Of a stretch of 64,000 bases of DNA, positions 1 through 64,000 are shown in pieces. Made by a program: the position numbers and the translations under genes. The notes beneath the pieces are model-generated. The model was not told the DNA's origin. It searched no databases and worked only from the letters and a program-made list of their open reading frames with translations. Every line of letters begins with the position of its first letter. The first letter of the stretch is position 1. This DNA is from Oscillospiraceae bacterium (GTDB taxonomy: Bacteria; Bacillota; Clostridia; Oscillospirales; Oscillospiraceae), in the NCBI GenBank assembly GCA_017552325.1, contig JAFZQE010000037.1, positions 4,926 to 68,925 of the forward strand, given 5' to 3'.

Positions 1-1
1 C

Positions 2-1255
2 GTCAACAGCGACATCACCGTCGGCGCGATGAAGAACGTCGCCATCGAGGACCTGCTCGGCCGCGAGCCGATCCGCACGGACATGGAGGATGTGCTGCAG
101 TTCGTGCGCGGCAAGTGCGTGCTCGTCACGGGCGGCGGCGGCTCGATCGGCAGCGAGATCTGCCGACAGGTCGCGTCCCACGGCCCGAGCAGGCTGATCA
201 TCTTCGACATCTACGAAAACAACGCCTACGACATCCAGCTCGAGCTGCGCGACCGCTATCCGAAGCTCGACCTGCTCGTGCTGATCGGCTCGGTGCGCGA
301 CAGCCGCCGCCTCGATCAGATCTTCTCCCTGTATCACCCCGATCTGGTCTATCACGCCGCGGCGCACAAGCATGTGCCTCTGATGGAGGACAGCCCCTGC
401 GAGTCGATCAAGAACAACGTCATCGGCACCTACAAGACCGCCTACGCCGCGATGGTGCACGGCTGCAGCCGCTTCGTGCTGATCAGCACCGACAAGGCGG
501 TCAATCCGACCAACATCATGGGCGCCTCCAAGCGCCTGTGCGAGATGGTCGTCCAGACCTTCGACCGGAAGATCCGCGATGGCCGCGCCTGCGACATCCC
601 GTCTCTCTATACCCACTGGGAGGGCGAGGGCGAGGAGCTGCGCCGCCTGCCCGGGGAGGTCCATACCGAGTATGTGGCCGTCCGCTTCGGCAACGTCCTG
701 GGCAGCAACGGCTCGGTCGTGCCGCTCTTTAAAAAGCAGATCGAGCGCGGCGGACCCGTCACGGTCACGCATCCCGACGTCATCCGCTATTTCATGACAG
801 TGCCCGAGGCGGTCAGTCTCGTTCTGCAGGCCGGCGTTTATGCCCGCGGCGGCGAGATCTTCGTTCTCGACATGGGCAGCCCCGTCAAGATCGACACCCT
901 GGCCCGCAACCTCATCAAGCTCTCCGGCTTCAAGCCCGACGTCGATATCCCGATCGAGTACACCGGCCTGCGCCCGGGCGAAAAGCTCTACGAGGAAAAG
1001 CTGATGGCCGAGGAGGGCCTCGAAAAGACGAAGAACAAGCTGATCCACATCGGCCATCCCGTCGCCTTCGACAACGACCGCTTCCTGCGGCAGATCTCCG
1101 TGCTGATGGACGCCGCCTATGCCAACCGCGACGATATCCGCGAGCTGGTGATGAGCATGGTCTCCACCTATCACCCCGCCGGCCGGCACGGCCAGGAGAA
1201 GAAGGACGAGACCTACGACCGTCTCGCCGTCGACGCCGAGACCGTGAAGTCTTAA
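2..1255 (+). CDS. CapD/PglF/WbpM-family polysaccharide biosynthesis protein (NDP-sugar 4,6-dehydratase); 5' end lies outside the window
   Basis: Frame is open to the window edge. Rossmann motif VLVTGGGGSIGSEICRQV plus YHAAAHKHVPLME and VRFGNVLGSNGSV blocks typical of the family. Confidence 0.85.
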   Translation, partial: VNSDITVGAMKNVAIEDLLGREPIRTDMEDVLQFVRGKCVLVTGGGGSIGSEICRQVASHGPSRLIIFDIYENNAYDIQLELRDRYPKLDLLVLIGSVRDSRRLDQIFSLYHPDLVYHAAAHKHVPLMEDSPCESIKNNVIGTYKTAYAAMVHGCSRFVLISTDKAVNPTNIMGASKRLCEMVVQTFDRKIRDGRACDIPSLYTHWEGEGEELRRLPGEVHTEYVAVRFGNVLGSNGSVVPLFKKQIERGGPVTVTHPDVIRYFMTVPEAVSLVLQAGVYARGGEIFVLDMGSPVKIDTLARNLIKLSGFKPDVDIPIEYTGLRPGEKLYEEKLMAEEGLEKTKNKLIHIGHPVAFDNDRFLRQISVLMDAAYANRDDIRELVMSMVSTYHPAGRHGQEKKDETYDRLAVDAETVKS

Positions 1256-1292
1256 AACTGCGGTTTTTTCGCCGGTTTCCTCTGATTTCCTG

Positions 1293-1321
1293 TTGACAGC
1301 GGATGGCTTGACAGGTATAAT
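1293..1321 (+). promoter_or_regulatory. Consensus sigma-A type promoter (TTGACA-17-TATAAT)
   Basis: TTGACA at 1293-1298, 17-nt spacer, TATAAT at 1316-1321, about 70 nt upstream of ATG 1394. Confidence 0.7.
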
Positions 1322-1393
1322 ATGTGATTGTAATTGGTAAGAGTATCTCTGACCGGGTTTTCCGGTATTTCTGACAAGAAAGGAATCATAACA

Positions 1394-1606
1394 ATGAAAA
1401 GAGTGCTTGCTTTTCTTGCGGTCCTGCTTCTGATCGTCTGCCTGTCCGCCGGCGCCTTCGCCGACAACGACAGCAATCCCGGCGGCGAGGAGCCCACTCC
1501 GCCCGTCGCGCCGACCACCGGATATACGATCGCGCTTGCCGCTCTCGGCCTGGCTGCCGTCGGCGGCGGAACGGTCTTTGCCGTCACGCGCAAAAAATCC
1601 AAATAA
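1394..1606 (+). CDS. 70-aa secreted micro-protein with a C-terminal sortase sorting signal
   Basis: ATG 1394 follows an AAAGGA ribosome-binding site (the track ORF starts at TTG 1334). Signal peptide MKRVLAFLAVLLLIVCLSAGAFA, then an APTTG motif, the hydrophobic stretch YTIALAALGLAAVGGGTVFAV and the basic tail TRKKSK. Confidence 0.7.
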   Translation: MKRVLAFLAVLLLIVCLSAGAFADNDSNPGGEEPTPPVAPTTGYTIALAALGLAAVGGGTVFAVTRKKSK

Positions 1607-1634
1607 GGATCATATCTACAGATCAAACAAATCA

Positions 1635-1668
1635 ACGGGGCTTGCTGGAAAGACGGCCCCGTTTTTTT
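1635..1668 (+). terminator. Intrinsic terminator/attenuator between the micro-substrate gene and the sortase gene
   Basis: Stem ACGGGGC (1635-1641) pairs with GCCCCGT (1656-1662), followed by a T7 run. Confidence 0.7.
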
Positions 1669-1686
1669 GACCTTTGAGAGAAGAAC

Positions 1687-2523
1687 ATGAAGAAAAAGAT
1701 CTATCGCGTCATCAGCATCGTCAGCCTGGTCGTAATGGCCGGCGCTATCCTGAGTCTGCTGTACACCTTTTATCTCTATCAGAAATCGAATAAAGAATAT
1801 CTTGCCCTGTCCCGGGCGGCCCATATCCGGACGCAGAGCGAGCAGGCTCCCGAGCCCGCGCAGGAAAAGGCGGAGCCGCAGCAGGGGGAGGAGCCCGAAC
1901 AGGCGGAAGCCGCGGAGCTGCACGCCGTGAACCCGATCGACTTCGCGTACCTGAAATCGGTCAACCAGGACATCGTCGGCTGGGTCGAGGTCGAGGGCAC
2001 GCCGATCGACTACCCGGTCCTCTTTGACGATTCGAATTTCGTCTATTATCTCAACCACAATCACGCCGGCGCCTATACGCCCTACGGGGCCGTTTTCATG
2101 CTCGGCTACAACACGCCGGACTTCTCGGATTTCAACACGGTCATCTACGGGCACAACATCGTCGACGGCAGCATGTTCGGCGCGCTGCACGACTTCGAGG
2201 ATCAGGAATTCTTCGACAAAAACAAGCTGATCCTTGTCTACACGCCGGAGAGGCGGCTCGTCTATCAGATCTTCGCCGCCTACCGGACGGACAACCTCGA
2301 CCAGGTGCAGAATTTCGACTTCGAGACCCCGGAGGGACGGCAGGAGTACATCGACCGGATCTACACCCATGACGTCCGGGCGATCTTAGATCCGGAAATC
2401 ACCGTCACGCCGGACGACCGGATCATCACGCTGTCCACCTGCATCGCCAACTACGCCTACCGTTATCTGGTGCAGGGCGTGCTGATCTCGGACGAGGAGG
2501 CGCTTTCGATCGCCGCGCCGTAA
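1687..2523 (+). CDS. srtB: Class B sortase
   Basis: N-terminal TM segment, GWVEVEGTPIDYPV, VIYGHN, catalytic TLSTC and a downstream conserved Arg (RYLVQG). Confidence 0.85.
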   Translation: MKKKIYRVISIVSLVVMAGAILSLLYTFYLYQKSNKEYLALSRAAHIRTQSEQAPEPAQEKAEPQQGEEPEQAEAAELHAVNPIDFAYLKSVNQDIVGWVEVEGTPIDYPVLFDDSNFVYYLNHNHAGAYTPYGAVFMLGYNTPDFSDFNTVIYGHNIVDGSMFGALHDFEDQEFFDKNKLILVYTPERRLVYQIFAAYRTDNLDQVQNFDFETPEGRQEYIDRIYTHDVRAILDPEITVTPDDRIITLSTCIANYAYRYLVQGVLISDEEALSIAAP

Positions 2524-2553
2524 ACGGAGCGAATCTGCTACGGAGGAAGACAC

Positions 2554-3750
2554 GTGGAAGCTCACGAGGAAAAGATACCGACTGCGGAACAGACGATAAA
2601 ACCGAAAAAGAAAAAAAAGAAAAAGCGCGGCTCGACGCAGAAGACCGTGGCGATCGTCCTGGCCTCACTGGCGGGGCTGCTGGTGCTGGCCGCCGTGGGC
2701 GCCTGGGGCTTTCTGAAGTATACCAGCAAGCTGCGCGAGGGCATGTTCAGCGACCGCTCCTCGAGCGAGATGCAGTCGATCCGCGAGCAGCGGCAGAAGG
2801 CGGGCGGGCAGAAGACGGAAGAATCGGGCGAACAGGCGGAGACCCCGCGGCAGACGCTGAAGAGGACGGACGACGAGCTGGCCGAAGCGGACTGGATCGA
2901 CGAGGAGGGCAATGCCTACCGCTACCGCGACGACGTGCTGACGATCCTGATCATGGGCATCGACAACATGAGCGATCCCTCGCTCTGGGCGGAGGGCATC
3001 GTCTCCAACGGCGGCAACGCGGACGTGATCGCCCTGGTCACGCTGAACACGGTCACGAAGGAGTTCTCGATCCTCTACATCCCGCGCGACACGATGGCAG
3101 AGCTGCTGATGCTCGACCCGGAGGGCAATTACCTCGACACGGTCTACAACAACATCTCCGCCTCCCACAGCTACGGCGACGGCGGAGCGCTCAGCTGCGA
3201 GCTGACGGCCGAGGCCGTGAGCAATCTGCTCTTCGGCGTGCCGATCCAGCGCTATGCCGCGCTGAACATGGAGTCGCTCCCCGTCGTCAACCAGCTCCTC
3301 GGCGGCCTGGAGGTCACTTTCCCCGACGACTACTCCTGGCTTGACTATTCCTTCCAGAAGGGAGCCACGGTCAGGCTGACGGACCGGCAGCTCAACCGCC
3401 TGATCCGCTACCGCGACAAATCCGAGGTGGAGGGCGCCAATCAGCGCGGTCTGCGCGATCTGAAGCTGGTCCTCAACGCGATGCTTCGCCAGGTGAAGGG
3501 AATGATCCGGCAGGTCCCCGGCTCCGCGCTGACGCTGTACCGCAAGCTGGAGCCCCAGCTGACGACCAATCTCTCCGTCGACGAGGTCAGCTACCTGATC
3601 CAGATGATCGATCATTTCCGCATCGACGACAAGACGGTCGTCAGCCTGAGCGGCACGACCCGGAAGGGCGAGAAGTACGCGGAGTTCTATCCCGACGAGG
3701 ACTGGCTGCGCGATTACGTCATTGAAAATTACTGCATCAAGCTGAACTGA
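2554..3750 (+). CDS. LytR-CpsA-Psr (LCP) family glycopolymer phosphotransferase
   Basis: GTG start behind GGAGGAAGA. Lys-rich cytoplasmic tail plus a TM segment. LCP core motifs ILIMGIDN, NADVIALVTLN and ILYIPRDT. Confidence 0.85.
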   Translation: MEAHEEKIPTAEQTIKPKKKKKKKRGSTQKTVAIVLASLAGLLVLAAVGAWGFLKYTSKLREGMFSDRSSSEMQSIREQRQKAGGQKTEESGEQAETPRQTLKRTDDELAEADWIDEEGNAYRYRDDVLTILIMGIDNMSDPSLWAEGIVSNGGNADVIALVTLNTVTKEFSILYIPRDTMAELLMLDPEGNYLDTVYNNISASHSYGDGGALSCELTAEAVSNLLFGVPIQRYAALNMESLPVVNQLLGGLEVTFPDDYSWLDYSFQKGATVRLTDRQLNRLIRYRDKSEVEGANQRGLRDLKLVLNAMLRQVKGMIRQVPGSALTLYRKLEPQLTTNLSVDEVSYLIQMIDHFRIDDKTVVSLSGTTRKGEKYAEFYPDEDWLRDYVIENYCIKLN

Positions 3751-3769
3751 ACAGAGTCAAAAGCAAACG

Positions 3770-3807
3770 AAACGGCAGGAACGCCCCGTGTGTTCCTGCC
3801 GTTTCTT
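3770..3807 (+). terminator. Intrinsic terminator after the LCP gene
   Basis: 13-bp stem AAACGGCAGGAAC (3770-3782) / GTTCCTGCCGTTT (3792-3804) with a T-rich tail. Confidence 0.7.
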
Positions 3808-3837
3808 GTGGAAAGCGCCGAAGAAAAGAGGGGAGAC

Positions 3838-3866
3838 TTGCATTATCGAAAAAGATGCGTTATACT
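3838..3866 (+). promoter_or_regulatory. Promoter candidate for the topoisomerase operon (TTGCAT-17-TATACT)
   Basis: TTGCAT at 3838-3843, 17-nt spacer, TATACT at 3861-3866. Confidence 0.55.
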
Positions 3867-3932
3867 ATATAGGCTAAAATAGACGGATTATGTCACGAAA
3901 TCACTACAAGATATGGTAAAAGGGTAACATTT

Positions 3933-5927
3933 ATGACAAAAAGCAGCGTATCCTACGGCAACGACAGCATCTCCCAGCTCAAGGGCGCCGACCGCGTCCG
4001 CAAGCGCCCGGGCGTCATCTTCGGCTCGGACGGGCTGGACGGCTGCGAGCACGCCGTGTTCGAGATCCTCTCCAACGCGATCGACGAGGCCCGCGAGGGC
4101 TACGGCGATCAGATCACGCTGACCGCCTACGAGGACGGCTCGATCGAGGTGGAGGACTTCGGCCGCGGCTGCCCGCTGGACTGGAACCCGAACGAGAAGC
4201 GCTTCAACTGGGAGCTGGTCTTCTGCGAGCTCTACGCCGGCGGCAAGTATCAGAACGCCGACGGGGGAGATTACGAATATTCCCTGGGCCTCAACGGACT
4301 GGGCTCCTGCGCCACGCAGTACGCGTCCGCCTACATGGACGTAACGGTCTGGCGCGACGGGAACCGTTACGACCTGCACTTCAAAAAGGGCAAGGTCGTC
4401 GGCAAGAAGGGCCAGGAGCTGCAGATCCAGCCCGCCGACCGCAAAAAGACCGGCACGACGATCCGGTGGCTGCCCGACCGCGAGGTCTTCACCGAGACCG
4501 ACATCCCGGCCGACTGGTTCCGCGACACGCTGCGCAAGCAGGCGGTCGTGAACGCGGGCGTGCATTTCCGGCTCCGCCTGCCGAAGGGGAAGCTCTTCAC
4601 GACCGAGGAGTTCTGCTACGAAAACGGCATCAAAGACTATGTGGCCGAGATCGCCGGAGAATGCGCGCTGACCGCCCCGGTCTTCATCCAGGCCGAGCGC
4701 CGCGGCCGCGACCGCGAGGACAAGCCCGAGTACAAGGTGCGCCTGTCGGCCGCCTTCTGCTTCTCCAACCGCGTGACCGCGCTGGAATACTACCACAACT
4801 CCTCCTGGCTCGAAAACGGCGGCGCGCCGGACAAGGCCGTCAAAAGCGCCTTCGTCTCCGCGATCGACGCCTATATCAAGAAGCTCGGCAAGTATCAGAA
4901 GAACGAGACGGCCATCAAGTTCCAGGACGTGCAGGACTGCCTCGTGCTGGTGACGAACTGCTTCTCCACGCAGACCTCCTACGAGAACCAGACCAAGAAG
5001 GCCATCAACAACCGCTTCATCCAGCAGGCGATGACCGAGTTCTTCAAGGAGCGGCTCGAGGTCTATTTCATCGAAAACAAGCCCGAGGCCGACCGCATCG
5101 CCGACCAGGTGCTGGTCAACAAGCGCAGCCGCGAGACGGCCGAGCGCGCCCGCCAGGGCATGAAAAAGAAGCTCTCCGGCTCGATCGACATCGCCAACCG
5201 CGTGCAGAAGTTCGTCGACTGCCGCAGCCGCGACCCGGAGAAGCGCGAGATCTACATCGTCGAGGGCGACTCGGCGCTCGGCTCCTGCAAGCTCTCGCGC
5301 GACGCGGAGTTCCAGGGCATCATGCCGGTGCGCGGCAAGATCCTCAACTGCCTGAAGGCCGACGTCGTGCGCATCTTCAAGAGCGAGGTCATCACGGACC
5401 TCCTCAAGGTGCTCGGCTGCGGCGTCGAGGTGAAGGACAAGCACACCAAGGACCTGCAGAGCTTCGACCTGGACAGTCTCCGCTGGAGCAAGGTCATCAT
5501 CTGCACCGACGCCGACGTTGACGGCTATCACATCCGCACCCTGATCCTGACGATGCTCTACCGCCTGGTGCCGACGCTGATCCGCGAGGGCTTTGTGTAC
5601 ATCGCGGAGTCGCCGCTCTACGAGATCGAGAGCAAGGGCAAGACCTACTTTGCCTACTCCGACCGCGAAAAGGCGGAGATCCTCGGCAAGCTCGGCGGCG
5701 CGAAGGCGACGATCAGCCGCAGCAAGGGCCTGGGCGAGAACGACCCGGACATGATGTGGATGACGACGATGAACCCGGCCACCCGGCGGCTGATCAAGGT
5801 CATGCCGGAGGACGCCGAGCGCATGGCAGCGGTCTTCGAGCTACTGCTGGGCGACGATCTGAACGGCCGCAAGGACCACATCGCCGAGTTCGGCAGCCGG
5901 TACCTCGACCTGGCGGACATTTCGTAA
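3933..5927 (+). CDS. Type IIA DNA topoisomerase subunit B (ParE/GyrB family)
   Basis: GHKL ATPase N-box EILSNAIDEA, Toprim motif IVEGDSALGS, PVRGKILN and DADVDGYHI. Confidence 0.9.
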   Translation: MTKSSVSYGNDSISQLKGADRVRKRPGVIFGSDGLDGCEHAVFEILSNAIDEAREGYGDQITLTAYEDGSIEVEDFGRGCPLDWNPNEKRFNWELVFCELYAGGKYQNADGGDYEYSLGLNGLGSCATQYASAYMDVTVWRDGNRYDLHFKKGKVVGKKGQELQIQPADRKKTGTTIRWLPDREVFTETDIPADWFRDTLRKQAVVNAGVHFRLRLPKGKLFTTEEFCYENGIKDYVAEIAGECALTAPVFIQAERRGRDREDKPEYKVRLSAAFCFSNRVTALEYYHNSSWLENGGAPDKAVKSAFVSAIDAYIKKLGKYQKNETAIKFQDVQDCLVLVTNCFSTQTSYENQTKKAINNRFIQQAMTEFFKERLEVYFIENKPEADRIADQVLVNKRSRETAERARQGMKKKLSGSIDIANRVQKFVDCRSRDPEKREIYIVEGDSALGSCKLSRDAEFQGIMPVRGKILNCLKADVVRIFKSEVITDLLKVLGCGVEVKDKHTKDLQSFDLDSLRWSKVIICTDADVDGYHIRTLILTMLYRLVPTLIREGFVYIAESPLYEIESKGKTYFAYSDREKAEILGKLGGAKATISRSKGLGENDPDMMWMTTMNPATRRLIKVMPEDAERMAAVFELLLGDDLNGRKDHIAEFGSRYLDLADIS

Positions 5928-5930
5928 TTT

Positions 5931-5997
5931 GAGTGCTTAGTCATTTACCTGATTACGCGTTTCCAAGCACTAAGCACTATGCACTAAGCACTGCACT
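5931..5997. repeat. Heptamer-periodic TGCTTAG/CTAAGCA repeat cluster in the intergenic spacer
   Basis: TGCTTAG at 5934-5940 (+). CTAAGCA / CTATGCA / CTAAGCA at 5970-5990, which reads TGCTTAG TGCATAG TGCTTAG on the minus strand. The 10-nt AGTGCTTAGT (5932-5941) is complementary to 5969-5978 and to 5983-5992. Confidence 0.85.
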
Positions 5998-6010
5998 CCC
6001 GGAGGGAACC

Positions 6011-8251
6011 ATGCCTAAAAAGAAAGAACCCGAACAGAAAAAATACGACAACCCCAAGGTCGTGGGGCTGCGCGCCGCGGTCGTGGAGCAGCCGATCACC
6101 GAGACGCTCGAGACGAACTTCATGCCCTACGCCATGTCGGTCATCGTCTCGCGCGCGATCCCGGAGATCGACGGCTTCAAGCCCTCGCACCGCAAGCTCC
6201 TGTACACGATGTACAAGATGGGGCTCCTGGGCGGGGCACGCACGAAGAGCGCCAACATCGTCGGCCAGACGATGCGCCTCAACCCGCACGGAGACGCGGC
6301 CATCTATGAGACAATGGTGCGCCTGTCCGCGGGCTACGAGGCCCTGCTCACGCCCTTTGTCGATTCGAAGGGCAATTTCGGCAAGGTCTATTCGCGCGAC
6401 ATGAGCTACGCTGCCTCGCGCTATACCGAGGCGCGGCTCGCGCCGATCTGCGCGGAGATCTTCCGCGACATCGACCGCGACACCGTGGACTTTGTCGACA
6501 ACTACGACGGCAGCATGAAGGAGCCGAGCCTCCTGCCCACGGCCTTCCCGAACGTCCTGGTCTCGGCCAACACCGGCATCGCCGCCGGCATGGCCAGCTC
6601 CATCTGCGGCTTCAACCTCGGCGAGGTCTGCGAGACGGCGATCCAGTATCTGAAGGATCCCGCCTGCGACCTGATGACGACGCTGCCCGCGCCCGATTTC
6701 CCGACCGGAGGCGAGATCGTCTACGACCGGCGCGAGATGGAGAATATCTACCTGAGCGGCCGCGGCAGCTTCAGGATCCGCGCCCGCTGGCGCTTCCTGC
6801 CGAAAGAGAACATCGTCGAGATCTTTGAGATCCCTTACACCACCAGCTCCGAGGCGATCATCGACAAGGTGGCCGAGCTCATCAAGGCCGGGAAGGTGCG
6901 CGAGATCAACGACATGCGTGACGAGACCGACCTGAGCGGCCTGCGCCTTGCGATCGACCTCAAGCGCGGCGTCGACCCGGAGAAGCTGATGCAGAAGCTC
7001 TTCAAGCTGACCACGCTGCAGGACGCCTTCGCCTGCAACTTCAACATTCTCGTTGCCGGGAGCCCCCGCGTGATGGGTCTGCGCGAGATCCTTGAGGAGT
7101 GGACGGCCTGGCGCATGGAGTCGATCCGCCGCCGTGTCTACCACGAGCTGCAGAAGAAGAAGGAGAAGCTCCATCTGCTGCAGGGCCTCGGAAGGATCCT
7201 GCTCGACATCGACAAGGCCATCGCGATCATCCGCGGGACCGAGCTCGAGAGCGAGGTCGTGCCCAACCTGATGATGGGCTTCGGCATCGATCAGGAGCAG
7301 GCGGAATTTGTCGCGGAGATCAAGCTGCGCAACATCAACCGCGAATACATCCTCAAGCGCACGGCCGAGACCGAGGAGCTGGAGGCCGCGATCGAGGACC
7401 TGGAGGCCACGCTCCAGAGCCGCCGCCGCATCAAGGGCATCATCACCGACGAGCTGCGGCAGATCATCAGGAAGTACCCCAGCCCGCGCCGTTCGCAGAT
7501 CGTCTATGCCGACGAGATCGAGGAATTCGACGAGGAGCAGGCCGTGCCGGACTACCCGGTGTCGCTGTTTCTGTCGCACGGAGGCTATCTGAAAAAGATC
7601 ACCGCGCAGAGCCTGCGCATGAGCGGCGAGCAGAAATTCAAGGACGGCGACGGGCTGCGGCTCAGCTTCGAGGCCTCCAACCGCGGCGAGCTGCTGATCC
7701 TCACCGACCGGCAGCAGATGTACAAGGTGCGCATCGCGGAGCTGGAGGAGACGAAGGCCTCCGCGCTCGGCCTCTATCTGCCGACGCGGCTGGAGATGGA
7801 CGAGGGCGAGAGCGTTTTCACCGTGCTCGATCCCGGCGACTACCGCGGCGAGCTGCTGTTCTTCTTTGAAAACGGCAAGGCTGCGCGCGTGCCGCTCTCG
7901 GCCTACGAGACCAAGACCCGGCGCAAAAAGCTGATCGGCGCCTGCTCGGACAAGAGCCCGGTCGCGGCGCTGTTGCTGCTGCGCGAGGAGCAGGACGTCC
8001 TCTGCCGCTCGAGCGACGGGCGCGCGCTGATTTTCCACAGCTCGCTGCTGCAGCCGAAGACCAGCCGCACGACCCAGGGCGTCGGCGTGATGGCGCTCAA
8101 AAAGGGCCGGAAGCTCGAGGACGCCGCGTATCTCTCCGACGACCCGATCAAAAACGTCTCCCGCTACCGGGTGCGTACGCTGCCCGCGGCGGGCGCGCTC
8201 CTTCGCCCGGAAGACCGCGGCGAGGAGCAGATGAGCCTGATGGAGGAATAA
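6011..8251 (+). CDS. Type IIA DNA topoisomerase subunit A (ParC/GyrA family)
   Basis: ATG 6011 follows GGAGGGAACC (the track ORF starts at GTG 5933). AMSVIVSRAIPEIDGFKPSHRKLLY, with the active-site Tyr in AASRYTEARL. Confidence 0.9.
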   Translation: MPKKKEPEQKKYDNPKVVGLRAAVVEQPITETLETNFMPYAMSVIVSRAIPEIDGFKPSHRKLLYTMYKMGLLGGARTKSANIVGQTMRLNPHGDAAIYETMVRLSAGYEALLTPFVDSKGNFGKVYSRDMSYAASRYTEARLAPICAEIFRDIDRDTVDFVDNYDGSMKEPSLLPTAFPNVLVSANTGIAAGMASSICGFNLGEVCETAIQYLKDPACDLMTTLPAPDFPTGGEIVYDRREMENIYLSGRGSFRIRARWRFLPKENIVEIFEIPYTTSSEAIIDKVAELIKAGKVREINDMRDETDLSGLRLAIDLKRGVDPEKLMQKLFKLTTLQDAFACNFNILVAGSPRVMGLREILEEWTAWRMESIRRRVYHELQKKKEKLHLLQGLGRILLDIDKAIAIIRGTELESEVVPNLMMGFGIDQEQAEFVAEIKLRNINREYILKRTAETEELEAAIEDLEATLQSRRRIKGIITDELRQIIRKYPSPRRSQIVYADEIEEFDEEQAVPDYPVSLFLSHGGYLKKITAQSLRMSGEQKFKDGDGLRLSFEASNRGELLILTDRQQMYKVRIAELEETKASALGLYLPTRLEMDEGESVFTVLDPGDYRGELLFFFENGKAARVPLSAYETKTRRKKLIGACSDKSPVAALLLLREEQDVLCRSSDGRALIFHSSLLQPKTSRTTQGVGVMALKKGRKLEDAAYLSDDPIKNVSRYRVRTLPAAGALLRPEDRGEEQMSLMEE

Positions 8252-8254
8252 GTG

Positions 8255-9148
8255 ATGGGCAAACTCAAATCATGGCAGAAGAGTCCTGCCCTGCGCCAGA
8301 TCAAAAAGTACGTGTTGATCGTGCTCGGCTGTGCGATATACGGCTTCGGTTTCCAGTTCTTCTGCTTTCCGAACCAGATCATCAGCGGCGGCGTGATGGG
8401 CATCGCGATGATCGTCAACGCCGTGAGCGGGCTGCCCGTCGGCGTGCTGACGATCCTGATGAACGTGCCGCTGTTCCTCGTGGCCTGGAAGCACTTCGGC
8501 CTCGATTTCCTGATTGGCTCGCTGGTCGGCATGCTGCTGATGAGCGTGTTCGTCGACCTGCTCGCCATCTCGGGTTATGCGGCCACGCAGGACCCGATGC
8601 TCGGCGCGGTGATCGGCGGCGTGCTCAAGGGCGCGGGCATGGGGCTCGTGTTCTGTACCGGCGCGACCACCGGCGGCATGGATATCGTCGTCAAGTTTCT
8701 TCGCCGCCGCTATAACCACATCAATTTCGGCACGCTGATGCTCGTCATCGACGTGAGCGTAATCACCCTTTACGCGCTGATCCTCCCCGAGCACAACTAC
8801 GAGGCCGCCATGTACTCGCTGATCGCGATGTTCGTTTCGACCAAGGTGATCGACCTGCTGCTCTACGGCCTCGACAACTCCAGCATCTGCTATATCATCA
8901 GCGCGAAAAGCGAGGCGCTGATCGCCGAGATCACCTCCGGCCACATGCACCGCGGCGTGACGGTGCTGGAAGGGGAGGGCGCTTACTCCCACGCCAAAAA
9001 GCAGGTCATCATGTGCGTCGTCAAGCGCAACCAGATCCCGGAGATCCGCCGCCTGGTGCGCAGCATCGACGATCAGGCCTTCGTCATCATGACTGACGCG
9101 AAAAACGTGTTCGGCAACGGCTTCGGCAATATCGCGGAGGTGCGCTGA
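8255..9148 (+). CDS. YitT-family membrane protein (DUF2179 C-terminal domain)
   Basis: Multi-TM N-terminal part plus the C-terminal HRGVTVLEGEGAYS...VVKRNQIPEIRRLV block. ATG 8255 lies 6 nt after GGAGGAA (an alternative GTG is at 8252). Confidence 0.75.
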   Translation: MGKLKSWQKSPALRQIKKYVLIVLGCAIYGFGFQFFCFPNQIISGGVMGIAMIVNAVSGLPVGVLTILMNVPLFLVAWKHFGLDFLIGSLVGMLLMSVFVDLLAISGYAATQDPMLGAVIGGVLKGAGMGLVFCTGATTGGMDIVVKFLRRRYNHINFGTLMLVIDVSVITLYALILPEHNYEAAMYSLIAMFVSTKVIDLLLYGLDNSSICYIISAKSEALIAEITSGHMHRGVTVLEGEGAYSHAKKQVIMCVVKRNQIPEIRRLVRSIDDQAFVIMTDAKNVFGNGFGNIAEVR

Positions 9149-10461
9149 TGAAGAAAACGGCGCTTGCGCTGCTGCTCTGCCTGCTTCTTTCGCTGCTCGC
9201 GGGCTGCGGCAGCCCCTTTGTGGCAAGCTATTATCACGAAACGGACTATTCCCAGCCCGCACCGCAGCAGGACACGCAGGAGAAGGGCGAGATGGTCACC
9301 GTCAAAAACGCGGCCGAGCTCAAATCGGAGCTTCTCGCCCTGGTCTATGCCGGCGTCGAAGAGAGCAGCATCGCCTTTGACCCCGCCTACGAGGGCGACA
9401 GCCGCGGCGACCTGGACGCCTTCTGCGGCACGATGCACCGGGACGACGCGCTCTGGGCCTACTGCGTGCAGAACGCGCGCTATGAGATCTCCCACATCGT
9501 GACGCACGACGAGGCGGACATCCACATCGAATACGCCCCCTCGGCGCTCCCGGTCGACGAGGTCATGAAGCTCAACTACGCCGTCGGTCTGGACAGGATC
9601 CTGCGCACCGCGATGGAAGACGACAGCCGCCGCCTAGTCATCCTGATCGGCAACAGCAGCTACAGCGCGGACTCCATGGTCGCCCTGGTGAGCCGCGTCT
9701 ACCGCAGCGACCCCTCCTGTTCGGTGACCGAGCCCTCGGCGGACGTTTACATGTACAGCGGCAGCGGCCGCCAGCGTCTCTACGACATCGAGCTCAACTA
9801 CGGCCTGGACGCCGAGGAGCTGCAGCGCCGCCGCGCGGAGCTGAGCGTTTTTGACAGCAATTCGCTGCTGGGCGAGGACCGCAGCGACGGCATGCGCGCG
9901 CTGGATCTGGCCCGGTACTTCGTCGACAACTGCGTGCTGTCCGGCCTGAGCAGCCGCAGCACGGCCTGGGACGCGCTGATCGGCGGCAAGGCCAACAGCG
10001 AGGGCCTGGCCCTGGCCTACGTCCAGCTCTGCCGCCAGCAGAACATCTCCTGTCAGATCGTCTACGGGCAGTATCAGTGGCGCGAGCACTGCTGGAACAT
10101 CATCTCGATCGACGGGCAGCACTATCATGTGGATCTGGCCGCCTGCATCCGGGACGGCATCGGGAAGGGCTTCCTGCTCAACGACGAGAGCATGTGGGCG
10201 GAATACCGCTGGGACACCTCGTCCTACGACATCTGCGCAGGCCCCCTCGATTACTGGGTGCTGACGGGGGAGGAGCGCGAGCCGGTCATGCTCATCCCGG
10301 CCGAAACGGAGGAGCCCGCCGAGACCGAGGCGCCGGAGGAGTCTCCCGAGCCGAGCGGGGAGCCGACCGAAGAGCCGACGGAGGAGCCGACCGAGCCCCC
10401 CGAAGAAACGGAAGCGCCGGAGGAAACACCCGCGCCGACGGAGGAGAAGCCGGAGCCCTGA
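9148..10461 (+). CDS. Lipoprotein with a transglutaminase-like (papain-fold) domain and a Pro/Glu/Thr-rich C-terminal tail
   Basis: Lipobox LLAGC. Core block SEGLALAYVQLCRQQNISCQIVYG...HCWNIISIDGQHYHVDLA. Tail EPTEEPTEEPTEPPEETEAPEETPAPTEEKPEP. The ATG overlaps the upstream TGA. Confidence 0.7.
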   Translation: MKKTALALLLCLLLSLLAGCGSPFVASYYHETDYSQPAPQQDTQEKGEMVTVKNAAELKSELLALVYAGVEESSIAFDPAYEGDSRGDLDAFCGTMHRDDALWAYCVQNARYEISHIVTHDEADIHIEYAPSALPVDEVMKLNYAVGLDRILRTAMEDDSRRLVILIGNSSYSADSMVALVSRVYRSDPSCSVTEPSADVYMYSGSGRQRLYDIELNYGLDAEELQRRRAELSVFDSNSLLGEDRSDGMRALDLARYFVDNCVLSGLSSRSTAWDALIGGKANSEGLALAYVQLCRQQNISCQIVYGQYQWREHCWNIISIDGQHYHVDLAACIRDGIGKGFLLNDESMWAEYRWDTSSYDICAGPLDYWVLTGEEREPVMLIPAETEEPAETEAPEESPEPSGEPTEEPTEEPTEPPEETEAPEETPAPTEEKPEP

Positions 10462-10500
10462 GCGGCCCTTCCGGACGGTCCGGAGGAGGGAAAATAATGC

Positions 10501-10528
10501 TTGACAAATCAGCAAACTGTGGTAAACT
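10501..10528 (+). promoter_or_regulatory. Promoter for tRNA-Gly (TTGACA-16-TAAACT with an extended TG)
   Basis: TTGACA at 10501-10506, TGgTAAACT at 10520-10528, about 15 nt upstream of the tRNA 5' end. Confidence 0.6.
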
Positions 10529-10543
10529 ATCACCGTTGCTGAT

Positions 10544-10619
10544 GCGGGCATAGCTCATCCGGTAGAGCGCCACCTTGCCAAGGTGGAGGTAGCGAGTTCG
10601 AGCCTCGTTGCCCGCTCCA
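10544..10619 (+). tRNA. tRNA-Gly (anticodon GCC), CCA encoded
   Basis: 76 nt. Acceptor stem GCGGGCA/TGCCCGC, anticodon loop TTGCCAA (GCC at 10577-10579), T-arm GCGAGTTCGAGCCTCGT, 3' CCA. Confidence 0.93.
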
Positions 10620-10620
10620 G

Positions 10621-10657
10621 AAAAGTCTGTTGCGAATTAGCAACAGACTTTTTCTTT
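10621..10657 (+). terminator. Intrinsic terminator after tRNA-Gly
   Basis: AAAAGTCTGTTGC (10621-10633) pairs with GCAACAGACTTTT (10640-10652), followed by a T-rich tail. Confidence 0.75.
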
Positions 10658-10717
10658 ATATCGTCCGTCCGTTTTGCAGACGATGCCGATCTGGGCATAT
10701 CTCTGGCAGAGGAGCTT

Positions 10718-11041
10718 ATGAGGATGAAATGGTTTGAAAACTACGATGCCTTTCTTGAACTATTTGAGAAGCATGAACTTCCGATTGATGAGACTGTCTT
10801 TCATTTTCGGTCGACAGAGTCGATGGGATCGCACTGGATCGGCTATCTGCCTGAGTTTGAAAAGCCATATTGGGCTGGCTACTGTGATGTTCCCGACAGC
10901 TGTGAGTTCAACTCCGCGGAGGAACTGTTTGAGGCGAAAATCTATGACGGACGATCCATTCATGATCGTTGGGAGGAAATCGTGATCGACGAAATCGGCA
11001 TGATACCGGCCGATAAATATTTAGAATACTATGACAAATAA
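10718..11041 (+). CDS. Hypothetical acidic cytoplasmic protein (107 aa), AT-rich gene
   Basis: ATG 10718 follows GGAGC. The longer track ORF from 10583 overlaps tRNA-Gly and was trimmed. I recognised no family motif. Confidence 0.5.
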   Translation: MRMKWFENYDAFLELFEKHELPIDETVFHFRSTESMGSHWIGYLPEFEKPYWAGYCDVPDSCEFNSAEELFEAKIYDGRSIHDRWEEIVIDEIGMIPADKYLEYYDK

Positions 11042-11044
11042 AAT

Positions 11045-11129
11045 GCGCCTGTGGTGAAATTGGCAGACACGCTGGATTTAGGTTCCAGTTTCGTGAGAAG
11101 TGCAGGTTCAAGTCCTGTCAGGCGCACCA
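11045..11129 (+). tRNA. tRNA-Leu (anticodon UAG), long variable arm, CCA encoded
   Basis: 85 nt. Acceptor stem GCGCCTG/CAGGCGC, anticodon loop TTTAGGT, variable arm, T-arm GCAGGTTCAAGTCCTGT, 3' ACCA. Confidence 0.92.
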
Positions 11130-11136
11130 TCAAAGA

Positions 11137-11175
11137 AACCTCTTTTGTCTACCAAGGCAAAAGAGGTTCCTTCTT
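11137..11175 (+). terminator. Candidate terminator after tRNA-Leu
   Basis: AACCTCTTTTG (11137-11147) pairs with CAAAAGAGGTT (11158-11168). The tail CCTTCTT is only partly T-rich. Confidence 0.5.
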
Positions 11176-11338
11176 GCGTTTTGGGCGATTAACGGGCAAA
11201 ATACAGTGAAATCGGGCTTCGGGAGCGGTCGATCTGCTGCTGCGGTGCCCGTTTCTTGCGTTTATGCCCCGAAAACGGCAAAAAATGCTGGTGTACTATT
11301 TGCGTTTCTTTGCTCTGCAAAGAAAGAACAAAAAGATG

Positions 11339-11360
11339 TAGGAGGCAGGACTTGAACCTG
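11339..11360 (-). other. tRNA 3'-half-like remnant (T-arm plus acceptor-like tail)
   Basis: The minus strand reads CAGGTTCAAGTCCTGCCTCCTA. Its first 15 nt are identical to the T-arm of tRNA-Leu (11103-11117). No matching 5' acceptor strand was found upstream. Confidence 0.4.
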
Positions 11361-11437
11361 AAAGGCTTCATGTCTCTTGTGTTTCATTTCAAGTTATGCT
11401 ATCATTATTAATCTAAACGAAATTATGGAGGCTTATC

Positions 11438-11920
11438 ATGGGAGCAAAACTCTTATCTGCAAAGCGATTTCTCACAATTGCTCTAATGATTTGTTGTATG
11501 GCGATGTTATCTGCCTGCATGGGCAACGACGAGAAATCCTTTGATTCTTTAAATAAAAGCTTTCTTCGCGATTTTAGCGTAATTGAAGCAGCGGTAGTGA
11601 ATGAACAGTATGATGATGCAACATCTTTAGGATGGATCAAGAGCGTAGATGTAAGTGATGGCTATGTAGATTTTTACTGCGGTGGCAGCGGAATGGGAAG
11701 TCAGACTAATTATACAGGTTTTTTCTTTACACCTGATGACGACCCACTTGCAATGTGGAGTAAAAACGACCCTGTTCATCATGTTATGACTGCCGCAGAT
11801 TTTATTGAAACCGTGGATGGGTGGGAGTATCGAGAACGTGATCACAACGCAGGAGGGGATAATGTGTTTATCGTCAGGAAACTTGCCCCTTGTTATTACT
11901 ACTACTATTTGCACTTCTGA
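11438..11920 (+). CDS. Hypothetical lipoprotein (160 aa), AT-rich gene
   Basis: RBS TGGAGG. Signal peptide with lipobox MLSAC. No recognisable domain. Confidence 0.55.
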   Translation: MGAKLLSAKRFLTIALMICCMAMLSACMGNDEKSFDSLNKSFLRDFSVIEAAVVNEQYDDATSLGWIKSVDVSDGYVDFYCGGSGMGSQTNYTGFFFTPDDDPLAMWSKNDPVHHVMTAADFIETVDGWEYRERDHNAGGDNVFIVRKLAPCYYYYYLHF

Positions 11921-11998
11921 TTGCATGCTTGTTAATCAGCATGGTGTACTTTTCGGCGTACTTTCTATGCTTTGGCGTCCTTTTGGGCGGTCTTACAC

Positions 11999-12030
11999 AA
12001 AAAAGCACCCCCGACGGGGGGTGCTTTTTT
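11999..12030. terminator. Bidirectional terminator between convergent genes
   Basis: A6, then GCACCCCC (12005-12012), loop GACG, GGGGGTGC (12017-12024), then T6. Confidence 0.8.
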
Positions 12031-12040
12031 GGCGCGATTT

Positions 12041-12676
12041 TTATCCCTCGATCAGGGTCAGTACTTTGGAATAGATCCGGTCGGCAAGCGGCAGGGCGCG
12101 GGCAAGCAGGGCCTCGCCCTCGGCGCGGCAGGCGCTGACGAAGGCCTCGTCCCGGATCGAGCCGATGTTGATCAGCACGTTCAGCCAGGCGCCCTGGATG
12201 CCGGCCTTGAGGCTCAGCGCGGCGGCGCCGAGGTCGCTGGAAGCGCTGTCGTTGAAGCCGCGCTCGAGCAGATCCTCGGTCAGCTGAAGCGCCTCACTGC
12301 AGAGCTGCATCATCTCCATCGGCGTCTCGGTGCAGCCCTTGAGAGCCAGCTGGATCGCGGCGGAGCGGGCGGCCTTGTCCTCAGGCGTCTCCTTCGGCAG
12401 CGCGAAGGCGGCGCTGACGCGAAGAAAGGCCTCGGTGTCGCGGTCCATCACGTCCAGGAGCTTTGCGCGCAGCGCCTGCTCTTTTTCCTCGACCTCCGCG
12501 GCGAAGGGCGCGAACTCGGCATATTTCTTCTTTGAGCGGGTCAGGCAGGCGACCATCGCGGTCAGCGCCGCGCCCAGAGCGCCGGAGAGCGCCGCTGCAG
12601 AGCCGCCGCCGGGGGCGGGGGCGTCTGAGGCCAGCAGCCCGGAAAAGTCGCTGACGGTCATTTCAGAGAGCTTCAC
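12041..12676 (-). CDS. Formimidoyltetrahydrofolate cyclodeaminase / cyclohydrolase-family protein (FTCD C-terminal domain type)
   Basis: Helical protein with APAPGGGSAAALSGALGAALTAMV near the N-terminus. Overlaps the stop codon of the upstream formimidoyltransferase gene. Confidence 0.8.
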   Translation of the reverse strand: MKLSEMTVSDFSGLLASDAPAPGGGSAAALSGALGAALTAMVACLTRSKKKYAEFAPFAAEVEEKEQALRAKLLDVMDRDTEAFLRVSAAFALPKETPEDKAARSAAIQLALKGCTETPMEMMQLCSEALQLTEDLLERGFNDSASSDLGAAALSLKAGIQGAWLNVLINIGSIRDEAFVSACRAEGEALLARALPLADRIYSKVLTLIEG

Positions 12677-13605
12677 GGCCTTTCCTCCTCTCCGCTTATC
12701 ATGTCGATCAGATGATATTCCATCACCTGCTTGTGGCAGTCGAAGTTCTCAAGCTTCAGATAATACTCGGCGCAGTCGACGAGCGCCTTGGCGGGCGTGA
12801 GGCCGACGAGCTCCGAGCCGACGATCTGCACGCCGTAACGCTCGGCCAGCGCGCGCACCATCTCGTAGGCGTAGTAGAGCGGCGTGCCCTCGTAGTTGAC
12901 CATGTTCATCGAGACCTGCGCGATGTTCCGGTCCTCGAGCATGATGCCGATGGCCTTGCAGTATTTGAAGCCGCCGGAGGAGCCGCGGACGGCCTTGGCG
13001 ATGGCCTTGGCGATGTTGAGGTCGGAGGTGCCGAGGTTGATGTTGTAGGCGATCAGCGGCATGCGCGCGCCGATGGCGGTGACGCCCGCGGTCGGGTGGA
13101 TCCTGCGCTCGCCGAAATCGGGCGCCCAGTCCGGCTCGAGCAGCTTTTCGGGCATGCCCTCGAACTGCCCCTTGCGGCAGGCGGCGAGATTGCGCCGTTC
13201 CGGGCGCGTCGCGGAGTCCTCGTACAGGAAAGAGGGGATCTGAAGCTCCTCCCAGATGCGTTTCGCCACGCGGCGGGAGAGTTCGACGCATTCCTCCAGC
13301 GTCACGTCCTTCTGGGGGACGAAGGGGATGACGTCGGTCGCGCCCATGCGGGGGTGCTGCCCCTCGTGCTTCGTCATGTCGATGGTCTCGGCGGCCTGCT
13401 TCGTCAGACGGAAGGCGACCTCCTCGATCGCCTCGGGCGAGCCGATCATCGTGAAGACGCAGCGGTTGTGGCTGCCGTCGGTCTGAACGTCGAAGAGCGT
13501 GCAGCCGGGCACGGAATTGGCCACGTCCACGAGACCCTGAAACACGGCCTCGTCGCGCTCTCTGCTGACGCTGAAGTTGGGGATGCATTCTACGAGCTTT
13601 GCCAT
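12673..13605 (-). CDS. ftcD: Glutamate formimidoyltransferase
   Basis: Start trimmed to MAKLVECIPNFS (ATG 13605, behind AGGAGGATC). ECIPNFSVSRE and MGATDVIPFVP blocks. The longer track ORF from 13839 has no RBS. Confidence 0.85.
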   Translation of the reverse strand: MAKLVECIPNFSVSRERDEAVFQGLVDVANSVPGCTLFDVQTDGSHNRCVFTMIGSPEAIEEVAFRLTKQAAETIDMTKHEGQHPRMGATDVIPFVPQKDVTLEECVELSRRVAKRIWEELQIPSFLYEDSATRPERRNLAACRKGQFEGMPEKLLEPDWAPDFGERRIHPTAGVTAIGARMPLIAYNINLGTSDLNIAKAIAKAVRGSSGGFKYCKAIGIMLEDRNIAQVSMNMVNYEGTPLYYAYEMVRALAERYGVQIVGSELVGLTPAKALVDCAEYYLKLENFDCHKQVMEYHLIDMISGEEERP

Positions 13606-13642
13606 AAAAAAGATCCTCCTGTGTATTTGTTTGACCGGCTTC

Positions 13643-13671
13643 ATTATACAACCCGCGCGCCAGGAATTCAA
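13643..13671 (-). promoter_or_regulatory. Promoter for ftcD-cyclodeaminase (TTGAAT-17-TATAAT)
   Basis: On the minus strand: TTGAAT at 13671-13666, 17-nt spacer, TATAAT at 13648-13643, followed by a 37-nt leader. Confidence 0.65.
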
Positions 13672-13716
13672 TCGCGAATTGTCCCTCAAAGCGGGCAAAG
13701 AAAAGCAAAGCGATAC

Positions 13717-13744
13717 TGTACAATTCCGAAAAATGTGATATACT
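13717..13744 (+). promoter_or_regulatory. Promoter candidate for hutU (TGTACA-16-TGaTATACT)
   Basis: TGTACA at 13717-13722, extended -10 TGATATACT ending at 13744. Confidence 0.5.
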
Positions 13745-13791
13745 GAATATTTGGAAAGCAATCCCGAAAAGGGATCGGAATATTTGGAAAG
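13745..13791 (+). promoter_or_regulatory. Two perfect 14-nt direct repeats (GAATATTTGGAAAG) flanking a small hairpin; candidate operator or leader element
   Basis: Repeat copies at 13745-13758 and 13778-13791 (33-nt period). Hairpin ATCCC-GAAAA-GGGAT at 13761-13775. Copy 1 sits at the predicted +1; copy 2 abuts the RBS. Confidence 0.45.
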
Positions 13792-13804
13792 TGAGGAACC
13801 CGCC

Positions 13805-15826
<2,022 letters not shown>

Positions 15827-15837
15827 GAGCACAGGCT

Positions 15838-16032
15838 CCCTTTTGCAAAAGGGAAGATTCCCCCAGCGGGGGAAATGTCCGCGAAGCGGACAAAAGGGGG
15901 GCGGACGCTGTCGAGCGCAGCGAGACTGAGGGTTTCCCAATCCATGATTCACTGAGATCAATTTAATGGAAACCCTCCGTCATCCGGCTTGCGTGAGAAG
16001 CCGGATGCCACCTCCCTTCTTCGGAAGGGAGG
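15838..16032 (+). repeat. Array of seven closely packed hairpins in the hutU-hutI spacer (REP/BIME-like element or structured intercistronic RNA)
   Basis: Hairpins at 15838-15853, 15860-15872, 15877-15891 (GCGAAGC core), 15906-15922, 15928-15937 paired with 15968-15977, 15981-16007, and 16011-16032 (TTCG loop). Confidence 0.7.
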
Positions 16033-16068
16033 CTTATCATATTGGATTCATTTCAGAAAGGATCGCTT

Positions 16069-17292
16069 ATGGAACGCCTTTTGATCAACAACATCGGCCT
16101 ACTGGCGACGCCGGAAGGGAATTCTGCTCTATGCGGCGGGGAGCAGGGGAGCGTCCGCTTTCTCCGCGACGCCTGGGTGCTCTGCGAGGACGGCATGATC
16201 ACGGCTGTCGGCACGGGCAAAGCGCCCGAGGCCGAGCGCGTTCTCGACGCGCATCAAAAGCTCGTCACGCCCGGCCTCGTCGACGCGCACACGCACCTCA
16301 TTTTCGGCGGCTGGCGGCAGAACGAGCTGGGGCTCAAGCTGCACGGCGTGAGCTATCTTGAGATCCTGGCAGCGGGCGGCGGCATCCTCTCCACCGTGCG
16401 CGCGACCCGCGCCGCGACGGAGGAGGAGCTCGCCAACAAGGCCCGCGCCGCGCTCGACGAGATGCTGCGCCTCGGCGTGACGACCGTGGAGGCCAAGAGC
16501 GGCTACGGCCTCGACCTCGAGACCGAGCTGCGGCAGCTGCGCGCGATCCGGCGGCTCGACCGCGAGCATCCGATCGACCTCGCCGCGACCTTCCTAGGCG
16601 CGCACGCCGTGCCCGAGGAGTATAAAAATGACCGCGAGGGCTATATCCGCCTGCTGTGTGACGAGGTCATCCCCGCCGTCGTGCGGGAGGAACTGGCGGA
16701 GTTCTGCGACGTGTTCTGCGAGACCGGCGTTTTCTCCGCAGAGGAATCCCGCCGCATCCTCGAGGCGGGCAAAAAACATGGCCTGATCCCGAAGATCCAC
16801 GCCGACGAGATCGACCCGATCGGGGGATCTATGCTGACCGAGGCTGTCGGTGCGATCTCTGCCGAGCATCTGATCGTCTGCCCGCCGGAGGGGATCGGGG
16901 CGATGGCCCGCGCCGGGACGGTGGCCTGCTGCCTGCCCGCGACGAGCTTTTATCTGGGCTCGACCTTCGCGCCGGTGCGGGACATGATCCGGGCGGGCGT
17001 GCCGGTGGCCCTGGCCTCGGACTTCAACCCCGGCTCCTGCCCGAGCCTGAACCTGCAGTTCGTGATGAACCTCGGCTGCCTCAAATACCGCATGACCCCG
17101 GAGGAGGTGCTGACTGCCGTCACGCTCAACGCCGCCGCCGCGATAAACAGAGCGGACCGCATCGGCTCCGTCGAGCCCGGCAAGCAGGCCGATCTCGTGA
17201 TCTGGGACGCGCCCGACCTCGACTACGTCTGCTACCGCCTCGGCTCGAACCTCGCCGGGCGCGTCGTCAAGAAAGGAAAACAGGTCGTATGA
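16069..17292 (+). CDS. hutI: Imidazolonepropionase
   Basis: ATG 16069 follows AGAAAGGA. Metal-binding motif DAHTHLIFGG, plus HADEI and DFNPGS. Confidence 0.92.
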   Translation: MERLLINNIGLLATPEGNSALCGGEQGSVRFLRDAWVLCEDGMITAVGTGKAPEAERVLDAHQKLVTPGLVDAHTHLIFGGWRQNELGLKLHGVSYLEILAAGGGILSTVRATRAATEEELANKARAALDEMLRLGVTTVEAKSGYGLDLETELRQLRAIRRLDREHPIDLAATFLGAHAVPEEYKNDREGYIRLLCDEVIPAVVREELAEFCDVFCETGVFSAEESRRILEAGKKHGLIPKIHADEIDPIGGSMLTEAVGAISAEHLIVCPPEGIGAMARAGTVACCLPATSFYLGSTFAPVRDMIRAGVPVALASDFNPGSCPSLNLQFVMNLGCLKYRMTPEEVLTAVTLNAAAAINRADRIGSVEPGKQADLVIWDAPDLDYVCYRLGSNLAGRVVKKGKQVV

Positions 17293-18260
17293 AAAAGCTT
17301 GGTTATTTCGTCCGTCTGCTCTGCCTTATCCTCGCGCTGCTGATGCTGAGCGGCATGCTCGCCGCCTGCGGCTCGCCGTCGAAGCCGAAGATCGAGGAGA
17401 ACACGGGCTGGATCGCCGAGACCTATCCCTACGTCGTGCATATGAAGTCCGCCACCTGGTATTTGGCGGCGGACGATATCGCCCTGCTGGGCGAGGAGGC
17501 CTTTTTCGAGGGCCTGAATGCGATCCTGGAAAACCAGGAGCAGGACTTCGCCGACGCCCGGGAGGCGCTGAAGGGCTATATCGATGACGATATCCCCCCG
17601 ATCGAGATCCGTACGGATTTCTGCGGCAAGGCCGGCATGTCAGAGACCGCCGGCGCGTACTACAACGGGGAGATGAATTACATCAAGCTCTTCGGCGGCT
17701 GGGACGACGCATGCAGCACGCTTCTCCACGAATACGTGCACTATCTGACCCTGCACTGCGCGCCGCAGCCGGCGAGCTTCGGCTTTTATTCGGAGGGCGT
17801 CGCCAATTACATTTCGATGATCGCCTGCAAAAACCGCATGGCCAGAAGCGTCAACAGCGGCATGTCGGAGGAGCAGCTCGCCTTTTACAAGGCCAGAGGC
17901 GCCTGGGACGAGAGCGAAGACTGCCTCGATCCGATGAAGTTTTACTACGGCACCGCGCAGTTTTTCGCGTTGGGCGGCATGGTCGGGATGGAGTATTTCA
18001 GCGTGTCCGATATCTGGGAGCCGCGGTACGAAGAGCTGCCGAGCCCGGAGATCTGGCACGTCTCCCATCCCGAGGCGGCCTGTATCATGGCCTGGCTGAT
18101 CGAAAGCTGCGGCCGGGACACGGTCATGCAGAACCTGAGCACTTCTCCGGACGACTTTGAATCCGTCTGGAGCCTGCCGTTTCCCGAGGCCTATCAGAAA
18201 TGGCTCGTCTGGAATACGCAGAAATGCGTTGAGCTCGGGCTGAACGTCGCCGCCGGCTGA
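17289..18260 (+). CDS. Lipoprotein with an HExxH motif (putative zinc metallopeptidase-like protein)
   Basis: ATGA start/stop overlap with hutI. Lipobox LAAC. HEYVH within TLLHEYVHYLTLHC. Confidence 0.6.
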   Translation: MKKLGYFVRLLCLILALLMLSGMLAACGSPSKPKIEENTGWIAETYPYVVHMKSATWYLAADDIALLGEEAFFEGLNAILENQEQDFADAREALKGYIDDDIPPIEIRTDFCGKAGMSETAGAYYNGEMNYIKLFGGWDDACSTLLHEYVHYLTLHCAPQPASFGFYSEGVANYISMIACKNRMARSVNSGMSEEQLAFYKARGAWDESEDCLDPMKFYYGTAQFFALGGMVGMEYFSVSDIWEPRYEELPSPEIWHVSHPEAACIMAWLIESCGRDTVMQNLSTSPDDFESVWSLPFPEAYQKWLVWNTQKCVELGLNVAAG

Positions 18261-18298
18261 TCGGGAAAAGAAAAGAGACCGCCGAGTCCTTTCCAATG

Positions 18299-18345
18299 AA
18301 AAAAGAGGCAGATTCGCTGACATTTAGCGAATCTGCCTCTTTTTT
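18299..18345. terminator. Bidirectional terminator
   Basis: A6, then a 14-bp perfect stem GAGGCAGATTCGCT / AGCGAATCTGCCTC, then T6, between convergent genes. Confidence 0.85.
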
Positions 18346-18358
18346 CAATTATTCCGTC

Positions 18359-18925
18359 TCAAGAAAAACCATGCACAAAACAATAACGACTTTCCGCGCA
18401 CTTCATCGGTTCCGTTAATTCAAGCTCCCAAAAATCATTTTCGTGGGTAAAGACGATGACGTGCTCCATTGATTCATCAAAAACATATAAGTCTTCGGGG
18501 AGAACGGCATCTTTTAGATACATGTCCATGGCAGATAGACGCCAAGATTCATACCACTCATATTCGACCAGATCAGCGAGTTCATTTGCGCCCGCCTTCG
18601 CAACAAAGCCCTTCTCAGTTCTTCCATTAACCCTAAGCCTACAGCTGTCGGAATGATCTTCACTCTCAGACATAAAAAGCACCTGGTTCTTCATATTCCT
18701 AAGCGTTTTCAGCGCGTCAGAAAAAGATACTCTATGAAACAGCATATCGTCCAGGTCAATTCTGTCTATCAGATGAGTAAGATGATAGTTCTCCGGGGAT
18801 TTTAAGTATTCTGTTATAAAAGGAGTATCTCTATATTTCTCAAAAAAAGTGTCACATGACATCGTATATTTTTTTGAAAAATCATTTCTGATTGTAACGC
18901 CGCGGTCCGATGACAGGATCTCCAT
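18359..18925 (-). CDS. Hypothetical protein (188 aa), AT-rich gene
   Basis: Long ORF of clearly lower GC than its flanks, 35 nt downstream of hutH on the same strand. No recognisable motif. Confidence 0.55.
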   Translation of the reverse strand: MEILSSDRGVTIRNDFSKKYTMSCDTFFEKYRDTPFITEYLKSPENYHLTHLIDRIDLDDMLFHRVSFSDALKTLRNMKNQVLFMSESEDHSDSCRLRVNGRTEKGFVAKAGANELADLVEYEWYESWRLSAMDMYLKDAVLPEDLYVFDESMEHVIVFTHENDFWELELTEPMKCAESRYCFVHGFS

Positions 18926-18960
18926 TCCGCGTGATTCACCGGCCTCTCACAATAACAAGT

Positions 18961-20550
18961 TTATTCGAAATCGGGTACGAGCTCGTCGGCGATGTCGAGC
19001 AGCTCGCCGCTGCGGACCATGGCCTCGACGGCGCGGATGTCCGGCCAGATCTCGCGGTCGGTCTCGTAGAAAGCGACCTTCTCGCGCACATGGCGGTGGA
19101 TCGCCTCATGCACCGGGGAGAGCCCCTCGCCGTGCGTGCCGACGCGGCGGCGGATATCGACGGCCTGGCAGGCGGTCAGCAGCTCGAAGGCCAGCACGCT
19201 CAGCGTGTTTTCGAGGATCGTCCCGGCCTTGCGCGCCGCGGTCGTGCCCATCGAGACGAAGTCCTCCTGGTTGGCCGAGGAGGGGATCGAGTCGACCGAG
19301 GCCGGGTGCGCGAGAACCTTGTTCTCGCTGACCATCGAGGCCGCGGAGTACTGAACGATCATGAAGCCGCTGTTCAGCCCGCCCTCGGTGGTGAGGAAGG
19401 GCGTCAGCCCGTTGGAGAGCGCGGCGTTGACCATGCGCTCGGTGCGGCGCTCGGAGATGCTCGCCAGCTCCGCCTCGGCGATGCCGAGGTAGTCGAAGGG
19501 CAGCGCCATCGGCTCGCCGTGGAAGTTGCCGCCGGAGAGCACAGCCTCGTCCTCGAGAAAGAGCAGGGGATTGTCGGTAACGGCGTTGAGCTCGATGTCG
19601 ACGCGGGACCTGATGAAGGCCAGCGCGTCGCGGATGGCGCCATGCACCTGGGGGATGCAGCGCAGCGCGTAGGCGTCCTGCACGCGGTCGCCCTGGCTGT
19701 TTCGCAGGATCTCGCAGCCCTCGGTCAGAAGGCGGAGGTTGCGCGCGACGAGGATCTGCCCCGGCTGGCCGCGCAGCACATGCAGGCGCTCCTGGAAGGC
19801 GTTGAGCTGTCCGGCGAGCGCGGTGAGCGACAGGGAGGAGATCAGGTCGGCGAGCCGGGCGGCGCGGATCGCGTCGTAGAGCGCGAGCGCCCCGACAGCG
19901 GTCATCGCGCAGGTGCCGTTGGTGATGCCGAGGCCCTCCTTGCAGGCGAGGCTGTGCAGCGGCTCGATCCCGGTGGCCCTCATGGCCTCCGCCCCGGGCA
20001 GGACGCGGCCCTCAAATTCGGCCTCGCCGCAGCCTAGCAGCACCAGGCCCATGTGGCTGAGCGGGGCCAGGTCGCCGGAGGCGCCGAGGGAGCCCTTCTG
20101 CGGAACGACGGGCGTGACGCCGCGGTTAAGCATTTCGACCAGTTTTTCCACCAGAACGGGACGCACGCCGCTGACCCCGACGCAGAGGGCGTTGGCGCGC
20201 AGCAGCATCATGCCGCGCACGGCCTCGCGGGCGTAGGGCTCGCCGGTCGAAGTGCAGTGACTGTAGATCAGGTTGTTCGAGAGCTTCGCGCTCATCTCCT
20301 CCGGCACGGCCACCGTGGCGAAATCGCCGAAGCCGGTCGTGATGCCGTAGGCGACGCGCTTTTCGTTTGCGATCTTGTCCGCCAGCGCGCGGGAACGCCG
20401 CAGCGCCTCCAGCGCTTCTTCGGTCAGCTCCGCGCAGGCGTCGTATCGGGCGACGGCGACCAGCTCGTCGAGCGTCAGACTGTGTCCGTCCAGCCGGACG
20501 GTCCGTATGCTTTTCGCATGCTCCAAGGCAAAAGCCTCCTCTCGGTTCAT
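18961..20550 (-). CDS. hutH: Histidine ammonia-lyase
   Basis: MIO-forming GSLGASGDLAPLSH, plus YGITTGFG. Start trimmed to ATG 20550 (MNREEAF), directly downstream of the promoter at 20558-20586. Confidence 0.92.
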   Translation of the reverse strand: MNREEAFALEHAKSIRTVRLDGHSLTLDELVAVARYDACAELTEEALEALRRSRALADKIANEKRVAYGITTGFGDFATVAVPEEMSAKLSNNLIYSHCTSTGEPYAREAVRGMMLLRANALCVGVSGVRPVLVEKLVEMLNRGVTPVVPQKGSLGASGDLAPLSHMGLVLLGCGEAEFEGRVLPGAEAMRATGIEPLHSLACKEGLGITNGTCAMTAVGALALYDAIRAARLADLISSLSLTALAGQLNAFQERLHVLRGQPGQILVARNLRLLTEGCEILRNSQGDRVQDAYALRCIPQVHGAIRDALAFIRSRVDIELNAVTDNPLLFLEDEAVLSGGNFHGEPMALPFDYLGIAEAELASISERRTERMVNAALSNGLTPFLTTEGGLNSGFMIVQYSAASMVSENKVLAHPASVDSIPSSANQEDFVSMGTTAARKAGTILENTLSVLAFELLTACQAVDIRRRVGTHGEGLSPVHEAIHRHVREKVAFYETDREIWPDIRAVEAMVRSGELLDIADELVPDFE

Positions 20551-20557
20551 CCTGGAC

Positions 20558-20586
20558 AGTATAGCACAATTTTGCATACTTTTCAA
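20558..20586 (-). promoter_or_regulatory. Promoter for hutH (TTGAAA-17-TGcTATACT), only 7 nt from the ATG
   Basis: On the minus strand: TTGAAA at 20586-20581, 17-nt spacer, TATACT at 20563-20558, then GTCCAGG and ATG at 20550. Confidence 0.55.
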
Positions 20587-20747
20587 CTCAGAATCGCAAA
20601 TATCAGCGAAAAGCTGTATTTTTATCAGCAAATTAGCGCATCAGTACGTTAACGAAAAAAAGCGGCCGCGCTGATCGCGAAGAAAAAAGTGGCAAAAACG
20701 GCGGAAATATGCTACGCTGTGCAGGAGAGGAAAGCGAGGCGAACAGG

Positions 20748-21395
20748 ATGCGGCAGGGACTGATTTTTGATCTGGACGGGACGCTCTGGGACAGCACGGA
20801 GGTGATCCGGCCCGTATGGAACGGGATCCTGACGGCGCACGGACGGCGGGCTTTGGACGAGGCCGCCTTCGGCGCGCTGATGGGCATGACTAAGGCGGGC
20901 ATCGCGGCGAGGCTGTTTCCGGAGTTCCAGGAGACCGATCGGATCGCCGTGATCGACGAGTGCTTCGAAGCCGAGCAGCGCGTGCTGCGCCTTGTCGGCG
21001 GGCGGCTTTATCCCGGGCTGCGCGAAACGCTGGAGAAGCTGCACGCGCGCTACGGCCTTTATATCGTCTCCAACTGCGCGCCGGGCTATCTGGACGCCTT
21101 TTTCGAGGCGCACGGCCTGCGCTTCTGCTTCGACGACTTCGAGACGCACGGCGGCACCGGGCTCTCCAAGGGCGGGAACATCCGCCTGATCGTTAATCGA
21201 AACAACTTAGTCCGCGCCTGGTATATCGGCGACACCCGTTCGGACGCCGAGGCCGCCGCCGAGGCGGGCCTGCCCTTTATCCATGCAGCCTACGGCTTCG
21301 GCGAGGTACCGGAGGCCGCGCTGCGGATCGGGCGCATCGAAGAGCTGCCGGCGCTGATGTCGGCGATCGAAGGGAGAGAAAAAGCATGTCCCTGA
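20748..21395 (+). CDS. HAD-superfamily hydrolase (phosphoglycolate phosphatase-like)
   Basis: Motif I at LIFDLDGTLWDS and a late GDTRSD motif. ATG 20748 chosen. Confidence 0.8.
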   Translation: MRQGLIFDLDGTLWDSTEVIRPVWNGILTAHGRRALDEAAFGALMGMTKAGIAARLFPEFQETDRIAVIDECFEAEQRVLRLVGGRLYPGLRETLEKLHARYGLYIVSNCAPGYLDAFFEAHGLRFCFDDFETHGGTGLSKGGNIRLIVNRNNLVRAWYIGDTRSDAEAAAEAGLPFIHAAYGFGEVPEAALRIGRIEELPALMSAIEGREKACP

Positions 21396-22264
21396 CGGCA
21401 GTTTTATTCAATCTGATGGCGCTGAAAAGCGACCGGAAGCGCGACGCGCAGCTGAAGATCCCGCCCTCGGTCGAGGCGCTTCGCGATCTGTCCTACGGCC
21501 CGCACGGGAGGTGGAACCTGCTCGACCTCTATCTGCCGCGCGAGGCGGAGCGGCCGCTGCCGGTGATCGTCAGCGTGCACGGCGGCGGCTGGGTCTACGG
21601 CACGAAGGAAACCTACCGCTATTACTGCTCGGATCTGGCGCGGCGCGGCTTCGCGGTCGTCAATTTCAGCTATCGCCTCGCGCCGAAGAACAAGTTCCCG
21701 GCCGCGATGGAGGACACGAACGAGGCCTTCCGCTGGCTGACGGAGAACGCCGGGCAATACGGGCTGGACGCCTCGCGCGTCTTTGCCGTAGGCGACAGCG
21801 CGGGCGCGCAGATGCTTGGGGCCTACGCCTGCATCCTCACCGACCCGGACTACGCCGCGCGCTATCCCTTCCGCGCGCCGGAGGGACTGAAGCTGCGGGC
21901 CGTCGCGCTCAACTGCGGCGTCTATCAGGTCAGCCTCAGCGGGAAGCGCGACGCGACGGCGGCGCTGATGCGCGACGTGCTGCCCGGCGGCGGCACGCCC
22001 GAGGAGCTCGACACGGTCAGCGTGCTGCGGCATGTGACACCCGGCTTCCCGCCCGCCTTCGTCATGACCGGCTCCGGCGACTTCCTGGCCGAGCAGGCCC
22101 CGCCGCTCGTCGAACGCCTGAAGGAGCTCAGCGTCGAGACCGAGTATCGCTACTACGGCGACGAGCAGAAAGTCCTCGGGCACGTGTTCCACTGCAACCA
22201 GAGCATGCCGGAGGCGACGCGGTGCAACGACGACGAATGCGCCTTCTTCCGCCGCTTCTTGTAA
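21386..22264 (+). CDS. Alpha/beta hydrolase, HSL-type esterase/lipase
   Basis: Oxyanion motif VHGGGW and nucleophile elbow GDSAGA. Confidence 0.8.
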   Translation: MSLTAVLFNLMALKSDRKRDAQLKIPPSVEALRDLSYGPHGRWNLLDLYLPREAERPLPVIVSVHGGGWVYGTKETYRYYCSDLARRGFAVVNFSYRLAPKNKFPAAMEDTNEAFRWLTENAGQYGLDASRVFAVGDSAGAQMLGAYACILTDPDYAARYPFRAPEGLKLRAVALNCGVYQVSLSGKRDATAALMRDVLPGGGTPEELDTVSVLRHVTPGFPPAFVMTGSGDFLAEQAPPLVERLKELSVETEYRYYGDEQKVLGHVFHCNQSMPEATRCNDDECAFFRRFL

Positions 22265-22316
22265 TCCCGGCGTCACCGTGATACAATAGAGAAAATCCGA
22301 TTCCGGAGATGATCCC

Positions 22317-23447
22317 ATGAACGATATGCAAAAAAGGACCTGGGCCGAGATCAGCCTGCCGAACATCCGGCACAACTATCGCGCGATCCGCGCCGCGCTG
22401 CCGAAGGGCTGCCGCTTCCTCGGCGTCGTGAAGGCTGACGCCTACGGGCACGGCGCGCTGGCCGTGTCGAAGCTCCTGCAGGACGAGGGCGCGGAGTATC
22501 TGGCCGTGTCCTGCCTGGACGAGGCGCTGGAGCTGCGCGGGGGCGGCATCACGATGCCGATCCTGATCCTCGGCCACACGCCGCACGAATACACCGAGAC
22601 CCTGATCGACAACGACATCATGCAGACCGTCAGCGCCCTGGCGAAGGCGGAGGAGTATTCCGCCGCCGCGACCGCGCTGGGGAAGACGCTGCGCATCCAC
22701 ATCAAGCTCGACACCGGCATGTCCCGGCTCGGCTTCCTCTGCGCGGGCGATTATTTCGAGGGCGGCGTCGAGAACGTCGCGCGCTCGATCAGCCTGCCGG
22801 GGCTGGAGACCGAGGGCGTGTACACGCATTTCGCGGTCTCGGACGCGCCGGGGGAGGAGAACGAGGCCTACACCCGCGCGCAGTTCAGGCTCTTCACCGA
22901 CCTGATCGCCGAGGTCGAGCGCCGCGCCGCTTTCCGCTTCCCGATCCGCCACTGCGCCAACTCCGGCGCGGTGCTGCACTACCCGGAGATGGCGCTGGAC
23001 ATGGCGCGGCCCGGTCTGCTGCTCTACGGCTACGGCGACGACGAAAACAAACTGGGCCTGCGGCCCTGCATGCGCCTGGTGACGACGGTCAGCACGATCA
23101 AGCACTACGAGCCGGGCACCTCGGTCAGCTACGGTCGCCGCTTCGTCTGTCAGCGCCGCACCCGCATGGGCGTGCTCGCGATCGGCTACGCGGACGGCCT
23201 GCCCCGCATTCTCTCCAACCGCTGTTCCTTTGCCGCGGGCGAGGGCTTCGCGCCCCAGTGCGGCAGCATCTGCATGGACATGTGCATGGTCGACCTGACC
23301 GACCGGCCGGAGGTGCACGTCGGCGACGAGGTCGAGATCTTCGGCGAGCGCAGCGACCTCAACGTATTGGCCGAGATCGCCGGGACGATCCCCTACGAGC
23401 TGCTCTGCTCGGTGTACAAGCGCGTCCCGCGGGTTTACAGTGCTTAG
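22317..23447 (+). CDS. alr: Alanine racemase
   Basis: PLP-Lys motif GVVKADAYGHGA, plus SYGRRF and CMDMCMVD. Confidence 0.92.
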   Translation: MNDMQKRTWAEISLPNIRHNYRAIRAALPKGCRFLGVVKADAYGHGALAVSKLLQDEGAEYLAVSCLDEALELRGGGITMPILILGHTPHEYTETLIDNDIMQTVSALAKAEEYSAAATALGKTLRIHIKLDTGMSRLGFLCAGDYFEGGVENVARSISLPGLETEGVYTHFAVSDAPGEENEAYTRAQFRLFTDLIAEVERRAAFRFPIRHCANSGAVLHYPEMALDMARPGLLLYGYGDDENKLGLRPCMRLVTTVSTIKHYEPGTSVSYGRRFVCQRRTRMGVLAIGYADGLPRILSNRCSFAAGEGFAPQCGSICMDMCMVDLTDRPEVHVGDEVEIFGERSDLNVLAEIAGTIPYELLCSVYKRVPRVYSA

Positions 23448-23461
23448 TGCTTAGTGCTTAG
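23438..23461 (+). repeat. (TGCTTAG)x3 heptamer array; reads CAG-N4-UAG-N4-UAG-N4-UAG as RNA
   Basis: TGCTTAG at 23441-23447, 23448-23454 and 23455-23461. The first TAG is the alr stop codon. Confidence 0.9.
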
Positions 23462-23512
23462 ATAATTCGGAATGAAATCCAACCTGCGATTTCATACTTG
23501 GAGGCTGTGACG

Positions 23513-24100
23513 ATGAAGGTTTATCTGCCGCTCGGAGACTTTCCCAACTATGTGAACGCGCTGAACTTCTGCGGCGCGGAGATCTGCCGCGAGCATCCGG
23601 AGGACTGCGACGCGCTGCTGCTGCCCGGCGGCGGCGATATCGACCCGAAGCTCTACGGGCAGGAAAACCGCGGCTCCGAGGGCATCAAAGAGGAGCGCGA
23701 CCGGCTGGAGGCGGAGGCCTTCCGGATCTTCGCCGAGCGCGGACGGCCGATTTTCGGCGTCTGCCGCGGCGCGCAGATGGTCAACGTCATGCTCGGCGGC
23801 ACGCTGCACCAGGACATCCCCGGCCACCGGCAGGAGGGTAACGACGAGCTGCGGCACGGCTCGCGCACGGTCGATCCGCTGCTGATCTCGCTCTACGGCG
23901 AGCGCTTCATCGTCAACAGCACGCACCACCAGTCCATCGACCGCCTCGGCGAGGGCCTGCGGGCCGTCCAGTGGGCCGAGGACGGCACGATCGAGGCGAT
24001 CCGGCACGACACGCTGCCGATCTTCGCCGTCCAGTGGCACCCCGAGCGGCACCATGAGCCGATCGAGGGCTGGAAGCTCTTCGAAGCGCTGTTCAAATAA
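23513..24100 (+). CDS. Class I glutamine amidotransferase / peptidase C26 (gamma-glutamyl-GABA hydrolase-like)
   Basis: GVCRGAQMVNV nucleophile motif and VQWHPE. ATG 23513 lies 8 nt after GGAGG. Confidence 0.85.
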   Translation: MKVYLPLGDFPNYVNALNFCGAEICREHPEDCDALLLPGGGDIDPKLYGQENRGSEGIKEERDRLEAEAFRIFAERGRPIFGVCRGAQMVNVMLGGTLHQDIPGHRQEGNDELRHGSRTVDPLLISLYGERFIVNSTHHQSIDRLGEGLRAVQWAEDGTIEAIRHDTLPIFAVQWHPERHHEPIEGWKLFEALFK

Positions 24101-24119
24101 ATGCGGAATAAAAAAACCA

Positions 24120-24153
24120 CCCGCCCGGGATTTTTCCCGGGCGGGATTTTATT
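24120..24153 (+). terminator. Intrinsic terminator
   Basis: CCCGCCCGGGA (24120-24130) pairs with TCCCGGGCGGG (24135-24145), followed by ATTTTATT. Confidence 0.8.
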
Positions 24154-24279
24154 GCCGCGTCCTATTGTCGGGGGTTCTTGAATTCAGCCGCGTTCCGGAT
24201 ATGTCGCCGCTTCTGAAAAGATGTCATGGAATTCCCTCAAAAACGTCGCTAAGATCAGGGCAGAAAGGGAGGGATATCC

Positions 24280-24690
24280 TTGAAAAAAGACAATACCGTC
24301 AAAAGCGCGCCTCCGGGCGTGATGATCTACCGAAGCAGCCGCGAGCTCTTCAGCCTGCTGCCCGCGGTCTCCGTCAAGCGGCTGCTGCTTGCCATCCTCG
24401 ACTACGAGGGCCCGGGGACCGAACCGGACTTTAGCGACAAAAAGCTCAGCCTGGCCTGGGCGGCGCTGCGCGACGCGCTGGAATCCAACCGCCAAAGCTA
24501 CGAGCAGTCCTGCATGACCAACCGCTACAACCGATTCCTGCGCGAGGCAAAGCGGCAGCTGCCCGCGGAGAAGTGCCCCGACTTCGAGACCTGGTTCGAG
24601 CTGAGCCAAAAAGGGAACCTGAGCGCGGCGCAGACGATGCGGCAGCTCGACCTGACGCAACGGTCGTCAACGCTCGTCAACTATATATAA
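24280..24690 (+). CDS. Hypothetical protein resembling small phage-associated DUF6291-type proteins
   Basis: TTG start 6 nt after GGGAGGGA. The block RLLLAILDYEGPGTEPDF...ESNRQSYEQSCMTNRYNRF resembles that family from memory only. Confidence 0.45.
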   Translation: MKKDNTVKSAPPGVMIYRSSRELFSLLPAVSVKRLLLAILDYEGPGTEPDFSDKKLSLAWAALRDALESNRQSYEQSCMTNRYNRFLREAKRQLPAEKCPDFETWFELSQKGNLSAAQTMRQLDLTQRSSTLVNYI

Positions 24691-24857
24691 ACGTAATCCT
24701 AAAATAAAAGAAAAAATAAAACCGAAATCAAAACATAACATAAGGCGTCCGGCCGGCGAGGATTTTCTGTGGAAAGTGTCAGCGATTGTGGAAAACTTGC
24801 GGACGGACCGTTCATGAGCGTCTGCTTCTCCTGCCGGCGACGGATTCACGATTGCTG

Positions 24858-24886
24858 TTGAAAACGCGGCGCGGGGAGGGTATAAT
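24858..24886 (+). promoter_or_regulatory. Promoter for nifJ (TTGAAA-17-TATAAT)
   Basis: TTGAAA at 24858-24863, 17-nt spacer, TATAAT at 24881-24886. Confidence 0.65.
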
Positions 24887-24934
24887 GGAAGGGCGAAACC
24901 CCGGAACATCACATAACGATCATGGAGGTGCCCG

Positions 24935-27900
24935 ATGCTTACCAAAAAGACCATGGACGGCAATGAGGCCGCCGCATACGCAAGCTATGCCTTTACCGAG
25001 GTCGCGTCGATCTACCCGATCACGCCCTCCAGCCCGATGGCGGACCACGTGGACAACTGGTCCGCGCACGGCAAAAAGAATCTCTTCGGCCAGCCGGTGC
25101 AGCTGGTGGAGATGGAGAGCGAGGCCGGCGCCTGCGGCGCAATGCACGGCGCGCTCGAGACCGGCTCCCTCGCCACGACCTACACCGCTTCCCAGGGCCT
25201 GATGCTGATGATCCCGCCGATGTACCGCATCGCGGGCTCGATGCTGCCCGGCGTGATGCACGTCGCCGCGCGCACGGTCGGCACGCACTCGATCTCGATC
25301 TTCGGCGACCACTCCGACGCGATGGCCTGCCGCCAGACCGGCTTTGCGCAGCTGGCCAGCGCGAGCGTGCAGGAGTGCATGGATCTCGGCGCCGTCGCGC
25401 ACCTAAGCGCGATCAAGGGCTCGATCCCCTTCATGCACTTCTTCGACGGCTTCCGCACCAGCCACGAGCTGCAGAAGATCGACGTGCTGGACTACAGCGA
25501 CCTGGCAAAGCTCGTCGACTGGGACATGGTGAAATACCACAAGGACCACGCGCTGAACTCCGAGCATCCGACCATCCGCTCGACGCTGCAGAACCCCGAC
25601 ACCTTCTTCCAGTCCCGCGAGGCCTGCAACACGGCCTACGAGGCCCTGCCGAAGATCGTGCAGGAGAAGATGGACGCGATCAACGCCCTGACCGGCCGGA
25701 ACTACAGGCTTTTCAACTACTACGGCGCGCCGGACGCCGACCGCGTCGTCATCGCGATGGGCTCCGTCTGCGAGACGATGATGGAGGTCGTCGACTGGCT
25801 CAACGCGCGCGGCGAGAAGGTCGGCATGGTGCAGGTGCACCTCTACCGCCCCTTCTCGGCCAGGCACCTCGCCGCCGCCCTGCCGGCGACCGTGAAGGCC
25901 GTCACCGTGCTCGACCGCACGAAGGAGCCGGGCGCCGCAGGCGAGCCCCTGTTTGAGGACGTCTGCACCGCGCTGCGCGAGAGCGATTTCGGCGGCGTGC
26001 TGATCCTCGGCGGGCGCTACGGCCTTTCTTCCAAGGACACGATCCCCGCGCAGATCCGGGCCGTATACGACAACATGGCGGGGGAGAAAAAGAACCACTT
26101 CACCGTCGGCATCGACGACGACGTGACGCACACCTCGCTGCCCGTCGGCGAGAACATCGTGACCTCCGGCAAGTCGATCATCTCCTGCAAGTTCTGGGGC
26201 CTCGGCTCGGACGGCACGGTCGGCGCGAACAAGAACTCGATCAAGATCATCGGCGACAACACCGACCAGTACGCCCAGGCCTACTTTGAGTACGACTCGA
26301 AGAAGTCCGGCGGCGTGACCAAGAGCCACCTGCGCTTCGGCCACGAGCCGATCCGTTCGACCTACTACGTCACGATGGCCGACTTCGTGGCCTGCCACAA
26401 GCAGAGCTACATGAAGAGCTTCGACATCGTCTCGGAGATCAAGCCCGGCGGCACCTTCCTCCTCAACTGCGACTGGGACATGGCCGGTCTCGAGGAGCAT
26501 CTGCCGAACCGCGCCAAGCGCATCCTCGCCGAGCGCGGCCTGAACTTCTACACGATCGACGCGACCGCCATCGCCCAGCAGATCGGCCTCGGCAACCGCA
26601 CGAACACCGTGCTGCAGGCCGCCTTCTTCAAGCTCTCCGGCATCCTGCCGATCGACGACGCCGTCCGCTACATGAAGGAGGCCATCATCAAGACCTACTC
26701 CAAGAAGGGCGACAAGATCGTCAACATGAACTGCGCCGCGGTCGACGCGGGCCTCAACGCCCTCGTGAAGATCGAGGTCCCCGCCGCCTGGGCGGCGCTC
26801 GAGGACGAGATTGAGACCGTGGACGAGAGCCTGCCTGAGTACATCCGGAAGATCCAGATCCCGGTCAACCGCCAGGCGGGCGACAGGATCCCCGTCTCCG
26901 CCTTCCTGCCCTATGCCGACGGCGTGAGCCCGGTCGAGACCTCGAAGTACGAGCGCCGCGGCATCGCGACGAACGTCCCGAAGTGGATCCCCGAGAACTG
27001 CATCGGCTGCAACATGTGCTCGCTCGTCTGCCCGCACGCCTGCATCCGTCCCTTCCTCGTCACCGAGGAGGAGAAGGCCGCCGCGCCCGATGGGCTCGTC
27101 ACGAAGAAGGCGCTCGGCAAGGGCTTCGAGGCCTATACCTACCGCATCCAGGTCGATCCGATCGACTGCCAGGGCTGCTCGAGCTGCGCCAACGTCTGCC
27201 CGGCGAAGAACAAGGCCCTCGTCATGGAGCCGCTGGAGAGCCAGATTCACGAGCAGCCGAACTGGGACTACCTCGTCGGTCTCCCCGTCAAGGCCAACCC
27301 GATGGACAAATTCAGCGTCAAGGGCAGCCAGTACCAGCGCCCGCTCTACGAGTTCAACGGCTCCTGCGCCGGCTGCGGCGAGGCGCCCTACATGAAGCTG
27401 ATGACCCAGCTCTTCGGCGAGCGCATGTATATCGCGGACGCCACCGGCTGCACCTACGTCGTCGGCTCCTCGACCCCGACCTTCCCCTATGCCAAGACCG
27501 CCGCGGGCTACGGCCCCGCGCCCTCGAACTCGCTGTTTGAGAACAACGCCGAGTACGCGCTCGGCATGTGCCTGTCCGTCGACCAGATGCGCCGCCAGGC
27601 GAAGACCCACGCCGAGGCCGCGCTCGCGACCGCGGACGAAGCCCTGAAGGCCGCGCTGCAGACCTGGCTCGAGAAGGGCGACGAGCCCAATGATACCCGC
27701 GCCGTGTCCGAGGCGCTGAAGGAAGCTCTCGCCGCGACCGCCGACGACAGCGCCGACGTGAAGTGGCTGAAGGAGCGCACCGACACGCTGGTCAAGAAGA
27801 GCATGTGGATGTACGGCGGCGACGGCTGGGCCTACGACATCGGCTACGGAGGCCTCGACCACGTCCTCGCCTCCGGCGTCGACGTGAACATCCTCGTCGT

Positions 27901-28444
27901 AGACACCGAGGTCTATTCCAACACCGGCGGCCAGGCCTCGAAGGCCACCTCCATCGGCGCGGTGGCGCAGTTTGCCAACGCCGGCAAGGCGACGGCGAAG
28001 AAGGATCTGGGCCGCATCGCGATGGTCTACGACAACGTCTACGTCGCGAAGGTCGCCATGGGCGCGAATCCCGCGCAGCTCATTACCGCCCTGAAGGAGG
28101 CGGAGAAGCACGTCGGCCCCTCGCTCATCATCGCCTACGCGCCCTGCATCAACCACGGCCTCGTCAACGGCATGGGCAAGGCCATGGAGGAGGAAAAGCT
28201 CGCGGTCGACTGCGGCTACTGGCCTTTGTTCCGCTACATCCCCGAGAACATCGACCAGGGCAAGAATCCCTTTGTCCTCGACAGCAAGGAGCCGAACGGG
28301 AAGCTGCGCGAGTTCATGATGGGCGAGGTGCGCTTCTCCTCGCTGACCCGCACCTTCCCGGAGCGCGCCGAACTGCTGTTCAAGGAGGCCGAGGAATTCA
28401 CCGCGCGCCGCTACGCTCAGTACAAGGCCATGGCGGGGAAGTGA
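24935..28444 (+). CDS. nifJ: Pyruvate:ferredoxin (flavodoxin) oxidoreductase
   Basis: 1169 aa. Two ferredoxin-type CxxCxxCxxxCP motifs (CIGCNMCSLVCP, CQGCSSCANVCP) and a TPP-binding region GGDGWAYDIG. Confidence 0.95.
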   Translation: MLTKKTMDGNEAAAYASYAFTEVASIYPITPSSPMADHVDNWSAHGKKNLFGQPVQLVEMESEAGACGAMHGALETGSLATTYTASQGLMLMIPPMYRIAGSMLPGVMHVAARTVGTHSISIFGDHSDAMACRQTGFAQLASASVQECMDLGAVAHLSAIKGSIPFMHFFDGFRTSHELQKIDVLDYSDLAKLVDWDMVKYHKDHALNSEHPTIRSTLQNPDTFFQSREACNTAYEALPKIVQEKMDAINALTGRNYRLFNYYGAPDADRVVIAMGSVCETMMEVVDWLNARGEKVGMVQVHLYRPFSARHLAAALPATVKAVTVLDRTKEPGAAGEPLFEDVCTALRESDFGGVLILGGRYGLSSKDTIPAQIRAVYDNMAGEKKNHFTVGIDDDVTHTSLPVGENIVTSGKSIISCKFWGLGSDGTVGANKNSIKIIGDNTDQYAQAYFEYDSKKSGGVTKSHLRFGHEPIRSTYYVTMADFVACHKQSYMKSFDIVSEIKPGGTFLLNCDWDMAGLEEHLPNRAKRILAERGLNFYTIDATAIAQQIGLGNRTNTVLQAAFFKLSGILPIDDAVRYMKEAIIKTYSKKGDKIVNMNCAAVDAGLNALVKIEVPAAWAALEDEIETVDESLPEYIRKIQIPVNRQAGDRIPVSAFLPYADGVSPVETSKYERRGIATNVPKWIPENCIGCNMCSLVCPHACIRPFLVTEEEKAAAPDGLVTKKALGKGFEAYTYRIQVDPIDCQGCSSCANVCPAKNKALVMEPLESQIHEQPNWDYLVGLPVKANPMDKFSVKGSQYQRPLYEFNGSCAGCGEAPYMKLMTQLFGERMYIADATGCTYVVGSSTPTFPYAKTAAGYGPAPSNSLFENNAEYALGMCLSVDQMRRQAKTHAEAALATADEALKAALQTWLEKGDEPNDTRAVSEALKEALAATADDSADVKWLKERTDTLVKKSMWMYGGDGWAYDIGYGGLDHVLASGVDVNILVVDTEVYSNTGGQASKATSIGAVAQFANAGKATAKKDLGRIAMVYDNVYVAKVAMGANPAQLITALKEAEKHVGPSLIIAYAPCINHGLVNGMGKAMEEEKLAVDCGYWPLFRYIPENIDQGKNPFVLDSKEPNGKLREFMMGEVRFSSLTRTFPERAELLFKEAEEFTARRYAQYKAMAGK

Positions 28445-28473
28445 GTTTGTAGTTTTTAGTTTTTAGTTTTCAG
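28443..28473 (+). repeat. (TAGTTTT)x3 heptamer array; reads GAG-N4-UAG-N4-UAG-N4-UAG-N4-CAG as RNA
   Basis: TAGTTTT at 28450-28456, 28457-28463 and 28464-28470, flanked in register by GAG (28443-28445) and CAG (28471-28473). Confidence 0.9.
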
Positions 28474-28477
28474 AAGA

Positions 28478-28509
28478 CCGGACGTCCGGGGGAGACTCCG
28501 GGCGTCCGG
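28478..28509 (+). other. 12-bp GC-rich hairpin without a U-tract
   Basis: CCGGACGTCCGG (28478-28489) pairs with CCGGGCGTCCGG (28498-28509) with one G-U pair. It is followed by an A-rich sequence. Confidence 0.7.
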
Positions 28510-28559
28510 AAGAATAAAAATCACGGGCTGTTTGATTTCCGAAAGGGGGGGAGATTGTT

Positions 28560-30383
28560 ATGAAACGCCTGATCAGCCTGATCCTGTGTCTGCTGCTCGC
28601 CGCCGCGCTGGTCCCCGCGGCCGGGGCGGAGGACATCCGCATCATTCCCGTCGAGGAGCCCGAGACCATATCCGTCGTGGAGCCGGAGGACGCGGAGCAG
28701 CCGGAAGGCACCCCCGTCCCGAACGAAAACGATTATCAGACCGAGGGCGAGTTTACCTGGTATTTCGACGGCTGGGAGCTGTTCATCTGGGGCGAAGGAA
28801 ACAGTGTTCTGACCGGCGGCGAGCAATTCATGCGGCATCTCGCGCCTTCCGTTGTGCATATCGCGACGCAGAGCGGCATCGTCCGCATCGGAGACGGCTG
28901 CTTTTCCGACAACGGCTTTGTGAAGCTTCAGTCCCTGTACACCGACCCCGACGTGAAGGAGATCGGAAGTCATGCGTTCAGAGACTGCGCGAAATTCAAC
29001 CGCTTCACCGGCATGGCAGTCGCCTCGATCGGGGAGGAAGCCTTCTCCGGCTGCACGGCTTTGGAATATGTCGAGTTTCAGAACAGCTGCAGCATCGCAG
29101 GCCGCGCCTTTGCCGACTGCACGGCGCTCCAGAAGCTGCTGCTGTTCGGAGCCGCCGGCAGCATCGCCGAAGACGCTTTCTCCGGCGTGAGCGCCACGGT
29201 ATATGTTCAGGCCGAGGAGCCGAGCTGGACGGAGGACAACATGATTTCTTACGGTGGAACGCTGAACTGGTCTGTCTCGCTCCCGCACATCCTGAAGCAG
29301 CCCGAGAGCGTGATCGCCACGGAGGGTACGAGCGTAACTTTCGAGGTCCAGGCTGCCGGACCGGATCTGAAATACAGCTGGTCTTACTTCGATACCACGT
29401 ATCAAACGTGGAGATCGGTCTATGACGCCGGCAGGATCTTCAGTGCAGAAAATTATCCGATTCTGCATGTCTATTTCACCCGCTGTTACGAGGACGTTCT
29501 TCGCCTCCGCTGCTTTGTCAGATCGCCGTCCGGCTACGTTTATTCGGATGAGGTCAGCCTGACGATCGATAACGGGCGGCCGAAGATCCTCACGCAGCCG
29601 CAGAAGGTGACCGCGCTGCAAAACAGCCAGGTCAGCTTTACGGTCGAGGCGGAAGGGGTCGAAACATACCAATGGCAATATAAAGAGGGCGGCGGCTGGT
29701 ATGACTGCGCGACGGGCGGCTTTGATACGCCGACCTACAGCGTGAAGGCGACCGAAGCCCGGAACAGCCGCCTCTACCGCTGTGTCATGACCAACGAAGT
29801 CGGCAAAATGATCACCCGGGAGGTGCGGCTGACCGTTTTGCCGGTCATCAAGACGCAGCCGGTATCCTGCGGCGTGAAGGCGGGACACACGGCGAGCTTC
29901 ACCGTAGCCGCCAACGGCGCGACCGCGTATCAGTGGCAGTACAAGACGCCCACCGGGAGCTGGAGAAACTGCTCGACCGGCGGCTGTAAAACCGACACGC
30001 TCTCCGTCGTCGGCAGCAGCTTCCGCAACGGCTATCAGTACCGCTGCAAGGTGACGACGCCCTACTGCACGAAGACCACCGACGCCGTCACGCTGAAGAT
30101 CGTCAAAAAGCCTGTCATCTCGTCGCATCCATCCTCGCAGACGGTCGCCGTCGGCGCGAAGGCGAAGTTCAAAACGGTCGCCTCGGGCGAATTCCTGAGC
30201 TATCAGTGGTTTTACCGCGCAAGTCCCACGGCGGCATGGCATAAATGCACCGGCACGGGATACGACAGCGCGACCCTGTCGGTCAGGGGCATTGCGCGCC
30301 GGGACGGCTATCAGTACCGCTGCAAGGTCTATAACGACGCGGGGAACGCCTGGTCCGCCATCGTCACGCTGACGGTGAAGTAG
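28560..30383 (+). CDS. Secreted protein with BspA-type leucine-rich repeats and four Ig-like repeats
   Basis: Signal peptide ending AGA-ED. LRR units of the type IGxxAFxxCxxL (aa 95-215). Four ~88-aa repeats ending YQYRCKV/LYRCVM (aa 243-606). No sorting signal or lipobox. Confidence 0.75.
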   Translation: MKRLISLILCLLLAAALVPAAGAEDIRIIPVEEPETISVVEPEDAEQPEGTPVPNENDYQTEGEFTWYFDGWELFIWGEGNSVLTGGEQFMRHLAPSVVHIATQSGIVRIGDGCFSDNGFVKLQSLYTDPDVKEIGSHAFRDCAKFNRFTGMAVASIGEEAFSGCTALEYVEFQNSCSIAGRAFADCTALQKLLLFGAAGSIAEDAFSGVSATVYVQAEEPSWTEDNMISYGGTLNWSVSLPHILKQPESVIATEGTSVTFEVQAAGPDLKYSWSYFDTTYQTWRSVYDAGRIFSAENYPILHVYFTRCYEDVLRLRCFVRSPSGYVYSDEVSLTIDNGRPKILTQPQKVTALQNSQVSFTVEAEGVETYQWQYKEGGGWYDCATGGFDTPTYSVKATEARNSRLYRCVMTNEVGKMITREVRLTVLPVIKTQPVSCGVKAGHTASFTVAANGATAYQWQYKTPTGSWRNCSTGGCKTDTLSVVGSSFRNGYQYRCKVTTPYCTKTTDAVTLKIVKKPVISSHPSSQTVAVGAKAKFKTVASGEFLSYQWFYRASPTAAWHKCTGTGYDSATLSVRGIARRDGYQYRCKVYNDAGNAWSAIVTLTVK

Positions 30384-30404
30384 GCACGGATTCATTACGA
30401 AATG

Positions 30405-30432
30405 CGCCCGGGATAAAAGTCCCGGGCGTTTT
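30405..30432 (+). terminator. Intrinsic terminator
   Basis: CGCCCGGGA (30405-30413) pairs with TCCCGGGCG (30420-30428), followed by TTTT. Confidence 0.7.
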
Positions 30433-30446
30433 CGATTGCCGCGGAC

Positions 30447-30475
30447 TTGCAAAGTTCCGCCCGGGCGTGTAAAAT
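30447..30475 (+). promoter_or_regulatory. Promoter candidate (TTGCAA-17-TAAAAT)
   Basis: TTGCAA at 30447-30452, 17-nt spacer, TAAAAT at 30470-30475. Confidence 0.55.
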
Positions 30476-30499
30476 GAAAGAAAAAACGGGAGGGCGGCC

Positions 30500-32335
30500 A
30501 TGGACAAGCGTCTGGAACGCATCTTGCCCCGTGTGCAGAAGCCGGCGCGCTACACCGGCGGGGAATACAATCAGATCATCAAGGACAAGTCGAAGGTCGA
30601 GCTGCGCGTGGCCTTCTGCTTTCCCGACACCTATGAGATCGGCATGTCGAATCTCGGCATGAGCATCCTCTACCATACGATGAACAGCCTCGATTTCGTC
30701 TGGTGCGAGCGCGTCTTCGCCCCCTGGGGCGACATGTATGCCGAGATGAAGCGGGCCGGGATCCCGCTCTACGCGCTGGAAAGCGGCGACCCGACCTCGG
30801 ACTTCGACGCGCTGGCCTTCTCGGTCGGCTACGAGATGGCCTATACGACGGTGCTGGACATGCTCGACATGTCCGGCCTCCCGCTGCGAAGCGCCGACCG
30901 ACCCGATCTGCTGCCGGTCGTGATGGCGGGCGGCACCGCCGCCGTCAACGCCGAGCCGATGGCGCCCTTCATCGACCTCTTTTTCCTCGGCGAGGGGGAG
31001 GAGCTGGACAACGAGCTGCTCTGCCTGCTGCGCGAGGCCAAGCGCGGGGGCTGGAGCAAGCACGAGTTCCTCGTCCGCGCCGCTCAGATCGGCGGGGTCT
31101 ACGTGCCTTCGCTCTACGATATCTCCTACAACGAGGACGGCACCGTCGCCGCGATCACGCCGAAGGACGGCGCGCCCGCGCGCGTGACCAAGCGCATCGT
31201 CGAGGATCTGGACGCCTCGCCCTTCCCGACAAACCCGATCGTCCCCTCCACCGAGGTCATCCACGACCGCGTCAGCCTCGAGCTTTTCCGCGGCTGCGTG
31301 CGCGGCTGCCGCTTTTGCCAGGCGGGCTACGTCTACCGCCCGATCCGGTCCAAAAAGCCGGAGACGCTCATAAGGCAGGGGATCGAGACGCTGAAGAACA
31401 CCGGCTATCAGGACGTGACGCTCCTGTCTCTCAGTACCAGCGACTACCGGCAGCTGCCCGGGCTCTGCGACGGCCTGCTCGAATACTGCGAGCCGCGCAG
31501 CATCGGCCTGTCGCTGCCCTCGCTGCGCGCGGACAATTTTTCCATGGACATCATGGAGCGTCTGCAGAAGGTGAGAAAAAGCGGCCTGACCTTCGCCGTC
31601 GAGGGCGGCAGCCAGCGTCTGCGCGACGCGATCAACAAAAACGTCACGCAGGAGGACCTGCTGAACACCTGCCGTATCGCCTTCGAGGGCGGCTGGAACA
31701 GCGTCAAGCTCTACTACATGCTGGGACTTCCGACCGAGACGGACGAGGACATCCGCGGCATCGCCGAGATGGCCAACGAGGTGCTGCACTGCTGGCGGCT
31801 TTACGCGAAGAACAAGAACCGCGGCGTAAAGATCACGATTTCGACCTCCTGCTTCATCCCGAAGCCGCACAGCCCCTTCCAGTGGGAGCCCCAGGTCACG
31901 ATTGAGGAGTACCTGCGGCGCGTCAACCTCCTGCGCTCGTCCATCACGGCCAAGAACGTCACCTACAACTGGCACGACGCCGAGACCAGCCTCATCGAGG
32001 CCGTGCTCTCGCGCGGCGACCGCCGGATCGCGGACGCGATCGAGCTCGTCTGGCGGCGCGGCGGGCGGCTGGACGCCTGGACGGACTACTTTTCCTTCGA
32101 GCGCTGGATGCAGGCCTTCGCCGACACCGGCGTCGACCCGGCCTTCTACGCGCAGCGCGAGCGCCCGGTCGACGAGCTCCTGCCCTGGGACATGATCGAC
32201 GTCGGCGTGCGCAAGGCGCATCTGATCAAGGAACGCGAGAAATGCTACCGCTCCGAGCTGAGCCCCGACTGCCGCCATCAGTGCGCGGCCTGCGGGGCGG
32301 CACGGCTTCTGAAGGAGATCCGCTGCGATGAATGA
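30500..32335 (+). CDS. B12-binding-domain radical SAM protein (TIGR03960-like)
   Basis: Radical SAM cluster motif RGCVRGCRFCQAGY. Large conserved protein paired with a DUF2344 partner. Confidence 0.8.
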   Translation: MDKRLERILPRVQKPARYTGGEYNQIIKDKSKVELRVAFCFPDTYEIGMSNLGMSILYHTMNSLDFVWCERVFAPWGDMYAEMKRAGIPLYALESGDPTSDFDALAFSVGYEMAYTTVLDMLDMSGLPLRSADRPDLLPVVMAGGTAAVNAEPMAPFIDLFFLGEGEELDNELLCLLREAKRGGWSKHEFLVRAAQIGGVYVPSLYDISYNEDGTVAAITPKDGAPARVTKRIVEDLDASPFPTNPIVPSTEVIHDRVSLELFRGCVRGCRFCQAGYVYRPIRSKKPETLIRQGIETLKNTGYQDVTLLSLSTSDYRQLPGLCDGLLEYCEPRSIGLSLPSLRADNFSMDIMERLQKVRKSGLTFAVEGGSQRLRDAINKNVTQEDLLNTCRIAFEGGWNSVKLYYMLGLPTETDEDIRGIAEMANEVLHCWRLYAKNKNRGVKITISTSCFIPKPHSPFQWEPQVTIEEYLRRVNLLRSSITAKNVTYNWHDAETSLIEAVLSRGDRRIADAIELVWRRGGRLDAWTDYFSFERWMQAFADTGVDPAFYAQRERPVDELLPWDMIDVGVRKAHLIKEREKCYRSELSPDCRHQCAACGAARLLKEIRCDE

Positions 32336-32990
32336 GAAACTGAGACTGCGCTTTTCCAAGACCGGGCGGGCGGTCTGGATTTCCCACCTCGATCTGATGC
32401 AGACGATGCAGCGCGCCTTTTCGCGCGCAGGTCTCGCGCTGAAGTATTCCGAGGGCTACAACCCGCACCCGCAGATATCGATCGCGCTGCCGCTGTCGGT
32501 CGGCGCGGCCAGCCGCTGCGAGCTGATGGATTTCCGCCTGCGCGAGGACGCCGAGCTCTCCACGCTTCCGGAACGCCTGACGGCCGCTCTCCCGGAGGGG
32601 ATCGAGGTGCTCGCCGCCTATGAGGCGGAGCGAAAATGCGCCGAGATCAAATGGCTGGAGCTCGAGGGCCGCTTCGAGTACGACGGGCGCGAGCCCGCCG
32701 CGCTGCTCGAGCCGCTTCGCGTTTTCTTCGCGCGGGAGAGCATCATCATCACTAGAAAGACCAAGCGCGGCGTCGGCGAGAGCGACATCCGCCCGGCGAT
32801 CCGCTCGATCGATTTTACGGCGGGAGAGGGCCTCGTCGCCCTGCACGCCTTCGTTTCCGCGCAGGAGCCGACGCTCAATCCCGAGCAGCTGGCCGAGGCC
32901 CTGCGCCAGCTCGCCCCGGAGCTTGCGCCGGATTTCGCCGCGTTCACGAGGCTCGAGATTTACGACAAGGACATGATCGTCTTTCGCTGA
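32328..32990 (+). CDS. Radical-SAM-associated protein (DUF2344/TIGR03936-like)
   Basis: Overlaps the upstream radical SAM gene. N-terminus KLRLRFSKTGRAVWISHLDLMQTMQRAF. Confidence 0.7.
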   Translation: MNEKLRLRFSKTGRAVWISHLDLMQTMQRAFSRAGLALKYSEGYNPHPQISIALPLSVGAASRCELMDFRLREDAELSTLPERLTAALPEGIEVLAAYEAERKCAEIKWLELEGRFEYDGREPAALLEPLRVFFARESIIITRKTKRGVGESDIRPAIRSIDFTAGEGLVALHAFVSAQEPTLNPEQLAEALRQLAPELAPDFAAFTRLEIYDKDMIVFR

Positions 32991-33002
32991 GGGGGAGAAG
33001 AG

Positions 33003-33482
33003 ATGGAATTTCGACCGCTGATGCGCAAAAACAAGGAGCTGCCGAGGGAAGACTGCCTCGCGCTGCTGCGGCATGAAAAACGCGGCGTCCTCTCCGTGGC
33101 CGGAGACGGGGGCTATCCCTACGGCACGCCGATCAACCACTATTACAACGACGAAGACGGGAAGCTCTACTTCCACTGCGGCCGCGTCGGCCACCGGCTG
33201 GACGCCCTGCGCCGCGATGGGAAGGCCTGCTTCACCTGCATCGACGAAGGCGCGCCGGTCGAGGGGCACTGGGCTTTGCTATTTCGCAGCGTGATCGTCT
33301 TCGGCACGGTGGAGATCGTCGACGACGCGGCGCGGGCGCGGGAGATTGCCGCCCGCCTCAGCCGCAAGTTCACCGACGACGAAGCCTATATCGCCGAAGA
33401 GATCGCCCGCTCGCTGAGGGCGACGCTGCTGCTTGTGATGACGCCGGAGCATATCTGCGGAAAAATCGTGACGGAAAGCTGA
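33003..33482 (+). CDS. Pyridoxamine 5'-phosphate oxidase-family (FMN-binding split barrel) protein
   Basis: GVLSV...GYPYGTPINHYY...LYFHC pattern typical of the family. Confidence 0.7.
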   Translation: MEFRPLMRKNKELPREDCLALLRHEKRGVLSVAGDGGYPYGTPINHYYNDEDGKLYFHCGRVGHRLDALRRDGKACFTCIDEGAPVEGHWALLFRSVIVFGTVEIVDDAARAREIAARLSRKFTDDEAYIAEEIARSLRATLLLVMTPEHICGKIVTES

Positions 33483-33501
33483 AATTTCCGCAAAAAAGGT
33501 C

Positions 33502-33530
33502 TTGCAATCCGGATTTCTTTGTGTTATTAT
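33502..33530 (+). promoter_or_regulatory. Promoter (TTGCAA-17-TGtTATTAT) at the head of a ~375-nt leader for rplS
   Basis: TTGCAA at 33502-33507, 17-nt spacer, TATTAT at 33525-33530 preceded by TGt. Confidence 0.55.
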
Positions 33531-33590
33531 ACCATGGCCTGCGCGGAGAAGGCTTCGCGCGGCCCATCAGGCGGTCCGCTGTCGCGGTTG

Positions 33591-33868
33591 AGGGAGAAAA
33601 GACCTGAACTCCTGACGGTTTATTCGGGCAGATATGTGCTGAAGCTTCGTTCCAACCCTTGATAATACAAGAGTATTATCTGCGGGCTGCGCCTCGCTTC
33701 AACCCAAATCTGCTCCGAAGAAACTGCATAGCACCTGTGAGCTGGCGATTTTCGACAGATTTTTCGTTCCGACGAGCGCCGCTGGGCTTTTGCCCAGCAA
33801 GGGAGGAGGGACAAAAAGATTCGAAAAGGGACGCTCACAGGCGTCATGAGTTCAAGTCCTTTCTCCCT
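33591..33868 (+). other. 278-nt element bounded by 27-nt imperfect inverted repeats, with internal helices (candidate structured leader/ncRNA or MITE)
   Basis: 33591-33617 pairs with 33868-33842 (24 of 27 positions). CCTGTGAGC (33734-33742) pairs with GCTCACAGG (33833-41). Perfect hairpins at 33661-33680 and 33781-33798. Confidence 0.6.
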
Positions 33869-33913
33869 GCGGTCACCCTCCGATAAGAACGTCTTTACGA
33901 AAGAGGATCGAAT

Positions 33914-34255
33914 ATGGATCTGGTCAAAATTCTCAGTGAGCAGTACACCAAGAAGGAACTGCCCGAAATGAACGTCGGCGACACCGTCCGCGTGCTCGTC
34001 CGCGTGAAGGAAGGCAACCGTGAGCGCACCCAGGCTTTCGAAGGCACGATCATTGCCAAGAAGCACGGCGGTATCAACGAGACCATCACCGTCCGCCGCA
34101 TTTCCTACGGCGTCGGCTGCGAGAAGGTCTTCCCCGTACACTCTCCCTCCATCGTCTCTGTCACGACCGTCCGCAAGGGCAAGGTCCGCAGAGCGAAGCT
34201 CTACTACCTGCGCGACCGCGTGGGCAAGAAGGCCAAGGTCAAGGAGAGACTGTAA
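33914..34255 (+). CDS. rplS: 50S ribosomal protein L19
   Basis: [35 protein letters not shown]...[11 protein letters not shown]. Confidence 0.95.
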
Positions 34256-34272
34256 GCTCTATTGTCAAAAAA

Positions 34273-34300
34273 AGAGATCGGGCAGCCGGTCTCTTTTTTT
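34273..34300 (+). terminator. Intrinsic terminator after rplS
   Basis: AGAGATCGG pairs with CCGGTCTCT around loop GCAG, followed by a T7 run. Confidence 0.7.
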
Positions 34301-34301
34301 G

Positions 34302-34331
34302 TTGCGTTTCCCGGGTCTTAAGGTGTATAAT
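34302..34331 (+). promoter_or_regulatory. Promoter candidate for lepB (TTGCGT-18-TATAAT)
   Basis: TTGCGT at 34302-34307, TATAAT at 34326-34331. Confidence 0.45.
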
Positions 34332-34363
34332 ATCATGACATCCTATCGAATAGGAGATTTGCT

Positions 34364-34930
34364 ATGGCTAAGAAGAGCAAAAAAACGCCCGAGGAGATCG
34401 AGCGTGCGCAGAAAAGAGAGAGCTACGACTGGATCCAGAGCATCATCAGCGCGCTGATCATCTGCATCGTCGTCTTTCTGTTTTTCGTCCGCGTGATCGA
34501 CGTCAGCGGCGATTCGATGAACCCCACCCTCGTCAACGGCGAGAAGATGGTCGTCTCCGGCCTGTTCTACAAGCCGAAGCAGGGGGACATCGTGATTTTC
34601 AAGACCGACGACTACGACCCGGACAAGGCGCTCGTCAAGCGCGTCATCGCCACCGAGGGGCAGGTCGTCAACATCGACCGCGACAACGGGATCGTGTACG
34701 TCGACGACGAGCCGATCCAGGAGGAGTACATCGCCGAGCTGACAAAGGTGCTGATCGACTTCCGCGGTCCCTGGACGGTGCCGGAGGGCTGCGTTTTCGT
34801 CATGGGCGACAACCGCAACCAGTCCACCGACAGCCGCGACAAGCGCATCGGCAACGTCGACGAGAAGGAGATCATCGGCCGCGCCTACGCGGTGATCTAT
34901 CCCTTCGACCAGTTCCGCATCATCAAATAA
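34364..34930 (+). CDS. lepB: Signal peptidase I
   Basis: Catalytic Ser box SGDSMNPTL, Lys box KRVIA, and GDNRNQSTDSR. Confidence 0.92.
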   Translation: MAKKSKKTPEEIERAQKRESYDWIQSIISALIICIVVFLFFVRVIDVSGDSMNPTLVNGEKMVVSGLFYKPKQGDIVIFKTDDYDPDKALVKRVIATEGQVVNIDRDNGIVYVDDEPIQEEYIAELTKVLIDFRGPWTVPEGCVFVMGDNRNQSTDSRDKRIGNVDEKEIIGRAYAVIYPFDQFRIIK

Positions 34931-34951
34931 ATGGACGGACGCTATGAAACG

Positions 34952-35803
34952 ATGAACATCCAGTGGTTCCCCGGTCACATGACCAGGGCCCGCCGGATGA
35001 TGGAGGAGAACCTCGGCCTCGTCGACGCCGTCTGCGAGATCCTGGATGCGCGCATCCCGCGCTCCAGCCGCAATCCCGAGATCGACGTCCTGGCAGCCGG
35101 GAAGCCCCGGCTCGTGATCCTCAACCGCGTCGACCTGGCAGATCCCGAGATCACGCGCCTCTGGCGGCGTCATTTCGAGGAACAGGGCCTCGCGATCGTC
35201 GAGACCGACGCGAAGAGCGGGAAGGGGATCCGGGACTTCGTGCCCGCCGTCCGCCGCCTGCTCGCCGATAAAATGAAGGAATACGAGGCGAAGGGCCAGG
35301 TCGGCCGCCCGCTGCGCCTGATGATCGTCGGCATCCCCAACGTCGGGAAATCGACGCTGATCAATAAGGTCGCCGGCCGCAAGGCCGCGATCGCCGGAGA
35401 CAAGCCCGGCGTGACCCGCGGCAGGCAGTGGATCCACATCGACGCGGGGCTCGACCTGCTCGATACGCCCGGCATCCTCTGGCCGAAGTTCGACAGCCAG
35501 GAGGTCGGCGAGATGCTGGCCATCACGAACGCGATCAAGGCCGAGGTGCTCGACAAGGAGACCCTGGCCGCGAATTTCATCCTGCGCCTGAGCGCCCTGT
35601 ACCCGCAGGCCCTGCGCGAGCGCTACCACATCGAGCCCGATCCGGAGAAGAACGGCTTCGAGCTGCTCGAGGAGGCGGCGAAAAAGCGCGGTTTCCTCGT
35701 CTCGCGCGGGGAATACGACATCGAGCGAATGGCAAATACCCTGCTCAACGAGTACCACGAGGGCAAGCTGGGCCGCCTGAGTCTGGAGAAGCCGGATGCC
35801 TGA
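34952..35803 (+). CDS. rbgA: Ribosome biogenesis GTPase A (YlqF)
   Basis: N-terminus MNIQWFPGHM, NRVDL (permuted G4) and GIPNVGKST (G1). An alternative ATG is at 34931. Confidence 0.88.
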   Translation: MNIQWFPGHMTRARRMMEENLGLVDAVCEILDARIPRSSRNPEIDVLAAGKPRLVILNRVDLADPEITRLWRRHFEEQGLAIVETDAKSGKGIRDFVPAVRRLLADKMKEYEAKGQVGRPLRLMIVGIPNVGKSTLINKVAGRKAAIAGDKPGVTRGRQWIHIDAGLDLLDTPGILWPKFDSQEVGEMLAITNAIKAEVLDKETLAANFILRLSALYPQALRERYHIEPDPEKNGFELLEEAAKKRGFLVSRGEYDIERMANTLLNEYHEGKLGRLSLEKPDA

Positions 35804-36395
35804 TCTTTGGAAGCTGGAAAACGAGATATACGGCTCCGGCGTCGCGCTGCTGTGCGGCGTGGACGAGGCCGGGCGCGGCCCGCTGGCCGGGCCGGTCTGC
35901 GCGGCCGCGGTCATCCTGCCCCGCGGGCTTGAGATCCCCGGCCTGAACGACTCGAAGAAGCTGACCGAGAAGAAGAGGGAAGCGCTCTTCGACCCGATCT
36001 GCGCTGCCGCGATCGCTTACGGGATCGCCTTTGCGAGCGTGGAGGAGATCGAGGAGCTGAACATCCTCGGCGCGACGATGCTGGCGATGAACCGTGCGAT
36101 CGTGCTGCTCGAGCCGCAGCCGGAACTTGCGCTGATCGACGGCAACCGCAATAAGGGGATCCTGATCCCGAGCCGCTGCGTCGTCAAGGGCGACGCCAGC
36201 TGCGCCGACATCGCCGCTGCCTCGGTGCTCGCCAAGGTCAGCCGTGACCGGCTGATGCTCCGGCTCGCGGAGGAATATCCGCAGTATCATTTCGAGCAGC
36301 ACAAGGGCTACGGGACCGCGCAGCACTACGAGGCGATCCGGGAATACGGCCCATCGCCGGTCCACCGGCCGAGCTTTTTGAGGAAGATGCACTGA
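35796..36395 (+). CDS. rnhB: Ribonuclease HII
   Basis: GVDEAGRGPLAGPV, DSKKL and HKGYGT motifs. Confidence 0.92.
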   Translation: MPDLWKLENEIYGSGVALLCGVDEAGRGPLAGPVCAAAVILPRGLEIPGLNDSKKLTEKKREALFDPICAAAIAYGIAFASVEEIEELNILGATMLAMNRAIVLLEPQPELALIDGNRNKGILIPSRCVVKGDASCADIAAASVLAKVSRDRLMLRLAEEYPQYHFEQHKGYGTAQHYEAIREYGPSPVHRPSFLRKMH

Positions 36396-36757
36396 TGGCC
36401 GACAACCGTTCCGGCCGCTGGGGCGAGGAGCGCGCCGCGCGATACCTCCGCCTGCACGGCTGGCATATCGAAGAGAGCAACTACTCCTGCCGCTTCGGCG
36501 AGATCGACCTGATCGCCAGCCGCCGCGGGATCCTCGCCTTCGTCGAGGTCAAGACGCGCAAGGACGACAGCCGAGGCGAGGCGCGGGAATTCGTCACGGC
36601 CGCCAAGCGGCAGCGCCTGCGCGCGGCCGCCGCCTGCTGGCTTTCCGAGCACGAGAGCGAGCTGCAGCCGCGCTTCGACGTCGTGGAGATCTACGCCCCG
36701 CGCGGGATCGAGACAAAGTTTCCGCGCATCACCGTCATCGAGAACGCCTTCGAGTGA
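36395..36757 (+). CDS. yraN: YraN-family (UPF0102) endonuclease-like protein
   Basis: GEIDLIA...FVEVKTR motif. Start overlaps the rnhB stop codon. Confidence 0.85.
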   Translation: MADNRSGRWGEERAARYLRLHGWHIEESNYSCRFGEIDLIASRRGILAFVEVKTRKDDSRGEAREFVTAAKRQRLRAAAACWLSEHESELQPRFDVVEIYAPRGIETKFPRITVIENAFE

Positions 36758-36782
36758 TATGTACCCGGCGGAGCCGGGGCGA

Positions 36783-36959
36783 TCAGCAAGTGCCCCTCGG
36801 GCAGAAGGTCGAGCAGTAGGTCTCGCTCTTGCTGTTCGCTTTTTCGTTCTGCACGCTGATGCGCGCCGCGCTGCAGCGGCAGTCGACGGTGTTGTATTTG
36901 CAGGCCGTGACCTCGCAGCCCACACCGGGTAGGATCTCGCTTCGCTTTTTGTCGTTCAT
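36783..36959 (-). CDS. Small Cys-rich DUF1540-type protein (58 aa), absent from the supplied ORF track
   Basis: I translated it by hand: MNDKKRSEILPGVGCEVTACKYNTVDCRCSAARISVQNEKANSKSETYCSTFCPRGTC. RBS GGGAGGCAGCAA precedes ATG 36959; stop TGA at 36785-36783. Confidence 0.7.
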   Translation of the reverse strand: MNDKKRSEILPGVGCEVTACKYNTVDCRCSAARISVQNEKANSKSETYCSTFCPRGTC

Positions 36960-37039
36960 TTGCTGCCTCCCTGCCGATATCCGGCGTCCTTAGTATGCCG
37001 CGCGCCGCGGCTTTTATTCTCGGAAACGGAAGAACTGTC

Positions 37040-37726
37040 ATGTCACTGTACGCGATCGGAGATCTACATCTGTCCCTGTCCGGCAGCAAGCCGATGCACG
37101 TCTTCGGCGAGGCCTGGGAAAACCACGCCGACAAGCTGCTGCAGGGCTTTTCCTGCGTCGGGGACGAGGACCTCACCGTGCTCTGCGGCGACCTGAGCTG
37201 GGGCATGAGCCTGGAGGAGGCGCGCGAGGACTTCCTGTTCATCGAGCGCCTGCCCGGGAAAAAGCTGATCCTCAAGGGCAACCACGACTACTGGTGGAGC
37301 ACGGCGGCGAAGGCGAAGCGCTTTTTCGCCGAAAACGATATCAAGAGCATCGACATCCTGCACAACAACTGCTTTTTCTATGAAGACTACGCCGTCTGCG
37401 GCACACGCGGCTGGTTTTTCGAGGAGGAGACCGGCACCGCGCACAACAAAAAGATCATGCTGCGCGAGATCGGGCGGCTGGAGACCTCGCTGAAGGCGGC
37501 GGGGGAGCGCGAAAAGCTCGTCTTTCTCCATTATCCGCCGATCTTTCAGAAATACGAGTGCCCCGAGATCCTCGCTCTGCTGAACGACTACAGCGTGAAG
37601 CTCTGCGGCTACGGGCACATCCACGGCAAGGGCTGCCGCCTGTCCTTCAACGGCTGGCGCGGCGGGACGGAGTTCCGGCTGCTGTCGGCCGACCATCTCG
37701 GCTTCAAACCCGTGAAAATACTGTAA
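37040..37726 (+). CDS. Metallophosphoesterase
   Basis: YAIGDLHLS (motif I), GDLSWG and GNHDYWW. Confidence 0.8.
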   Translation: MSLYAIGDLHLSLSGSKPMHVFGEAWENHADKLLQGFSCVGDEDLTVLCGDLSWGMSLEEAREDFLFIERLPGKKLILKGNHDYWWSTAAKAKRFFAENDIKSIDILHNNCFFYEDYAVCGTRGWFFEEETGTAHNKKIMLREIGRLETSLKAAGEREKLVFLHYPPIFQKYECPEILALLNDYSVKLCGYGHIHGKGCRLSFNGWRGGTEFRLLSADHLGFKPVKIL

Positions 37727-37742
37727 ACAGAAGAAAAAATCA

Positions 37743-37771
37743 TTGATTTTAGCTTGCAAATCTGCTATATT
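37743..37771 (+). promoter_or_regulatory. Promoter candidate for tig (TTGATT-17-TATATT)
   Basis: TTGATT at 37743-37748, 17-nt spacer, TATATT at 37766-37771. Confidence 0.45.
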
Positions 37772-37810
37772 AGCAAGGCTTGTATGCACATAAAAGGAAG
37801 GAGATCCACC

Positions 37811-39106
37811 ATGATCGTCAAGAACGTAGAGAAAAACGAAAACAACACCGCTGTTTTCACGGTCGAGTCCGACAAGGCCGAATTCGAGGCCGCCGTTCAG
37901 CGGGCCTATATCAAGAACAAGTCCCAGATTTACATCCCCGGATTCCGCAAGGGCAAGGCCCCGCGCCAGGTCATCGAGGGCATGTACGGTCATGAGGTCT
38001 TTTACCAGGACGCGCTGGACGAGCTGGCCCCGAAGGCCTACGAGCTCGGCGTGACGGAGAACGAGCTGCAGGTCGTCGGCGCGCCCTCCATCACGAACGT
38101 CGAGGTCACCGACGAGCGCAGCGCTTCCTATACCTTCAGCGTCGAGCTCTATCCCGTCGTCACCCTCGGCCAGTACAAGGGCATCGAGGCGGTCAGGCCC
38201 GTCGTCGCCATCGGCGACGAGGACGTCGATAAGGAGCTCGAGAGCGTCCGCAAACGCAACGCGCGCCAGATCAGCGTCGACGACCGCGAGGCGCAGATGG
38301 GCGACACCGCGAAGATCGACTTCGACGGCTTCCTCGACGGCGAGCGCTTTGACGGCGGCAAGGCCGAGGGCTATTCCCTCGAGCTCGGCTCCAATTCCTT
38401 CGTCCCCGGCTTCGAGGATCAGATCGTCGGCATGAAGGTCGGCGAGGAGAAGGACATCAACATCACCTTCCCCGAGGACTATGTGCAGGATCTGGCCGGC
38501 AAGGACGTCGTGTTCAAGGTCAAGCTCCACGATCTGACCGTGGCGGAGCTGCCCGAGCTGGACGACGAGTTCGCCGGAGACAACGGCTTCGACACGCTCG
38601 ACGAGTACAAGGCCAGCATCCGCGAGGACCTGGAGAAGAAGGCGACCGAAAAGGCCGAGACCGAATTCCGCACCGAGGTGCTGCACCAGGCCGCGCAGAA
38701 TCTGACCGTCACGATCCCCGAGTCGATGATCAGCGAGAAGACCGAGGAGCTGCTGCGCAACTACGCCGCCAACTTCGGCATGAACACCCGCGACATGACG
38801 ATCGAGCAAATCAAGCAGATGATGGGCGTCGACGACGCGACCGTCAACGCGAGCATCCGTCCCGCCGCCGAGCTGCAGGTCCGCAACGACCTCCTGCTCG
38901 AGGCCGTGATCAAGGCCGAGAACATCGAGACCAGCGAGGAAGAAAACCGCGAGTACCTCAATAAGATCGCCGAGAGCATCGGCGCGCAGGCCGAAGAGGT
39001 CGAGAAGTACTTCGGCATGGACTACATCGCCGGCGAGAAGAAGAAGGAAAAGGCGACGAACCTCATTCTCGAAAGCGCCGTTGCCAAGGCCCCCGAGCAG
39101 GCCTGA
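37811..39106 (+). CDS. tig: Trigger factor
   Basis: ATG 37811 follows AAGGAAGGAG. GFRKGKAPRQVIE signature and an FKBP-type middle domain. Confidence 0.93.
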   Translation: MIVKNVEKNENNTAVFTVESDKAEFEAAVQRAYIKNKSQIYIPGFRKGKAPRQVIEGMYGHEVFYQDALDELAPKAYELGVTENELQVVGAPSITNVEVTDERSASYTFSVELYPVVTLGQYKGIEAVRPVVAIGDEDVDKELESVRKRNARQISVDDREAQMGDTAKIDFDGFLDGERFDGGKAEGYSLELGSNSFVPGFEDQIVGMKVGEEKDINITFPEDYVQDLAGKDVVFKVKLHDLTVAELPELDDEFAGDNGFDTLDEYKASIREDLEKKATEKAETEFRTEVLHQAAQNLTVTIPESMISEKTEELLRNYAANFGMNTRDMTIEQIKQMMGVDDATVNASIRPAAELQVRNDLLLEAVIKAENIETSEEENREYLNKIAESIGAQAEEVEKYFGMDYIAGEKKKEKATNLILESAVAKAPEQA

Positions 39107-39178
39107 ACGGTATAAATTCCCCCGCGCGGGGATATGCTCTCTGAGAGTTTCGGATATCGGAAAGGAGAGTTTCATACA

Positions 39179-39760
39179 ATGAGTCTGGTACCCTATGTAG
39201 TTGAACAGACCAGCCGCGGCGAGCGTTCCTACGACATTTTCTCCCGCCTGCTGAACGACCGGATCGTCATGCTGAGCGAGGAGGTCAACGACACCACCGC
39301 GAGCCTCATCGTGGCCCAGCTCCTCTATCTCGAGGCGCAGGACCCCGACAAGGACATCCAGTTCTATATCAACAGCCCCGGCGGCAGCGTGACGAGCGGC
39401 CTGGCGATCTACGACACGATGCAGTACATCAAGCCCGACGTGTCCACCATCTGCGTCGGCATGGCCGCGTCGATGGGCGCCTTCCTGCTGTCCTCCGGCG
39501 CGAAGGGCAAGCGCATCGCCCTGCCGAACGCCGAGATCATGATCCACCAGCCCTCCGGCGGCAGCCGCGGCCAGGCGACCGACATCCAGATCCAGGCCGA
39601 GCAGATCCTCAAGATCAAGAAGCGCCTGAATCAGATCCTCGCCGACAACACCGGCAAGAGCGTCGAGGAGGTCGAGCGCGACTGCGAGCGCGACCACTTC
39701 ATGACCGCGGAAGAGGCGCAGGCCTACGGGCTGATCGACAAGGTCATCTACAAGCGCTGA
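39179..39760 (+). CDS. clpP: ATP-dependent Clp protease proteolytic subunit
   Basis: [11 protein letters not shown], catalytic Ser in GMAASMGA, and IMIHQP. Confidence 0.95.
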
Positions 39761-39856
39761 GACTGCGAAAGAATCGGATAGACACGACGGAGCGCGGGGT
39801 GGGCGGCAGCCCTCCTCGCGTTCCCGGTATAAGCAAAATGATGATGGGAGAAGAAT

Positions 39857-41113
<1,257 letters not shown>

Positions 41114-41158
41114 AACACAGGTTTTTTCACCGCGACCTCTCGGAAAGGAGGTTTCCCC

Positions 41159-43555
41159 ATGAACAAAGACAATATCGCTTCCGAACGCCGTGTACTGCCG
41201 CTGCTGCCCCTGCGCGGCCTGATCGTGTTTCCGCAGATGCTGCTGACCTTCGACGTCGAACGCCCGGCCTCCCTGGCCGCGATCGGCGCGGCCAACCACG
41301 GCGAGCATCTGATCTTCCTCTCCGCGCAGAAGGACATCTCCGTCGACGTGCCGCAGGAGAAGGACATCTACAGCGTCGGCACGGTCTGCCGCATCCGGCA
41401 GCAGATCCGCGGCGGCCACGCCGGCTGCCGGCTGATGGTCGAGGGCCTGTTCCGCGCCTGCGCGCTCAGCATGGACACCGACAGCAAGGGTTACACCGCC
41501 GTGCTCGAGCGCGTGAGCGACCGGCCCGAGCGCGTCAGCGCGAGCAGAAGGGAAGCGCTGCTGCGAAACTGCCTGACGCTTTTCAACGAATACCTGCACA
41601 TGAATCCGGACATGATGAACGAGCAGCTGCTCAACGTGCTCGCCAATCCCGATCCCGATTACGTGTCCTGGTACATCGCCCAGAACCTGCGCGTGAACAT
41701 CCCCGCGCGGCAGGAGATCCTCGAGGAGCTGAGCCTCAGCCGCCGTCTGACGGCGCTCGGCAGGCTCCTGCAGAACGAGCTGCATATCCTCAGCATCGAG
41801 CAGGAGCTCAACGACGCGACGCAGCAGGCGATGGAGCGCAGCCAGCGCGAATACTATCTCCGCGAGGAGATGAAGATCATCCAGTCCGAGCTGGGCGAGG
41901 ATTTCGGCACGGACGATTTCGCCGAGTACCGCAGCCGCATCGAGGCCTTGCCGGTGAAGGACGAGGTGCGCGAGAAGATCCTCAAGGAGCTTTCGCGCCT
42001 GCAGAAGCAGCCCTTCGGCTCCTCCGAGTCCGCGGTGCTGCGCGGCTGGCTGGACACCGTGCTCGAGCTGCCCTGGGGTGTCCGGACCGAGGAGACGCTC
42101 GACCTCGACAAGGCCCGCCGCATCCTCAACGAGGATCACTACGGGCTCGACAAGGTCAAGGAGCGCGTGCTGGAATACCTTGCGGTGCGCAAGCTCACGC
42201 CCGGGCTGAAGGGCGGCCTGCTCTGCCTCGTCGGCCCTCCGGGCACCGGCAAGACCAGCGTCGCGATGAGCATCGCCCGCGCGCTTAACCGCAGGCTTGT
42301 GCGCCTGTCTCTCGGCGGCGTGCACGACGAGGCCGAGATCCGCGGGCACCGCAAGACCTACATCGGCTCCATGCCCGGCCGCATCATGAACGGGATTGCG
42401 CAGGCCAAGTCCTGCAACCCGCTGATGGTGCTCGACGAGGTCGACAAGCTCGGCGCCGATTACCGGGGCGACCCCTCGGCCGCCCTGCTCGAGGTGCTCG
42501 ACGGCGAGCAGAACAACAGCTTCCGCGACCACTTCCTCGAGATCCCCTTCGACCTGTCCGAGGTCTTCTTCATCACGACCGCCAACACGACCGACACGAT
42601 CCCGCGCCCGCTGCTCGACCGCATGGAGCTCATCGAGCTCAGCAGCTACACCGACGAGGAAAAGCTGCAGATCGCGAAGCGGCACCTGCTGCCCAAGCAG
42701 CGGAAAAAGCACGGGCTCAACGGCGTTCAGCTCCGCGTCGGCGACGATGCGATCCGCGAGATCATCGCCGTCTACACGCGCGAATCCGGCGTCCGCACGC
42801 TCGAGCGCGAGCTCGCGGCCCTCTGCCGCAAGGCGGCGGGGCGGATCGCGGAAGGGAAGTGCCGCAGCCTGACGGTCAAGCCGGATAAGCTCGAGGAGCT
42901 CCTCGGCCCGGCGAAGTTCAAGCGCGACGAGACGAGAAACCGCGACGAGATCGGCCTCGTGCGCGGCCTTGCCTACACCAGCGTCGGCGGCGAAGTGCTC
43001 GACGTGGAGGCCGCCGTGCTCGAGGGCAGCGGCAAGCTGGAGCTCACCGGCAACCTCGGCGAGGTGATGAAGGAGTCCGTGCACGCCGCGGTCAGCTTCA
43101 TCCGCAGCCGGGCCGAGCAGCTCGGCGTCGACCCGGACTTCTACAGGAACTGCGACATCCATCTGCATTTCCCCGAGGGCGCCGTGCCCAAGGACGGGCC
43201 CTCCGCCGGCATCACGGTCACCGTGGCGCTTATTTCCGCGCTCACCGGAACGCCCGTGCGGCACGACATCGCCATGACCGGCGAAATCACGCTGCGCGGC
43301 AGGGTGCTGCCGATCGGCGGCCTGCGGGAGAAAACGATGGCCGCGCTGCGCGCCGGGATACATACCGTCGTCATCCCAGAGGACAATCTGCCCGACCTGG
43401 CCGAGATCGACCAGACCGTGCGGCAGGCGCTGCATTTCGTCAGCACCGACCGCGTGGAGAAGATCCTCGACCTCGTCCTCGTGCGCCGTCCCGCGGAGAG
43501 CGCGGCCGGCTTTCTCCCGGCTTCGGACGAGAAGCGCCTTCCCGTCAGGATGTGA
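41159..43555 (+). CDS. lon: Lon protease (endopeptidase La)
   Basis: [13 protein letters not shown] in the N-terminal domain, Walker [10 protein letters not shown], and catalytic [10 protein letters not shown]. Confidence 0.95.
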
Positions 43556-43560
43556 GCGCC

Positions 43561-44151
43561 ATGCAGAATCTGAACGTCAATAAGGCGGAATTCGTCAAAT
43601 CCGCCGCCTCGTCCGGGCAGTTCATCCGCTCGTCGGTCCCCGCGGTCGTTTTTGCGGGGAAGTCGAACGTCGGAAAGTCATCGGTCATCAACCGCCTGCT
43701 CAACCGCAAAAACTTCGCGCGCGTCGGCGCTGCGCCGGGAAAGACGGTGCACGTCAACTACTTTCTGATCGACGGGAAGCTCTATTTCGTCGACCTGCCG
43801 GGCTACGGCTTCGCCAAGGTCTCGCAGAGCGAGAAGGAGCGCTGGGGAAGGCTCATGGAGGAGTTCTTCGCCGAGCCCGAGCTGATGAGCCTGGGCGTCC
43901 TGATCGTCGACGCGCGGCATAAACCGACCGCGGACGACGTCACGATGGGCGAGTGGTTCAAAAACAGCGGCCGAAGCTTCTGCGTCGTCGCCAACAAGCT
44001 GGACAAGCTGAAAAAGAGCGAGATCGAGGGCAATCTGCGCCTGATCCGCGAGACGCTTGCCCTGCCAGGGGAGATCCCGCTGATCCCGTTTTCCGCCGAA
44101 AAGGGGAACGGGCGCGAGGCGCTCATCGCCGAGATCCTGAAAGTAATTTGA
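43561..44151 (+). CDS. engB: Ribosome biogenesis GTP-binding protein YsxC/YihA
   Basis: [12 protein letters not shown] (G1), DLPGYG and NKLDK. An alternative GTG start is at 43552. Confidence 0.9.
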
Positions 44152-44156
44152 AATGG

Positions 44157-44193
44157 ACAGCAGGATGATATTTTTCATCCTGCTGTTTTTTTC
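44157..44193 (+). terminator. Intrinsic terminator
   Basis: ACAGCAGGATGA (44157-44168) pairs with TCATCCTGCTGT (44175-44186), followed by a T7 run. Confidence 0.85.
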
Positions 44194-44255
44194 GTCCTGC
44201 TATTGTATTTCCATAAAAAATTTGGTAAACTACCGTTATATTGGGGGTAGAATGA

Positions 44256-44954
44256 ATGAGCGCATGGCAGAACTTTATCAACGGTTTCGATTTTCAGCCC
44301 CTGCTGGAAATGCTGATGTTTGCCGTCCCCGCGCTCATCTGCATCACGCTCCACGAGCTCAGCCACGGCTATGTGGCCTGCCGCCTCGGCGACACGACGG
44401 CCAAAGACGCGGGACGCCTGACGCTCAACCCGATCAGGCATCTCGATATCGTCGGTTTTCTGATGCTGATCGTCGCGCACGTCGGCTGGGCCAAGCCCGT
44501 GCCGGTGAACATGTACCGCTTCGAAAACCCGAAGCGCGGCATGGCGATCACCGCGCTGGCCGGTCCCGTGAGCAATTTCATCATCACGGCCGTCAGCATC
44601 GTGCTGTACTGCTTCTTCTATCCGCTGGTCTATTCCCGCACGTCCTCGGTTTTCCTCCTGGACTGCTTTGACCTTCTGTACTATACGGCCTATCTCAGCC
44701 TCGGCCTCGGCCTTTTCAACCTCTTGCCGATCCCGCCGCTGGACGGCTCGAAGGTGCTCTTCGCCCTCCTGCCCGACAGCGCCTACGCGAAGCTGATGCG
44801 CTACGAGAGATACGGCATGATCCTGCTGATCGCGCTGGCCTATTTCGGCGTGACCGGCCAGTTCCTCAGCAGCGTCATCGGCGCCGTGTTCGAGCGCTTC
44901 CTCGATCTGGGCGACCTGTTCTTCCGGTGGGGCTGCTCCCTGTTTTTGGCGTGA
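44256..44954 (+). CDS. Site-2 protease family (peptidase M50) membrane metalloprotease
   Basis: HELSHG zinc motif in a multi-TM protein, plus NLLPIPPLDG. Confidence 0.85.
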   Translation: MSAWQNFINGFDFQPLLEMLMFAVPALICITLHELSHGYVACRLGDTTAKDAGRLTLNPIRHLDIVGFLMLIVAHVGWAKPVPVNMYRFENPKRGMAITALAGPVSNFIITAVSIVLYCFFYPLVYSRTSSVFLLDCFDLLYYTAYLSLGLGLFNLLPIPPLDGSKVLFALLPDSAYAKLMRYERYGMILLIALAYFGVTGQFLSSVIGAVFERFLDLGDLFFRWGCSLFLA

Positions 44955-44961
44955 GTGCAGC

Positions 44962-45747
44962 ATGGAAAATCCAAGCTTTTTTCTTGAAGGCGTCGTACAC
45001 GAAAAAAACGAGCTGCAGGACTTTGAGGGTCCGCTCAGCCTGATCCTGATGCTTCTGCAGAAGAACAAGATCGAGATCCGAGATATCAAAATCGCCGAGA
45101 TCCTCGACCAGTATCTGGCCTATCTCGACCAGATGCAGAAGATGGACCTCGAGATCGCCAGCGAGTTCGTGCAGATGGCCTCGCATCTTCTGTATATCAA
45201 GACGAAGACCCTGCTGACGGACGACGACAAGGAGGTCTCGGAGCTCGAGCTCCTGATGGCCTCGCTCGAGCAGCTTAAGAGCAAGGACGTCTACGAAGCC
45301 GTCCGCCAGGTCACGCCCTCGCTGAAAAGCGCCGCCGAGCTCGGCATGCTCTACTATTCCCGCATGCAGGAGCCGCTGCCGAAGGAAGGCAGGGCCTACG
45401 ATTACCGGCACGAGCCGGTGGACCTGCTGCGCGCGCTGCTGGGCGTCTATTCCCGCGGCGTCAAAACAAAGGAGCGCGACCTGCTCTCTCCGGCCATCCC
45501 GAGCCGCATTACCTACAGCGTCCGCGACAAGAGCCGCGAGATCCTCGGCCGCCTCCGCACCGCGTCCTGCACGCTGCGCGAGCTCTACCGGGGCTGCGCC
45601 AGCCGCTCGGAGGTCGTGGCCACCTTCCTGTCCGTTCTCGAGCTGTGCAGCATGGGCAGCATCCGCCTCAGCCGCTGCGCCGACGATTTCTCCGTGGAGT
45701 TTTCCGGCGGGGACGTCGAAGACATTCTGGAAAAGATCGAAGAGTAA
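44962..45747 (+). CDS. scpA: Segregation and condensation protein A
   Basis: FEGPLSLILMLLQKNKIEIRDIKIAEILDQYL. Confidence 0.9.
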   Translation: MENPSFFLEGVVHEKNELQDFEGPLSLILMLLQKNKIEIRDIKIAEILDQYLAYLDQMQKMDLEIASEFVQMASHLLYIKTKTLLTDDDKEVSELELLMASLEQLKSKDVYEAVRQVTPSLKSAAELGMLYYSRMQEPLPKEGRAYDYRHEPVDLLRALLGVYSRGVKTKERDLLSPAIPSRITYSVRDKSREILGRLRTASCTLRELYRGCASRSEVVATFLSVLELCSMGSIRLSRCADDFSVEFSGGDVEDILEKIEE

Positions 45748-45749
45748 CG

Positions 45750-46349
45750 ATGATTGATTTGAAATCCGCGATCGAAGCGGTCCTTTTCGCCGCGGGCGAT
45801 CCCTTTCCCGCCGCCCGGCTCTCGCTGATCCTCGGCGTGCCCGAGGAGGAGATAGAGCTCGCCGTCACTGAGCTTGCCGAGTCTTACGAGAGGGAGCAGC
45901 GCGGCTTCCGCCTGCTCCGCATGGGGGACAAGCTGCAGCTCTGCTCCGCGCCGGAATTCGCGCCCGTCGTGATCCGCGCGCTCGAGCAGCGCAGGCCGCC
46001 GATGCTGTCCCAGCCCGCGCTCGAGACCCTGGCGATCGTCGCCTATTACCAGCCGGTCACCCGCGCCTATATCGACCAGGTGCGCGGCGTGGACAGCGCC
46101 TACACCGTCGGGATGCTGGCCGAGCGCGGCCTCATCGAGGTCTGCGGCCGTCTCGACGTTCCCGGCAGGCCGTCCCTTTTCAAAACGACGGATCTCTTCC
46201 TCCGCACCATGGGCGTTCGAACCCTGGAGGAGCTGCCGCCCCTGCCGGACATGACGCAGGGCGACGGGATCGAGAAGCTGCAGCGCGCCATCGACGACCT
46301 GCAGCACGAGGAGAACGGCCAGCTCGCCATCGAAGAGCTCGATAACTGA
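45750..46349 (+). CDS. scpB: Segregation and condensation protein B
   Basis: ATG 45750. AIEAVLFAAGDP...ETLAIVAYYQPVTRAYIDQVRGV. Confidence 0.9.
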   Translation: MIDLKSAIEAVLFAAGDPFPAARLSLILGVPEEEIELAVTELAESYEREQRGFRLLRMGDKLQLCSAPEFAPVVIRALEQRRPPMLSQPALETLAIVAYYQPVTRAYIDQVRGVDSAYTVGMLAERGLIEVCGRLDVPGRPSLFKTTDLFLRTMGVRTLEELPPLPDMTQGDGIEKLQRAIDDLQHEENGQLAIEELDN

Positions 46350-46371
46350 ATATCACACAGGGGGTGATGTC

Positions 46372-47181
46372 TTGGTCGGATGTATCATCTTAGGCGTCAT
46401 CGTCCTGATCGTCTTCTGTATCAACATGATCCGTATCGGCGCCGACGTCGCCTATGAAAACGGCGAATTCCGCCTCGCGGCCAAGGTCGCCGGCATCCGG
46501 CTCCAGTTGATCCCGAAGGAAGATCGGGAGGAAAAGCCGAAGAAAGAGAAAAAGCCCAAGAAAAAGAAAAAGGAAAAGAAGAAAAAGGAGAAGAAGCAGG
46601 AAGAAGGGGAGGAGCAGCCGAAGAAAAAGGGCCTGCCCCTCGGCATGAACCTCGAGGAGCTCTTCGACGCTGCGAAGGCCATTCTCGGCCATATCGCCCG
46701 CTTCCCGCGGAAATTCCTCATCGACCACTTCAAGCTCCATGTCGTGATGGCCGGCATCGACCCCTACGACACGGCGAGGCAGTTCGGCTGGCTGAACGAG
46801 GCCCTTTCGATCCTCCATCCGCTGGCGCAGAAGGGCTTCAGGGTCAGAAACTCCGACGTCAGGACCGAGATCGACTTTGTCAGGGACAGGATCGGGGTCG
46901 AGTTCGCGATGGGGCTGACGATTCGCATCGGACAGATCGTGGGGCTCCTGAACGCGATCATAATCAGCGCCGTGAAGGTCGTGATCCGCAGCAAGCGGCG
47001 CCAGAAAAAGGAGCGCAGGGCAGCCGAAAAGGAAGCGAAGCTCGCGCAGGCCGCGCTGCCGCCCGAGGGGACGGAAAAGCCCGCGCTGCCGCCCGGCGAC
47101 GCGGAGACGGCCGATAACATAAAGAAAGAAGAAAACGATAAAGATATCAAGTCAGAGGAAAGGACGGACTCAAATGGATAA
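46372..47181 (+). CDS. DUF2953/YtfI-like membrane protein with a Lys/Glu-rich insert
   Basis: N-terminal TM segment. Assignment rests mainly on position directly upstream of, and overlapping, ytfJ. Low-complexity stretch EKPKKEKKPKKKKKEKKKKEKKQEEGEEQPKKK. Confidence 0.6.
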   Translation: MVGCIILGVIVLIVFCINMIRIGADVAYENGEFRLAAKVAGIRLQLIPKEDREEKPKKEKKPKKKKKEKKKKEKKQEEGEEQPKKKGLPLGMNLEELFDAAKAILGHIARFPRKFLIDHFKLHVVMAGIDPYDTARQFGWLNEALSILHPLAQKGFRVRNSDVRTEIDFVRDRIGVEFAMGLTIRIGQIVGLLNAIIISAVKVVIRSKRRQKKERRAAEKEAKLAQAALPPEGTEKPALPPGDAETADNIKKEENDKDIKSEERTDSNG

Positions 47182-47563
47182 CAAGAACCCGATCGGTGAA
47201 CTGATGGAAAGCACGATGGAGAATGTTCGCAACATTCTCAAGGTCGACACGGTTGTCGGCGATCCCATTTTCACGCCGGACGGCATCACGCTGGTCCCGG
47301 TCTCCCGCATCAGCGTCGGCTTCGGCGGCGGCGGCGTGGAGTTCAGCAACAAGAAGGGCGGCGAGAACCGTCCCTACGGCGGCGGCAACGCGACGGGCGT
47401 GAAGATCGATCCGATCGGATTCCTCGTCATCAAGGACGGGAACATCCGCATGATCAACATCCTTCCCGCTGCGAACACCACCATCGACCGCATCATCGAC
47501 CTCGTCCCGCAGGTCATCGACCGCGTCGAGGACTTCATCAACAAGCAGAACGAGGAAAAATAA
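47174..47563 (+). CDS. ytfJ: GerW/YtfJ-family sporulation protein
   Basis: VVGDPIFTPDGITLVPVSRISVGFGGGG motif. Confidence 0.85.
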   Translation: MDNKNPIGELMESTMENVRNILKVDTVVGDPIFTPDGITLVPVSRISVGFGGGGVEFSNKKGGENRPYGGGNATGVKIDPIGFLVIKDGNIRMINILPAANTTIDRIIDLVPQVIDRVEDFINKQNEEK

Positions 47564-47584
47564 AAGCCGCACGATCCGCTCATA

Positions 47585-47616
47585 ATAAGCACTGCCCGAA
47601 GGGTGGTGCTTATTTT
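47585..47616 (+). terminator. Intrinsic terminator/attenuator after ytfJ
   Basis: 13-bp stem ATAAGCACTGCCC / GGGTGGTGCTTAT (includes G-U pairs) with a GAA loop, followed by TTTT. Confidence 0.65.
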
Positions 47617-47623
47617 GAAAGTA

Positions 47624-48661
47624 ATGATATCTCTGCTGGCGGCCTGTCTGCTGCTGACGCCTGCGCTGCCTGATGTTCCGCGCCCCGCGCCGGAGATCAG
47701 CGCCGTCTCCGCCGTGCTGACGGACGCGAACGGACGCGTCGTATACGAAAAGGACGCGCATCGCATGCTGCCGACAGCCAGCACGACGAAGATCATGACG
47801 GCGCTCGTCGTACTCGAAAACTGCGACCTGAGCGAGCGCGTCGAGATCCCAGCCTCCTGCTGCGGGATCGAGGGCTCGTCGATGCTCCTCAGGCCCGGCG
47901 AGAGCTATACCGTGCGCGAGCTGCTGACCGGGCTGCTGCTCGTCTCCGGCAACGACGCCGCGGCCGCGCTGGCCTGCTGCTGCGCCGGGGATATCGCGTC
48001 ATTTTCCGCGCTGATGAACGCGAAGGCGAAGGCGCTCGGCATGGCGGACACGCATTTTCTCAACCCGCACGGCCTGAACGAGGCCGGGCATTATTCGACG
48101 GCTTACGATATGGCGCTGCTGATGCGCGCCGCGATGGACGACGGGCGTTTTGCCGAGATTTCCGCGCTGGAGCGCGCGGAGGTCGGCGGGCGGGTGCTGC
48201 TCAATCACAACAAGCTCCTGACGCGCTGCGAGGGCTGCATCGGCGGGAAGACCGGCTATACGCAGGTCGCGGGCCGCTGCCTTGTCAGCTGCGCCGAGCG
48301 CTCGCACTGCCGCCTGTACTGTGTGACGCTGAACGACCCGGACGACTGGGACGACCACGAAGCGCTCTACGACTGGGCCTTTTCCCGCTGCGAAGAGTAC
48401 GTTTTCGACGCGGGGAGCTGCCGTTATCAGATCCCTCTGCTGTCCGGTTTGGAAGAGAACACGGTCGCCGTGCCCGCGAAAGACGAAAAGCTGCTTCTCC
48501 CGCGAAACGGAGCGCTGCGCGTCCGCGCGGAGCTGCCGTTCTACGTGTTCGCGCCGGCAGCGCGGGGCTCTCCGGCCGGAAGGCTGCGTGTCTACGACGG
48601 CGAACGGCTGATCGCCGTGATCCCGATGGTCTATGCGGAGGACTGTCCGCTCAATTGGTGA
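47624..48661 (+). CDS. D-alanyl-D-alanine carboxypeptidase (low-MW PBP, S11 family)
   Basis: SxxK motif ASTTKIMT, SxN motif SGNDAA, and KTG motif GKTGYT. ATG 47624 chosen because the GTG at 47603 lies inside the terminator stem. Confidence 0.85.
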   Translation: MISLLAACLLLTPALPDVPRPAPEISAVSAVLTDANGRVVYEKDAHRMLPTASTTKIMTALVVLENCDLSERVEIPASCCGIEGSSMLLRPGESYTVRELLTGLLLVSGNDAAAALACCCAGDIASFSALMNAKAKALGMADTHFLNPHGLNEAGHYSTAYDMALLMRAAMDDGRFAEISALERAEVGGRVLLNHNKLLTRCEGCIGGKTGYTQVAGRCLVSCAERSHCRLYCVTLNDPDDWDDHEALYDWAFSRCEEYVFDAGSCRYQIPLLSGLEENTVAVPAKDEKLLLPRNGALRVRAELPFYVFAPAARGSPAGRLRVYDGERLIAVIPMVYAEDCPLNW

Positions 48662-48665
48662 AAAA

Positions 48666-49373
48666 ATGGCTGAAAGACTGCAGAAAATCATCGCGTCGGC
48701 GGGGCTGATGTCCCGCCGCGCGGCCGAAGAGGCGATCCTGGCCGGGCGCGTGAGCGTCAACGGCGCGGCCGCCTCGCTCGGCGACCGGGCCGACCCTGAG
48801 ACCGACGAGATCCTGCTCGACGGCATTCCGGTCGGACAGGCCGGACAAAAGCTGTATCTTGCGATGAACAAGCCGCGCGGCGTCGTGACGACGATGAGCG
48901 ACGAGAAGGGCCGCCGGAGCGTGGCCGATCTGGTCGCCGGGCTCGGCGTCCGGGTCTATCCGATCGGCCGCCTCGACCTCAATTCCGAGGGCCTGCTGCT
49001 GCTGACGAACGACGGCGATTTTGCCAACCGCGTCAGCCACCCCTCGCACGAGATCGAAAAGTGCTACCACACCCTGGTGCGCGGCGAAGATCTCGGGCAT
49101 GCCGCGGAGAGGCTCTCGCGCCCGATGAGGATCGACGGCTATGATATCGCCCCGGCGAAGGTCCGGCTGCTGCGCGTGACGGACGGGGGCGAGGCGCTGC
49201 TGTCGGTGACGATCCACGAGGGCCGAAATCGCCAGGTTCGTAAAATGTGCGAGCAGGCGGGGCTCCGCGTGCTGCGGCTCGTGCGCGTCTGCGAGGGCGC
49301 GGTGGAGCTCGGCGAGCTGCCGCCCGGCAAGTGGCGCGCGCTGACGAAGGAAGAGATCGCATTCTTTGACTGA
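48666..49373 (+). CDS. rluB: Pseudouridine synthase, RsuA/RluB family
   Basis: S4 domain RLQKIIASAGLMSRRAAE and catalytic GRLDLNSEGLLLLTNDG. Confidence 0.88.
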   Translation: MAERLQKIIASAGLMSRRAAEEAILAGRVSVNGAAASLGDRADPETDEILLDGIPVGQAGQKLYLAMNKPRGVVTTMSDEKGRRSVADLVAGLGVRVYPIGRLDLNSEGLLLLTNDGDFANRVSHPSHEIEKCYHTLVRGEDLGHAAERLSRPMRIDGYDIAPAKVRLLRVTDGGEALLSVTIHEGRNRQVRKMCEQAGLRVLRLVRVCEGAVELGELPPGKWRALTKEEIAFFD

Positions 49374-49385
49374 GGACTTACATAT

Positions 49386-50636
49386 ATGGATCAAACGCTG
49401 AAAACAAGCGCCGATCTGGTCGTGATCGGCGGGGGAGCGGCCGGGCTGATGTGTGCGGCGACGGCTTCCGGACGCGGCCTGCGTGTGACCGTGCTCGACC
49501 CCAATCAGAAGCTCGGGCGGAAGCTGCGCATCACCGGCAAGGGCCGCTGCAACCTGACCAACAGCTGCGACGTCAAAACGCTGCTCGCCAACATCCCCGG
49601 CGACGGCCGCTTTCTCTACAGCGCGCTCAGCCGCTTTTCCCCGGCCGACGTGATGGCCTGGTTCGAGGAGCGCGGCCTGCCGCTGAAGACCGAGCGCGGC
49701 AACCGCGTCTTTCCCTGCTCGGACAGGGCCGACGACGTGGCGGACACGCTGGTGCGCGAGTGCCGGAAAAACGGCGTTCTTTTTCTGCGGACGAAGGCGA
49801 AGGCGATCGTTTCCGACGAGGGCCGCGTGAGCGGCGTCGTGACCGAAGAGGGGACGATCTCCTGCCGCGCCGCCGCCGTCTGCACCGGCGGGCTCTCGTA
49901 TCCGCTGACCGGCTCCACCGGCGACGGCTACCGCTTTGCCAGGAGCTTCGGCCACACGCTGACCGAGCCGCAGGCCTCGCTCGTCCCGCTCGAGAGCAAG
50001 GACGACTGGTGCGCCGATATGCAGGGCTTTTCGCTCAAGAACGTCACGCTCTCCGCCTACGAGGACGAGAGGCTCATCTACCGCGAGCTCGGCGAGATGC
50101 TCTTCACGCACTTCGGCGTCTCCGGCCCGCTGGTCCTCTCCGCGAGCGCGCACATGCGCCATACGGACAGCCGCAGGTACCGGCTCGAGATCGACCTCAA
50201 GCCGGGGCTCGACGAGAAGAAGCTCGACGCGCGCCTGCTGCGCGATTTTGAAAAGTACGCGAACCGGGAATTCCGCAACGCGCTGGGCGATCTGGCCGGG
50301 CGAAGCATGATCCCGGCGCTGGTGAGGCTCTCGGAGATCCCGCCGGAGACGAAGGTGCACGATATCACGCGCGAGCAGCGGCAGCGCCTGCTTCGCCTGC
50401 TGAAGTCCTTTCCCGTCTCGGTCTCGGGCAAGCGCCCGATCGACGAGGCCATCGTCACCGCCGGCGGCGTCAATCTCAAGGAGATCGACCCGCGCACGAT
50501 GGGCTCGAAGCTGATCCCGGGCCTGTACTTCGCCGGGGAGGTCCTCGACCTCGACGCCTACACCGGCGGCTTCAATCTGCAGATCGCATGGGCCACCGGC
50601 CGCTGCGCCGGCATGGCCGCCTGCAAGGAGGATTAA
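49386..50636 (+). CDS. NAD(P)/FAD-dependent oxidoreductase, BaiN/YhiN family
   Basis: DLVVIGGGAAGLMCA dinucleotide-binding fold and a late YFAGEVLDLDAYTGGFNLQ block. Confidence 0.85.
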   Translation: MDQTLKTSADLVVIGGGAAGLMCAATASGRGLRVTVLDPNQKLGRKLRITGKGRCNLTNSCDVKTLLANIPGDGRFLYSALSRFSPADVMAWFEERGLPLKTERGNRVFPCSDRADDVADTLVRECRKNGVLFLRTKAKAIVSDEGRVSGVVTEEGTISCRAAAVCTGGLSYPLTGSTGDGYRFARSFGHTLTEPQASLVPLESKDDWCADMQGFSLKNVTLSAYEDERLIYRELGEMLFTHFGVSGPLVLSASAHMRHTDSRRYRLEIDLKPGLDEKKLDARLLRDFEKYANREFRNALGDLAGRSMIPALVRLSEIPPETKVHDITREQRQRLLRLLKSFPVSVSGKRPIDEAIVTAGGVNLKEIDPRTMGSKLIPGLYFAGEVLDLDAYTGGFNLQIAWATGRCAGMAACKED

Positions 50637-50637
50637 T

Positions 50638-51324
50638 ATGGACAAACATCTGGTCATCGCCATCGACGGGCCCTCCGGGGCCGGAAAGAGCAGCCTCGCC
50701 CGCCGTGCGGCGGCGCGGTTCGGCATCATCTACGTCGACACCGGCGCGATCTACCGCTGCGTCGGCCTGGCCGCCTGGCGTCTCGGGATCGACACGAAGG
50801 ACGCGGAGGCCGTCGCGGCGCTGCTGCCGTCTCTCGACATCCGCATGGTCTACAGCGAGGCGGGGGAGCAGCGGATGTACCTCGGCGGGGAGGACGTCTC
50901 CTCTGACATCCGCCTGCCGGAGATCTCGATCTGCGCCTCCAACGTCTCGGCCCACGCCGCCGTGCGCGCCTTCCTGCTGGAGATGCAGCGGAAAATGGCC
51001 CGCGAGCACAGCGTTATCATGGACGGGCGCGACATCGGAACGGTCGTGCTGCCGGACGCGGAGCTGAAGATCTACCTGACCGCCAGCGCCGAGGCGCGCG
51101 CGCAGCGCCGCATGCTCGAGCTGCAGGCCAAGGGCATCGACAGCCCCTTCGAAGAGGTGCTGCGCGACATCGAGCTGCGCGACTGGCAGGACTCGCACCG
51201 CGCGGAAGCGCCGCTGCGCCGGGCCGACGACGCCGTGCTGCTCGACACGACGGACTATGATTTCGACGAGAGCTTCGCGCTGCTGTGCGGGATCATTCGG
51301 GAAAGGTTCGGCCTGGCAGAATGA
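50638..51324 (+). CDS. cmk: Cytidylate kinase
   Basis: IAIDGPSGAGKSS P-loop and MDGRDIGTVV. Confidence 0.92.
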   Translation: MDKHLVIAIDGPSGAGKSSLARRAAARFGIIYVDTGAIYRCVGLAAWRLGIDTKDAEAVAALLPSLDIRMVYSEAGEQRMYLGGEDVSSDIRLPEISICASNVSAHAAVRAFLLEMQRKMAREHSVIMDGRDIGTVVLPDAELKIYLTASAEARAQRRMLELQAKGIDSPFEEVLRDIELRDWQDSHRAEAPLRRADDAVLLDTTDYDFDESFALLCGIIRERFGLAE

Positions 51325-53390
51325 AGGAGCTCGTCGTTGCGCAGAGCGCCGGCTTCTGCTTCGGCGTCAGGCGCTCGGTGGACATGGCCGAGAAGCTGCT
51401 GGAGGAAGGCGGCCCGGTCGCGAGCCTCGGCGAGCTGATCCACAACGAGCAGGTCGTCAGCGAGATGGCCAGGCGCGGCCTGCGCGTGATCGAAGCACCC
51501 GAAGAGGCGCGGGAAGGGGAGACGGTCATCATCCGCGCCCACGGCGTGTCCGAGGAAGTGATCGCTCAGCTCGAATCCCGCGGCGTCCGCGTCGTCGACG
51601 CCACCTGTCCGAAGGTGAAGGCGATCCACACCATCGTCCGCCGCGCCTCCGAGGAGGGCCGCTTCGTGATCATCATCGGCATGCCCCGCCATCCCGAGGT
51701 CGAGGGCATCCGCGGCTGGTGCAGGGACTGCGAAGTCTTTGAAAATGCACAGGAATTGGAAAACCTGCTGGAAAGCAGCCCCAGCTTTTGGAATAAACCG
51801 GTAAGCGTCGTCGTACAGACCACGCAAACGCAAAATAATTTCGAAAAATGCTGCGATTTCATAAAAAAAAGGTGTACAAACGCAAAAATATCTGATACAA
51901 TATGCCTCGCTACGTCTACGCGCCAGAAGGAAGCGGCGGAGATCGCATCCCGGAGCGACGCCATGATCGTCATCGGCGGCAGGCACAGCGCCAACAGCAT
52001 CCACCTCGCGGAGATCTGCGGCGAGTTCTGCGATCGCGTGCAGTTTATCGAGAGTGCGGATGAGCTGGATCTGGCCTCACTACAGGGCTGTGACAGGATC
52101 GGGCTGACGGCCGGGGCTTCCACCCCCGCGTGGATAATTAAGGAGGTAAGAAACAAAATGGACGAACTGAACGAAATCAAAGTTGAAGAAAAAGTTGAAG
52201 AAGCTCCCGTGCAGAAGGAACTTTCCTTCGACGAAATGCTGGAGGAGACTCTCAAAACGATATATAACGGGGACAAGGTGAAGGGCCTTGTCGTCGCGAT
52301 CACCGGCACGGAGATCAGCGTCGACCTCGGCACCAAGTATTCCGGCTTTATCCCCACCTCTGAGTTTACCGACGACGGCATCAAGGTCGAAGACGCCGTC
52401 AAGGTCGGCGACGAGATCGAAGCGATCGTCGTCCGCGTCAACGACGTGGAAGGCACCGCGCAGCTGAGCAAGAAGCGCATGGACGCCGTCCGCAACTGGA
52501 CCGACATCGAGGCGGCCGCCGAAGACGGCACCATCGTCGAGGGCGTCGTCACCGAGGAGAACAAGGGCGGCATCGTCGTCAACGTCAAGGGCGTGCGCGT
52601 CTTCGTTCCCGCTTCCCAGACCGATCTGCCCCGCGAGGCCAACCTTTCCGAGCTCCTCAAGCAGACCGTGCGCCTCAAGATCACCGAGGTCAACAAGGCC
52701 CGCAAGCGCGTCGTCGGCTCCATCCGCCGCGTCGCCCAGGCCGAGCGCCGCGCGCGCACCGAAGCGATCTGGAATGAGATCGAGGTCGGCAAGAAGTATC
52801 ACGGCACCGTCAAGTCCCTGACCAGCTACGGCGCCTTCGTCGACATCGGCGGCATCGACGGCATGGTCCACGTGTCCGAGCTGAGCTGGGGCCGCATCCA
52901 CCAGCCCTCCGAGGTCGTCTCCGTCGGCGACGAGATCGACGTCTACGTCATCAGCTTCGACAAGGAGAAGCGCAAGATCTCCCTCGGCTACAAGGATCCC
53001 GAGGGCAATCCCTGGACCGTCTTCACCAACAGGTACGCCGTGGGCGACGTCGCCCAGGTCAAAATCGTCAAGCTGATGGACTTCGGTGCCTTCGCCGAGG
53101 TCGTTCCTGGCGTCGACGGCCTGATCCACATCTCTCAGATCGCCAATCGCCGCATCGGCAAGCCCGGCGACGTGCTGACGGTCGGCGACGTGGTCGAGGC
53201 GAAGATCACCGCGATCGACAACGACAAGCACAAGGTCTCCCTGTCCATCCGCGCCCTGTCCGAGCCGGCGCCCGCCCCCAAGGCTGAGGAACCTGAGGAA
53301 GAGCCCGTTCCCGCCGAGGACGCGCTGGTCTATGAGGTCTCCGCCACCGGCGAGGCCACCGGCATCGCTCCCGAGACCGACGAGGAGTAA
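51321..53390 (+). CDS. ispH: Bifunctional 4-hydroxy-3-methylbut-2-enyl diphosphate reductase (IspH) / ribosomal protein S1-like (four S1 domains)
   Basis: ATGA overlap with cmk. IspH blocks AGFCFGVRRS, DATCPKV and HSANS, followed by repeated S1 motifs (GFIP.SE, GMVHVSELSW, GLIHISQI). Confidence 0.9.
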   Translation: MKELVVAQSAGFCFGVRRSVDMAEKLLEEGGPVASLGELIHNEQVVSEMARRGLRVIEAPEEAREGETVIIRAHGVSEEVIAQLESRGVRVVDATCPKVKAIHTIVRRASEEGRFVIIIGMPRHPEVEGIRGWCRDCEVFENAQELENLLESSPSFWNKPVSVVVQTTQTQNNFEKCCDFIKKRCTNAKISDTICLATSTRQKEAAEIASRSDAMIVIGGRHSANSIHLAEICGEFCDRVQFIESADELDLASLQGCDRIGLTAGASTPAWIIKEVRNKMDELNEIKVEEKVEEAPVQKELSFDEMLEETLKTIYNGDKVKGLVVAITGTEISVDLGTKYSGFIPTSEFTDDGIKVEDAVKVGDEIEAIVVRVNDVEGTAQLSKKRMDAVRNWTDIEAAAEDGTIVEGVVTEENKGGIVVNVKGVRVFVPASQTDLPREANLSELLKQTVRLKITEVNKARKRVVGSIRRVAQAERRARTEAIWNEIEVGKKYHGTVKSLTSYGAFVDIGGIDGMVHVSELSWGRIHQPSEVVSVGDEIDVYVISFDKEKRKISLGYKDPEGNPWTVFTNRYAVGDVAQVKIVKLMDFGAFAEVVPGVDGLIHISQIANRRIGKPGDVLTVGDVVEAKITAIDNDKHKVSLSIRALSEPAPAPKAEEPEEEPVPAEDALVYEVSATGEATGIAPETDEE

Positions 53391-53400
53391 TTTCTTCAAC

Positions 53401-53443
53401 AAAAAAGAAGCTCTGTACCGCGTACAGAGCTTCTTTTTATTTT
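53401..53443. terminator. Bidirectional terminator
   Basis: A6, then GAAGCTCTGTAC paired with GTACAGAGCTTC, then T5ATTTT, between convergent genes. Confidence 0.85.
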
Positions 53444-53450
53444 GTATTGT

Positions 53451-54383
53451 TCAACCGAGCTTTTCGCTGATCCAGTTCATCACGTCGCTGAAGACCTCCT
53501 CGTGATTGAGCTCGAGCAGGATCTCGTGCCGCGCGCCGGGGTAGAGCTTCATCGTCACGTCCCGGATCCCCGCGTCATTGAAGGCCTGCACGGCGCGCTT
53601 GACGCCCTCGCCGCGCTCGCCGACCGGGTCCTCCGCGCCCGCGATGAAGAGGACGGGCGTGTTTTTGTTCATCAGGGAGATGTTCCGCGGGTCGGAGATG
53701 AACTTGATGCCGCCCATCATGTCGCGGAAGAGGCTGACCGTCGGCACGAAGCCGCAGAGCGGATCGCCGACGTACTTGTCGACCTCCTTCGGGTCGCGGT
53801 TGAGCCAGTCGCATTCGGTGCGCGGATTCTCGATGTCCTTGCAGTAGCTGCCGAAGGCGACCTTGTTGAGGACCTTCCCGATCTTGCGCGGGCCGCCGAG
53901 CGCGACGCCGAGCTTTGCGAGCGTGTTGCCGCCGGCGACCATCGCGGGGGCCTGCTGCCCGGTGCCGCAGATGATGGTCAGGCTCGGCTCGTCCGGATGC
54001 AGGATGACGTAGTGGCGGGTCAGGAAGCTGCCCATGCTGTGGCCGAAGAAGATGTACGGGACCTCCGGGTACTTCTCCGTCATGATCTTGTGCAGCTTCG
54101 CCATGTCGTCCAGCACGTACTGCCAGCCGTTCTTTTCGGCGAAGATGCCCTGCTCCTCGGGCACGGCGATGGATTTGCCGTGGCCCAGATGGTCGTTGCC
54201 GACGGCGACGAAGCCGTTTTCAGCGAGAAAGCGCATGAAGGGCTCGTAGCGGTCGATATACTCCGCCACGCCGTGGGCGATCTGCACGACGCCGCGCACC
54301 TCGCCGTCCGGCACGGCCATTTTGGCGTAGAGCTTGTTGCAGCCTGTGGTCGAGGCAAAATTGAATTCCTGGATAGTCGGCAT
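53451..54383 (-). CDS. Alpha/beta hydrolase (lysophospholipase / monoacylglycerol lipase-like)
   Basis: HGVAEY, nucleophile elbow GHSMGS and a late ARHE block. Confidence 0.8.
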   Translation of the reverse strand: MPTIQEFNFASTTGCNKLYAKMAVPDGEVRGVVQIAHGVAEYIDRYEPFMRFLAENGFVAVGNDHLGHGKSIAVPEEQGIFAEKNGWQYVLDDMAKLHKIMTEKYPEVPYIFFGHSMGSFLTRHYVILHPDEPSLTIICGTGQQAPAMVAGGNTLAKLGVALGGPRKIGKVLNKVAFGSYCKDIENPRTECDWLNRDPKEVDKYVGDPLCGFVPTVSLFRDMMGGIKFISDPRNISLMNKNTPVLFIAGAEDPVGERGEGVKRAVQAFNDAGIRDVTMKLYPGARHEILLELNHEEVFSDVMNWISEKLG

Positions 54384-54434
54384 GTCTGTTCCTCCTTTTT
54401 GCCGGGTTTCGTTCCTGAATAATGCTTCCGAATG

Positions 54435-54462
54435 AAAAACTGCCGCAGCGAGGCTGCGGCAG
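54435..54462 (-). terminator. Intrinsic terminator after ackA
   Basis: CTGCCGCAG pairs with CTGCGGCAG (54440-54462). A T5 run follows on the minus strand (54439-54435). Confidence 0.75.
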
Positions 54463-54469
54463 TTGTGTT

Positions 54470-55666
54470 TCAGCCGACGATATCGCGGGTATCGCGGGCG
54501 ATGACGAGCTCCTCGTTCGTGGGGATGACGAAGACCTTGACCGGGGAGTCGGGGGTGGAGATCATGATGTCCTGGCCGCGGGTATTGTTGGCCTCGGGAT
54601 CGACCTTCACGCCGAGATAGCCGAAGTACTCGCAGATGCCCGCGCGGGCGTCCTTGTCGTTCTCGCCGACGCCGGCGGTGAAGATGATCGCGTCGACACC
54701 GTTCATCGCGGCGATATAGGAGCCGGCGACCTTGGCGACCCAGTAGTAGAACATGTCAAGCGCGAGCTGCGCGCGCTCGTTGCCCTCGGAAGCGGCCTTG
54801 CCGAGATCGCGGAAGTCGGAGGACACGCCGGAGACGCCGAGCACGCCGGACTTCTTGTTGAGGATGTTCAGCATGCTGTCGATGCCGTAGCCGTTCTTGT
54901 TCATCAGGAACTGAATGATGCCCGCGTCGAGATCGCCGCAGCGCGTGCCCATCGGCAGACCGACCAGCGGCGTAAAGCCCATGGAGGTGTCGACGACCTT
55001 GCCGTTCTTGACGGCGGCCAGGGAAGAGCCGTTGCCCATGTGGCAGGAGACGATCTTCAGATCCTCGATCGGACGGCCCATCATCTCCGCGCAGCGGGCG
55101 GAGACGTAGCGGTGGGAGGTGCCGTGGAAGCCGTAGCGGCGGATGCCGTACTTTTCGTAATATTCGTAGGGAACGGCGTACATGAAGGCCTTGGCGGGCA
55201 TGGTCTGGTGGAAGGCGGTGTCGAACACGGCGACCATCGGCACGTCGCCCATGACGTCGCGGCAGGCCTTGATGCCGGTGATGTTGGCGGGGTTGTGCAG
55301 CGGGGCGAAGGGGATGCACTCGCGGATCGCGTCGAGCACCTCGTCGGTGATCAGCACAGAGCTGGCAAACTTCTCGCCGCCGTGGACCACGCGGTGGCCG
55401 ACGGCGTCGATCTCCTTCATCGAGGCCACCACGCCGTACTCGGCGCTGGTCAGCTTGTCGATGACGGCGGCGATCGCTTCAGAATGGGTGGGCATGGGGA
55501 CGTCCTCGTTGAAGACGGGCTTGTCGCCGACCAGCGGGGTGTGCTTCAGATGTCCGTCGATGCCGATGCGCTCGCAAAGGCCCTTGGCCAGAAGCTGCTC
55601 GTTGGCCATGTCGATCAGCTGATACTTGAGGGAGGAGCTGCCTGCGTTGATGACAAGAATTTTCAT
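54470..55666 (-). CDS. ackA: Acetate kinase
   Basis: MKILVINAGSSSLKYQL, GHRVVHGG and FTAGVGEN. Confidence 0.95.
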   Translation of the reverse strand: MKILVINAGSSSLKYQLIDMANEQLLAKGLCERIGIDGHLKHTPLVGDKPVFNEDVPMPTHSEAIAAVIDKLTSAEYGVVASMKEIDAVGHRVVHGGEKFASSVLITDEVLDAIRECIPFAPLHNPANITGIKACRDVMGDVPMVAVFDTAFHQTMPAKAFMYAVPYEYYEKYGIRRYGFHGTSHRYVSARCAEMMGRPIEDLKIVSCHMGNGSSLAAVKNGKVVDTSMGFTPLVGLPMGTRCGDLDAGIIQFLMNKNGYGIDSMLNILNKKSGVLGVSGVSSDFRDLGKAASEGNERAQLALDMFYYWVAKVAGSYIAAMNGVDAIIFTAGVGENDKDARAGICEYFGYLGVKVDPEANNTRGQDIMISTPDSPVKVFVIPTNEELVIARDTRDIVG

Positions 55667-55683
55667 CGATTTCTTTCCTTTCT

Positions 55684-55713
55684 ATTGTAAAAGTCGTGGT
55701 TTATCTGTACAAT
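55684..55713. promoter_or_regulatory. Palindromic divergent promoter pair sharing hexamers (ackA leftward, tmcAL rightward)
   Basis: Plus strand: TTGTAA at 55685-55690, 17-nt spacer, TACAAT at 55708-55713. Minus strand: TTGTAC at 55712-55707, 17-nt spacer, TACAAT at 55689-55684. Confidence 0.5.
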
Positions 55714-55776
55714 AGCAATAACCTTATTTATTCTAATACAAATGCGGAAAAAAGCAAGCATTTTTTGGAGCGGATC

Positions 55777-56958
55777 ATGAGCGTTATCGGGATCGTCGCG
55801 GAATACAACCCCTTCCACGGGGGACATCTGCATCATATCGAGCAGTCGCGCGCGCTCGCGGGCGAAGGATCGACCGTCGTCTGCGCGCTGTCGGGCGATT
55901 TCGTCCAGCGGGGCGAGGCCGCCGTCTTTTCCAAATACGCCCGGGCCGAGGCCGCCGTCCGCTGCGGCGCAGACCTCGTCGTCGAGCTGCCGCTGCCCTG
56001 GTGCCTCTCCTCGGCCGAGGGCTTTGCGCGCGGAGCGGTTTCGCTGCTGGGGGAGCTCGGATGCACGCATCTGAGCTTCGGAAGCGAGGCCGGAGACACG
56101 GAAAAACTGAAGCGCCTGGCCGAACTGCTGCTGCGGCCGGAGCTGAACGAGCGCGTCGCCCGGGAGCTGAAGCTCGACCCCGGTCTGAGCTACGCGGCCG
56201 CGCGTCAGCGCGCCGCGGAGTCTGTGATCGGCGAAGACGCGGCGCTCCTTTCCTCGCCCAACAACATCCTCGCGGTCGAGTATCTGAAAACGCTGCTGAC
56301 GGATTATCCCGATATCAATCCGCTGACCGTGAAGAGGACCGGCGGCGGGCACGACGGCGCGGGCTCCGCGCTCGAACTGCGCGAAAGGCTCCGCGCGGGG
56401 GAGGACGTCCTCCCGGAGCTCCCGCCGGAGGCGGCGGAGGTGTTCCGGCGTGAGACCGGGGCGGGCCGCGTCTGCGCCGCGCGCGGGAATATCGAACTCG
56501 CGCTGCTCTCCCGTCTGCGCGCCCTGCCGCTTTCGGCCTTCGAGCTTCTGCCGGACGCCGCCGACGGCCTCGGAAGGCGGCTGTACCAGGCGGTCTCGGA
56601 GGAGCCGACGCTCGACGCGGTGCTGGCCGCGGCAAAGACCAGGCGCTACGCCATGTCGCGCATCCGCCGCATGCTCTGCTGCGCCGCGCTAGGCGTGGAG
56701 GAGGGCATGGCCGCCGGGAAACCGCCCTATGCCCGCGTCCTCGCCGCCAGCGCCCGCGGCTGCGCGCACCTGCGCTCGCTGCGCGGCTCCGCGCTCCCGA
56801 TCATCATGAAGCCCGCCGCGCTGCGGGAAATCGGCGGGGAGGCGCTGCGCTGCTTCGAGCTCGGCGCAGCCGCCCACGACCTCTTCGTCCTCGGCTATCC
56901 GAACGAGCTTGAGCGCCGCGGCGGCGGGGACTGGCGCGAAAGCCCCCGGATCCTCTGA
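55777..56958 (+). CDS. tmcAL: tRNA(Met) cytidine acetate ligase (YlbM/DUF795 nucleotidyltransferase)
   Basis: GIVAEYNPFHGGHLHHI N-terminal HIGH-like motif. ATG 55777 follows GGAGCGG. Confidence 0.8.
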   Translation: MSVIGIVAEYNPFHGGHLHHIEQSRALAGEGSTVVCALSGDFVQRGEAAVFSKYARAEAAVRCGADLVVELPLPWCLSSAEGFARGAVSLLGELGCTHLSFGSEAGDTEKLKRLAELLLRPELNERVARELKLDPGLSYAAARQRAAESVIGEDAALLSSPNNILAVEYLKTLLTDYPDINPLTVKRTGGGHDGAGSALELRERLRAGEDVLPELPPEAAEVFRRETGAGRVCAARGNIELALLSRLRALPLSAFELLPDAADGLGRRLYQAVSEEPTLDAVLAAAKTRRYAMSRIRRMLCCAALGVEEGMAAGKPPYARVLAASARGCAHLRSLRGSALPIIMKPAALREIGGEALRCFELGAAAHDLFVLGYPNELERRGGGDWRESPRIL

Positions 56959-56987
56959 TTTACAAAACGATCCGCCCGTGGTATAAT
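56959..56987 (+). promoter_or_regulatory. Promoter for prfA (TTTACA-17-TATAAT)
   Basis: TTTACA at 56959-56964, 17-nt spacer, TATAAT at 56982-56987. Confidence 0.6.
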
Positions 56988-57006
56988 CCGATGCTGAGGG
57001 ATCGCC

Positions 57007-58077
57007 ATGTTTGAAAAGCTGAAACTGATCACAAATCAATACGAGGAGCGCCTTCAGCGGCTGGAGATGCCGGAGACCTACTCCGACCCGGCGCTGTACG
57101 CGAGGATCGACCGCGAGGCGCGGGAGCTTGCGCCGCTGGTCGAGACCTATCGCGCTTTCCTCGCCTCGGACGGGGACATGAAGACGGCGCTGGAGCTGAT
57201 GAACGACCCGGAGCTGCGCGACTTCGCGCAGGAGGAGTACGCCGAAGCGAAGGACAGGAAAGAGGAGCTGGAAAAGCGGCTGAAGATCCTCCTGCTGCCG
57301 AAGGACCCGAACGACAGCAAAAACGTCATCATGGAGATCCGCGGCGGCGTCGGGGGAGAGGAGAGCTCGCTCTTCGCGGCCGACCTCTACCGGATGTACA
57401 GCATGTACGTCGAGCGCAGGGGCTGGAAGCTGGACGTCGTCAATGTCAGCGAGACCGAGCTCGGCGGCTTCAAGGAGATCAGCCTCATCATCGAGGGCGA
57501 GGGCGCCTGGTCGCGCCTCAAGTTCGAGGCCGGCGGGCACCGCGTCCAGCGTGTGCCGGTCACCGAGTCCGGCGGCCGCATCCACACCTCCGCCGCGACG
57601 GTCGCCGTCCTGCCGGAAGCGGGCGAGCTGGACTTCAGGCTTGATATGAACGATCTGAAGATCGACACATACCGCTCCTCCGGCGCGGGCGGCCAGCACG
57701 TCAACAAGACGGAGAGCGCGATCCGCATCACGCACCTGCCGACCGGGACGGTCGTCGAATGCCAGGACGAGCGCAGCCAGTACAAAAACAAGGACCGCGC
57801 CCTGCAGATCATGCGCTCGAAGCTCTATGAGGCCGAGCAGGAGAAGCAGCGCGCCGCCGTCGCCGCTGAGCGGAAGAGCCAGATCGGCTCCGGCGACCGC
57901 AGCGACCGCGTAAGAACCTATAACTTCCCGCAGAACCGCGTGACCGATCACCGGCTGACGGGCGACAGCAAGAATTTCAACCTCTCGTCTGTCATCAACG
58001 GCGACCTGGACGAGCTGATCGACGCCTTGGTCACGGCCGACCAGGCGGAAAAGCTGAAGGCGCAGCAGGAGCTATGA
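57007..58077 (+). CDS. prfA: Peptide chain release factor 1
   Basis: GGQHVN (GGQ motif) and RVQRVPVTES (PxT region). Confidence 0.95.
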   Translation: MFEKLKLITNQYEERLQRLEMPETYSDPALYARIDREARELAPLVETYRAFLASDGDMKTALELMNDPELRDFAQEEYAEAKDRKEELEKRLKILLLPKDPNDSKNVIMEIRGGVGGEESSLFAADLYRMYSMYVERRGWKLDVVNVSETELGGFKEISLIIEGEGAWSRLKFEAGGHRVQRVPVTESGGRIHTSAATVAVLPEAGELDFRLDMNDLKIDTYRSSGAGGQHVNKTESAIRITHLPTGTVVECQDERSQYKNKDRALQIMRSKLYEAEQEKQRAAVAAERKSQIGSGDRSDRVRTYNFPQNRVTDHRLTGDSKNFNLSSVINGDLDELIDALVTADQAEKLKAQQEL

Positions 58078-59282
58078 AAACTGTCATTATCACCGATCCG
58101 CGCGAGGCAGCCCATATCCTGCGCCGCGGCGGGCTGCTCGCCGTCCCGACCGAGACGGTCTACGGCCTCGCGGCAAACGGCCTCGACGCCGCGGCGGTCG
58201 AAGAGATCTATGAAGTCAAGGGCCGTCCGGCAGTAAAACCCCTGTCCCTGATGCTGCCCGGCCCGGAAGCGACAGCGCAGTATGCCGGTGAGGTCCCCGA
58301 AGCGGCCAAGGCCCTGGCCGAGGCCTTCTGGCCCGGCCCGCTGACGCTTGTTTTAAAGGCAAAGGACACGATCCCGGACGTCGTCCGCGCAGGCGGCGAC
58401 ACGATCGGCCTGCGCTGCCCGGATCATCCGCTGACGCTCGAACTGCTGCGGGAGATCGGCTTCCCGCTGGCCGCGCCCTCGGCCAACCCCTCGGGCCTGC
58501 CGAGCCCGAAAAGCGCAGAGGAGGTGCTTTCTTACTTCGACGGCCGGATCGACGGCGTGCTCGACGGCGGCCCCTGCGGTCTCGGCACCGAGTCGACGAT
58601 CCTCGACCTGTCGAAAAAACCCTACCGCATCCTGCGCCGCGGCGCGCTCCCGGAGGAGGCGGTCGCGGACGCGCTCGTCGAGCGGATGACCGTCTTCGGC
58701 ATCACCGGCGGCAGCGGCAGCGGAAAGACCACGGCGCTGCGCGTGCTGCGCGGGCTCGGCGCGCTGGTGATCGACGCGGACGCCGTCTATCACGGGCTGC
58801 TGCGAAGCGACGAGAGCCTTATGAACGCGATCTCCGCGCGTTTTCCCGGGACGGTGCGCGAACACACGCTGGACAGAAAAGCCCTGGCAGCGGCCGTATT
58901 TTCCGATCCCGAGGCCCTTTCCGACCTCAACGCGATCACGCACCCGGCGGTCATCACCGAGACGAAACGCCGTCTGCGCGAGCACGCGATGGCGGGCGGG
59001 GAGCTCGCCGCAATCGACGCGATCGCCCTTCTCGGCAGCGGGCTGGAAAAACTCTGCGACAGGACCTACGCCGTCGTCGCCGACCGCGAGGCGAGAGTGT
59101 CGCGCATCATGGCGCGCGACGGGATCTCGCGCGAGGCCGCGCTCCGGCGCATCGAGGCCCAGCGGCCGGACGATTATTTTATCGAAAACTGCAGCGCCGT
59201 GCTGCATAACGACAGCAGCGAATCCGCATTTGAATCACTGTGTAAAACCATTTTTAAGGAGGATTTGACATGGACGAACTGA
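58074..59282 (+). CDS. Fusion protein: L-threonylcarbamoyladenylate synthase (TsaC/YrdC domain) plus dephospho-CoA kinase (CoaE domain)
   Basis: aa 1-200: VPTETVYGLAAN, EVKGRP and SANPSG. aa 205-395: MTVFGITGGSGSGKTT P-loop, VIDADAVYH and ITHPAV. Confidence 0.8.
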   Translation: MKTVIITDPREAAHILRRGGLLAVPTETVYGLAANGLDAAAVEEIYEVKGRPAVKPLSLMLPGPEATAQYAGEVPEAAKALAEAFWPGPLTLVLKAKDTIPDVVRAGGDTIGLRCPDHPLTLELLREIGFPLAAPSANPSGLPSPKSAEEVLSYFDGRIDGVLDGGPCGLGTESTILDLSKKPYRILRRGALPEEAVADALVERMTVFGITGGSGSGKTTALRVLRGLGALVIDADAVYHGLLRSDESLMNAISARFPGTVREHTLDRKALAAAVFSDPEALSDLNAITHPAVITETKRRLREHAMAGGELAAIDAIALLGSGLEKLCDRTYAVVADREARVSRIMARDGISREAALRRIEAQRPDDYFIENCSAVLHNDSSESAFESLCKTIFKEDLTWTN

Positions 59283-60649
59283 AAAGCAAGCTTTTCTATG
59301 AGCAGAAGAACGGCTACGATCTGATCGGTACCGAGGAGCGCCTGGCGGTCGAAGAGTACTGCAGGGGCTACATGGACTATCTCAACCGCTCCCGCATGGA
59401 GCGCGAGGCCGTCGCGAACGCGATCGCGCTGGCTGAGGAGAACGGCTTCGTCGAATATCGCTTCGGCATGGAGCTCAGGCCCGGTGCGAAGATCTATCAC
59501 AACAATCGCGGCAAGGCGCTGATCCTCGCCGTCATCGGCAAGAAGAGCCTCGCCGAGGGCGCGGTCATCGCCGGCGCGCACGTCGACTCCCCGCGCATCG
59601 ACCTCAAGCAGGTGACGATGTACGAGCAGGACGAGATGTGCTACTTCAAGACGCATTACTACGGCGGCATCAAGAAGTACCAGTGGATCACGATCCCGCT
59701 CGAGCTGCACGGCGCCGTCGCGCTGAAAAACGGCGAGGTCGTCGACGTGGTGATCGGACGCGAGCCGGACGAGCCGAAGTTCGTCATCACCGACCTCCTG
59801 CCTCATCTGGCTAAGGATCAGATGCAGAAGACCCTGGCCGAGGGCTTCACCGGCGAGGGCCTGAACATCCTGATCGGCTCCGCGCCCTACGCCGACGAGG
59901 GCAAGGACCGCGTGAAGCTCGCCGTCATGAGCCTTCTCAACGACATGTACGGCATCACCGAGGAGGACTTCCTCTCCGCCGAGCTCTCCGCCGTCCCGGC
60001 CTACGACGTCTGCGAGATCGGCCTCGACCGCTCGCTGATCGGCGGCTACGGCCAGGACGACCGCGTCTGCGCCTATGCCGAGCTGAAGGCCCTCTTTGAG
60101 ATGAATGAGCCCGAGCGCACCTGCGTCTGCATCCTCGCCGACAAGGAGGAGACCGGCTCCGACGGCGTGAGCGGCATGCAGAGCGCCGCCTTCGACTGCT
60201 TCATGAAGGATCTCTGCGAGACCCAGGGCGTCGCGATGCGGCACTGCTACGCGAAGAGCTTCTGCGTCTCCGCCGACGTCAGCAACGCCTTCGACCCGCT
60301 CTATCCCGAGGTCTCCGAGAAGCGCAGCGACGCGAAGATCAACTACGGCGTTTCGATCTGCAAGTTCACCGGCGCGCGCGGCAAGGGCGGCACCAGCGAC
60401 GCGAGCGCGGAGCTCGTGGCTTATCTGCGCCGCATCTTCGCTGAAAACGGGGTCGTCTGGCAGATGGCCGAGCTCGGCAAGGTCGACCAGGGCGGCGGCG
60501 GCACGATCGCCAAATACATGGCCAACCGCAACATCGACACCATCGACGCCGGCACGCCGGTGCTGAGCATGCACGCCCCCTTCGAGGTTACTTCCAAGTT
60601 CGACTGCTACATGACCTACAAGGCCGTCCTGACGGCGTACAGAGGCTGA
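59270..60649 (+). CDS. M18-family aminopeptidase
   Basis: AHVDSPRIDLK, GQDDRVCAY and the C-terminal SMHAPFE block. Confidence 0.8.
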   Translation: MDELKSKLFYEQKNGYDLIGTEERLAVEEYCRGYMDYLNRSRMEREAVANAIALAEENGFVEYRFGMELRPGAKIYHNNRGKALILAVIGKKSLAEGAVIAGAHVDSPRIDLKQVTMYEQDEMCYFKTHYYGGIKKYQWITIPLELHGAVALKNGEVVDVVIGREPDEPKFVITDLLPHLAKDQMQKTLAEGFTGEGLNILIGSAPYADEGKDRVKLAVMSLLNDMYGITEEDFLSAELSAVPAYDVCEIGLDRSLIGGYGQDDRVCAYAELKALFEMNEPERTCVCILADKEETGSDGVSGMQSAAFDCFMKDLCETQGVAMRHCYAKSFCVSADVSNAFDPLYPEVSEKRSDAKINYGVSICKFTGARGKGGTSDASAELVAYLRRIFAENGVVWQMAELGKVDQGGGGTIAKYMANRNIDTIDAGTPVLSMHAPFEVTSKFDCYMTYKAVLTAYRG

Positions 60650-60667
60650 TTTTTTCCTTATGAAACG

Positions 60668-60703
60668 AACGCCTCCCGGTTATACTGACCGGGAGGTGTT
60701 TTT
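60668..60703 (+). terminator. Hairpin plus T5 terminator whose 3' arm contains the RBS of the next gene
   Basis: AACGCCTCCCGG (60668-60679) pairs with CCGGGAGGTGTT (60689-60700), followed by TTTTT and then ATG 60704. Confidence 0.65.
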
Positions 60704-61336
60704 ATGGACGAGATCAAGGAGCTCGGCGCGAAGCGGGCCGGGAACATTCACTGTCTGACCATCGTCGGACAGATCGAAGGTCACCAGCTCCTGCCCGAGG
60801 ATACCAAAACGACCAAATACGAGCACGTCCTGCCGCTGATCGCCGCGATCGAGGAATCGGAGGAGGTGCAGGGCCTGCTGATCCTGCTCAACACGATGGG
60901 CGGCGACGTGGAGGCCGGCCTTGCCATCGCGGAGCTGATCGCCGGGATGAAAAAGCCGAACGTCTCTCTCGTGCTCGGCGGCGGGCACTCGATCGGCGTG
61001 CCGCTCGCGGTGGCGGCGCAGCGCAGCATGATCGCGCCCTCGGCCGCGATGACGATCCATCCCGTGCGGCTCAACGGCGTCGTCATCGGCGTGCCGCAGA
61101 CCTACAACTACTTCAGCCGCATCCAGGACCGCATCGTGCGCTTTGTCACCGAACACTCGCACATCTCCCGCGAGGAGTATCTGCGCCTGATGACGAACAC
61201 GGACGAGCTCGCCAACGACGTCGGGAGCGTCATCTACGGCGAGGAGGCGGTGGGGAAGGGGCTCATCGACCGCATCGGCACGCTGACCGACGCGCTGGAC
61301 GACCTGCACCAAAGGATCGGCGGGCAGGAGGCGTAA
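60704..61336 (+). CDS. ClpP-fold serine protease-like protein (TepA/SDH family)
   Basis: IVGQIEGH...LNTMGGDVEAGLAIAELI...GGGHSIG pattern. Confidence 0.7.
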   Translation: MDEIKELGAKRAGNIHCLTIVGQIEGHQLLPEDTKTTKYEHVLPLIAAIEESEEVQGLLILLNTMGGDVEAGLAIAELIAGMKKPNVSLVLGGGHSIGVPLAVAAQRSMIAPSAAMTIHPVRLNGVVIGVPQTYNYFSRIQDRIVRFVTEHSHISREEYLRLMTNTDELANDVGSVIYGEEAVGKGLIDRIGTLTDALDDLHQRIGGQEA

Positions 61337-61410
61337 TAGGCACGGTTTTTCTTGATTTCTCCGCGTCGATGGGGTATACTTGCACAGAAATCCCTGCTTC
61401 GGAGGAAATC

Positions 61411-61914
61411 ATGGAACAGATCCCCTATGAGATCGAACGCAAGTTTCTGATCCGCTATCCCGATATGGCCTGGCTCGAGGCGCACGCCGAGCCCTCGCGC
61501 ATCGAGCAGACCTACCTGCTCAGCCCCGAGGGCTCGACCGACCGCGTCCGCAGCCGCGAGACCGGCGGCCGCACCGTCTATACGCACACGGTCAAGCAGC
61601 GCCTGACCGCGATCCGCCGCATCGAGATCGAAAACGAGATCTCCCGCGGGGAATACGAAACGCTGCTCAGGCGGGCCGACCCGGATATGAACAGCATCCG
61701 AAAGGTGCGCTGGTGTCTGCGCGAAAACGGCTTTCTCTACGAGATCGACGTCTTTCCGTTCTGGACGGACCGCGCCTTTCTCGAGATCGAGCTGACGGAC
61801 GAGGGGCAGAGCTTCCCCTGGCCGGAGCACATCGAACTGATCCGCGAGGTGACGGACGACCGCAGATACACGAACGCGGCGCTCGCCCTCGAGGTGCCCT
61901 ACGATGAAATATAG
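61411..61914 (+). CDS. CYTH-domain protein (triphosphate tunnel metalloenzyme)
   Basis: N-terminal EIERKFL (ExExK). ATG 61411 follows GGAGGAAATC. Confidence 0.8.
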   Translation: MEQIPYEIERKFLIRYPDMAWLEAHAEPSRIEQTYLLSPEGSTDRVRSRETGGRTVYTHTVKQRLTAIRRIEIENEISRGEYETLLRRADPDMNSIRKVRWCLRENGFLYEIDVFPFWTDRAFLEIELTDEGQSFPWPEHIELIREVTDDRRYTNAALALEVPYDEI

Positions 61915-61929
61915 AAAGAGGATGAAACG

Positions 61930-63222
61930 ATGAAAAAGACGATAGCGCTGCTTCTGGCGCTCTGCGCGCTCCTTTGCCTGAGCGCCTGCGGCGCGGAGGA
62001 AACGCCCGCGGCCACGACCGTGACGGAAGCGCCGGCTTCCGCCGCGGCGACGCCGGAACCCGAACCCCTGCTGACCGAGCCGGACCCGCAGATCGTGCAG
62101 ACGCTCGGCGCGCCGGTGATCCTGAACGTGATGAATCAGATCGAGACCTGGTACGCGCCGGACGATTCCGGAAAGCTGATCCTGAGCTTCGGCGGCGACG
62201 TTGTGAAGGTCGTCCTGGACGACCGCGGCGCGGCCGAGAAGATCAATCAGTTCCTCGCCATGCGCGACGAGATGTTCTATTCCGGCAGCGGCAACGGCGA
62301 CGGTCTGAACGAGCTGCTGGAGCTCGCCACCGACATCTATACGATGTCCGCCGAGATCGGCACCTCGCTGAACACCGAGTGCTCCAGCACCCGCTCCGCC
62401 TACATCGAGCGCGGCGACGGCCGCGTGATCTCGATCCGCTACCGCGTCAACACCTATACCGGCGGCGCGCACGGAAACTTCGGCGACACGGCCTACGTCT
62501 TCGACACGGCGAGCGGCAGGCTGCTGACGCTGGACGATCTGACGGACGACCGCGCGGCGCTGGAAAATGCGCTGCTCACGAAGATGACGGAGCTGATCGA
62601 GACCGACGTCCGCTATCAGCCGATCCAGGATTACATTTTCTCCTTCTACCCGGATCAGGTGCTCTCCGAAGCCCTGAAGGGGCTGATCCGCGAGGGAAGC
62701 TGGCTGCTCGGCGAGGAGGGGATCGTCGTCTTCTCCCAGCCCTATGAGATCAGCAGCTACGCCGACGGCAGCATCCGCTTCACGCTGCGCTACGACGAGC
62801 TGGACGGCATTCTGAAGGAGGAGTGGCTGCCCCTCGAGCGTCCGGAGGACGGGAGCCTGTTCATCAGCGGCATCGACGGCGGCGCGAGCGCGGCGGTCAG
62901 CCTGCTCGACAAGGTGTCGACCGCGGCGGACGGCGAGGAATTCCGCCTCTTCGCTCAGGGCACGGTCTACGACGTCTCGATCGATTCCGTCGTGTACATC
63001 AGCGACCACGTCGGCTTTTATCAGACCGACACGCACTGGTACTGCAGCTATCTGTCGAACGCCGGCGTCCAGGTGCAGACCCGCATCCCCGAGGGCATGC
63101 CCGATCTGATGATCCGCTACCTCGACGCGGAGGGCAATGTCCACAGCTTCCTCATCACCCAGAGCGGCGAGGACGGCTCCGTGATCCTTCTCGAGGAGGA
63201 GCATATCGAACCCGTCGGCTGA
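61930..63222 (+). CDS. Lipoprotein with DUF3298/DUF4163-type (RsiV/PdaC-like) domain
   Basis: Lipobox LSAC. YRVNTYTGGAHGNFGDTAYVFD signature. Confidence 0.75.
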   Translation: MKKTIALLLALCALLCLSACGAEETPAATTVTEAPASAAATPEPEPLLTEPDPQIVQTLGAPVILNVMNQIETWYAPDDSGKLILSFGGDVVKVVLDDRGAAEKINQFLAMRDEMFYSGSGNGDGLNELLELATDIYTMSAEIGTSLNTECSSTRSAYIERGDGRVISIRYRVNTYTGGAHGNFGDTAYVFDTASGRLLTLDDLTDDRAALENALLTKMTELIETDVRYQPIQDYIFSFYPDQVLSEALKGLIREGSWLLGEEGIVVFSQPYEISSYADGSIRFTLRYDELDGILKEEWLPLERPEDGSLFISGIDGGASAAVSLLDKVSTAADGEEFRLFAQGTVYDVSIDSVVYISDHVGFYQTDTHWYCSYLSNAGVQVQTRIPEGMPDLMIRYLDAEGNVHSFLITQSGEDGSVILLEEEHIEPVG

Positions 63223-63240
63223 TCTGAAAACGCTTCAAAA

Positions 63241-63276
63241 CAGCCTGAGAGCGGCCGTACGGCGCTTCTCAGGCTG
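63241..63276 (+). terminator. Candidate terminator hairpin (weak U-tract)
   Basis: CAGCCTGAGA (63241-63250) pairs with TCTCAGGCTG (63267-63276). Confidence 0.4.
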
Positions 63277-63311
63277 TTGCGCATGCCATGTTGAAGAATG
63301 GAGAGAAAAAA

Positions 63312-64000
63312 ATGATTTTTCAGACATACAGAGATTCCGATTACGACGCGGTCTGCGGGTTCCTGATCGAACTGAACCGGGAACAACAGGCGCACATCAA
63401 CTGGAACTGGGCCAGATTCGAGTGGATGGCCGAGCACCCGTACTTTGACAGGGGATTGCGGGGATCCATCGGCCTTTGGCGGGATCGCGACCGGGTCGTC
63501 GGCGCGGCGATCTATGACATGTACTTCGGGGAGGCCTTCTGCGGCGCGCTGCCCGCTTACGCTTCGCTCTATCCGGAGATCCTGGACTATGCGTACCGCG
63601 TTCTGAAGGACAGCGAGGGGCTTGCCGTATCGATCGGTGAGGAGAATGCCGGGGAGATCGAAGCGGCCGAGCGTGCGGGCTTTGTCAGGACGGAGCAGCA
63701 GGAGACCGTCATGAGATGTGAACTGGATCGTCCGTTTCCCGTTTCTCTCCCGGACGGCTTTACTCTGAAAGAGCTCGACCCCTACCACGGAGGGGCCTAC
63801 GAGCTGCAGTGGCTGTTCTGGCAGGGCTTCGACCACGGGGATGACAGAGCGGCCTTTGAAGAGGATTACGAAAGGACCATGAACAGCGGCCTCGGGATCC
63901 GTCCGCATTTCAGGCCGGGTCTCAGCGTCGCGGCACACGCGCCGGACGGAGAGGCGGCCGCCTATGCCTGCCTGTGGTACGACGAGAGGACGGACTACGC
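63312..64000 (+). CDS. GNAT-family N-acetyltransferase-like protein; 3' end lies outside the window and it is not in the ORF track
   Basis: I translated it by hand from ATG 63312 (RBS GGAGAG): MIFQTYRDSDYDAVCGFLIELNREQQAHINWNWARFEWM... It stays open to the window end. The antisense track ORF 63117-63938 is rejected. Confidence 0.6.
   Translation, partial: MIFQTYRDSDYDAVCGFLIELNREQQAHINWNWARFEWMAEHPYFDRGLRGSIGLWRDRDRVVGAAIYDMYFGEAFCGALPAYASLYPEILDYAYRVLKDSEGLAVSIGEENAGEIEAAERAGFVRTEQQETVMRCELDRPFPVSLPDGFTLKELDPYHGGAYELQWLFWQGFDHGDDRAAFEEDYERTMNSGLGIRPHFRPGLSVAAHAPDGEAAAYACLWYDERTDY

Follow-up and report, generated by a model that had tools for sequence, protein, structure and literature searches.

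We have identified a three-gene cassette encoding a micro sortase substrate, a class B sortase and an LCP (LytR-CpsA-Psr) phosphotransferase within the stretch of DNA from a gut Oscillospiraceae bacterium analyzed here (64 kb, referred to as the window). Our results lead us to favor, by a modest degree, the reading that this cassette specifies a genetically encoded peptide adaptor that joins a cell-wall glycopolymer to the wall. Since the micro gene is consistently accompanied by a sortase of its own and a glycopolymer transferase, its product is probably the adaptor between a capsule-type polysaccharide and the wall. The micro gene is real and under purifying selection, and the linkage of peptide, SrtB and LCP is conserved across shuffled gene orders. 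The features of the cassette are listed in Table 1.

Table 1. Features of the micro substrate-sortase-LCP cassette and its flanks, in window coordinates.
Feature	Position	Strand	Remarks
CapD/PglF-type membrane-bound UDP-sugar 4,6-dehydratase, 3' part	1..1255	+	gene start beyond window edge
Sigma-A type promoter TTGACA-17-TATAAT	1293..1321	+	12/12 match
Micro sortase-substrate gene	1394..1606	+	70 aa; stop 1604-1606
Signal peptide of micro gene	1394-1462	+	n/h/c layout, A-F-A site
Mature stub D24-T42 (predicted)	1463-1519	+
Ser27 codon, S-N-x-G-G motif	1472..1474	+	sole invariant stub residue outside PxTG (alignment A4)
Sorting motif APTTG	1508-1522	+
Membrane segment	1523-1588	+	22 uncharged residues after APTTG
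RKKSK basic tail	1589-1603	+
Intergenic hairpin + U7, between micro gene and srtB	1634..1668	+	9-bp G+C-rich stem
srtB, class B sortase	1687..2523	+	278 aa; N-terminal membrane anchor; TIGR03064
LCP phosphotransferase	2554..3750	+	398 aa; GTG start; N-terminal membrane anchor; PF03816
Strong hairpin at cassette end	3763..3809	+	-30.7 kcal/mol, z = -4.3

The precursor, MKRVLAFLAVLLLIVCLSAGAFA/DNDSNPGGEEPTPPVAPTT/GYTIALAALGLAAVGGGTVFAVT RKKSK, carries the complete tripartite sorting signal that an initial annotation of this DNA had described. Read from the sequence, its signal peptide consists of MKR, a 14-residue hydrophobic core and the A-F-A site, and the two predicted cleavages together would leave a stub of 19 residues ahead of the motif's Gly, the membrane segment and the basic tail. 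An AAGGA ribosome-binding site lies 9 nt upstream of the ATG, and no other ORF in the window bears a sorting signal. The protein is identical to GenBank MBR5343067.1, a 'hypothetical protein' from an Oscillospiraceae MAG. Pfam and NCBIfam searches with the micro substrate, and with the longer substrates described below, returned nothing except weak anchor matches. For the micro protein both anchor models were marginal misses (PF00746, 19.6 bits against a cut-off of 20; TIGR01167, 14.8 against 15.9); these models were built on LPXTG and not on xPxTG.

Several other readings of the precursor were considered and set aside. Invariant Cys16 is not a lipoprotein site, since the -1 residue is Val or Ile and no lipobox is formed. 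The stub segment D-S-N-P-G does not constitute an N-glycosylation sequon, having Pro at +1 and neither Ser nor Thr at +2. Pilin-like polymerization is unlikely, given that the window stub contains no Lys and the family no conserved Lys; the initial description of the stub as Lys-free holds for the window and fails for the family, in which a human-gut lineage has TTVKSNQGGNPGGKPTAPRTG. Finally, a 2123-aa ORF on the minus strand (37064-43435) was examined as a second substrate. It has no sorting signal, overlaps well-supported plus-strand genes such as lon, and is probably not a real gene.

The signals around the micro gene were as first annotated. The promoter had been called perfect, and it matches the consensus at all 12 positions; six diverged lineages share both hexamers without change, whereas the flanks diverge (alignment A5). 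The hairpin noted after the micro gene covers 1634-1663, and the T7 tract forms a U-run at 1662-1668; the folding energy of the segment is -24.4 kcal/mol (z = -3.7 relative to shuffles). A loop longer than 8 nt is the sole reason why the terminator scanner passed it over. A hairpin occupies the same place in L007 and L006, where it has a U-run, and in L011 and L013, where the stem sequence differs and the U-run is weak or absent; L012 has no hairpin between the two genes. The element is likely a partial terminator or 3' stabilizer, and the stronger hairpin at the end of the cassette is a probable operon terminator. An Rfam scan of 1150-3900 found no riboswitch and no leader RNA.

Profile scores bear out the proposed order of srtB followed by an LCP gene, with CapD adjacent. 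The srtB product scores 166.4 bits against TIGR03064 (NCBIfam; equivalog cut-off 153.75), its best solved relatives are all SrtB enzymes (S. aureus 1qwz, 7e-31; C. perfringens 5b23; C. difficile 5gyj), and all 40 homologues in alignment A2 have H156, C252 (within TLSTC) and R259. The LCP protein scores 55.5 bits against PF03816 (gathering threshold 24.6) and 43.1 against TIGR00350, which is below the cut-off of 62.3, and it matches TagU (6uf6, 1e-8). The dehydratase matches PF02719 (Polysacc_synt_2, E = 2e-113), with PseB/FnlA-like scores below the equivalog cut-offs. Its gene encodes 685 aa when full-length (L101-L103, L011) and lies upstream of the micro gene in the window, L006, L007 and L011. 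No glycosyltransferase, Wzx/Wzy or CpsBCD gene was found near the window cassette, which as CapD-micro-srtB-LCP is surrounded by housekeeping genes.

Conservation of the micro family is concentrated in the part of the protein predicted to be extracellular. The ORF is intact at 64-75 aa in approximately 65 homologous clusters (90% identity), and 15 pairs of micro genes gave dN/dS values of 0.13-0.53. Across the 50 members of alignment A4, M1, S27, P40, T42 and G43 are invariant and N28, G30 and G31 nearly so, such that Ser27 and P-x-T-G are the only invariant residues of the mature part. Conservation is highest in SNxGG and PxTG, and lowest in the membrane segment and tail. This pattern makes Ser27 a candidate acceptor of glycopolymer phosphate. 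An HMM search covering all of 1.84 billion representatives (50% identity) gave 478 matches at E <= 0.001, and among the matches listed half are at most 100 aa with the same layout. No annotation or description of the micro family was present in the sources searched.

As a check, it had been suggested to search related genomes for a small xPxTG ORF conserved together with SrtB and LCP, and such triads were found. The order micro gene, srtB, LCP is kept in all six lineages that have a sortase at least 47% identical and upstream DNA available. An LCP gene lies within 3 kb in 34 of the 44 sortase loci having at least 2.5 kb on each side, and a small same-strand substrate is present in 32 of these 34 LCP-linked loci (33 counting L083). 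The 10 sortase loci without an LCP gene have no small substrate, except for one Bacillus locus (L002) that is probably of the heme-uptake type. A scan of the genome collection with the single sortase sequence gave only five distant loci, two in Clostridia without LCP and the others in Bacillus/Sporosarcina (probably of the Isd heme-uptake type), and these were used purely as negative contrasts.

More distant members retain the association in other arrangements. The five distant micro substrates sampled all lie beside a sortase, an LCP gene or both, as Wzz-CpsD-CpsB-Sortase-micro-LCP (L097), Sortase-LCP-micro-CpsB-CpsD (L099), micro-LCP (L094) and micro-Sortase (L093 and L100). Distant SrtB-LCP pairs are accompanied either by other micro substrates or by substrates of 175-290 aa, in shuffled order and often inside Wzz/CpsD/CpsB capsule modules. 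The long substrates of these sister loci have folded domains and occupy the same genomic role as the micro substrates, with which they share only the signal peptide, an N-terminal Ser (usually with a neighboring Pro) and the sorting signal. By hand count, about 30 of 31 locus-derived long substrates have a Ser no more than about 7 residues from the predicted cleavage site, against a background Ser frequency of 7% that does not come from a matched secreted set; for proteins retrieved by HMM the enrichment is partly circular.

The LCP sequences give evidence on both sides. In the window LCP, the Asp pair that binds Mg, the Arg of IPRD and the later Arg residues are all present. The same D, D and R occupy the first three positions throughout the 59 sortase-linked LCPs that were aligned to TagU, and two later positions, the R374 equivalent included, are Arg in all 58 that cover them (reference residues are Cps2A D234, D246, R267 and R374 and TagT R118 and R227, with numbers mapped by motif and spacing). 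The window LCP retains all that the usual action on peptidoglycan requires, which counts against an adaptor. Conversely, the Arg of G-R-x-D, corresponding by motif spacing to TagT R95 and A. oris LcpA R128, is replaced in 58 of the 59 proteins, by Gln or Asn in 55 and by Asn in the window (GNADV). A further change falls at the Asp position of TagU 'GDF', where each of the 58 members that cover it has Asn, Ala, Ser or Thr. A review of the S. aureus LcpA structure places the G-R-x-D Arg near proposed peptidoglycan-sugar sites (PMC7831098), and A. oris LcpA R128 is dispensable for protein glycosylation (PMC6381275). The Arg substitution in the sortase-linked clade is only suggestive.

We infer the following scheme, its biochemical steps, the order of the LCP and sortase reactions and the identity of the polymer alike. 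The strong conserved promoter would drive synthesis of the 70-aa precursor, and the hairpin after the micro gene would reduce the number of transcripts reaching srtB and the LCP gene; we propose that the reduced read-through lets substrate outnumber enzymes. The precursor would be exported and cut after AFA by signal peptidase, with the C-terminal segment and RKKSK tail keeping the peptide tethered to the membrane. The adjacent LCP would then move a polysaccharide-1-phosphate from its undecaprenyl-pyrophosphate carrier to the hydroxyl of Ser27, close to the N-terminus left by signal peptidase. The cassette's own class B sortase would cut APTTG between Thr and Gly and link Thr42 to the amine of a peptidoglycan cross-bridge, leaving the polymer to hang from the wall through a spacer of about 19 residues. 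The initial annotation had suggested a glycopolymer-acceptor peptide. That idea gains from the invariant stub Ser, from the related loci within capsule modules and from the genetics of srtB4, a neighbor of an LCP gene, in Mediterraneibacter gnavus; its mechanism is conjectural, and CapD is the only candidate polysaccharide gene near the window cassette.

Extending this scheme, gut Clostridia (Oscillospiraceae, Lachnospiraceae and relatives) may use a third, undescribed route from capsule to wall, a proposal for and against which we see the balance as even. A ribosomally made adaptor of roughly 20-45 residues would be phosphoglycosylated on its N-terminal Ser by a specialized LCP clade and ligated through its C-terminal Thr to peptidoglycan by a dedicated class B sortase, with the 175-290 aa substrates ancestral and the micro substrates minimal. 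Such a route, if true, would explain the need for a sortase in the M. gnavus capsule.

Among the alternatives, the peptide could itself be the wall decoration, an acidic brush rich in Pro and Gly that changes the charge of the surface or shields peptidoglycan, with the LCP acting on MurNAc as usual and the genes traveling together only through a common site of envelope assembly. This is unlikely, although the complete tripartite signal with a dedicated sortase, the full catalytic set in the LCP and the lack of polysaccharide genes besides CapD near the window cassette all agree with it. A mere decoration leaves unexplained why the three genes cohere through rearrangements and inside capsule modules, why a single stub Ser is invariant amid drift, and why M. 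gnavus needs a sortase to display its capsule (PMC13121745).

Coupling could also proceed by a different chemistry, through another O-glycosyltransferase or through a sortase whose nucleophile, in place of the peptidoglycan cross-bridge, is an amine carried by the glycopolymer or by a lipid-linked intermediate, the LCP still acting on MurNAc. The conserved peptide-SrtB-LCP linkage fits this as well. CapD-type dehydratases lead to amino-dideoxy sugars, which could offer free amines. We nevertheless regard it as distinctly improbable: the cassette contains no other conserved transferase, the LCP clade is changed specifically at a residue near the proposed peptidoglycan-sugar sites (PMC7831098), and diaminopimelate is accepted by the clostridial SrtB enzymes studied to date (cited in PMC13121745, reference 30).

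A regulatory role is very improbable, whether with the sortase-released membrane fragment serving as a signal or with the precursor titrating or chaperoning the sortase or LCP. The protein is small, membrane-tethered, sortase-adjacent and strongly promoted, and small sortase-linked membrane proteins do exist, such as SafA for Actinomyces SrtA (PMC9282373). However, conservation peaks in the extracellular SNxGG and PxTG and not in the membrane segment and tail, no sensor kinase is linked, and in sister loci the same role is filled by long substrates with folded domains. A SafA-like chaperone was rejected specifically on the extracellular position of the conserved parts and the invariance of the cleavable sorting motif. 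A chance ORF or leader peptide in the G+C-rich 5' region of the srtB operon, to which the short length, the lack of a curated family and the 'hypothetical protein' label might point, is effectively refuted by the intact reading frame in its many clusters, dN/dS below 0.55 in all pairs, the gene's own invariant promoter and ribosome-binding site, and by other lineages in which it lies elsewhere with respect to srtB and LCP.

The peptide-adaptor reading bears on a process of some consequence, as capsules of gut Clostridia shape colonization and inflammation. Loss of the M. gnavus srtB4 cluster removes the capsule, abolishes competitive colonization and worsens colitis in mice (PMC13121745). A polymer-bearing adaptor stitched to the wall by a sortase is a concrete, testable answer to the question of why a polysaccharide should need a protein-anchoring enzyme, and it singles out an N-terminal Ser and an HF-labile phosphodiester on a muropeptide-linked peptide. 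If true, it would broaden the acceptor range of LCP enzymes past the single Actinomyces case and provide a natural minimal sortase/LCP tag for glycan display on Gram-positive cells. It would also bring an unannotated micro-protein family into gene catalogues.

The canonical LCP ligases (B. subtilis TagT/U/V, S. pneumoniae Cps2A, S. aureus LcpA/C) use the C6-OH of MurNAc as the acceptor for teichoic acid or capsule. They share the PF03816 fold family, the membrane anchor and the Asp/Arg set with the window LCP. In contrast, they work with no sortase or peptide, and the sortase-linked clade differs from them at the G-R-x-D Arg and the GDF Asp. The sortase is similarly comparable to Clostridioides difficile SrtB, also class B, whose (S/P)PxTG motif is of the xPxTG type (PMC4371152, PMC4155245). 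APTTG had been assigned to this clostridial type, and indeed has Pro at position 2 and TG at positions 4-5 as in the C. difficile substrates; position 1 is Ala or Ser in the micro family and Ser or Pro in C. difficile. The C. difficile substrates are, however, adhesins and enzymes of ordinary size, and its SrtB is single, general and unpaired with an LCP.

The M. gnavus capsule cluster also resembles the cassette. Deletion of srtB4 or disruption of the adjoining LCP gene abolishes the wall-associated capsule (PMC13121745, Nat Commun 2026), and the cluster (RGna_12030-12060) includes a BY-kinase/phosphatase pair. The paper leaves the sortase requirement without a mechanism, and its text names no substrate, candidate targets being given only in a supplementary figure. 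The cluster has srtB directly beside LCP, a layout that matches L097, L099 and the distant SrtB-LCP-substrate loci. The srtB4 primers had no exact or fuzzy match among the sortase loci examined; the sortase primer is closest to L054, whose substrate is 231 aa, and the M. gnavus substrate may likewise be long and not of the micro type. The primer-derived ends of RGna_12030 (MEE... and ...A*) suggest a Wzz/CpsC-type gene and not a micro substrate.

Actinomyces oris GspA/LcpA/SrtA had initially been named as the only precedent for this coupling, and it no longer stands alone. In A. oris, the sortase substrate GspA receives glycan through LcpA (PMC6381275), and, as in the window cassette, the LCP gene is linked to a gene for a substrate with a sorting signal (PMC6381275, PMC7831098). 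The proposed logic is alike, with transfer of glycopolymer phosphate to a protein followed by sortase anchoring, and the window LCP clade has lost the very Arg (R128) that A. oris LcpA can do without. The systems differ in that GspA is full-size and anchored by the housekeeping class E SrtA, whereas the window cassette, from the phylum Bacillota (Clostridia), encodes a stub of about 19 residues and its own class B sortase. Furthermore, the glycosylation site of GspA is not known, and the micro family offers a single invariant Ser as a candidate. On the adaptor reading, the cassette would be a variant of the Actinomyces GspA/LcpA/SrtA logic.

The small open reading frame (ORF) that lies between a CapD dehydratase gene and the genes for a class B sortase (srtB) and a LytR-CpsA-Psr (LCP) phosphotransferase is a genuine gene. 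Its 70-residue product reads MKRVLAFLAVLLLIVCLSAGAFA/DNDSNPGGEEPTPPVAPTT/GYTIALAALGLAAVGGGTVFAVT-RKKSK, with a textbook signal peptide ending in an A-F-A site and a sorting signal made up of APTTG, 22 uncharged residues and the basic tail; once both predicted cleavages are made, a mature stub of 19 residues (D24-T42) is left. An ORF scan of the 64-kb window found a sorting signal in this ORF alone. The promoter is the only one that the scanner found in 1200-4000, and the 80-nt spacer to srtB contains a hairpin. The initial annotation had described and placed the ORF, promoter, hairpin, srtB, LCP and CapD genes correctly, as re-reading showed.

Features of the cassette, its surroundings and related loci (window positions unless a retrieved locus is named)
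Feature	Position	Strand	Remarks
CapD/Polysacc_synt_2 dehydratase gene	off window start	+	domain match
Promoter TTGACA-17-TATAAT	1293-1321	+	promoter scan, 12/12
Ribosome-binding site AAGGA	9 nt upstream of micro-gene ATG	+	
Micro sortase-substrate ORF	1394-1606	+	
Intergenic hairpin	1634-1663	+	9 bp, G+C-rich, into U7; -24.4 kcal/mol, z = -3.7
srtB, class B sortase	1687-2523	+	exceeds NCBIfam equivalog cut-off, 166.4 vs 153.75 bits
LCP gene	2554-3750	+	PF03816
Strong hairpin, cassette end	3763-3809	+	RNA folding
Inverted repeat	5928-6005		between parE-like and parC-like genes
GTG start of 772-aa ORF	5933		probably too early
2123-aa ORF	37064-43435	-	probably no real gene
Lon protease gene	41159-43555	+	overlapped by 2123-aa ORF
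Long substrate, locus L035	5775-6344		
Long substrate, locus L043	5727-6395		
Long substrate, locus L072	3426-4160		
Mini substrate, locus L048	5520-5768		
Mini substrate, locus L053	3102-3353		

An identical protein is deposited in GenBank from an Oscillospiraceae MAG (MBR5343067.1, 'hypothetical protein'). A single-sequence search returned six homologues (64-97% identity, all 70-71 aa), and a profile built once locus-derived relatives were added returned about 65 clusters of 64-75 aa, none of them named except one 'hypothetical protein'. Pairwise dN/dS among six lineages was 0.13-0.53, with dS reaching saturation. The ORF, on whose conservation the initial annotation had staked its proposal, is thus both conserved and intact. 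In a 50-member alignment M1, S27, P40, T42 and G43 are invariant and N28, G30 and G31 nearly so, while the spacer, membrane segment and tail drift; two motifs therefore mark out the mature stub, S-N-x-G-G close to the N-terminus and P-x-T-G at the other end. Across six lineages with diverged flanks, the -35 and -10 hexamers stay unchanged. A hairpin occupies the same intergenic position in five of the six, with differing stem sequences, and is followed by a U-run in the three closest lineages only.

Scanning metagenomes with an alignment of 40 sortase sequences yielded 80 loci. Wherever the sortase was at least 47% identical and upstream DNA was present, the sortase gene was preceded at 22-81 nt by a gene for a micro substrate of 69-71 aa and directly followed by an LCP gene. 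The sorting motif is APTTG in the window and in loci L006 and L007, APATG in L011, SPRTG in L012 and APRTG in a human-gut lineage (L013-L023 and L066). The initial annotation had proposed a glycopolymer acceptor and a search for conserved triads of small ORF, SrtB and LCP; the triad's presence at all of these loci supports that interpretation. Most loci with 32-46% identical sortases also carry LCP immediately downstream, often with overlapping genes, and encode a 175-290 aa SPKTG/APKTG/SPQTG protein after LCP or before the sortase. The SPKTG/APKTG proteins of this size that lie right after SrtB-LCP pairs (L024-L090) form an unannotated family that carries Ser-Pro close behind the predicted site of signal-peptide cleavage. 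One lineage has an 82-aa mini form instead; mini substrates of 82-83 aa (MANDSPSKETDS...SPKTS) follow LCP in L048 and L053, where the sortase is about 34-35% identical, which suggests that substrate size was reduced more than once. Flanks of 2.5 kb or more on each side were available for 44 loci; LCP lay within 3 kb in 34 of them, and 32 of these 34 had a small same-strand substrate (33 with L083, whose start is truncated), counts that are not independent since many loci come from one lineage. Nine of the 44 had neither, and one, a Bacillus locus probably of the heme-uptake type, had a substrate without LCP.

The class extends further. An unfiltered HMM search over 1.84 billion representatives gave 478 matches at E <= 0.001, and 72 of 142 newly listed proteins are at most 100 aa long. 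These short proteins are built alike: a signal peptide and A-x-A, within a few residues a Ser (in very many cases as Ser-Pro), then a spacer rich in acidic residues, Pro, Gly and Thr, SPQTG, SPKTG or NPKTG, a membrane segment and a Lys-rich tail. Sortase, LCP or both adjoin all five distant members whose context was looked up: micro followed by what is probably the N-terminus of a sortase in L093 (on a short contig; the match is weak, E = 0.001), micro then LCP in L094, Wzz-CpsD-CpsB-Sortase-micro-LCP in L097, Sortase-LCP-micro-CpsB-CpsD in L099, and micro, Sortase, then probable LCP in L100. A linkage that persists through such extensive rearrangement speaks for functional coupling. CpsB and a CpsD-like ATPase are also encoded near the human-gut cassette, on the opposite strand, and the Wzz/CpsD/CpsB neighbours point to capsule-type, Wzy-dependent polysaccharides.

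Sortase residues H156, C252 (TLSTC) and R259 are invariant in the 40-sequence alignment, and the best solved relatives are SrtB of S. aureus, C. perfringens and C. difficile. The window LCP aligns to TagU, TagV and Cps2A. When 59 distinct sortase-linked LCPs were aligned to TagU, the Mg-binding Asp pair was kept in 59/59, as was the IPRD Arg, which is proposed to act as general base (TagT R118, LcpA R149), and two later positions were Arg in all 58 that cover them, the remaining one being truncated. The Arg of G-R-x-D is replaced in 58 of the 59 (Gln 38, Asn 17, one each Leu, Glu and His; Asn in the window, GNADV), and the position of the TagU 'GDF' Asp is never occupied by Asp. From its 23-residue spacing to the IPRD Arg, we infer that the G-R-x-D Arg is the counterpart of TagT R95 and A. 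oris LcpA R128; on this spacing, the equivalent in S. aureus LcpA would be R99. TagT R95/LcpA R128 lies away from the donor in the TagT complex, and GspA glycosylation can do without it (PMC6381275); S. aureus LcpA R99 has been placed near proposed peptidoglycan-sugar sites (PMC7831098, a review). Together, the conserved catalytic set and the mapped position of the replaced Arg make this clade look catalytically competent and altered on its acceptor side. The window LCP also has a Cys pair, 37 residues after the IPRD Arg and 5 residues from the C-terminus (..ENYCIKLN), which is reminiscent of C179-C365, a disulfide that has been reported to be special to Actinomyces LcpA. Both Cys residues are conserved in the micro-substrate subclade; L011 and the distant clade have Tyr in place of the C-terminal one.

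Pfam and NCBIfam gave no family for micro or long substrates beyond weak anchor matches. By hand count, about 30 of 31 locus-derived long substrates, retrieved independently of their N-termini, have a Ser within about 7 residues of the predicted signal-peptidase site, mostly with a neighbouring Pro (APSPE, ADSPE, DSPT, QPSV), against 7% Ser in the remaining mature region. Over all 83 long substrates, 37% have Ser at +3 and 37% have Pro at +4. Micro substrates have such a Ser in 121 of 132 (DNDSNPGG in the window), a set retrieved by a motif-containing profile. The features surviving reduction to a stub would thus be signal peptide, N-terminal Ser and sorting signal; the shared Ser is suggestive only, its enrichment being measured against the remaining mature region of the same proteins.

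Upstream of the full-length 685-aa CapD gene, a contig of the same organism (L101 1-18218) has genes for a carboxylesterase, a protein with a GAF domain and two HGD-D proteins (2-hydroxyacyl-CoA dehydratase family) and no polysaccharide genes; on the downstream side of the cassette come parE/parC-like topoisomerase genes and further housekeeping genes. The four genes of the cassette are therefore on their own here, and the polymer synthesis genes must lie elsewhere. Between the parE-like and parC-like genes is an inverted repeat, AGTGCTTAG ... CTAAGCACT, with AAGCACT direct repeats. The 772-aa ORF starting there is called as 746 aa in L101. The 2123-aa ORF overlaps well-supported plus-strand genes, probably a common artefact in G+C-rich DNA.

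The best-supported reading, which we consider somewhat probable, is that the micro peptide is a peptide adaptor for a glycopolymer. It draws on the observed linkage, conserved residues and intact catalytic sets; its chemical steps, their order and the polymer we infer. The precursor would be strongly expressed, exported and trimmed, LCP would load glycopolymer-phosphate onto Ser27 while the membrane holds the peptide, and SrtB would then join Thr42 to the cross-bridge of peptidoglycan; the hairpin between the micro gene and srtB would hold enzyme levels below that of the substrate. The main rival, a wall peptide without glycan beside an independently acting LCP, shares the sorting signal and sortase with the adaptor reading and leaves the persistent LCP linkage aside; we judge it unlikely. 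Other coupling chemistries would keep that linkage and are more doubtful still. A regulatory role for the small protein, set beside its sorting signal, seems very improbable, and a spurious ORF, set beside the conserved family, is scarcely credible.

No paper describing micro sortase substrates or a SrtB-LCP-substrate module came up in full-text literature searches, in line with the initial annotation's belief that the system is undescribed. A. oris LcpA is the only LCP known to glycosylate a protein, according to a 2021 review (PMC7831098); the acceptor site in GspA is not known. In M. gnavus, srtB4 (RGna_12035) and the LCP gene beside it (RGna_12040) belong to a cluster that also holds a BY-kinase/phosphatase pair; a clean srtB4 deletion abolished the wall-associated capsule, complementation restored it, and LCP disruption had the same effect (PMC13121745, Nature Communications 2026). 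The authors thought the sortase an unlikely capsule maker and offered no mechanism, and candidate targets near the sortases appear only in a supplementary figure (PMC13121745). The window system follows the same logic as GspA/LcpA/SrtA of Actinomyces and, probably, the M. gnavus srtB4 capsule cluster, but differs in its stub-sized substrate, its dedicated class B sortase and its LCP clade with an altered motif.
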